Below are positions 1-44,922 of a DNA stretch of 44,922 nucleotides, piece after piece. The DNA lies in contig NIVC01003298.1 in NCBI GenBank assembly GCA_002269645.1, positions 1-44,922 of the forward strand. Reading direction: 5' to 3'. The position numbers and the translations under genes were made by a program. Source of the stretch: Macrostomum lignano (Eukaryota). Under the pieces are notes generated by a model, which saw only the letters and a program-made list of their open reading frames with translations, searched no databases and was not told the DNA's origin. Numbering within the stretch: position 1 is the stretch's first letter; the number at the start of each line of letters is the position of its first letter.

Positions 1-45
1 AAATCCCACATTCTCCCATTAGAAATTCCCCCATTATCCAAATAG
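1..45. repeat. Degenerate tail of the ~22-bp TTCTCCAATTAGAAATTCCCCCA satellite
   Basis: CATTCTCCCATTAGAAATTCCCCCATT matches the unit of the array at 5745-7771. Confidence 0.75.
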
Positions 46-347
46 CTAATTGCCACACACCCCAAATTTTACATGTAAAAATGAATAGGTAGTTCGACGC
101 ACTCTTAACTGAATTTCACACACTTCCTTCAGTTCGATCTAAACGCCGAAAAGAACAGAACGTGCAAGCCTAACTCGCTCAAGCACTCGTTTCTTCTTCT
201 GACGGCGTTGAGTTCCCATCTCACTTGATTCTACTAAGAGACAGCATTTGCTTGTGCAAATTTGCACATCAAATTCACGGGCAATACATAAAAAAAGCAA
301 ATTTAACCTCACCAAACACGAATTCCTGTCACCCCCATGAGCCAGCA

Positions 348-806
348 TCATACGTTGGTGCTGCCATACCCCGACTCCCGAACCGTCACCAACAGTGGAC
401 AGTTGGCCCTCCCTGGCCCGACCGACCTCCACGGGGGGCGTGGCAAAACGTTCCAGAACCAGCAAGGCCACATGCATCGCGCACGGCAGATGGATCTTCT
501 CATCCGGCGTGCGGTACAGAATCACGCGGAGCTCGGGTCCACCACGCAACCCTGCACAGTCAGGCCCCGATTGGCCCAACTTGAGCGGCTCGTGCATGTA
601 ATCCGGCCATAGGTGCCCGGCAGCAGGATAACGCGAAGGCCTGTGCGTATGATGACAGTATCACAGTCCTTCACGGCCCGATCTTCACAGGTAGCCAAAT
701 CGTACCCAACTGATCCCGCCGTGCCCCGCCGCGGCATCACAGCGCCGTGATCCACTAGCACGACGCGCAGCGGGACTGTCGAGCAGGCGCTGGATGTAGT
801 ACTCAT
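348..806 (-). pseudogene. dut: Intronless trimeric dUTPase pseudogene (two frameshifts), probably viral/mobile-element derived
   Basis: ATG at 806 in GCCACGATG context. Motif I VGYDL, TGLRVILLPGTYGRI, motif II RSSWA, motif III GCVVDP then a deletion of the expected DYRG with frameshift (~530) into ELRVILY...HVALLVLERFATPPVEV (motif IV region). A second shift (~385) leads into TVRESGYGSTNV-stop (motif V, RGxxGFGST-like), TGA at 350-348. Confidence 0.85.
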
Positions 807-1071
807 CGTGGCTGAGGGTTCATAGCTCATAAGATTCTTATCGCCTTCTATAATGAGTCTAGTACTAAGCCTAGTACTAACCCCACTATCATCCAAGAAA
901 AAAATACATTGAGAAAAAAGAAAGACGGAAATCAAATTCTTGCACATACATTCGATAGCGCATATTTTGCGAGCAAAACAACATAAACAGACAGACAATA
1001 GAGAACAATTGAAGTCAACCGCCAATGACCAAATGGGAATTATGAGTAGAGATCAACCTTAGGATGAGTAG

Positions 1072-1640
1072 TGGAGAAGCTCATGTTAATGTCGGTTAAG
1101 CTTCTCCAGCATGAAAGATGGTCAATTTACTCTAAACCCCAAATGTACTATTCCTAAGCCGCTACGTGCTGGTGTCATTTACAAATTTTCGTGCGCTGGT
1201 ATGGTATGTTAAAACAGAGCGACACCTACACACATGAGCGAATGAACATTTCAGAAAAGTGTCCGCTGTACATGATCACCTTCTCGTGTGCCACCAATGT
1301 ACCCAACGCAAGCATATTGACCAATTCAGTATTACATGTATTGACAACAGTCAATACAGTGGAAAGCTGCCAACTTTAGAAGCATTGTACATAAAAGAGC
1401 TTAAACCCACCCTCAACAGCCAGCTATTTAACGGAGGCACTAGTTTATATTTAAAGATTTTCTGACTGTCTTTTCTTATTCTGTGCGTTCACCCACCACC
1501 ACTTTTGTTAGCCTTTACCCTCTTGCTCTTATCCACTTATATTTTCGCGCGGTTTTCGTTTAACCTATCCATAACTCATCCATCGCCTGACGATGCCACT
1601 TGTGTGGCGAAACATGTCGCTAAACTAAAAAATATATCGT
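1072..1640 (+). mobile_element. 5'-truncated, decayed Penelope-like retroelement (GIY-YIG endonuclease C-terminus plus 3' pLTR region)
   Basis: Broken frames read IPKPLRAGVIYKFSCAG...KTERHLHT*ANEHFRKVSAVHDHLLVCHQC...LEALYIKELKPTLNSQ...LYLKIF* (stop 1465), the typical PLE GIY-YIG tail. A T-rich 3' region and a hammerhead motif follow. Confidence 0.88.
1584..1621 (+). ncRNA. Minimal type I hammerhead ribozyme (Penelope-type)
   Basis: CTGACGA (1587-1593), T, stem II GCCAC/GTGGC with TTGT loop (1595-1608), GAAA (1609-1612), palindromic CATG stem III, GTC cleavage triplet (1616-1618). Stem I is only 2 bp (GC/GC). Confidence 0.8.
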
Positions 1641-1704
1641 TCACAAAATCTCGTTAGATATAGCTTATAATGATAAATTTGTTTTTCTTACTACTAATTA
1701 ATAT

Positions 1705-1935
1705 TAGGCGTAGCAACCTACCATAATTGCCTGTGTCTAATACACCGCACTCAACCAATTCTTTAAACGTCTCCTTAGGAGCCGTTTCCGGGTCGGCCAT
1801 AACCAATGCCAGGATCAAACTATCCGTATCTCCATCAAGCACACGTGCAGAAGCAAGTGACCGATGGCATTGAATCCTTGATGCCCAGCACTTCGTTGTC
1901 ATAGCCGCCAAAGTGGCACAGTTCATTCCGGATGT
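1705..1935 (-). pseudogene. Fragment of a family B DNA polymerase resembling Polinton/Maverick protein-primed PolB (motif C region)
   Basis: NCATLAAMTTKCWASRIQ...ARVLDGDTDSLILAL...VLDTGNYG aligns by eye with the pPolB pattern N..IAAFTT.(W/H)ARL...RVLY.DTDS.I...L.TG(D/N)YLG. DGDTDS is one substitution (GAT/TAT) from YGDTDS. Confidence 0.6.
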
Positions 1936-1947
1936 CACCCCGGAGAA

Positions 1948-2233
1948 AGCAGTCCGTTCTTCACTAGAGAGCGGCTAAACCACCTCGGTCCAAACCCATC
2001 TATCGATGACGCTTGCAGACCCGAGAACATCCACGGCTCGTCCGGTTTCTTCGGGCAACTAGACAAGCCTTTTTCTTCCCCAACGAAGAAAACGCTGCAG
2101 GACGAACCGGCGTACCGCCCTGACTGGGCCCTGCACCATAGCCGAAGCGGGTCACCAGGGTTTAGCGGAAAGGGCGGCGATCGCCTCCCCGCTGCGTCTT
2201 CGGACTGTCCTGCAGTTAAGTAAGTCAAGTCAA
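1948..2233 (+). mobile_element. 3' end of a non-LTR retrotransposon (copy 1 of 3; I/LOA/R1-like C-terminus)
   Basis: Reads PFFTRERLNHLGPNPSIDDACRPENIH/RLVRFLRATRQAF, homologous to the copy at 38013-38140 ([15 protein letters not shown]...[18 protein letters not shown]). It shares the 3' UTR block and ends in AAGTAAGTCAAGTCAA. Confidence 0.8.
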
Positions 2234-2817
2234 ATGGTCCTGTCAAACACAAAATATCGTCTTGTCAAACAAAAAAGTGCGTCATTTTAAATATTAAAGA
2301 AGCGTCCTGCCGACCATCGAAGACTCATGACTGGAAGGCTGGGAAAATGGCTATGATGCTGTGACTTTTGGGGAGAATCGTTGAGATATCAAGGCTCATG
2401 TGGGAGTTTCTGAGATGTCAAACTCGGGGGTGGAATTGCTGAAATTCTGTGACTCTTGGTGAGCATTACTGAATCGTCAAAGCTCAATGGGGGGTTGCTT
2501 AAATGCTGTGCTCATGTCAAGGGATGTCAAAGGTCAATTAGAAGTTGGTAGGCCAAGCCAAAGGCAGATCAAAGGCAGAGTTATAGGGTTCAGCCATGGC
2601 TTAAAGGGAGGCTTGGGTGCCAAAGCTCTCAGAGGATGCTGATATCCTAGGCTAGATATCTGGCTCTCTGAGCTGATGCTTTTTGCTGTAAGCAACATTT
2701 TCTTTAAGAATAGCAAGGTCGAAAGCTACATGGATTTTACTCGATTTTTTTATTCCTTTCTTTGTTGCCTCCCCAATAAGGCGATGATTGCGAGTCAGAT
2801 ACTAAATCTGAGGACTC

Positions 2818-2913
2818 CACGCCTATCAGACCCCACTCCAGACACTTGATCTGGAGGGACTCCACCACGCCTATCAGACCCCACTCCAGACACTTGATCT
2901 GGAGGGACTCCAC
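2818..2913. repeat. Perfect 48-bp tandem duplication, each unit with a CTCCAGA/TCTGGAG hairpin
   Basis: CACGCCTATCAGACCCCACTCCAGACACTTGATCTGGAGGGACTCCAC occurs twice in tandem. Confidence 0.9.
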
Positions 2914-3311
2914 GACTTGGCCATCATACTCCACTCCAGATGCTGAGTCTGAGGACACTAAAGAACTTCGCAGATTATCAGTGCATCACTTACTATTCAA
3001 CAATGGACAATCGCATGCACCCTCCAGCTTATAGAGTGGCTTGCGCAAACTACTTTATCTTGCTATAGCGATAGCCTAGATATCAATGCACTGCGCATAC
3101 GCGTGCTCAGGGACTGAGTCGCAAAAATACACTCCGAGAAAAAAAAGAGATGCAAATGGGGTGGCTTGCAGCGGAATTGGAGGGTCTTGAGGTAAAGAAA
3201 AATGCAATAAAGCAAGGGCCCGACCGGACCGTAATAACCCGCATACTCGTATAGACCTGCAATTTTGTTGCTATCGCTCAGTCAATATTCACAACAGGAT
3301 CAGCAGGAACA

Positions 3312-4487
3312 ATGGGCAACCTGACCAGCAGCAGCGGACCAAGGATTCCAAACTACAAGCCTGAAAAAGTGTACCTGTTCACCTTTCCCAGCGTCCGGTG
3401 CTGCCCAACAATATCGCCGTTCGCTCTGAAGGTGGAGTCCTGGCTGAGGCTCAATGGCATCGAGTACGAGGCTATTCGCAGCTACAGCCACTGGAGCAAG
3501 AAGGGCCAGGTGCCGTTCGTTGAAGTTGACGGCAGAGAGATCAACGAGTCCAGCTTCATCATCAAGGAGCTGGCGGCCAAGTTCAACAAGCTGGACGACC
3601 TGACTGCCGAGCAGCAGGCCGTGTCCAGCATGGTGGAGGCCATGGTGGACAACCACCTGGTGTGGTCGTACAGCCACTACCGGATGCTCGTCCGGAAGCT
3701 CCCGTCTTCTTCGAGATGTGGGAGGGAATGGGCGCGGTGAAGCGCGCCATCGCGTCCCGGACAATTCCGCGCAACTACAGATCCCGGCTGGAGGGCCACG
3801 GAATGGGCCGGAACACAGTAGAGGAGATTCACGCCATGGGCTGCGACGACATCCGGGCTCTGTCTGGCCTGCTCGTTGACAAGCAGTTCCTGATGGGCGG
3901 CGAGGCGCCACGGTTGTCGATTGCGCCGTGTTCTCGCACCTGGCGCAGATCTGGTGAGGGATTTGACCAAGGGCAAAAGTACGCGCGTTCGCATATACGC
4001 ACCGGACTCACACAAGGTGTACTCTGACTCTGTGCCATCGCAATTGGCCCCGTGCCATTTGCAGAACATTCTTGACTCCAGAAGCCGAGAGTTTTGAATC
4101 ATATTGTCCATATCATTCATTAATCTGTTTACAGCACAACCTTTTGTCTGTAAAGAATCGAACCCAGGCCTCAGGTTCTTGAGATTCATTACTCAGCACT
4201 TCACCGGTGGAATATGAAGATTATTTAGCAAAGAAACTGCCTTCGACCATTCCAGGTATTCGCCTTTGAAGCCGCCGCACAAAGCGGTGATGGAGACGGA
4301 AGCCAAGAATCTGGGGCCCTACCTGGACAGGCTGAAGCGCATAATCTGGCCCGATTGGGACGAATTCTGTGTGGCCAATGTGCAGCCGAATGAAAAACTG
4401 CTGCGGACTGACGGCTGCTACCGAAGCTGCCGACCGAGGACAATGAGGAAGCATCGAGTGATCAGCAGTAGTGACCAGCAGGAGTGA
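3312..4487 (+). CDS. fax: Failed axon connections (fax/FAXC)-like GST-fold protein; 2 exons, two 1-nt frameshifts as assembled
   Basis: Exon 1 3312-3953: MGNLTS (myristoylation-type start), CCPTISPFALKVESWLRLNGIEYE, SKKGQVPFVEVDGREINESSFII; shift ~3690 to RLEGHGMGRNTVEEI...DDIRALSGLLVDKQFLMG; shift ~3909 to PTVVDCAVFSHLAQIW. GT-AG intron 3954-4255. Exon 2 has YLDRLKRIIWPDWDE. Stop is at 4487 as assembled, or TAG 4469-4471 if a further shift exists. Confidence 0.88.
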
Positions 4488-5045
4488 CCAGCAGGAGTGA
4501 TCAGCAGTAGTGACCAGCAGGAGTGACCAGCAGGAGTGAGCAGCAGGAGTGAGCAGCAGGAGTGACCAGCAGGAGTGACCAGCAGGAGTGACCAGCAGGA
4601 GTGACCAGCAGGAGTGACCAGCAGGAGTGAGCAGCAGGAGTGACCAGCAGGAGTGAGCAGCAGGAGTGAGCAGCAGGAGTGACCAGCAGGAGTGACCAGC
4701 AGGAGTGACCAGCAGGAGTGACCAGCAGGAGTGACCAGCAGGAGTGACCAGCAGGAGTGAGCAGCAGGAGTGAGCAGCAGGAGTGACCAGCAGGAGTGAC
4801 CAGCAGGAGTGACCAGCAGGAGTGACCAGCAGGAGTGACCAGCAGGAGTGACCAGCAGGAGTGACCAGCAGGAGTGAGCAGCAGGAGTGAGCAGCAGGAG
4901 TGACCAGCAGGAGTGAGCAGCAGGAGTGACCAGCAGGAGTGAGCAGCAGGAGTGACAGCAGAGTGAGCAGCAGGAGTGACCAGCAGGAGTGACCAGCAGG
5001 AGTGACCAGCAGGAGTGACCAGCAGGAGTGACCAGCAGGAGTGAC
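4457..5045. repeat. 13-bp minisatellite AGTGA(C/G)CAGCAGG, ~45 copies
   Basis: Directly visible; explains the spurious ORF 4501-5085. Confidence 0.95.
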
Positions 5046-5744
5046 AGGAATGATAAATTTTTATTAGAGTGACCAAGATAACCATTAAGAAATGATCACC
5101 ATAACAATCTAGGAGTGACCATCGTGACTATTCCAATGCGTTAAATACTGAGTGTGAGCTGGTTCAGTAATTATGTCTACATAAGTACTTTTCCTTATTC
5201 AAATTGCGATAGTTACATGTATACCCGTACTTAAGGATTTTCAATCGTTAGATGTGTCATAATAATAAAGAGAAAAAAATGGTAAAATAATGTATAGAAA
5301 AAGAGTATAAAAGACTATTTTTATACTAACAGTAGCACTTTAAGCGTTCTATTCTGCTGAGTTTTCTTTTCAAAGATATTTTTTGAGAAATCGATTAAGA
5401 ACGAACGGGTGCTGAAGTTCAGTCTGCAGCTACTCAATAAACGGAAGAGAAGTCAAATTGAGCACCGAAGGCAACATCTGTGCGGAATTTTCCCACAGCG
5501 CTGGCAAATAACACGTGTGGAACAGGGGGGGGGGGGGCTGAACTCTCTGCTCCCATTCTGCAAGCCCCGTCTGACACTCCCGAGTTTTACTTTCTGATTT
5601 CCCATACTACGAGAATTTCTCCCTGAAATTTCCGTCTCAGAATATGCAGATTTCTCATCTGTGTAACTTCTGATTCTGCAAATTGGCCTGCCATGAATAT
5701 AATTGCCCCAGTAAATCCACCATTCTCCCAATCTGCAATTCCCA

Positions 5745-7771
5745 ATCTCCAATTAGAAATTCCCACATTCTCCAATTAGAAATTCCGCATTCTCCAATTA
5801 GAAATTCCCCCATTCTCCAATTAGAAATTCCCATTCTCCAATTAGAAATTCCCATTCCCAATTAGAAATTCCCGCATTCTCCAATTAGAAATTCCCGCAT
5901 TCTCCAATTAGAAATTCCCCCATTCTCCAATTAGAAATTCCTCCATTCTCCAATTAGAAATTCCCACATTCTTCCAATTAGAAATTCCCCATTCTTCCAA
6001 TTAGAAATTCCTCCATTCTCCAATTAGAAATTCCCCATTCTTCCAATTAGAAATTCCCCCATTCTTCCAATTAGAAATTTCCCCATTCTCCCCATTAGAA
6101 ATCCCCCATTCTCCAATTAGAAATTCCCCCATTCTCCAATTAGAAATTCCTCCATTCTCCAATTAGAAATCCCCATTCTCCAATTAGAAATCCCCCATTC
6201 TCCAATTAGAAATTCCCGCATTCTCCCAATTAGAAATTCCCCCATTCTTCCAATTAGAAATTCCCCCATTCTCCCAATTAGAAATTCCCCCATTCTCCCA
6301 ATTAGAAATTCCTCCATTCTCCAATTAGAAATTCCTCCATTCTCCAATTAGAAATTCCCCCATTCTCCAATTAGAAATTCCTCCATTCTCCAATTAGAAA
6401 TTCCCCCATTCTCCAATTAGAAATTCTCCATTCTCCAATTAGAAATTCCCATTCTCCAATTAGAAATTCCCCTTCTCCAATTAGAAATTCCCCATTCTCC
6501 AATTAGAAATTCCCCATTCTCCAATTAGAAATTCCCCATTCTCCAATTAGAAATTCCCCATTCTCCAATTAGAAATTCCCCATTCTCCAATTAGAAATTC
6601 CCCCATTCTCCAATTAGAAATTCCCCATTCTCCAATTAGAAATTCCCCATTCTCCAATTAGAAATCCCCCATTCTCCAATTAGAAATTCCCCATCTCCAA
6701 TTAGAAATTCCCCCATTCTCCAATTAGAAATTCCCCATTCTCCAATTAGAAATTCCCCATTCTCCCAATTAGAAATTCCCATTCTCCATTCTCCAATTAG
6801 AAATTCCTCCATTCTCCAATTAGAAATTCCTCCATTCTCCAATTAGAAATTCCCCCATTCTCCAATTAGAAATTCCTCCATTCTCCAATTAGAAATTCCC
6901 CCATTCTCCCAATTAGAAATTCCTCCATTCTCCAATTAGAAATTCCTCCATTCTCCAATTAGAAATTCCCCCATTCTCCAATTAGAAATTCCCCATTCTC
7001 CAATTAGAAATTCCCCCATTCTCCAATTAGAAATTCCTCCATTCTCCAATTAGAAATTCCCCCATTCTCCAATTAGAAATTCCCCATTCTCCAATTAGAA
7101 ATTCCCCCATTCTTCCAATTAGAAATTCCCCCATTCTCCAATTAGAAATTCCCCCATTCTCCAATTAGAAATTCCCCCATTCTCCAATTAGAAATTCCCC
7201 CATTCTCCAATTAGAAATTCCCCATCCTCCAATTAGAAATTCCCCCATTCTCCAATTAGAAATTCCTCCATTCTCCAATTAGAAATTCCCCCATTCTCCC
7301 AATTAGAAATTCCCCCATTCTCCAATTAGAAATTCCTCCATTCTCCAATTAGAAATTCCCCCATTCTCCAATTAGAAATTCCCCATTCTCCAATTAGAAA
7401 TTCCCCATTCTCCAATTAGAAATTCTCCATTCTCCAATTAGAAATTCCCCATTCTTCCAATTAGAAATTCCCCCATTCTTCCTTAGAAATTCCCCATTCT
7501 TCCAATTAGAAATTCCCCCATTCTCCAATTAGAAATTCCCCATTCTCCAATTAGAAATTCCCCATTCTCCAATTAGAAATTCCTCCATTCTCCAATTAGA
7601 AATTCCCCATCCTCCAATTAGAAATTCCTCCATTCTCCAATTAGAAATTCCCCCATTCTCCCAATTAGAAATTCCCGCATTCTCCAATTAGAAATTCCCC
7701 ATTCTTCCAATTAGAAATTCCCCATTCTCCAATTAGAAATTCCATTCTCCAATTAGAAATTCCCCCATTCT
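5745..7771. repeat. ~22-23-bp satellite TTCTCCAATTAGAAATTCCCCCA, ~2 kb
   Basis: Directly visible; variable C-run length, degenerate margins on both sides. Confidence 0.97.
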
Positions 7772-8559
7772 AAGGGGGAACCAATCTCCCGACTACAAAC
7801 ATAAGCAATTTTCACCATCATTAATTCTCCCATTCTAAACACAAAATTAGCACATTAATTCTTCCATTCATAAATTCCCCTATTCTACCAGACCCACTGC
7901 CTCCCATTATAATTTCATCCTACTCAAGCCCACAGCTCCCCACCCACTGCCTCCCTGCTGCCGACCCAGCCCCCCATCTTCACGGCAAACATGGCATCCA
8001 TTAGCAATTGAGTTCCTCAGAAAAGTTCCACCTCTCCCAAAAACATCTATTCCCCTAATCCCCTAGCCCCCCCCCCCGAGGCTGCAGCAATTTCAGGACA
8101 CGGTGTTGCACGGAGCGCGCAAAAGCAGCAGACAAAAAGCCCAGCTCTTTGTGGCGGGTTGTCGGGCTGGCTGGCGGGCGGCCCAGAAGCAGATGCCTGA
8201 GAACGCTCACACTGCACGGGAGGTTGCCAACTGAGAGCAGTGAGAAGCCTCACTTGCTGGCGTCAACCCCGGGACTGTCTGCCCGCTTCTTTTCTGCCAA
8301 AACTTTTTTATTTAAACATCTTCCTCCATTACAGTCAGGCATTTCTCAGTCTCTCAGTCTCCATCATCAGCGTAAGTCGCAGCTATATTAACTGTCTTTG
8401 GCAGCAGATTTTCAAACCGGATCAGAAAAATGAAGCCTATAATTTTTTTTCGATTTATGAGTTCGTCCGAGTGTTAGCCTCGGCAATAAACTGCCTTAGC
8501 TTGGCAGAAACTCCTCCTAGAACTGGGTAGCACTGGCTTTTCAGTAGCCGGCGCCTCTG

Positions 8560-8605
8560 ATTGGCTGAAATGGTCCTGTCCAATCAGGTGACGCCTTCCT
8601 ATTGG
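8560..8605. promoter_or_regulatory. Triple CCAAT-box cluster with a TGACG half-site upstream of the nAChR gene
   Basis: ATTGG 8560-8564, CCAAT 8580-8584, TGACG 8589-8593, ATTGG 8601-8605; 215-260 bp upstream of ATG 8820. Confidence 0.4.
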
Positions 8606-8819
8606 AGCAAACACAGTGTGTAGGGCCAGTAAAGTTTCTTTAGCAGCCAGGCACTGAAGCGCAACTTGGCTTCATATGGAAACAAAATCGCTTTCATAGA
8701 GTTTTTTGTTTTTTAAGACACAGGCGCAGTTTCCAGTTCTTCATCTGTGGCTCGCTATTTGCAGCGCTGCACTTTTTGTTCACAGACAGACTGACCGCCT
8801 TGGGCTGCTGCGGCTGCGA

Positions 8820-11800
8820 ATGAAGCGGAGCCGGTGGCAACTGGCCGTGCTGCATCTGCTGCTGACCCTGATGGGTGAGTGGGTGAGCTGGCTCTGATTC
8901 ATGCCTTCGGAATGAGTTGGGAAGGAGAAAGAGACTAAGAGTAGATGTTATAGTAGTGAGAGGAGTAGGGAAATAAATAGACGGAGGAGTAGGGGCAGGA
9001 GTAGAAGGGAGAACAAGTTAGGGGAGAAGTAGATGGAGAAATAGATGGAGAAGTAGAGAGAAGTCGAGGGAAAAGTAAAGAGAAGGAAGAAAATAGGAAA
9101 GAGACGTAAAAGTAGAAGTAGAAGTTAATATAGTAGAGGGTAGAGAGTAGAATAGTAATATAGTAGTAATAATAATAATATAGTAGAGAGTAGAAGTAGA
9201 TAGATGAGAAAGAGTAGCTAGAGTGGAGGGAGAAATAGATAAAATAGAAGGAGAAGTAGATAGAGTGGAGGGAGAAGTAGATAGAGTAGAAGGAGAAGTA
9301 GATAGAGTGGAGGGAGAAGTAGATAGAGTAGAAGGAGAAGTAGATAGAGTGGAGGGAGAAGTAGATAGAGTAGAAGGAGAAGTAGATAGAGTAGAAGGAG
9401 AAGTAGATAGAGTGGAGGGAGAAGTAGATAGAGTAGAAGGAGAAGTAGATAAAATAGAAGGAGAAGTAGATAGAGTGGAGGGAGAAGTAGATAGAGTAGA
9501 AGGAGAAGTAGATATAGTAGAAGGAGAAGTAGATAGAGTGGAGGGAGAAGTAGATAGAGTAGAAGGAGAAGTAGATAGAGTGGAGGGAGAAGTAGATAGA
9601 GTAGAAGGAGAAGTAGATAGAGTGGAGGGAGAAGTAGATAGAGTAGAAGGAGAAGGAGATAGAGTGGAGGGAGAAGTAGATAGAGTAGAAGGAGAAGTAG
9701 ATAGAGTGGAGGGGGAAGTAGATAGAGTGGAGGGGGAAGTAGATAGAGTGGAGGGAGAAGTAGAGGGAGTAGAGGGAGAAGTAGAGGGAGTAGAGGGAGA
9801 AGTAGAGGGAGTAGAAGGAGTAGATAGAGTAGAGGCAGAAGTAGATAGAGTAGAGGGAGACGTAGATAGAGTAGAGGGAGAAGTAGAGGGAGTAGAAGAA
9901 GTAGATAGAGTGGAGGCAGAAGTAGAGAGAGTAGAGATAGAAGTAGTGAGAGGCGGAAGGAGACGGGAAGACAAGAGTCAGTGACGTGAAGGAGAGGAGT
10001 GGTTAAGAAATCACGGGCTGTCCCCCAGTCCTATCTGATGATGTTATTTCTCGTACAAAATTAAGTCGGGCCGCGGGCACGGGCGGATGAAAAATGGGGC
10101 TGCCCGGAGTTCCCTCCAGCCACCACCTCGCGAGCTCAAAATTAATCATGGAATCTGCTTGGATGGACAAATGAGAGGGGGACAAGTAACATGTATATTC
10201 CTCGCACGAGAGAGTATTTGGGAATCTGATTAACATCATTTTTAAGACTAATATTAGATTCCCATATGCAGAGGTTTGCACCGTCTCAATGAGCCAGTGA
10301 TTGCAGTGCCAGTGACTGCCGCCTCATTATTGAATCGAATTGAATTCCAGGGCCAACAGAAAACAGTCCCGTGTAGAAGTTTCTTGTACACGTCCTGTAC
10401 TGCATATCCTGTAACTCGGTTCTTGTACCTCGGTTCTTGTACCTCGGTTCTTGTACCTCGGTTCTTGTACCTCGGTTCTTGTACCTCGGTTCTTGTACCT
10501 TGTTTCTTGTACCTCGTTTCTTGTACCTCGTTTCTTGTACCTCGTTTCTTGTACCTCGGTTCTTGTACCTCGGTTCTTGTACCTAGCCACCCAAATCAGG
10601 GTGCATCTAATGCCTTTCACCCTTACCTAGCAAACAATCGCATCTCACCGCAGGTGGCTGCCTCGCCAACCCGGATGCCAAGCGTCTCTACGATGATCTT
10701 CTAGTCAAGACAGACTACAACAAACTGATCAGGCCCGTGAATAACAACTCCAAGACTCTGACCGTCTATCTTGGCTTGAAACTGTCTCAACTCATAGACG
10801 TGGTGAGCTCGGATGGATGAGTCAATATAATAAGGCGAAAATTTTCCGGTGGGTTGTCGTTCGATTTACACCCATGAAGGCCGACCCCCAAGGCATACAG
10901 AGTTTACAGCCCTCCTGCGAGTATTGCTATGAAGGCAGTGTCACTAAATGCGTTGCTACCAGTATGCAGTGACGTTTGCGTCTGTTTGCTTCTAATAGGA
11001 CTGCCCAGAAGCTGAGCTCTCTGGTACTAAAATCGATAATGCATTGAATCCAAGAGAGAGAGGGGAAGCCGACACAAGGCAGAGGCGGCGACTTTGACCT
11101 CCTGTGCCCCAGCCGTCACTTGAACCTCTCTTTAGGGCCAATCAATACTTCAGGTGGGCGGTGACGGCAGCAGCCTTAGTGATATGCTGTCCTACAGGTT
11201 TCGGTAGCAGTGGGTGTTAATTGCCTAGGTATGAAACTACCTATGCTAGTGTGCGATAAAGTCCCTGAAATATTAATTCCAGATTAAACTGATCGACAGC
11301 AACTCGTTTCTTGATATCGACTAAGGTTAGCCAGAATAAGCCTGAGACAGACTGTTGTGTCAAATTTTAACTGCTAAATACATTTGTTGGAAATTAAGGC
11401 CAAAACCAGCTGCACTTCACACTTTGATGTGTACTCTGGTCGGGGAGGGTGTCCTGTGTTTGAGGAGGAGTGCCCTCTGTTCGAGGAAAGGTGTCCTGTG
11501 TTTGAGGAGGGGTGCCCTCTGTTCGAGGAAAGGTGTCCTGTGTTTGAGGAGGGGTGCCCTCTGTTCGAGGAAAGGTGTCCTGTGTTTGAGGAGGGGTGCC
11601 CTCTGTTCGAGGAAAGGTGTCCTGTGTTTGAGGAGGGGTGCCCTCTGTTCGAGGAAAGGTGTCCTGTGTTTGAGGAGGGGTGCCCTCTGTTTGAGGAGGG
11701 GTGTCCTCTTTTTGAGGAGGGGTGTCCTGTGTTTGAGGAGGAATGTCCTCTGTTGAGGAGGGGTTTTCGATGTTTGAGGAGAGGTGTCCTGTGTTTGAGG

Positions 11801-14800
11801 AAAGGTGTCCTCTGTTTGAGGAGAGGTGTCCTGTGTTTGAGGAGAGGTGTCCTGTGTTTGAGGAAAGGTGTCCTCTGTTTGAGGAGAGGTGTCCTGTGTT
11901 TGAGGAAAGGTGTCCTGTGTTTGAGGAAAGGTGTCCTCTGTTTGAGGAGAGGTGTCCTGTGTTTGAGGAGGGGTGTCCTCTGTTTGAGGAGGGGTGTCCT
12001 CTGTTTGAGGAGGGGTGTCCTGTGTTTGAGGAGGGGTGTCCTCTGTTCGAGGAAAGGTGTCCTCTGTTTGAGGAGGGGTATCCTCTGTTTGAGGAGAGGT
12101 ATCCTGTGTTTGAGGAGAGGTGTCTGCTCCTTAATTGAGTTTTTAACGGGCTCCAAATTTGTTAATTTTCAGGACGAGAAGAACCAGATCATGACCACAA
12201 ATGTTTGGCTAAGAGAGGTCAGTGTCCCACCGCTCGTTTATTGATTTCTGTTGCTTTTGCTCTTTGCAAAGTCTCAAACATACACGATGCTCAATCGCAT
12301 TCAGGTGTGGTATGACAGCAAACTAACGTGGGATCCAGCAAAGTACCACGGAGTGAGCACACTCTACATTCCGTCTGAGCACATCTGGTTGCCGGATATT
12401 GTGCTGTACAACAAGTGAGGATTATATGATGCGGTTGACCATTCAGAGACTATAGAATGCCCCTAAACTGCTTCCCCTTCCAATTCACCCCTTCTCCCTC
12501 TCACCCTCCCTCTTACCTTCTCCCTCTCACCCTCCCTCTTACCTTCTCCCTCTTACTCTCCCTCTTACCTTCTCCTTCTCACTCTCCCTCTTACCTTCTC
12601 CCTCTCACTCTCCCTCTTACCTTCTCCCTCTCACTCTCCCTCTTACCTTCTCCCTTCTCACTCTCCCTCTTACCTTCTCCTTCTCATTCCCCCTCTTACC
12701 TTCTCCCTCTCACTCTCCCTCTTACCTTCTCCCTCTCACTCTCCCTCTTACCTTCTCCCTTCTCACTCTCCCTCTTACCTTCTCCTTCTCATTCCCCCTC
12801 TTACCTTCTCCCCTCTCACTCTCCCTCTTACCTTCTCCCTCTCACTCTCCCTCTTACCTTCTCCTTCTCACTCTCCCTCTTACCTTCTCCTTCTCATTCC
12901 CCCTCTTACCTTCTCCCCTCTCACTCTCCCTCTCTTATCTTCTCCCTCTCACTCTCCCTCTCCCCTGACACTCTCCATCTCCCTCTCACTCTACCCTATC
13001 CCTCTCACCTGCAGTTATCAGCTGTCACACCCTTAAGACTATCCCTATCTGCACACAGTTAGCATGCAGCTTACTCATCTTTCAGATTATTTAGCACACG
13101 TTAACAATTGTCTGTCACATAAAATTTGAACAGCGCCGACGGCAACTACGAGGTGACGCTCATGACGAAGGCGTCACTGAAAAGTACAGGAAAAATTCTA
13201 TGGGAGCCGCCGGCCATCTATAAATCCTCCTGCCAAATTGATGTGGAGTTTTTCCCATTCGACAGCCAGGAGTGCACGATGAAGTTTGGCAGCTGGACAT
13301 ACGACGGATTGCAGGTTTCTACTGAGATATGCAAAATAACAAATTCTCTCTCTTCTCTCTCTCTTCACTCTCTCTTCTCTCTCCCTTCCCCCGACCTCTC
13401 TCTCCCTTCTCTCTCCTTTCTCTCTCCCTTCTCTCTCCTTTCTCTCTCCCTTCCCCTGACTTCTCTCTCCCTTCTCTCTCCCTTCTCTCCCCCTTCTCTC
13501 TCCCTTCTCTCTCCCTTCTCTCTCCCTTCCCTCTCCCTTCTCTCTCCCTTCAGTCTCTCCCTTTACTCTCTCCCTTTCCTCTCCCTTCTCTCTCCTTTCT
13601 TTCTCCCTTCTCTCTCCCTTCTCTCCCCCTTCCCTCTCCCTTCTCTCTCCCTTCACTCTCCCTTCTCTCTCCCTTCAGTCTCTCCCTTTACTATCTCCCT
13701 TTCCTCTCCCTTCTCTCTCCCTTCCCTCTCCCTTCTCTCTCCCTTCCCTCTCCCTTCTCTCTCCCTTCAGTCTCTCCCTTTACTCTCTCCCTTTCCTCTC
13801 CCTTCTCTCTCCTTTCTTTCTCCCTTCTCTCTCCCTTCTCTCTCTCCCTTCCTTCTCCCTTCTCTCTCCCTTCACTCTCCCTTCTCTCTCCCTTCAGTCT
13901 CTCCCTTTACTCTCTCCCTTTCCTCTCCCTTGTCTATCCTTTCATCCTCTCCCTTACCTTTCCTCAATTTCTTAGTATTTTCTTCCCTGTCCTGTGCCAC
14001 ACGAGTACAATATTGCGCCTTGTCTCTGGTCCAACTAACCGCATTTTTAATGCATGACAGCTGAAATTTGCAAGTTAAATATTTTTGACCATCTCAGCAT
14101 CCTGATCTCTTCTCCTTATGTTCTCGCCATTGCCCAAAGAAAGTTTCATTCGCATATTTGCCAGCAAAGTCCAATTCAGGACTCGAGAAGCTTCAAGCCT
14201 CTTATCTCACTCTTGGGTCCCTGGTTTCCACCCAGCCTCTTCATCTTGACGCCTGAAAGCCCCTCGCACTCGGCACAGAAGCAGATAAAAAACTTCTCCC
14301 TTTCAGCTCGCTTTCAATTATCCCCTGGGCGAAGAAAGCGCTTGATTTTTCACGCCAGCCTCGGCTTGACGAGCTCGGGTCTTCATTTCACCTAGCCTAC
14401 TGATCGCACTCAATAATAACTACTAGCAGTAGTGCAATGCATGTATGCCTTAGATTCACTCTAAAAAATCAATATTGAACATTTTTATCGTACGCTTAGC
14501 GTAGATTTATGATTTAATTAATTATCAGAGGGCGCTGACCAATTTCATTCAAAACACATCAAAGGGCGCCGAACAAACAGTCTCTATTCTGACACCAAAG
14601 GGTGCCGACCAATCTCTCTCAAAGCATATCAAAGGGCGCCGAACAGTCTCTCTTATGAAATTAAAGGGCGCCGCACAATCTCTCGTATGAAATCAAAAGG
14701 CGCCGGCACAATCTCTCGTATGAAATCAAAAGGCGCCGGCACAATCTCTCGTATTACATCAAAGGACACAGAACAATCTCCCCCAAAGCACATTAAAGAG

Positions 14801-17800
14801 CGCCGACCAATTTCTCTCAAAGCACATCAAAGGGCACCGACCAAGCTCCCTCAAAGCACATCAAAGGGCGCCGACCAAGCTCTCTCAAAGCACATCAAAG
14901 GGCGCCGACCAATCTCTCTCAAAGCACATCAAAGGGCGCCGACCAAGCTCTCTCAAAGCACATCAAAGGGCGCCGACCAATCTCTCTCAAAGCACATCAA
15001 AGGGCGCCGACCAATCTCTCTCAAAGCACATCAAAGGGCGCCGACCAATCTCTCTCAAAGCACATCAAAGGGCGCCGACCAATCTCTCTCAAAGCACATC
15101 AAAGGGCGCCGACCAATCTCTCTCAAAGCACATCAAAGGGCGCCGACCAATCTCTCTCAAAGCACATCAAAGGACGCCGACCAATCTCCTTCAAACACCT
15201 CTCTTCCCAGGTGGACCTTCGCCACATTCAGCAGGCCAACACCAGCCAATGGGAGGTGGACTACGGCATCGATCTGGAGACCTTCTACGAGTCCACCGAG
15301 TGGGACGTGATGCGAGTGCCAGCCAGGCGGAACGAGAAGACCTACCCCTGCTGTCCGGAGCCGTACCCGGACATCACCTTTACCATCGTGCTGCGCCGCA
15401 AGACCCTATTCTACACCGTGAACCTCATCATTCCCTGCGTCGCCATCAGCTTCCTAACCGTGATGGTGTTCTACCTGCCATCCGACAGCGGCGAAAAGAT
15501 CACCCTGTGCATCTCCATCCTGCTGGCTCTCACCGTGTTCTTCCTTCTGCTGGCAGAGACAATACCGCCAACATCGCTTGTTGTGCCTCTGATTGGCAAG
15601 TACCTGCTGTTCACCATGATTCTCGTCACCTTGTCGATTGTAGTCACTGTGGTGGTGCTCAACGTGCACTTCCGGGGTCCCAGCACCCACCGGATGGCGC
15701 CCTGGGTGCGGCGACTCTTTCTTGAGTCACTGCCTGAGCTGCTGCTGATGCCGAGGCCCAGCATGCATGAGGTGAGTAACTTGAGCTCTAGGCTTCTCAC
15801 TGTGGCTTCTATACTGTGGCTTCTCACTGTGGCTTCTCACTGCGGCTTCTCCCTCACTGTGGCTTCTCACTGTGGCTTCTATACTGTGGCTTCTCACTGC
15901 GGCTTCTATACTGTAACTTCTCACTGTGGCTTCTCCCTCACTGTGGCTTCTCACTGTGGCTTCTCAATGCATCTACTCGTAGCTCGTAAACAGTGTGGCT
16001 TTTAAGATTAGCGTCTGATGAAATTGCATGAGACATTTAATATCGTAAATGTATTTGAAAAAACTCAAACAACACAAAAAATAGAAGTTACTACTTCTCT
16101 ACTGACAGTAGAGTAATCAGCCTAGTCTAAATATTTCTCGTTCAACTTCAAATAGCTCGATTGACCATTTTGTTAAAAATAACGCAGCGCCTGCAAGACC
16201 TCGGCCGAGCCACCCTCAACCGAAGTCGGGCGTCCGTGCCGCAGTCTCCGCCTCCAGCAACGTGGCATCAGCAGCAGCAGCAGCAGCAGCAGCCGCTCCT
16301 GCACAGCTCCGGCGAGCAGCGACCGGATGCAGCATCAGCCGGGACGTCCCCGGAGGTTGGCCGACGACGCCGTCTGGCCAGGGACCTGGAGGTGCTGCTG
16401 CTGAACTCCAGCGACGAGGCGCAGAATTCGCGGAATATGGCTGCCGCGGCAGCTGCCAGTTCAGCGTCCGGGCAGAAGCAGCCGCGCTTCAAGCGGGATG
16501 TCCATGCCGCTCTGGACGGCGTCGAGTTCATCGCGCGTCACCTGAAGCAGGACGATGTAGAGAAGAGTGTGAGAAGACACATTTCACATCATATCGGGTG
16601 CAATAGAAACATTGAGACACATTGCACATGATAACAGGAGAGACATTGAGACACATTACACATGATAACAGGAGAGACATTGAGACACATTACACATGAT
16701 AACAGGAGAGACATTGAGACACATTACACATGATAACAGGAGAGACATTGAGACACATTACACATGATAACAGGAGAGACATTGAGGCACATCGTACATG
16801 ATAACAGGAGAGACATTGAGACACATTGCACATGATAACAGGAGAGACATTGAGACACATTACACATGATAACAGGAGAGACATTGAGACACATTGCACA
16901 TGATAACAGGAGAGACATTGAGACACATTGCACATGATAACAGGAGAGACATTGAGACACATTGCACATGATAACAGGAGAGACATTGAGACACATTGCA
17001 CATGATAACAAGAGAGACATTGAGATACATTGTACGTGACAACAGGAGAGACATTGAGACACATTACACATGATAACAGGAGAGACATTGAGGCACATCG
17101 TACATGATAACAGGAGAGACATTGAGACACATTGCACATGATAACAGGAGAGACATTGAGACACATTGCACATGATAACAGGAGAGACATTGAGACACAT
17201 TGCACATGATAACAGGAGAGACATTGAGACACATTGCACATGATAACAAGAGAGACATTGAGATACATTGTACGTGACAACAGGAGAGACATTGAGACAC
17301 ATTGCACATGATAATGGGAGAGATATTGAGACACATTGCACATGATAATGGGAGAGACATTGAGACACATTGCACATGATAATGGGAGAGATATTGAGAC
17401 ACATTGCACATGATAATGGGAGAGATATTGAGACACATTGCACATGATAATGGGAGAGATATTGAGACACATTACACATGCTATCGATGATCATGGAGAC
17501 GCATTTTCTATAGTCAAATTTATTAGACAAAGGTGATTTATGATCAATTATTTCAGATCAAAGAGGACTGGAAGTTCGTTGCCATGGTGCTTGACAGGCT
17601 GTTTCTTTGGATTTTCTCAATCGCTTGCATTCTAGGTGAGTGGGAGAACCGACTGCTTAGTAAGACAGTCCTTGAAGCAGAAAGATGAGCTGCATTCTAA
17701 ACCTGAAAATTGCAGGCACAATCGGGATCATCCTGCAGGCGCCTTCCCTATACGATGGCAACCTACCCATTGATTTGAAGAATTTGTCTCACCTGTCTGA

Positions 17801-17825
17801 GCAGAGCATTCTCAACGAGATTTGA
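8820..17825 (+). CDS. nAChRalpha: Nicotinic acetylcholine receptor alpha subunit (cation-selective), 9 exons, 556 aa
   Basis: Exons 8820-8874, 10654-10802, 12173-12217, 12305-12414, 13134-13314, 15211-15771, 16188-16568, 17557-17635, 17716-17825 (1671 nt, all GT-AG, phases consistent). Signal peptide, [25 protein letters not shown], Cys-loop [20 protein letters not shown], loop C YPCC..PYPD, TM1-3 with GEKITL, TM4 region [18 protein letters not shown]; AATAAA at 18060. Confidence 0.96.
8925..9960. repeat. Purine-rich tract with 21-bp minisatellite GAGGGAGAAGTAGATAGAGTA (nAChR intron 1)
   Basis: Regular units from ~9220 to 9945; source of the spurious VEGEVDR / STSPSTL ORFs. Confidence 0.93.
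10415..10582. repeat. 14-bp minisatellite CTCGGTTCTTGTAC, ~12 copies (intron 1)
   Basis: Directly visible. Confidence 0.93.
11445..12125. repeat. 21-bp minisatellite GAGGAGAGGTGTCCTGTGTTT (intron 2)
   Basis: Directly visible; ends ~50 bp before the exon 3 acceptor. Confidence 0.94.
12485..12970. repeat. Pyrimidine-rich tandem repeat (CTCTCCCTCTTACCTTCTCC-type; intron 4)
   Basis: Directly visible. Confidence 0.9.
13345..13935. repeat. Pyrimidine-rich tandem repeat (CTCTCTCCCTT-type; intron 5)
   Basis: Directly visible. Confidence 0.9.
14530..15195. repeat. 34-bp minisatellite CAAAGGGCGCCGACCAATCTCTCTCAAAGCACAT (intron 5)
   Basis: Degenerate at left, homogeneous at right, runs up to the exon 6 acceptor. 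Confidence 0.93.
15790..16003. repeat. Irregular CTCACTGTGGCTT tandem repeat (intron 6)
   Basis: Directly visible, begins ~20 bp after the donor. Confidence 0.85.
16580..17480. repeat. 34-bp minisatellite ACACATTGCACATGATAACAGGAGAGACATTGAG (intron 7)
   Basis: About 26 copies; source of the spurious Cys-rich ORFs. Confidence 0.95.
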
Positions 17826-18264
17826 GAACTGATCAGGCGTGCATCATTGTTGTCTCCCTGCTCACTGCTATGTTTTGTTTAGAGTAGAAGTTCGAAGTTA
17901 TGCCACAGTTTTTCATTTTGTTGAAGATGCTAACGGCTGGTGATGGACGGGAGTACTGCACCTTATTCGGGTTTGGAGTACCTGTTTGACCTTCCCGCGT
18001 TCCTGCTGTATAAAGTACATCCGCCTACTGCAAGTAGCTTTCCTTGAATGAAACAAAAAAATAAAAGAAGACAACAAAATTTAATGCTTTTTTCTGTTGG
18101 TCTTTATATCACCAGATGGTCAATGTACTTTTTTAATATTTTAAAACTTTTTTATTATTTAACCAACAAATCTGCAGATGCTAGCAGCCCTTCCTGGTCT
18201 TTTTCTGGTATTTTTGTGCAACTACGTTTATGATTAGGCTTCAAAACTAATTTTATGATTGACT

Positions 18265-18405
18265 GCTCAGCACTCAGACAGCCAGCAATCAGACACTCAG
18301 CAATCAGACACCCAGCACTCAGACACTCAGCACTCAGACACTCAGCAATCAGCACCCAGCACTCAGACACTCAGCACTCAGACACTCAGCAATCAGCACC
18401 CAGCA
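18265..18405. repeat. Short CAGCACTCAGACACT-type tandem repeat
   Basis: Directly visible. Confidence 0.8.
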
Positions 18406-18409
18406 AACC

Positions 18410-19130
18410 TGAGACTGCGAGAGTCAGAGATCTCAGCATGAGATGGCAAGAGACACTGAGAGAGTCAGAGATCTCAGCATGAGATAGCAGTGAGACACTG
18501 CGAGAGTCAGAGATCTCAGCATGAGATAGCAGTGAGACACTGCGAGAGTCAGAGATCTCAGCATGAGATAGCAGTGAGACACTGAGAGAGTCAGAGATCT
18601 CAGCATGAGATGGCAGTGAGACACTGAGAGAGTCAGAGATCTCAGCATGAGATGGCAGTGAGACACTGAGAGAGTCAGAGATCTCAGCATGAGATGGCAG
18701 TGAGACACTGAGGGAGTCAGAGATCTCAGCATGAGATGGCAGTGAGACACTGAGAGAGTCAGAGATCTCAGCATGAGATGGCAGTGAGACACTGAGGGAG
18801 TCAGAGATCTCAGCATGAGATGGCAGTGAGACACTGAGAGAGTCAGAGATCTCAGCATGAGATGGCAGTGAGACACTGAGGGAGTAAGAGATCTCAGCAT
18901 GAGATGGCAGTGAGACACTGAGAGAGTCAGAGATCTCAGCATGAGATGGCAGTGAGACACTGAGAGAGTCAGAGATCTCAGCATGAGATGGCAGTGAGAC
19001 ACTGAGAGAGTCAGAGATCTCAGCATGAGATGGCAGTGAGACACTGAGAGAGTCAGAGATCTCAGCATGAGATAGCAGTGAGACACTGAGAGAGTCAGAG
19101 ATCTCAGCATGAGATGGCATGAGACACTGA
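18410..19130. repeat. 42-bp minisatellite GAGAGTCAGAGATCTCAGCATGAGATGGCAGTGAGACACTGA, ~17 copies, internally palindromic
   Basis: Directly visible. Confidence 0.95.
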
Positions 19131-19269
19131 GAATTGAAGCCATTGCAAAAGATTAATGTTTAATGTTTAATGTTTATTGGGCGGAGACTGCGCGATCTGA
19201 GCAGAGATCTGATGACGAAATGGGGAAGCTGAGATGAGCTGGGATTCGTGGAGAAGGCACGAGAAGAGC

Positions 19270-19512
19270 AATGAGAAAACATGAGAAAAGCCATGGGACT
19301 ACACGAGTAAATCCATGAGAAGATACAAGAAAAATCCTTGAGAAGACACGAGAAAAGCCATGAGAAAAGCCATGAGACGGCATGAGAAAAGCCATGAGAA
19401 GACATGGGAAAAGCCATGAGAAAACATGATAAAAGCCTTGAGAAGACATGAGAAAAGCCACGAGAAGACATGAGAAAGGCTATGAGAAGACATGAGAAAA
19501 GCCATGAGAAGA
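19270..19512. repeat. Irregular CATGAGAAAAGC/CATGAGAAGA tandem repeat
   Basis: Directly visible. Confidence 0.8.
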
Positions 19513-19779
19513 CGCGACAGCTCAGGGTTACGAATAAATTGATGTTCATAGAAGATATTTATGCAACGGAAATGTACATTTCAAAGAGCTGGAGTTAAAA
19601 ATTTTGCTGCCGTGAGACACACTCATTAATATTTAATTAGCGGTCAGAGTATTCACACTATTAAGCAACAACAGAAACAAATAAGCATATTTTACATCAT
19701 TTAACACTGCTTGAGTTCTAGTGCAAAATCTGAAAACAAACCGATAACAACTTAATGATGCTATGTCTCTGGAAATGAT

Positions 19780-19872
19780 ACTCTGTCTCATTGTGTCTCA
19801 CTCTGTCTCATTGTGTCTCACCCTGTCTCATTGTGTCTCACCCTGTCTCATTGTGTCTTACTCTGTCTCACT
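19780..19872. repeat. 20-bp repeat CTCTGTCTCATTGTGTCTCA, ~4 copies
   Basis: Directly visible. Confidence 0.8.
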
Positions 19873-19926
19873 CTATCTTAATTTAATTGATTGTATCATT
19901 TTCTTAATTTTATCAATAGTGATTCG

Positions 19927-20812
19927 TGTAGATAGATCACTCCCAGAGTAGATAGATCGCTCCCAGAGTAGTTAGATCACTCCCAGTGTAGATAGATCAC
20001 TCCCAAAGTAGATAGATCACTCCCAGAGTAGATAGATCGCTCCCAGAGTAGTTAGATCACTCCCAGTGTAGATAGATCACTCCCAAAGTAGATAGATTAC
20101 TCCCAAAGTAGATAGATCACTCCCACGTTTGATAATCGTTCTGACAGTAGATAAATCACTCCCAGGATAGATAGATCACTCCCAGAGTAGATAGATCACC
20201 CTCAGAGTAGATAGATCACTCCCAGAGTAGATAGATCACTCCCAAAGTAGATAGATCACTCCCAGAGTAGATAGATCACTCCCAAAGTAGATAGATCACT
20301 CCCAGAGTAGATAGATCACCCTCAGAGTAGATAGATCACTCCCAGAGTAGATAGATCACTCCCAAAGTAGATAGATTACTCCCAAAGTAGATAGATCACT
20401 CCCACGTTTGATAATCGTTCTGACAGTAGATAAATCACTCCCAGGATAGATAGATCACTCCCAGAGTAGATAGATCACCCTCAGAGTAGATAGATCACTC
20501 CCAGAGTAGATAGATCACTCCCAGAGTAGATAGATCACTCCCAGAGTAGATAGATCACTCCCAAAGTAGATAGATCACTCCCAGAGTAGATAGATCACCC
20601 TCAGAGTAGATAGATCACTCCCAAAGTAGATAGATCACTCCCAGAGTAGATAGATCACCCTCAGAGTAGATAGATCACTCCCAGAGTAGATAGATCACTC
20701 CCAGAGTAGATAGATCACTCCCAGAGTAGATAGATCACTCCCAGAGCAGTTAGATCACTCCCAGAGTCAGTAGATCATTCTCAGAATAGATAGATCACTC
20801 ACCAAAGTAGAT
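19927..20812. repeat. 20-bp minisatellite GTAGATAGATCACTCCCAGA with a 279-bp internal block duplication
   Basis: The interruption TCCCACGTTTGATAATCGTTCTGACAG occurs at 20121 and 20400. Confidence 0.94.
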
Positions 20813-22394
20813 TCCATCTCAATGCTTGATGCAGCACTCATTAATCCGATGCTTTAAGGCTGGCAACATGCTGCAACATGTTGTGTGTGACAAGTTGTTG
20901 GGCGCTAATGAGGCTAATAAGAGCCTTATTGTCCCTCCCTTCTCTGCCTTCACTTCTCCCATCCCTTCCCCTCATTGTCCTCTCCCCGGTTCCGGTCGAG
21001 CTCACATTCACGTGACTCATGCACATAACTTCCCTTTCTAACCGCGATTCATCAAAACTTTGGCAAACCTCATCAATGAGTCGAGTCGGGCCTTTTTAGC
21101 ATGGCTGACTGACTGAGCCCAGCTAGAAGAAATCAGAGATTCGAACCATCGACTTCTGTGCCCCAGTCGTTGGCCTGAACTGTATTAGCTGTTGATCACC
21201 TGCAGCTAGTCGCTTTTTTCGTCTCCCATCTCCCCTCCTCCTGATTACGTAACCGCATGTTATCCGGACCGGTCGACTTGTTTTTCCTCCGAGCCTCGCG
21301 TGTTGTCTCCCCCCCCATCGCTATCGATCTCAAACGCCTGTCCCTCCCTTGGAGGGACTTCTTCCCAAAAAACATGAACGTGGAGATCCTCTTCCCCAGC
21401 ACCCATCCCTGTGGCCATCGCTTTCGTGAATCGACAGTTGTCTCTGTCACCACCTGTTCCTGTGCTGGGCGCCATTTAACTTTTAAATTTCAACTGAAAT
21501 GTCAGTCTTCCCCACTGTCCGAGAGTGTCCGGGAATTCTCTCGCTCATAAGCCTCTGCCACTTCATCGAGGTGGCCCCACTTCAGTCTGGAATATGGCTT
21601 ACACCTAGACTTGGGTCCTGCTGCTGTTCTCAATCCCACCCTTAATACTCTCTGCTCCCCTCTCCACTTGTCAGCGACAGTCTGCTGCTTCTTGCGTCCA
21701 AGAAAAAAATGCTGTTGCGTCATTTCCTCGGGCTCCTCTCTCCCTGCTCCTTTACCTCTCCTTCTTTTCTCTCCCCTAGAAGAGAGGTCGCAGAAATGGG
21801 GAGAAACTGCAACGGAGCAAGCGGCAGTCCAGCCAGGGAAGGAAGCCTTGAGAAGAGGCGACTTTGATCGATTGAAACAGGACAAGGGAGCTGCAGAGCT
21901 GAGAGAGTCGCTGAAATCCCAACTGCCGTTCCGTGTCGTCTCCCGTGAGAGAGCAGGGCAGTGCGATAAATTATGCAGCAATTTCGAGTCCGGCTTCAGT
22001 GGACCGATGAGAGCTTGTTTTTCTTCTTTCTAATTCATACATCTCCCACTTTGTGTTTCAATTTCTGCTTTTAGAATCATTTCAAGTCGTTTCTCTTTAA
22101 TTCAATTTGACGGAAGCTGCTTCTTAGTAGAGTGATTTTTTGTGCATAGTGTATTATATAATATGCAATTATATGTAATACAGCATGTACAATTTAGTTT
22201 ACAGCATTTTTATTAGAGACGGGGCTTTGTGCACCCTGGCATACTTAAAGCGACATTGTCACACAACAGGCGAGAGGCATTACTGCCCCTTCCGCCGACT
22301 CCCCTGAGCAGGTACAAGTGCGCGGATACGTAGACAGTCATACGCACAGGCACACACTCACACAGGAGTGTACAGCGGCCCTTTAGAGTATTGT

Positions 22395-23120
22395 TGGTGT
22401 AGTTTACAGCATTCTTGGTGTAGTTTACAGCATTCTTGATGTGGTTTACAGCATTCTCGGTGTAGTTTACAGCATTCTTGGTGTAGTTTACAGCATTCTC
22501 GGTGTAGTTTACAGCATTCTTGGTGTAGTTTACAGCATTCTTGGTGTAGTTTACAGCATTCTTGATGTAGTTTACAGCATTCTTGGTGTAGTTTACAGCA
22601 TTCTTGGTGTGGTTTACAGCATTCTCGGTGTAGTTTACAGCATTATTGGTGTAGTTTACAGCATTATTGGTGTAGTTTACAGCATTATTGGTGTAGTTTA
22701 CAGCATTATTGGTGTAGTTTACAGCATTATTGATGTAGTTTACAGTATTCTTGATGTAGTTTACAGCATTCTTAGTGTAGTTTACAATTTTCTTGGTGTA
22801 GTTTACAGCATTCTTGATGTAGTTTACAGCATTCTTGGTGTAGTTTACAGCATTCTCGGTGTAGTTTACAGCATTCTTGGTGTGGTTTACAGCATTCTCG
22901 GTGTAGTTTACAGCATTATTGGTGTAGTTTACAGCATTATTGGTGTAGTTTACAGCATTATTGGTGTAGTTTACAGCATTCTTGATGTAGTTTACAGCAT
23001 TCTTAGTGTAGTTTACAGCATTATTGATGTAGTTTACAGTATTCTTGATGTAGTTTACAGCATTCTTAGTGTAGTTTACAGTTTTCTTGGTGTAGTTTAC
23101 AGCATTCTTGATGTAGTTTA
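22395..23120. repeat. 21-bp minisatellite GTAGTTTACAGCATTCTTGGT, ~34 copies
   Basis: Directly visible; spurious NAVNYTK / VVYSILG ORFs. Confidence 0.95.
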
Positions 23121-23283
23121 CAACAAACATCATGCTTTGTACAGCATCCTGACACTATAACGTGACATGCCAACCAAAATGAGACTCGAGCATAGGACCT
23201 TCAAAAGAAGCTCCTCATCGCCCAAATTCCGCTAAGCCGAACCTGGGACCGGACGGCTTACCAGCATCCTGAGCATGCCGCGA

Positions 23284-23448
23284 TAATTAGACAATAATAG
23301 GATTAAAGTGAGCATGCGGGCGAGCTAATTATCCCCGGATTAAACTGAATGGGGGAGGAGAGGGGCGTGAGAAGTTCCGCGATTCGAGCTAATCCACTGA
23401 CGGCCTAATCCGCTCGATGCCGTTGCATAATCTCCAACAGGGTAATCC
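23284..23448. promoter_or_regulatory. Cluster of TAATCC/GGATTA (K50 homeodomain-type) sites, candidate enhancer
   Basis: GGATTA 23300 and 23337; TAATCC 23390, 23406, 23443; TAATCT 23428; TAATTA 23284 and 23326. Confidence 0.45.
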
Positions 23449-23989
23449 CGCCGAACATCAGATTAAAGAAATTCGAATCGAGCCGCACAAAGTTTTATCT
23501 CACCCTCAGACCTGCCCACTTGCTCAAGATCAATATGCGGCGATCGATTTGGTGCACGGCGAGGAGCAGAGTGTCCCATATTTTCCTAGAAAGAATGAAA
23601 TGAATTTCAGATCGCGCAGCTCCGACCTATTGACTCACAGCTTCACTTTCTCCATCGCACGCCCCGACCCGGAAATTGACGCGTGTCTTCTACGCCACAA
23701 CTTTCTCCATCTGCTGCTGCTGCTGCAGAATCTTCTTTTCTTTCTTCTTCTTCTCCTAGGCCACATGGACCGATGAGTCAGCCACTTGCTGGCAACCCCT
23801 GGCGGGTGGCTCCAGTCAACGGAAACAGGATTGCTGGTTTCTGCTGCTGCTAGATATTAACTGTCAGTCTGATTTGAGATCAAATTCAGGTTTGAAGGCT
23901 GACAAATTTTACAACTTTTAGAGAAAGCGCCTCTTCCCATCCTTCTCTAAAGTAGGTCTGACCCTTTTCTCAATTTAGAATTGGTTCAG

Positions 23990-24311
23990 GTCAGTGCAGG
24001 CCCCGCGCTTTACCTCTCCCGCATAGGTTTCCTCAGTGCAGGCCCCTCTCTTCACCTCTCCCGCATAGGTTTCCTCAGTGCAGGCCCCGCTCTTCACCTC
24101 TCCCGCATAGGTTTCCTCAGTGCAGGCCCCGCGCTTCACCTCTCCCGCATAGGTTTCCTCAGTGCAGGCCCCTCTCTTCACCTCTCCCGCATAGGTTTCC
24201 TCAGTGCAGGCCCCGCTCTTCACCTCTCCCGCATAGGTTTCCTCAGTGCAGGCCCCGCGCTTCACCTCTCCCGCATAGGTTTCCTCAGTGCAGGCCCCGC
24301 TCTTCACCTCT
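23990..24311. repeat. 42-bp minisatellite TCAGTGCAGGCCCCGCGCTTCACCTCTCCCGCATAGGTTTCC, ~7.5 copies
   Basis: Directly visible. Confidence 0.95.
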
Positions 24312-24989
24312 CAAGCTCAAGCTTCAAGCTCTAAGCACCTAAACACAGGAGACAATTGGCGGAGAGAGTTCTTCTTTAGCTCCCTGACCGCTTAACTTTT
24401 GTCTTTTCATGGTTGCACGGTTTGCTTTTTTATGTTGTTTATTGTTGCGTGTTTTTGTCTTTGTTGTAGTTGCTCATGGGTTTCTTCAGCTTAAATCAGT
24501 TTGCGAAAACCCATGGTCGCGAGTGAAGCACTTCCCTTGCGTAGCCATTTGCCATTTTTCGTGCCGCTCTCTCGTGGCGCGTATCATGGTTCCCTTGGCT
24601 GCAGATTTCTGCTTTTTGTAACAGTTTGTGTGGGTGGAGTCGCTAAATCTGTAGGAAAATTTCGTTCACGAGGCCGATCTTTCCCAGCCCAGGGCAGCCC
24701 GGGCCATTGGTACCGACGTCTTTCATCAACATTGCCAGAAAAGTGGAGAGTGAAAAAAAATAGCTGAATGTTAAAAACATCTTTCCGCGCCTCCAATTTT
24801 CCAAAGGAGTCTCTTGCTAAAGATCTGCTTTTTTCTCCTGTTTGGAGACGAAAGCAGCAGCAGCAGCAGTCTCTTTCCTTCTGCTGAAAAGGCAGTCTTT
24901 TATTCAGAAAAATCAACATAAACAAGTGCCAATTTGATTTTGCCACACAGAGCTTATAGAGCCAATGTACACACTGCCATTTGCAGGGT

Positions 24990-25725
24990 GCAGGTGCTGC
25001 ACACTGAGTGTGCAGGGGCAGTGTGCAGACAGTGTGCAGGCAGTGTGCAGGCAGTGTGCAGGCAGTGTGCAGTCAGTGTGCAGGCAGTGTACAGGCAGTG
25101 TACAGGCAGTGTGCAGGCAGTGTGCAGGCAGTGTGCAGGGGCAGTGTGCAGGGGGTGTGCAGGGGGTGTGCAGGGGCAGTGTGCAGGCAGTGTGCAGGCA
25201 GTGTGCAGGCAGTGTGCAGGCAGTGTGCAGGCAGTGTGCAGGCAGTGTGCAGGCAGTGTGCAGGCAGTGTGCAGGGGCAGTGTGCAGGCAGTGTGCAGGC
25301 AGTGTGCAGGCAGTGTGCAGGCAGTGTGAAGGCAGTGTGCAGGCAGTGTGCAGGGGCAGTGTGCAGGCAGTGTGCAGGCAGTGTGCAGGCAGTGTGCAGG
25401 CAGTGTGCAGGCAGTGTGCAGTGGCAGTGTGCAGACAGTGTGCAGGAGTGTGCAGGGGCAGTGTGCAGGCAGTGTGCAGGCAGTTTGCAGGCAGTGTGCA
25501 GGGGCAGTGTGCAGGCAGTGTGCAGGCAGTGTGCAGGCAGTTTGCAGACAGTGTGCAGGCAGTGTGCAGGAGTGTGCAGTGGCAGTGTGCAGGCAGTGTG
25601 CAGGCAGTGTGCAGGCAGTTTGCAGACAGTGTGCAGGCAGTGTGCAGACAGTGTGCAGGCAGTGTGCAGGAGTGTGCAGGAGTGTGCAGTGGCAGTGTGC
25701 AGGCAGTGTGCAGCAGTGTGCAGGA
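24990..25725. repeat. 11-bp minisatellite GCAGTGTGCAG
   Basis: Directly visible. Confidence 0.94.
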
Positions 25726-26254
25726 CACAGAGCAGATCGCTAGTGTGAATCTCTGCAGTTTAGGGTTCAAGCTATCCATGAATGAATGCAAGACCAGCAA
25801 GTGCTGTTGCCATACTCATAAGACAATCCAGTATTCAATAAAGTACCCAAGAGTGTAATTAGAATCGCACTCACTCACTAATATGGAATCCTCGGTATAG
25901 GGGGGGGGGGGCACAGAAACCCGATCTGCACAGGCAGCCATGCCAGCAGTCAAAGATACCTCCTCCCAAAAAAGAGTCCGTGGGAACGGAAAGTCGACAC
26001 TCCAAGAGATTCCAAGATAGCAAGCGAATGCAAACAGATGTGAGCTGCCCTAATTATATGTATCCAATTGGAATGCCATTGGCTCTCACTCCTGTGCGAA
26101 TTGTAGTGCTAAAATGTACCGAATATCTGCAACAAATCAATTGTGTTGACTCACTTATGCTTCATTGTTTTGTGTGCAATCCTGCATGGGTCACGTGGTT
26201 GATGTACTTATTTTTTACGAAGTATTGCAACATGTTACTTCACTGTGAAGAAAG

Positions 26255-27480
26255 AAGAGAGAAGAGCGGATGAAGACGTGAGAGATGGAGTGGAGAATGA
26301 GGAGGGTAAAAACGGAAAAGCAGATAAATGAAAGGAGAGCGGAGAGATGAAGGGAGAGTGGACAGATGAAGGTAGAGTAAAGAGATGAAGGGAGTGCGAA
26401 GAGATGAAGGGAGAGTGGAGCGATGAAGGGAGAGCGGAGAGATGAAAGGAGAGCGGAGTGATGAAGGAAGAACGGAGTGATGAAGGGAGAGTGGACAGAA
26501 GAAGGAAGAGCGGAGAGATGAAGGGAGAGCGGAGAGATGAAGGGAGAGCGGAGTGATGAAGGGAGAGCAGAGAGATTAAGGGAGAGCGGAGTGATGAAGG
26601 GAGAGTGGAGAGATGAAGGGAGAGTGGAGAGATGAAGGGAGAGCAGAGCGATAAAGGGAGAGCGGAGTGATGAAGGGAGGGAGGGGAGATAAAGGGAGAG
26701 CCGAGAGAGATGAAGGGAGAGTGGACAGATGAAGGGAGAGCGGAGAGATAAAGGGAGAGCGGAGAGATAAAGGGAGAGTGGAGAGATGAAGGAAGAACGG
26801 AGTGATGAAGGGAGAGTGGAGAGATGAAGGGAGAGCAGAGAGATCAAGGGAGAGCGGAAAGATGAAAGGAGAGTGGAGAGATGAAGGGAGAGCGGAGAGA
26901 TGAAAGGAGAGCGGAGAGATGAAAGGAGAGCGGAGAGATGAAGGGAGAGCGGAGAGATGAAGCGAGAGCGGAGAGATGAATCGAGAGCGGAGAGATGAAG
27001 CGAGAGCGGAGAGATGAATGAAAGGAGAGCGGAGAGATGAAGGGAGAGCGGAGAGATGAATGAAAGGAGAGCGGAGAGATGAAGGGAGAGCGGAGAGATG
27101 AAGGGAGAGCGGAGAGATGAAGTGAGAGCGGAGAGATGAAGCGAGAGCGGAGAGATGAAGCGAGAGCGGAGAGATGAAGCGAGAGCGGAGAGATGAAGGG
27201 AGAGCGGAGAGATGAAGGGAGAGCGGAGAGATGAAGGGAGAGCGGAGAGATGAAAGGAGAGCGGAGAGATGAAAGGAGAGCGGAGAGATGAAGCGAGAGC
27301 GGAGAGATGAAGGGAGAGCGGAGAGATGAAGGGAGAGCGGAGAGATGAAGGGAGAGCGGAGAGATGAAAGGAGAGCGGAGAGATGAAAGGAGAGCGGAGA
27401 GATGAAAGGAGAGCGGAGAGATGAAGGGAGAGCGGAGAGATGAAGCGAGAGCGGAGAGATGAAGGGAGAGTGGAGAGAAT
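26255..27480. repeat. Purine-rich 19-bp minisatellite GAGAGCGGAGAGATGAAGG
   Basis: Directly visible. Confidence 0.94.
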
Positions 27481-28164
27481 GCAATTTAACTGTTGCCCTA
27501 AATGCAAAGTGCTGGTGCAAAAGAAGCAATTAAAAAACCCAGTAAAGAATTTATGAAGTGAATTTTTATAAAACAAAATTTATTAGAGCACAAACGGAAT
27601 AAAGTGTGAAAATTACTTTTTTGACAAAAGCGAAATATTTGTTGTTAAAAAGCAGATGAAGCAGAAGTAAGACTTAAAAAACTTTAATAATTTTAAACAC
27701 TAAATAAACACAAACATGAGGAGGTTACGCAAACACAATAGAAACATGTTTATCTGGCTATAATTATCGAATCACCTGAGCAGACTCACCCGAGGCATGC
27801 AGTACAGCCGAATACTCATATTTAAGCACCACTAGTTGATTACTTCCTAATAATTACCTATACTAATTAATGGATTATGAGTTCTAGAGGATTAAGTAAA
27901 TAGGTTTGGGGAAAATGTTGAGTTGATAGATACAATTAATTCTGTAAAAACAAGCGCTTTTAAAAACTTAGATACAATACTTAATGTTAAAAACTGTTGT
28001 GAGCAAATCGCCTTCCGAGGTAACCAGATAGCGTAACCCAAGTAAATAAACCACGTGGCCAGGTAGCCAGGCTCCAAAGATGAAAAGTAGACAACTAGCT
28101 TTACTAGTAACGGTAGAGGTAGGTGCAGACTTTTACTTCGGGTTATATAGAAGAATGAGATAAT

Positions 28165-28870
28165 TAGACAATGGGGGGAGTGAAGGGAGAGACGAGGAGA
28201 GAGGGGATCATGTAGGGGGAGATGGGGGGAGAGATATCAAGAGAGAGGGGATCATTTAGGGGGAGATGAAGGGAGAGATATGAGAAGAGAGGGGTCAGGT
28301 AGGGTGGGGAGATGAAAGGAGTGATATGCGGAGAGATATAGGGGGTGAGATAAATCGAGATGAGGAGAGAGGTATCATGTAGACGAGAGATGAAGGGAGA
28401 GATATGAGGAGAGATCTTTAGTTCAGAGGTTGAGGTGAAGGGAAAGAGATACTTGGAGAGTCAGGGAGGGATCTAGGGTGAGATGAAGGGAAAGAGAAGA
28501 GGAGAGTCAGGGAGGGATCTAGGGTGAGATGAAGGGAAAGAGATGAGGAGAGAGCCAGGGAGGGATCTAGGGTGAGATGAAGGGAAAGAGAAGAGGAGAG
28601 TCAGGGAGGGATCTAGGGTGAGATGAAGGGAAAGAGATGGGGAGAGAGCCAGGGAGGGATCTAGGGTGAGATGAAGGGAAAGAGATGAGGAGAGAGCCAG
28701 GGAGGGATCTAGGGTGAGATGAAGGGAAAGAGATGGGGAGAGTCAGGGAGGGATCTAGGGTGAGATGAAGGGAAAGAGATGGGGAGAGTCAGGGAGGGAT
28801 CTAGGGTGAGATGAAGGGAAAGAGATGGGGAGAGAGCCAGGGAGGGATCTAGGGTAAGGGAGAGAGATGA
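28165..28870. repeat. Purine-rich ~47-48-bp repeat GAGGGATCTAGGGTGAGATGAAGGGAAAGAGATG...
   Basis: Degenerate left half, regular from ~28460. Confidence 0.88.
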
Positions 28871-29142
28871 GAAATTGAGAAGAGTAAGTGTACGAGCATG
28901 AGGGGCCGCGCCGCTGCAGTCGTGAAGCGATGATTTACTAAAACACATTGACTAATCAACGCGCAGTGTCGCCAATTCAAAGGAATCAGGAATTAAGTAA
29001 AAAACTGAAGCAGACAAGCAAAAACAATAAAAAAGAGAAGTGCGGCTCAGTTTTTGTTGAGATTTCAAGACAGTTCCACCCAAAAATTGGGTAGCTAACC
29101 CGGATATTTGCTCAATGAAGAGGTTTACTATTATAAAGTACA

Positions 29143-30084
29143 CTAAGACACCAAGATTGCGGCGGTACATACGAAGGTCAGCCCGAAGATGGCCGCCATC
29201 CCAGCCGGGACTCGGCCAGCGCTGCCCTTGCCGTTGTGGCCGTCAGCATCGGCACCAAGAAGCTGCTGCTGCTCTTCGCCGAATTTCTTAGGCGCCGAGG
29301 CAGAGGGCTGGTCGCTGGCCAGCATGCCAGAATCTTGCTGGTGTTGCTCCTGCTGCTGCTGCTGCTGCTGAACCTTGGTCGAGTTTGTTGGCGGCTCCCC
29401 AGATGGCTTCTGCGACGGCGGCGGCTGGAGCGGCTCCTTGTCCGCCTGCTCAGCCTGAGCACTATCCGACTCGGAAGCGGAACTAATGTACGGCTTCTTC
29501 TCCTTCATCTTCAGGCTCGTCACGATTAATTTGAATGTAAAGCATTGGCTCGCTGTGCTGTCTGATGCTGCACGACAGGTACCGCTGTAAATCGATGTGA
29601 GGTCTGTTGCATTGCAGCCGTTGCCGTTGAATAGCTTGTAGAAATCTTCGGCAGAGAACAGACCACCGTCAAGTAGATCCCAACCGGCTGGGCGGCTCCG
29701 GCGGCGGCTTAGCGCGAACACAAATCTGCTGTTGGGATTATTGGTAGTCACTGTGCCGAGAGCTTCCGCATCAACGCATCGAGTGCCGCTGTGCAGCAGG
29801 CGAACAAGCAGCTGATCCTGGCGGGGATCGCCCTTCAGCGAGCAGTTCAGTTGAACACTGATCTCTTCTCTGCTGTTAGAGTCCACGTTGATTGTCATCG
29901 ATTTGGATTCTACGACCAAGTCGGCCTCGGCCAGAGCTCTGAATGCGCCGATATGCGAGTTGGTGTATTGATTTTTATATCTTAAGCAGTCCATCTCAGT
30001 TGGCATTGAGCCCGCTTCTGTCAGCAGCGACATTAGGATTACGATGAGCAAGCACGGTGGAAAAAGGCTTAGTCCCATTGCCAT
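29143..30084 (-). CDS. Uncharacterised secreted, probably GPI-anchored protein, 313 aa, single coding exon; possible NtA/TIMP-like domain
   Basis: Uninterrupted non-repetitive ORF, AAAATGG start, hydrophobic signal peptide ending TEAG, six Cys in the following ~150 aa, NCS/NAT/NST sequons, Q/S/P-rich stalk, small-residue GKGSAG spacer and hydrophobic C-terminus MAAIFGLTFVCTAAILVS. Confidence 0.8.
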   Translation of the reverse strand: MAMGLSLFPPCLLIVILMSLLTEAGSMPTEMDCLRYKNQYTNSHIGAFRALAEADLVVESKSMTINVDSNSREEISVQLNCSLKGDPRQDQLLVRLLHSGTRCVDAEALGTVTTNNPNSRFVFALSRRRSRPAGWDLLDGGLFSAEDFYKLFNGNGCNATDLTSIYSGTCRAASDSTASQCFTFKLIVTSLKMKEKKPYISSASESDSAQAEQADKEPLQPPPSQKPSGEPPTNSTKVQQQQQQQEQHQQDSGMLASDQPSASAPKKFGEEQQQLLGADADGHNGKGSAGRVPAGMAAIFGLTFVCTAAILVS

Positions 30085-31089
30085 TTTGATAAACTAATTT
30101 AGATAAGTTAGCAGTCCGGTCAAACTGGTTTATAATCAAGGAATTACTAAAACTAATTTAGATAAGTATAAGTCCGATTAAGTTGGTTTTATAATCAAGG
30201 AATGAATGCTAAAGGCCTACGCGGAGGGTTCGGCCTGGGTTTAATAGCATTTTAAACAGGTCACCCACCACCCCAACCTCAATCCTAAAAGCTTTTCAAT
30301 CTAAAGCCTCACCAGCCAATTGCAGGCGAGGAGACGCCAGGCCCCATCACCCACCCCCCTCCGCCATGGCCCTTCTCCTCGCTTTACCAAGCCCAGGTCA
30401 AGTAAGCTTTACTTAACTAACCGTATTCATTATTCAATGAAAAACACTAAATTTAACAAAAATTGGGCCAATAAGTACAAAGCAAGATCTTTTAAAGCGT
30501 TTGTTACTGAAATTATACCTTGAACTGGACTTAAAACTTAGATGACTTTAGGACTAAGTCAGTCAACTTAAGAGTTTCCTGTTTTTGTCACATGATCAAC
30601 AAAAGCCCGCGCGACAGTGCGTATCACATTTCGAACTTTGCCCCGGATCTGGATCAGCAAGTTGTTGCATTTTTCTGTACTGTCTTCTGTTAACTCGTAT
30701 ATTCTTTTCTGGTCTCGTTTGTCATGGAAATTGACTGTTGCGTTTTGGTTTTGTCCTTGCTGCGTCTGCCGCAGCTACTGTCAGCGTCAGGAATGAAGAA
30801 AATTTGGTTCTGACCTTCCGCAGTGCTGGTGCAGCAATCTGTCTTATCGAGAATGTTTTCCGCTGGTTTCCTATAAAACTTGAAGGAACTCATTTCAGGA
30901 CTCAACGCGCATTTGACAAGTGATAAACAACGTGGAAAGGGTTTAATTCTTCATCCAATAATAAATATGCAGACAGAACTTGAGCCTGGTGTTAATGGAA
31001 AGCAGATTTTTATTTCATGGCTGCGTGCCGGTCCTCTCCTAATCAAATTAATCCCAGATCGCTGACCCATGTCCCACGTCCCTGACTCC

Positions 31090-31280
31090 CTTCTTCCGAA
31101 CCCTGACCCCCTTTCTCCAAATCCTGACCCCCTTTTTCCAAACCCTGACCTCCTTTCTGCAAACCCTGACCCCCTTTCTCCAAACCCTGACCCCCTTTCT
31201 CCAAATCTTGACCCCCTTTCTTCAAATCCTGGCCCCCTTTCTCCAAACCTTGACCCCCTTTCTCCAAACCCTGACCCCAA
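31090..31280. repeat. 21-bp repeat CCCTTTCTCCAAACCCTGACC
   Basis: Directly visible. Confidence 0.88.
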
Positions 31281-31327
31281 CCCCTTTAACCCAATTCTGA
31301 CTCTGAGCCTGACCCTGACCCCTGGGG

Positions 31328-31406
31328 GCTCGCCAGGGGCTAGCGGAATGGGTGGTCTCTCCGCCTCCACGCTGCATCGACCCCCCCCCATGCAGCCAAG
31401 TCAAGT
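31328..31406 (+). mobile_element. Very short 3' end of the same non-LTR family (copy 2 of 3)
   Basis: GCTCGCCAGGGGCTAGCGGAATGGG...CGCCTCC..GCTGCA...TGCAGCCAAGTCAAGT matches 2150-2233 and 38232-38313. Confidence 0.7.
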
Positions 31407-33564
31407 ACGTCGAGACCAGAGACCCCCGACCCCTGGGCCCTGATTCCTTTCTCCGTCTCCCAGCCCTGGCCTCTAGACTCCCTGATCGCTGACAGGTGAT
31501 CCATTCAGATTGGTCTGGTGACCTGTTTCAGTGTTGCATCGTCGGCGACTCCAGCTGGGGGCCACATCATCCGGCCGAGTCGTACCGCACAAAGCCGGTG
31601 CAAGAGCTTCTTTTTGCTGACTCTGCCCGGCAACCCAGAGACGCGGCCTTTGACGTAGATCTCTTTAAGACAGCGTATGTTGTTGTTGTTGTTGTTTTTG
31701 TTGTTGCTGTTGTTGTTAACCCCCCCTCAGAGACTCCGTCCCAAAACACCTGACCATTTTGATCCCAAGTACCAGCGAAATTATCCCAAAAAGTGAGTCA
31801 AGACTCAGAACGGCAACATCGCCCTCCCCCCCTTCAAGACAGCGGAGTCAAGCTGCTCAGTCAGTCAGCAAATGCTATTCTCAAATCCCGAATGACGGGA
31901 CGGGATCAATGAGTCGATATGGGTGCAGATTTTAGGGAAGGAGAGTATCCAGGACTGTCAGTTCGGCCTCATCAACTCTCTCCTCTTCCATCAGTTTCTG
32001 ATTCCAGTCTCTCATCCTCATCTCAAAAACGGTCCTAATTCCCGCATCTGCATATCTGTGGCGAGTCCGTCCCAGCATCCAATATGTGATAGATATTACG
32101 CAATCGCTTGCGCACACACCCAGCGCTAATCAGGTTAATCCCCGGACGGGATTGGGAGCGCTATTATCAATATTTTTATTCCTTACCAAACGCTTTGCAG
32201 AATTTCGCTTTCCCTTATCCCAGATTCTCCTTATAAATTCGCTATACTAGCCCACATAGCGTCTCAACCTTCATTAGCTGAGTTAGTGAACTGTCTTAAA
32301 AAAGTATCACATTCTTTGAAATCTTAAACATAGCGATTCTTTTCATAACAGAGGAGGCTGGCAAGATGAAGAATATTATTTAGTTTTGGGGCAGAAGAGT
32401 AGATCCATGCAGTAGCATTGATAGGGGGAAGAGGGGAGAGGTTGAGAGGGAGATAGAGGTTAGAAAGGGAGAGAGGTAGAGGGAGAGAAAGAGGGAGAGA
32501 GAGGCAGAGTGAGAGGGGGAGAGAGATAGAGAAAAGGTATAGAGCAGGGCTCCTTTGAAACTTCACAATAGCAATCCAGCCCGCTTAAGGTTTGTCTCTT
32601 CTCTTCTCTCTTCTCTTCTCTCTCCTCTCCTCTCCCTTCTCCTCTCCTATCTCCTCTCTCCCCTTCTCTGGCCCACAGTCAAGCGCTACAGGTTCTCCAT
32701 CTGGGGAGAGAGAGAGAGATGGAGGGGTAGTGAGAGAAGAGAGGTCACAGCGTATTAAGTTCTAAAAAATGGCTACTGTTTTCTATAGCCTATGGGCTCT
32801 TCGTCGGGCAAAAGCTATCGTATAATGGAATGCATATTCGTATATTGAGAGGGGAAGAGAGTAGTGAGAGGAGCAGAACAAAGGTGTATTTGATCGCAGT
32901 TGCTACATATACTCGCATATCGGTAGGGTGGGTGTCGGGTTTCTCGCTGAATTGGAGAGGCATCCCCGCTTGTAGAATTTCCTGCAGCTAGCCAGCCATA
33001 CTCAACATTTCCTTTCTCCGGGGGGGAATATTTTTAGGAGGAGCTCTCACTCACTCAAGTTCGCCATTCATTCATTCATTGAGAGCCCATTGTCTGACTC
33101 CTAAGTCTGACAAATAAGTCCCACCCAAAAAATGTCCCGGACTTCACCTCCTGCTCGTCTCTTCCCCTTTTCAGCCTGCTCCACTACTTCCCATAATAGC
33201 TCGCCTGGTTGCTCAATAGGGAAGAGAAAGTTCCAGAAAGTTTTGCCAGCCACATGGATACTTAATCTGTCTCTATATGCAGCTGAGAGACAAAGCATTT
33301 AAAACTGGAATGGAAACGGGACAGCTGGCTGGTTTATAGTTTCGCGTGCGATTTCGTATTGCGTCATTGCAGCAATGCTTAGACAGGAGCCTAGACGATC
33401 ATATGTCACGTGATTGACTGTGGGCTATAACCTTTATATTAAATGATGCTGGCCTATATATTCAGAATGTCTGCTCATTAGGCTTGCTAGCTTCTACCAA
33501 GAGGTGGTGACCTTCTCAAGATACTGACTCGTTTTTGCGTTCCGGTCCCGAAGGATTGGGGCAT

Positions 33565-35240
33565 TGGCACACACTCCTGAATGAACAATTTCACACACTC
33601 CTGAAGGGACAGTTTCACAGACTCCTGAAGGGACAGTTTCACAGACTCCTGGACAGTTTCACACACTCCTGAAGGGACAGTGGCACACACTCCTGAATGG
33701 ACAGTATCACACACTCCTGAAGGGACAGTTTCACACACTCCTGAAGGGACAGTTTCACACACTCCTGGACAGTTTCACAGACTCCTGGACAGTTTCACGG
33801 ACTCCTGGACAGTTTCACGGACTCCTGGACAGTTTCACACACTCCTGAAGGGACAGTGGCACACACTCCTGAATGGACAGTATCACACACTCCTGAAGGG
33901 ACAGTTTCACACACTCCTGAAGGGACAGTTTCACACACTCCTGGACAGTTTCACACACTCCTGAAGGGACAGTTTCACACACTCCTGAAGGGACAGTTTC
34001 ACACACTCCTGGACAGTTTCACAGACTCCTGGACAGTTTCACGGACTCCTGGACAGTTTCACGGACTCCTGGACAGTTTCACACACTCCTGAAGGGACAG
34101 TGGCACACACTCCTGAATGGACAGTATCACACACTCCTGAAGGGACAGTTTCACACACTCCTGAAGGGACAGTTTCACACACTCCTGGACAGTTTCACAC
34201 ACTCCTGAAGGGACAGTGGCACACACTCCTGAATGGACAGTATCACACACTCCTGAAGGGACAGTTTCACACACTCCTGAAGGGACAGTTTCACACACTC
34301 CTGGACAGTTTCACACACTCCTGAAGGGACAGTGGCACACACTCCTGAATGGACAGTATCACACACTCCTGAAGGGACAGTTTCACAGACTCCTGAAGGG
34401 ACAGTTTCACAGACTCCTGGACAGTTTCACACACTCCTGGACAGTTTCACGGACTCCTGGACAGTTTCACACACTCCTGGACAGTTTCACACACTCCTGA
34501 AGGGACAGTTTCACACACTCCTGAAGGGACAGTTTCACACACTCCTGAAGGGACAGTTTCACACACTCCTGAAGGGACAGTTTCACACACTCCTGAAGGG
34601 ACAGTTTCACACACTCCTGAAGGGACAGTTTCACACACTCCTGGACAGTTTCAGGGACTCCTGGACAGTTTCAGGGACTCCTGGACAGTTTCACACACTC
34701 CTGGACAGTTTCACACACTCCTGAAGGGACAGTGGCACACACTCCTGGACAGTTTCACACACTCCTGGACAGTTTCACACACTCCTGGACAGTTTCACAC
34801 ACTCCTGAACGGACAGTTTCACACACTCCTGAAGGGACAGCGGCACACACTCCTGAAGGGACAGTGGCACACACTCCTGAAGGGACAGCGGCACACACTC
34901 CTGAAGGGACAGCGGCACACACTCCTGAAGGGACAGTGGCACACACTCCTGAAGAGACAGCGGCACACACTCCTGAAGGGACAGTTTCACACACTCCTGG
35001 ACAGTTTCACACACTCCTGGACAGTTTCACACACTCCTGGAGGGACAGTGGCACACACTCCTGAAGGGACAGTTTCACACACTCCTGGACAGTTTCACAC
35101 ACTCCTGAAGGGACAGTGGCGCACACTCATGAAGGGACAGCGGCACACACTCCTGAAGGGACAGTGGCACACACTCCTGAAGGGACAGTGGTGCACACTC
35201 ATGAAGGGACAGTGGCACACACTCCTGAAGGGACACACCT
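33565..35240. repeat. Mixed 24-bp/20-bp satellite ACACACTCCTG(AAGG)GACAGTTTC with higher-order repeats
   Basis: Diagnostic variant GAATGGACAGTATC at 33695, 33871, 34115, 34231, 34347. Confidence 0.95.
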
Positions 35241-36284
35241 GAGGGATATTCGATACCGGAGTGAGAAGAAAAAAAATTATCCCACAAATAATCGAACTCA
35301 ATGACTCGACCGAGTGGGAAGATAAATCCTGCTGAGCAGTGGCTACTCTCTCAAATCCCAGAGCCCTCAGAACGCGTGACTCAGCGCTTTACCCGAAAAC
35401 TCTGGCCAAGCCATAAAGTAATTATTTTTTATCTCAAAATTCAGCAACGCCTCCCAGCGCTCGAAGTTGATAAAAGCTCGCCGATAGACCCCGAGACTCT
35501 AATGGGATAAATCGCTACAATTTCGAGGCTCTGGGGAGTATCTGCTGCATGGAGCTGTGGAGGAAAAAAGCGGGAACTGACAGGGACGGGATGCAGGGCT
35601 TCTGTCGAGGAAGCTGCAGCTGTGCATGTCGGAAGGGCCTCATCACCCAATAGCCGTCGGGGTGAGTCGGAGGGCGATGCTTAATGAGGTGCGGCGGCGC
35701 GACTACTTTAAAGTATTATAAATGCATATTGTAGACTAAACTAATATTAACCAATACCGTATTATACATATGCTGCTCCGCATGACTTCAAACGGGGAAC
35801 GTGCTCGGTGGACTCATGTGAGGAAGGAGAACAGGGGAAGGTGAGGAGAGTTTAAGGAGGAGCAGGGTGTCTGGCTGCCTGCAGACCGGAGATTAGCGTC
35901 CGGGGGGGGGGGCTGGAACAAGAGTGTGACGCAACTCGGAACGGCACAGCGGGATTCGCCGAGCGGTCGGCCCCGCCCCCAGTCTCTCAGCTGGCATCGC
36001 GCTGTAATCGTTTTTAGGGGCTGCCTGCCTCGGGCTTTTTTCCTATTAAATACACGTAGCTAGCTCTTTGTGGGCTTCGGTGGGCTTTGACGTTGGCTGG
36101 TTGATAAGCGATTTTTTTAGTGTCGAATAAGTTACTTGCGCAACATATCGGCTTGGTTCCGGGATCCTCGATCTTCGACTTATGGCTCGGTAAAATTATG
36201 AAGAAAAATACACATACGATTCTAGTTTTTAAATAATACTCGTAGGTCAAACGAAAATAATTTGAATCTGCAAAAAAAAATGTT

Positions 36285-36356
36285 TTCCCCGACCGGGAGT
36301 CGAACCCGGGCCGCCTGGGTGAGAGCCAGGAATCCTAACCGCTAGACCATCGGGGA
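36285..36356 (-). tRNA. tRNA-Glu(CTC): tRNA-Glu, anticodon CTC, 72 nt, intronless
   Basis: TCCCCGATGGTCTAGCGGTTAGGATTCCTGGCTCTCACCCAGGCGGCCCGGGTTCGACTCCCGGTCGGGGAA; full cloverleaf, anticodon at 36323-36321, T9 Pol III terminator 4 nt downstream (36280-36272). Confidence 0.97.
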
Positions 36357-36528
36357 GTTGCTCGGAGAGCAATCAAAATAACGTGTTAGCTGGAGATGAT
36401 TTTATTAATAAACTAATTATTTGTCATCACAGGCTTGTTCGAAACTTCCACAAACTCAAACCTTAAAAAGCTCGAAATTTCACTGTGTAATTGTAATTGT
36501 TCTAATAATTAGGTAGGTAGGTAGATCT

Positions 36529-36760
36529 GCCTGGGCTGCCTTCTGTTCCGTGAGGGCTGTCCTGCAGTTCGAGGCCCCGGCTGACCGCCAGAGGGCCGCG
36601 CTGTTCCAGGCGGTGATCGAGACTGTCCTGTACCTGGAGGCTGGCAGACTTGCTCGAACTGTTGCACCGTCGGCGACTCCGGCTGGCAAACCACATCATC
36701 CGAGCCCTACTGCCCTCTGCAGGCACCCTGGACAGGTGTTGTGCTAATGAATTTTGGAGG
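36529..36760 (+). mobile_element. Internally deleted RTE-like LINE C-terminal fragment
   Basis: AWAAFCSVRAVL...AALFQAVIETVLYLEA then, after a frameshift, LLHRRRLRLANHIIR. This matches the RTE-type post-RT motifs AWAAF...LF.A.VESVLLYG.E...RRLRLAGH. Confidence 0.7.
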
Positions 36761-37779
36761 GTAGACAAAACCGCACTGAGGGATGCGTTGAATACGATAG
36801 CGCTTTCGGGAAATATCCGATCTTCTGATAACAAATCTTGAATATCTCAACCGTCTGGAAGGCTGGCGACTTGATTCTTTGTTTAGAAGGTGCGGCTGGT
36901 GCGCAACAAAAAAGTTATAAGATTCTTGACTTCCAATTGCGGTGGATTGAGCATTAAATCTTAAGAGAGTGAAACTACAAAAATAAGAAACAAATTTTTG
37001 TATCTCCCGACGCGAGTACTATACTGTAAGTAGTGAGCATAGAGTTTTCACGCTATTTATATCAGATTTATTTGCACTGAAAATGTTAAATTTGAACAGC
37101 AAAGATTATAGCTTGTTGCTTGTATAATTATATAGCGAATGACAAAAATATAACAGAATGGAAATGATAATGGGCTACAGTACGAGCGTACATAGTGGCG
37201 CTGCTTGCACACTGCGGACAAGTAGATCAATTAGACGAAGTTAATTAAGCGTCCCCTGGGTAACAGAAAGTTAACTAACCCGCGCCCAGAGCTGAAAATT
37301 GGATGGAGCATATATCAACTATTGATGCCGAGTTGCATAGACAATGAAGTCAACTTGAACAAAGTATGCAAAGGTTTCCAGCAGCAGTTGATGCAGAGAT
37401 TCATTCGGGAACAAATTATATTGCTGTATAGTATGCTATGCTATTCAAGTTCAACATACAGTGTGAGCCAAGAAAAGTAGATGAAGATCCATCGTACAAT
37501 AAAGCGCATTGCAGCTCCATTTTATGCAGGATAATCAACTGAAATCAGTGGCAAACCAATCTTGTCTTTAGTCAGGCGCAATTAAGATAGTTTTGGTTTG
37601 AAAAAATTGCGTCATTACGTCAGCAACATTTGTGCGCTTCTAATAAGATCTTCATCTTCTGTTGCTCCAAGCCGAATAGAAGATTTTTTACAGACAAAAA
37701 TAAAGCAAATATCATGAGTGAGAACACAGAGGCGCAGGTATCTGAATAAAGTTGGGAAACAGAGCATTAATCGCTTGGA

Positions 37780-38320
37780 AGCTTTGCAGGAAACTGGCGC
37801 AATGGTGCCCAGCTGAGGATGTTGATGTTGGTTAAGGTTGTTGGTCTGTCCTCTGTCCTTCCCCCGTCCTCCGCAGGGCCCTGCTTTGACTCAACCGCAG
37901 GGACATCAGGGCGGTGACCATGGCCCTCTCGGTCATGGCTGCTTTGCCAGGCATCGTCACCTCCAGGGAAAAATCTGCAGTGAGGAATGCCCATTTTGCC
38001 ATTCATCTGTGAATGCCCCCCTTTACTCAGGACAGGCTCACCTACCTCAGCCCAAACCCAAACCAGGACCTTCCCGACGTTTTCAGGCCCGAGAATCTCT
38101 GCCAGCTTGTCCGCTACCTAAGGGCTACCGGGCAAGCGACCATCCACCTCCTGGACTCTCCAGAAGGGGACCGCGCTGCGGACACCGGCACCACCGGATC
38201 TCTGCGCGACACCGCAGCACTAGCTGCCCGTGGTCGCCAGGGGTTAGCAGAATGGGCTTCAACGCCTCCTTGCTGTATTCGAATAGACGGAGCCCCCCGC
38301 AGCTGAGTCAAGTATGTCAA
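37780..38320 (+). mobile_element. 3' part of a non-LTR retrotransposon with C-terminal Cys/His finger (copy 3 of 3)
   Basis: LNRRDIRAVTMALS/GHGCFARHRHLQGKICSEECPFCHS...[17 protein letters not shown]...[11 protein letters not shown] across frameshifts, as in I/LOA/R1-type ORF2 ends; shared 3' UTR and GAGTCAAGT tail. Confidence 0.8.
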
Positions 38321-38486
38321 GATTGCTAGTCAAAGAATGTTGGTCAGCATCAGGAAGGTTGGCGGAAAAGAAAGGTCGTGTTTCTTTTACAGAAATAATG
38401 AGGGCTTTAGCAGGAGATTAACCGTAATGATCCTGCTGCTGGGCAGCTGCAGTCTTTGATGAGGGTCAATAAAATTAACCCGGAGG

Positions 38487-41400
38487 TTACAAAGCTCCCG
38501 TTGGCCTGGCTTTCCGCTGGAAGGACTTCTTGAGGTGCACCAGCCGTCTGGCAACAGCGTGGCCCCATGTGGAGCCGTACCATTCGATGCTGTGGCCGCG
38601 CAGGTCGACTCGCGATAGCAGTGTCACCCGGGTGGCGCCGGGGCCGGCGGACTGCACCAGCCAGTCTTCAACCAGGACCAGAGCAGACAGGGTTAGCGGA
38701 GAGGTCGGCAGGCGCACGGAAGTTGAATACAATGAGTGGCTGTGGGCGCTGGCTGAGCGCCAGGCACGCAGCAGGCAGGTCTCGCGGCTTGGCTGGGCTG
38801 GCGGGGACGCCAGGGTGCGCCGGACTACATCGGAGGCTTCGTCTAGCGATTCTAAAGTCTCCGACTTGAGAACGTCCGGGTCCCAGGACTCGCTGCAAAT
38901 GAAATCATTGAACTTTATGAATTGATCACTTTATCTTCTTGAACTCCTAAACTCTTTGGTTAATAATTCGTACAGGTGTTCAGGAAGAGCAAACCAACCT
39001 CTCAGTGACAATCCTGTTGAGCACATCAGTCGAGTCGGCCTCAATCAAGACCAACGCTTTCCACAACCGCAACGGATGGCCATCGTCCACAACTTTGAAG
39101 AAGGTCTCGATTCCCGACCGGTGGCTGAACGGCACCCATTTTTCGTTCTGGCAGGTCTCCCTGGCAACCAGCTGGGCGTGATTTTCAACAAAAGCAAAGC
39201 AGTGGCGCCGGCCGATGGAGTCTAGCGGAGCCACGGCGTCAAGAATTGGCACCTGCAGCTCTTCTGAGCGACTCTCGGCTAGTCGGCGGTACAGCTCGTC
39301 AGGAACCTGGCAGGTGCAAAAATATTACGACGGTGTGAAGACAAAAGACGAGGTTTTCTATTCGAGCCTAAGTCTGGTCTCGTCACTGCAAAGATCAATG
39401 GAAAACTGAGTTTTCGAATCAGTTTGTTTTTTTTCGACAACTCACCGTGAACATCCGATGGCAACAGTCGATCATGAAGGCCAGACAGGCCGCTGCAGCT
39501 TTGTGATCCTCGAGATCTCGCGGGTCCGGCGCGCCGCCTCCGGGCCGTCGGAATCGGCTTGGCGTGGCCGCCGCCACTTGGTGCGGAAAGTAAAACAGCG
39601 ACGGCGCGAGACACACAGCCAAGTTTGACGGCGTCATCTGTGTGGTGTCTGAGCAATCAGCGAAATCGTTTAGGAAGTAGAGCAGTGCCTGCAGCACCTG
39701 CCGATTCTCGTCCGGCAGTAGGAGCGCAGCCGCCTGCACGGCCGCCAGAAGCACCGAATCGGTCTCAACGTGGCTGAATATGGCCAGAAGTGTTGGCGAC
39801 AGTTTGTGCGTGATCAGGCACTCGGGCAGCTCGCGGAGGTAGGCCTTGACCAGGTCGGCCAGGTCGTACGGCTGGCAACGGCTGAAGTCCGACTTGTCCG
39901 GGTCGGCGTCGATCTCGGCCCGTAGAGCCGACACCCGGGCCTTGCCGCCGGCCCGGCGGAAGATGCCGTGCGCTGAGACGCCACTCTGGCGCAGCTGGCG
40001 CATCAGGTGGATAACCGCCGAGGGCAGCGGCTGGCCGTAGCGCATCTGCACAGTGAACAGCGGCATGCCGAACACGGCGGTTTTTGCCGCTGTCGGTGCC
40101 GACGACGGCGATGCCGGCAATGACTGGCCGAGGGGAACGATGCTAGGCGAGGCGTTCGGCGACGCAGAAGATTTGGATCGCTTGGCTGGCTTCTGGTTAC
40201 TCCTGTGGAACGGAAAAATAAGTACAATCAGAATTTCTCCAACTGAAATTGGTGATTGGAATTTGCATCAGTCAATCTTACTTACCAGGTGAACAGCGGC
40301 TTATTCGGCGGGCAGTGCTGCCGCACAATCTTGTTAATCTCTTCGCAGGCTGCATTTCGTAGCACCCGCAGCTGCGTCACCGACATCCCGGATATCTGCA
40401 GTTCGCGCTGGTTGACATTGGGCCGGTGTGACCGGGCGAAAGACGACCAGCGGAACTTCGTGCCGCGCTTCAACCCACCAGCGCTGCCGTTCTCTTCCTG
40501 CTGCTCCTCCTGCTGATCAGAGTCCGAGTGTCGCGGCTCGCCGTCGAACGGGGACCTTCGGTGATGGAGAACGGTTTATGAGACCTCGAACTCGTATATC
40601 CCTCCCCGCCTCCCCTTGTGAGGCACTCTATACTCACATTGACTCCAGCAGTGCGGTTGCCATCGCGGACTCTTCATCGCTGGCCGCAGTCTTCGACGCC
40701 ACCGCTACAGACGACGACGATGCTGAGGAGGCTGGCGGCGCCGGCTGCAACAGCAGCTGATCGAGCTCGGCTATGTTCTCCATCAGGTCCGAATCGTCAG
40801 CCCAGCCGCCGCTGCTCCTGCCGCCGCCGCCTCCGCCGCCACCGGTGCTGCCGCTTCCCAGTGGTCCGGAGTTCGACTTAGCCGGCAGAGTGCAATACCC
40901 TTGCAGTGCGAATGAATGAAGAGTGCTCCTTAGTATCCACCCATGCTATGGTTGCAGTTTGCTGGCCCAGAACAATTTTCATATCGATTTTTCCAATTTA
41001 TCAAGTTTGACAACTTTGCGACTTTGGCTGATCAATAAATAATACGCTCGTAAATAGTAACTCTTTGCAGCTCTTTCGAGCTATACTTAGGGGTTTGTAG
41101 CCTAGTGGTTAGAGCGTCGGACTCACTATTCAGTTTGAGGTCGGGAGTTCGATTCTTCACCCACAACTATTTGTGTCCTTGAGCAAAACACTTCGTTGTA
41201 AAATGGGTACCAGCATTAGCTGGGGTGATGCGCCGAGCAATAGCTTCAGTTGCACATCTGCCCAGTAGGGCAGCTGTAATCAATTATTATTTATTATAAT
41301 TACTCGAGTCAGTTATCTCACCGTGTCTCCATGCGGTAGTAGAATCGAAGTCTAATCGAATCCCGAACGAAAAATTATTAGTCATGCCTCGAGTATTGAA

Positions 41401-43087
41401 GCGTGACTATTTGATATTGTAGCCTGTCAGAGACCCCTAGTACGACTTTCGAAACAAATACGAAAGCAAGTTCTTGCCACAAAAAGATTGCAGTCGCAGT
41501 TATATTTTGCTGCTTCTAGGAGTGGGAGTCGGAGAGTTAGGGCGGATGACTAAGCTCTCTGTGACAGCAGGCATGCTTTATAAGGTCCGCGGGCCCCGGG
41601 TGCCAGAACTCGCTTCGCTGAATCTAGAGGGTTTGACGGGTTGGGGGAGGAGAACCCGGGGGAGAGCCTAATGTACATTGCTTATGTACATTACTGAGGC
41701 GTCCTCTCTTGCCCACTTTTTTCGTATTTATATATTCTTACGAGGTTGGCTTTTTATCCAGTCCGCTAAAGTTCAGACTGACGAAAAGTCAACTTAGTTG
41801 GCCAAGGCCATGGACCATGATGGGGCGTTTCACAACGACATTTCACAAGCTCCACATTTCACAAGCTCCACAGTTCACAAGCTCCACAGTTCACAAGCTC
41901 CACAGTTCACAAGCTCCACAGTTCACAAGCTCCACATTTCACAAGCTCCACATTTCACAAGCTCCACAGTTCACAAGCTCCACATTTCACAAGCTCCACA
42001 TTTCACAAGCTCCACATTTCACAAGCTCCACAGTTCACAAGCTCCACATCTGCCCAGTTCACAAGCTCCACATTTCACAAGGTCAAGCTCCACATTTCAC
42101 AAGCTCCACATTTCACAAGCTCCACATTTCACAAGCTCCACATTTCACAAGCTCCACATTTCACAAGCTACACATTTCACAAGCTACACATTTCACAAGC
42201 TACACATTTCACAAGCTCCACATTTCACAAGCTCAACGTTTTACAAGCTCCACATTTCACAAGCTTCACATTTCACAAGCTCTACAGCTCACAAGCTTCA
42301 CAATTCACAAAATCCACATTTTACAAGCTGAAATGTTCACAAGCTCAGAATTTTACCAGCTCATAACTTCAAATTGTCAAAAAGCTCGTGAAGTTTATTG
42401 TCTTCGATGTGAAATTTCGAGCTTGTGAAAGCAACCCGTCACGACCGTGAGATCGCAATAACTTTTGTCTCATGCAGGTCTTGAAATTATAGTTGAACAA
42501 AAATTGAAGAAAAAAGAAAATGTTTTTATCAATCTGGGACTGTTTCTAGTCATTAATTAGAACATTGTAAAATAAGTCTGCCTGCACAGAAGCTTTGTTA
42601 ACTACTAACTGGTACTTATAAGTAGTGTAAAAAGAAAATGCTTGTGATTGGCACTTTTTGGTCGATTAAGTATGCGCGTTTGACCCACAGGGTAAGATTC
42701 TACGAGTAAAATGCTAGATGATGGACCACGCCCTTAGGCCCTTAGGTTTAAAGGGACTACTTTCCATTGGATCTCGGATAAGAGTTTTTTTCGTTGAAAT
42801 TTGCGCATTTCTATAAGAGAGTAGGCTAAACAAATGTTAGATTTATACTGTGGCTGTGGGTAGCATTTACCTTGGCCCAGAAGTTCATCAACGAAGCTCC
42901 CATCAGAGGCTCGATCCCACCACTCACCAGCGTGCACGCGAAGGCCATCCAGTTCAGTCTGCAGCCGCTCAAGCACCATGTCCAGACAGCGACTGTCCCG
43001 TTGACTCGCTTCTCCAGCGTTGTCTCCCTGTTCGCAAGACTTTGTCAACTGCTGCGGTTGCTCCTGGGCCGGCTCCATCACCTGTCG

Positions 43088-43120
<33 letters not shown>

Positions 43121-43477
43121 ATGACCCCGACGTCGCAGCGATCGGAACGCGAATCCGTCGCGCTGCAGGCGAGAGAAAGTCGACTTGATGCGACCGCTTG
43201 CTGAACGGAGAAGGCCGAAGCCGCCGCTGGTGCCGCCTCCGCCTCCGCCGCCGCTGGCTCCGACGCCGCCGACTCCGCTACCACAGGCGTCAGGTACAAC
43301 GCCACCAACTCCGCCGCCGCTGTCGCCGCCGTCGGCGCCCTGGCGACTCGGGCAAGAGCCGCGAGTTGACTCGCCAACAGCTGATGTACTGCTGCTGTTG
43401 CTGCTGGTGCTGCTGCCTTCGAACTCGCGACCGTTTCTATGAGTCTGCGATGATTTAGTTGGATGCGAATTAGCCAT
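38487..43477 (-). CDS. STARD13: STARD13/DLC1/crossveinless-c-like RhoGAP + START domain protein, 6 exons, 869 aa (no SAM domain found)
   Basis: Exons 43477-42871, 40899-40638, 40555-40286, 40202-39446, 39306-38999, 38892-38487 (2610 nt, GT-AG, phases consistent). LLRSASGRIK, KFRWSSFARSHRPNVN, VFGMPL, arginine finger GIFRRAG, NLAVCLAPSLF; START DDGHPLRLWKA...VDLRGHSIEWY. The start codon may be preceded by further exons. Confidence 0.9.
41091..41300 (+). mobile_element. tRNA-derived SINE with CORE/V-like central block, antisense in STARD13 intron 1
   Basis: A box TAGCCTAGTGGTTAG, B box GGGAGTTCGATTC, then TGTGTCCTTGAGCAAAACACTT...TGTAAAATGGGTACC, a 3' hairpin CTGCCC-AGTA-GGGCAG (41258-41273) and a (TTA)n tail. 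Confidence 0.8.
41818..42441. mobile_element. Putative non-autonomous TIR element whose interior is a 16-bp tandem array (CACATTTCACAAGCTC)
   Basis: Left end TGATGGGGCGTTTCACAACGACATTTCACA is an imperfect inverse of right end GTGAAATTTCGAGCTTGTGAAAGCAACCCGTCA; array 41828-42350; no clear TSD. Confidence 0.5.
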
Positions 43478-44354
43478 GGACCCAACCGTGACCAAATAAA
43501 TGGTCATTGAAATGGCGTTCACAAAATTTCATCTCTACCATTGCATGACTTTCTAAAGCTAGAATTAATATCAAGCTGTGGAATAGGGACTGGGGTAGGC
43601 TGTGGGGGGGAATTGGCACCTATGTCGAGATCAACTTCTGCGCAGATTTGCGTCCCGGTCAGTCAGAGAGAAAAGAACGTACTGGAGCAGGCCTGTCCGT
43701 GCGGGGTCCACGGGCCAGTTTTATTGTCCGGTAATTGCGAAGTTGTTAATGTTGAAGAAAGCCTATTCACTTATATACTAACGTTTTATTGCCTTTCACT
43801 TTCATCGCCTACCCTCAGATGGACGGGTTTGACAAGCATAAGGGAAGGAAAGAACAAAAAATTAATAATAAAAGAGAATTTATTGGGCCATGGCTGGCCA
43901 GGCAGAAGACTCGGAGAGAGAGAGAGAGAGAGAGAGAGAAGAGACTCTTGCATTCTATCGACCAGTTTCCAGTGAGACAGCTTGAAAAGTGAATTTATTA
44001 CTAAGAAATACGACAGCTCATGCAGCGGAGCCCCTTCACCGAGAGGAGTTCTGCACCGAATATGGTATCATTTCTCTTGCACTCGCATCGCCACCTCTCC
44101 CCGTCACTGCGGTTGAGCAGATGCATACTAATGCGTATTATAGCAGTGGGGTGGCGAGAGTGTGGAGTATGGGCGACGCTTGTCACCCAAGCAATTATGA
44201 AAGTAAATAAGTGCATTTTGCAGAGCCTTCTGCTCTACTGTTCGAGCTTGTACGAGTTATGGCTGCTTTTGCAAGAAATTTTAAGGGACTGCTGTTTGCT
44301 GTCTCTGCTAATGATTCATCGCGTCATGGGATGCTATTATAGAAATAAGAGATC

Positions 44355-44520
44355 ACATGAGTGAATTGTTCATGATATGAGTGAATGGTTGATGATATGA
44401 GTGAATGGTTGATGATATGAGTGAATGGTTGATAATATGAGTGAGTGGTTGATAATATTAGGTGAATGGTTCATGATATGAGTGAATGATTTTATGATAT
44501 TGAGTGAATGGCTCATAAAT
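44355..44520. repeat. 20-bp repeat GATGATATGAGTGAATGGTT, ~8 copies
   Basis: Directly visible. Confidence 0.88.
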
Positions 44521-44922
44521 GAGGGAATAGGATGCTGAGAAAGGGTAAAAGTTACTCACATTCGAATGCTTCAGAGGCAATAATAGTCTGCTTTGAGAAG
44601 ATCTTCTTTTAATTTCAGCCTTCAATCTGCTGCTTAGCGGCCAGCAGCTTGTCAAAATGGCAGCAGCAGAAGCAGCACAGTGTTCAGAGATATCACTGAT
44701 TTTATCTTTGGCTGAGTTTGTAAACGCGTGCCTTTCAGAATGCGATTTAGCTATTTTGCTTGTATACATGTACGTACACTGCTTCCATTGCTAGCGCCTA
44801 AAAGCAGAAGACCGGAAGATAAGGCCGGACGGGACAGCAAACTAGAAAAGATCTCACACCCCAATGGTCGAATGAATATCTTATTTTGATTGGTAAACAA
44901 GAAAGCAGCGAGTGTTTAACAA

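Follow-up and report, generated by a model that had tools for sequence, protein, structure and literature searches.

A dead, internally deleted Polinton in Macrostomum lignano and its dUTPase-carrying relatives

Animal Polintons (Mavericks), as described for a vertebrate set, have 5'-(AGT)2//(ACT)2-3' ends, duplicate 6 bp of target, span 15 to 21 kb, and are mostly degraded (PMC8097293). Their genes include a protein-primed polymerase (PolB), an rve integrase, both capsids, an ATPase, and a protease; the core genes are under purifying selection, and conservation of the capsid is argued to be a sign of a particle stage (PMC8097293). The elements of the flatworm Macrostomum lignano described below share these features, with a candidate ATPase and a candidate minor capsid. 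They differ in that all of their core genes lie on one strand, that a dUTPase, a deoxynucleoside kinase, and a TBP-like gene are added, and that one family has two GT-AG joints, whereas intact vertebrate elements are reported there to be without introns (PMC8097293).

PLA2X, a gene typical of the Alpha virion module, and the Alpha and Beta classes were defined in PMC8502044, and mixed Alpha/Beta pairings have been described for adintoviruses (PMC11071296). Adintoviruses resemble the present elements in having PLA2X, an integrase with a C-terminal chromodomain, and accessory genes upstream of PolB (PMC8502044, PMC11071296). In the main text of PMC8502044, non-animal MELD viruses are the only ones for which dUTPase and TBP are mentioned. 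Its supplementary adintovirus maps bear one "dUTPase" label and no "kinase" label, so a dUTPase cargo is not without precedent.

In nematode pPolB1 and pPolB2 Polintons, too, the polymerase contains a nuclease domain, and modules pass from one Polinton lineage to another (10.1101/2023.08.22.554363). Both classes belong to Group 2 by the published definition, given which we dropped a "pPolB2" label for our polymerase, whose insert is of the endonuclease VII type (PF02945). The consulted text of that study mentions neither dUTPase nor kinase, and no Polinton dUTPase was found in the accessible parts of PMC6431247, PMC9341512, and 10.64898/2026.10.13.758929. Bidna-like segments, with their Tkoid and Utoid genes, likewise hold a dUTPase and a deoxynucleoside kinase beside a viral polymerase (PMC11071296).

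Our literature search, to which Repbase and subscription journals were external, found no description of these elements in M. lignano; the sole paper found naming both "Macrostomum" and "polinton" concerns, in the text available, Tc1/mariner. Large DNA viruses also keep a dUTPase and a deoxynucleoside kinase beside the polymerase. In contrast to those supply genes, the ones reported here reside in an integrating element of 15 to 21 kb, and in one family the kinase is fused to a TBP-like domain and its transcripts appear to be spliced.

Structure of the relic

The window, the whole stretch of 44,922 nucleotides that was analyzed, is contig C3298 of the 764-Mb genome (other contigs are named in the same way). 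Its bases 47 to 1881 are almost certainly a broken, internally deleted Polinton/Maverick (adintovirus-like) relic, whose parts are listed in Table 1. The relic itself is ordinary, decayed Polinton pieces being common, and this copy does nothing now.

Table 1. Features of the relic and its inserts in the window
Feature	Coordinates	Strand	Evidence
Terminal inverted repeat remnant, AGTAGT tip lost	47..170		71% over 127 columns to the C1668 element end, E 3e-13; 76% to C297 element positions 19-104
Start of PLA2X gene	187..290	-	tblastn E 8e-4 at 187-249; DNA 74% at 191-289; relative's frame is PF08398
dUTPase pseudogene	348..830	-	PF00692; PDB; alignment to natural C1668 frame; dN/dS 0.12-0.13 vs that frame
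PolB-dUTPase spacer with deletions, homologous to relatives' spacer	831..1012	-	continuous DNA alignment 191-1054, 66% including gaps
Last ~14 codons of protein-primed PolB	1013..1054	-	tblastn to PolB residues 1461-1482; DNA alignment
Dispersed repeat, Penelope-like (plausible but weak)	1055..1722	+	47 genome matches
PolB motif-C piece, residues ~1302-1355 of relative	1723..1881	-	89% DNA identity; 37 genomic matches; motif context
3' end of RNase H-bearing LINE	1882..2237	+	53 matches with split orientation; copies carry PF00075

The terminal-repeat remnant and the PLA2X start extend the relic beyond the span covered by the initial annotation. The two are joined almost directly, which places the loss of about 7 kb of core genes, from ATPase to protease, between them; no further Polinton pieces were found in the window, and integrase and capsid are absent from this copy. 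Having lost one end, it has no pair of flanks in which to read a 6-bp target duplication. Contigs of independent runs bridge the junction of repeat and PLA2X (three of four runs), that at 1054 (three of four), and that at 1881 (one of four), so the mosaic is not an assembly artifact. A second copy, on C257, has both inserts in common with the window; over 2,294 columns, 26 substitutions and 19 gaps set the two apart. Bases 67 to 83, within the terminal repeat, form a near-perfect palindrome that is kept in family A (one of the five families of relatives described below) and in a derivative on C3654, and may be a binding site.

The initial annotation had described an intronless, decayed minus-strand dUTPase with five motifs traceable across two frameshifts. 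The gene at 348 to 830 is borne out by matches to PF00692 (E = 4.9e-9, N-terminal half) and to a PDB dUTPase (E = 5.5e-14). Both frame changes were found, one within motif 3 (near 530) and the other before motif 5 (about 365 to 395); motif 3 is only partly present, and the count of five was generous. In family A, motif 5 departs from what we take to be the usual pattern. Compared with family A, two stretches of the window's dUTPase give dN/dS values of 0.12 (86 codons) and 0.13 (41 codons), and its PolB piece gives 0.15 (53 codons), which indicates that the relic's lineage diverged while it was functional.

A Penelope insertion had been thought to separate the dUTPase and PolB genes. The 668-bp insert instead falls within PolB, whose final codons are found on its far side, at 1013 to 1054; about 340 bp of PolB is missing between the two pieces, with the insert in its place. 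From our reading of motifs, we take the insert to have a GIY-YIG-like 3' end and a hammerhead-like core near 1587 to 1615. GIY-YIG leads its ESM Atlas matches (0.92, the family being on 15% of that cluster), and folding, examined for the hammerhead, gave a z score of -1.1. Hammerheads have been linked to Penelope elements (PMC4209133). Pfam and Rfam gave no match to the insert, Rfam was blank over 900 to 3200, no reverse transcriptase was found within 7 to 10 kb of its copies in nine stretches, and of the three loci that the Pfam GIY-YIG family matched genome-wide, none resembles the insert. Its assignment as a Penelope-like element is plausible but weak. On C200, C2750, and C3313, sequence from the insert's 3' part is present again in inverted pairs 11 to 14 kb apart, and frames near the C200 pair resemble a BEL/Pao retrotransposon. 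In the LINE, the 5' piece (1882 to 1953) is inverted. Later hits by a Penelope-like element and a LINE had been proposed, and both inserts are present.

The PolB motif-C fragment reported in the same orientation was confirmed in part. Piece 1723 to 1881 aligns to a natural PolB frame of 1,482 codons on C1668, which matches PF03175 (E = 3.5e-20) and not a cellular polymerase, and which contains an endonuclease VII insert (PF02945). By itself the piece has no Pfam or PDB match, and it was identified via its relatives in the genome; several of its genomic matches lie inside frames of 1,400 to 1,480 codons, and the top ESM Atlas matches for PolB are PF03175 clusters. The letters "AAMTT.CWA.R" that had been read as part of the fragment are not PolB. 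Polinton homology ends at 1881, and these letters are an antisense reading of the inverted LINE piece; LINE copies translate to almost the same letters. Similarly, "TGNYG," which had been read as TG(D/N)YLG, is what remains of "LDTSNYP" truncated at the insert junction. These readings implied the AAFTT type, which is wrong; with ILDLAK..GDTDS..LDTSNYP and an endonuclease VII insert, the polymerase belongs to the other type known from Polintons. Families examined and six outside relatives have the context IL(D/E)..K..Y...Y...GDTDS...LD(T/S)SNYP, and all five outside relatives scanned have the PF02945 insert. Compared with adintoviruses, this PolB looks, from its motifs, like the divergent class (Beta, Polinton group 1), and Pfam scans for an OTU-like domain at its N terminus found no OTU family.

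Elsewhere in the window, an intronless glutathione S-transferase (GST)-like gene at 3311 to 3960, presumably of the failed-axon-connections type, is broken across two frames; in both of its copies on C257 the frame is open for 215 amino acids. Host exons for a ligand-gated ion channel lie at 14797 to 16005 and for a RhoGAP domain at 39419 to 40267. Minisatellite arrays are dense from 4456 to 35235 (Tandem Repeats Finder gives 66 rows for the whole window), and the 23-bp unit of 5741 to 7771 also adjoins the relic at bases 1 to 45.

Related families and the origin of the dUTPase

A dUTPase lies on the same strand downstream of 35 of the 37 matches to the PolB piece within 20 kb, and of 32 within 1.5 kb; this tally used 41 of 97 dUTPase matches, and neither C869 nor C3805 appears among all 97. 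Five families were recognized among the stretches fetched: A (C1668, C297, C362, and C1431), B (C2373, C1136, and C84), C (C1704 and C4619), D (C1680 and C2285), and E (C889 and C272). In all five, one strand carries PolB, dUTPase, PLA2X, and a putative ATPase in that order, followed, where the contig extends farther, by a putative minor capsid, two small frames, the integrase, another small frame, the capsid, and the protease. Elements measure 15 to 21 kb (18.9 kb on C889 and 14.7 kb on C3539). AGTAGT ends with terminal inverted repeats were found on C297, C362, C889, C3539, C4619, and C1668, and perfect 6-bp target duplications on C889 and C3539. These longer copies, whose existence the initial annotation had foreseen, bring together integrase, capsids, protease, terminal repeats, and an ATPase recognized by motif and position. 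Its proposal that the PolB and dUTPase fragments came from one Polinton holds, given their co-occurrence and the collinearity of the window's pieces with natural elements. The motif reasoning by which it was reached was mistaken.

On C1668, C297, C362, and C4619, the two flanks of the element are unlike within the contig, and three flanks of family A find their counterpart on another contig (C356/C1668, C1430/C362, and C1668/C297). Family A copies are 99.5 to 99.8% identical with different flanks; we read this pattern as the assembler having swapped flanks among young family A insertions. The copy at C1668:27365-42967 has its left part replaced by a 1,588-bp inverted right end (protease plus half of the capsid). 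It has a 6-bp flank in common with C356, where the flank likewise adjoins the protease side of an element, a sign that this inverted form was really inserted.

Several proteins of the relatives could be assigned. The integrase has an rve domain (PF00665, E = 5e-7, just under the curated cutoff) plus a chromodomain, and PLA2X matches PF08398 (E = 1.5e-8). The capsid is a predicted double jelly-roll major capsid protein; its model (pLDDT, 78) has its best fold matches, with E values down to 2e-15, in the capsids of iridovirus, PBCV-1, mavirus, and Sputnik. In the protease, the His, Gln, and Cys residues are invariant in seven of seven sequences, with a weak match to African swine fever virus (ASFV) S273R (E = 0.039) and a blank in Pfam. 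The ATPase has Walker A and B-like motifs in the expected place and no Pfam, PHROG, or PDB match. A conserved frame of 318 to 329 amino acids, without a profile match, is a candidate minor capsid from its position. An NCBIfam search gave nothing useful, and the capsid query found no relative in a viral contig collection.

A processed host pseudogene that came to lie beside a polymerase fragment by chance would also explain an intronless dUTPase, all the more as the host gene is itself a single open frame. We consider this next to impossible. The window dUTPase is 38 to 41% identical to the host protein and 80% identical to the Polinton protein, its neighbors are the same at 35 of 37 loci, and collinear alignment to whole elements refutes a chance juxtaposition. 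Phylogeny points the same way in a tree of 77 of 240 database proteins plus 13 genome rows (140 columns, with long branches flagged). There, the window dUTPase and family A cluster at 100/100, and a group of 17 rows (98/89) takes in every mobile dUTPase together with six database proteins, of which one is a nimavirus protein. The host dUTPase is placed among cellular sequences (100/93), so the window gene lies outside the host-gene group; the mobile dUTPases form no single exclusive clade in the larger tree. Approximately unbiased (AU) tests on 32 rows and 145 columns, again with long branches, gave P values of 0.049 for host with window and family A, 0.026 for host with all mobile dUTPases, and 0.57 for all mobile dUTPases together. 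A host origin of the element dUTPase is thus disfavored, the AU rejection being marginal.

The nimavirus dUTPase, among the best outside matches to the element protein at 46% identity, raises the question of whether the pieces came from a large DNA virus whose polymerase is RNA primed, of the nimavirus, herpesvirus, or nucleocytovirus type. The "xxxGDTDS" context, too, presumably resembles the polymerases of such viruses. This source is nevertheless highly improbable, given that the complete polymerase matches PF03175 and is encoded by 15- to 21-kb elements with AGTAGT ends, an integrase, and a double jelly-roll capsid. It is possible that a large virus was an earlier donor of the dUTPase to the Polinton lineage.

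The element dUTPase evolves under purifying selection: dN/dS is 0.07 for the family B dUTPase pair and, by comparison, 0.04 for the capsid. Its synonymous distance exceeds that of other genes, both between the window and family A (0.97 to 1.4 versus 0.34) and between full and PolB-deleted family B (0.64 versus 0.03 to 0.12 in eight other genes), from which we infer that the dUTPase cassette has been exchanged between subfamilies.

The PolB-deleted family B derivative is abundant. Twenty-seven dUTPase matches have one equal score (a count of matches and not of copies), and all four examined are family B elements without the polymerase core that retain the other genes, including an open dUTPase frame. 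Derivatives on C3654 and C4734 have a repeat-to-dUTPase deletion resembling that of the window. A second carrier of dUTPase consists of elements of about 10 kb with ACTAC ends. One of these (C1263:48014-58456; 10.4 kb, with 370-bp inverted ends) retains 664 amino acids of a pPolB that is of a different type, along with a PC4-like frame; its dUTPase nests among Polinton dUTPases at 96/94, and no capsid or integrase match was found in it.

Other arrangements were also observed. The element at C2132:148104-157572 (also on C2539 and C19) has 2.17-kb inverted arms with a dUTPase in each, ACTAC ends, and a 6-bp duplication. It was considered as a P-element carrying dUTPase, a reading ruled out because the THAP/P-like transposon is only nested there and has its own 30-bp ends. 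A distant Polinton type at C4:378061-392019 has capsid, integrase, ATPase, and protease, with no PolB match; its ends read ACTACT/AGTAGT, 6 bp of target is duplicated, and a P-like transposon is nested inside it. About 14 matches have near-equal capsid scores. Another distant Polinton, at C114:252057-264782, is without dUTPase; it has a PC4-like frame and a TBP gene that matches PF00352 strongly (E = 7e-21). A short relic of another family (C1361:194626-195717, also on C2131) consists of a PolB end, a family B-like dUTPase, and little else.

Nucleotide-supply genes and their possible role

The relic is commonplace, and what is less common is its kin: five families with a dUTPase behind PolB, four of them with a kinase, and all with a TBP-like gene. 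The TBP-like frame lies upstream of PolB in all five families (PF00352, E = 2e-7; TBP is the top fold match, E = 9e-5). A deoxynucleoside kinase (dNK, E = 5e-24) is found upstream of PolB in families A, C, D, and E, including the C1668 copy, and family B is without it. Family A combines the kinase and the TBP-like domain in one frame of 417 codons. Neither dUTPase nor kinase was found in the two distant Polintons on C114 and C4 (capsids 32% identical). Together with the kinase-free family B, these elements indicate that a Polinton in this host can do without dUTPase and kinase. Of 100 outside loci whose polymerases are related (26 to 36% PolB identity; 34 loci of at least 8 kb; collections holding few animal genomes), none had a dUTPase or a kinase, and a TBP-like frame was found at 13; profile controls in this screen were in-sample, and tblastn with the host dUTPase was also blank.

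Spliced joints were present in family A in three of four runs, from three studies, with 117 bases skipped in the kinase and 90 farther upstream. Both joints have GTAAGT...AG ends, and the skipped kinase part is kept in five genomic copies. This points to splicing of family A transcripts, in runs that we guess to be RNA; the fourth run covered 4 of 30 bins of family A. PLA2X of family C has a gap of 77 bases with GT-AG ends, predicted to be an intron. The runs used for family A disagree with the assembly at two positions of PolB, each a single base, and errors of assembly therefore probably account for some of the frame breaks in assembled copies.

We are confident that the window holds a dead, internally deleted Polinton; in its relatives, the dUTPase behind PolB likely serves the replication of the element's own DNA. 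From what is known of the group, an integrated copy would be excised, copied by protein-primed strand displacement, packaged, and reinserted by the integrase. The kinase would salvage deoxynucleosides, and the dUTPase would clear dUTP and supply dUMP, giving more dTTP and keeping uracil out; copying could then stay accurate where the host nucleotide supply is low, as in nondividing cells. The TBP-like protein may steer host transcription or polymerase to element promoters. The window copy would have diverged from family A under selection, then lost the capsid-integrase block by deletion, and afterward received the Penelope-like insert in PolB and the LINE at which the remaining homology stops.

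For the dUTPase and kinase jointly, judged from their enzyme families, we somewhat favor a role in nucleotide supply. They could also be passengers or have another role, such as limiting uracil-triggered repair in the germ line, the elements being only transposons. The abundant derivative that keeps an open dUTPase frame with no polymerase of its own speaks for this rather doubtful reading; the dN/dS values of 0.07 on dUTPase and 0.04 on the capsid oppose it for passengers, and capsid conservation fits a particle stage as argued for vertebrate elements in PMC8097293.

The role that we favor, nucleotide supply, has a further consequence. In flatworms, cell division is limited to stem and germ cells, and genes for nucleotide supply are to be expected in viruses replicating in nondividing cells, not in germ line transposons. 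The genes therefore bear on whether animal Polintons are real viruses. We suggest, with more doubt than belief, that this flatworm Polinton lineage may still act as nuclear DNA viruses, with a thymidine-supply gene pair, a TBP-like factor, spliced mRNAs, a polymerase-less, helper-dependent form that outnumbers them, and a dUTPase cassette traded even into elements with another polymerase type. If this is true, the formation or not of infectious particles by animal Polintons in somatic cells would be accessible to direct observation, in a host that is a laboratory animal.
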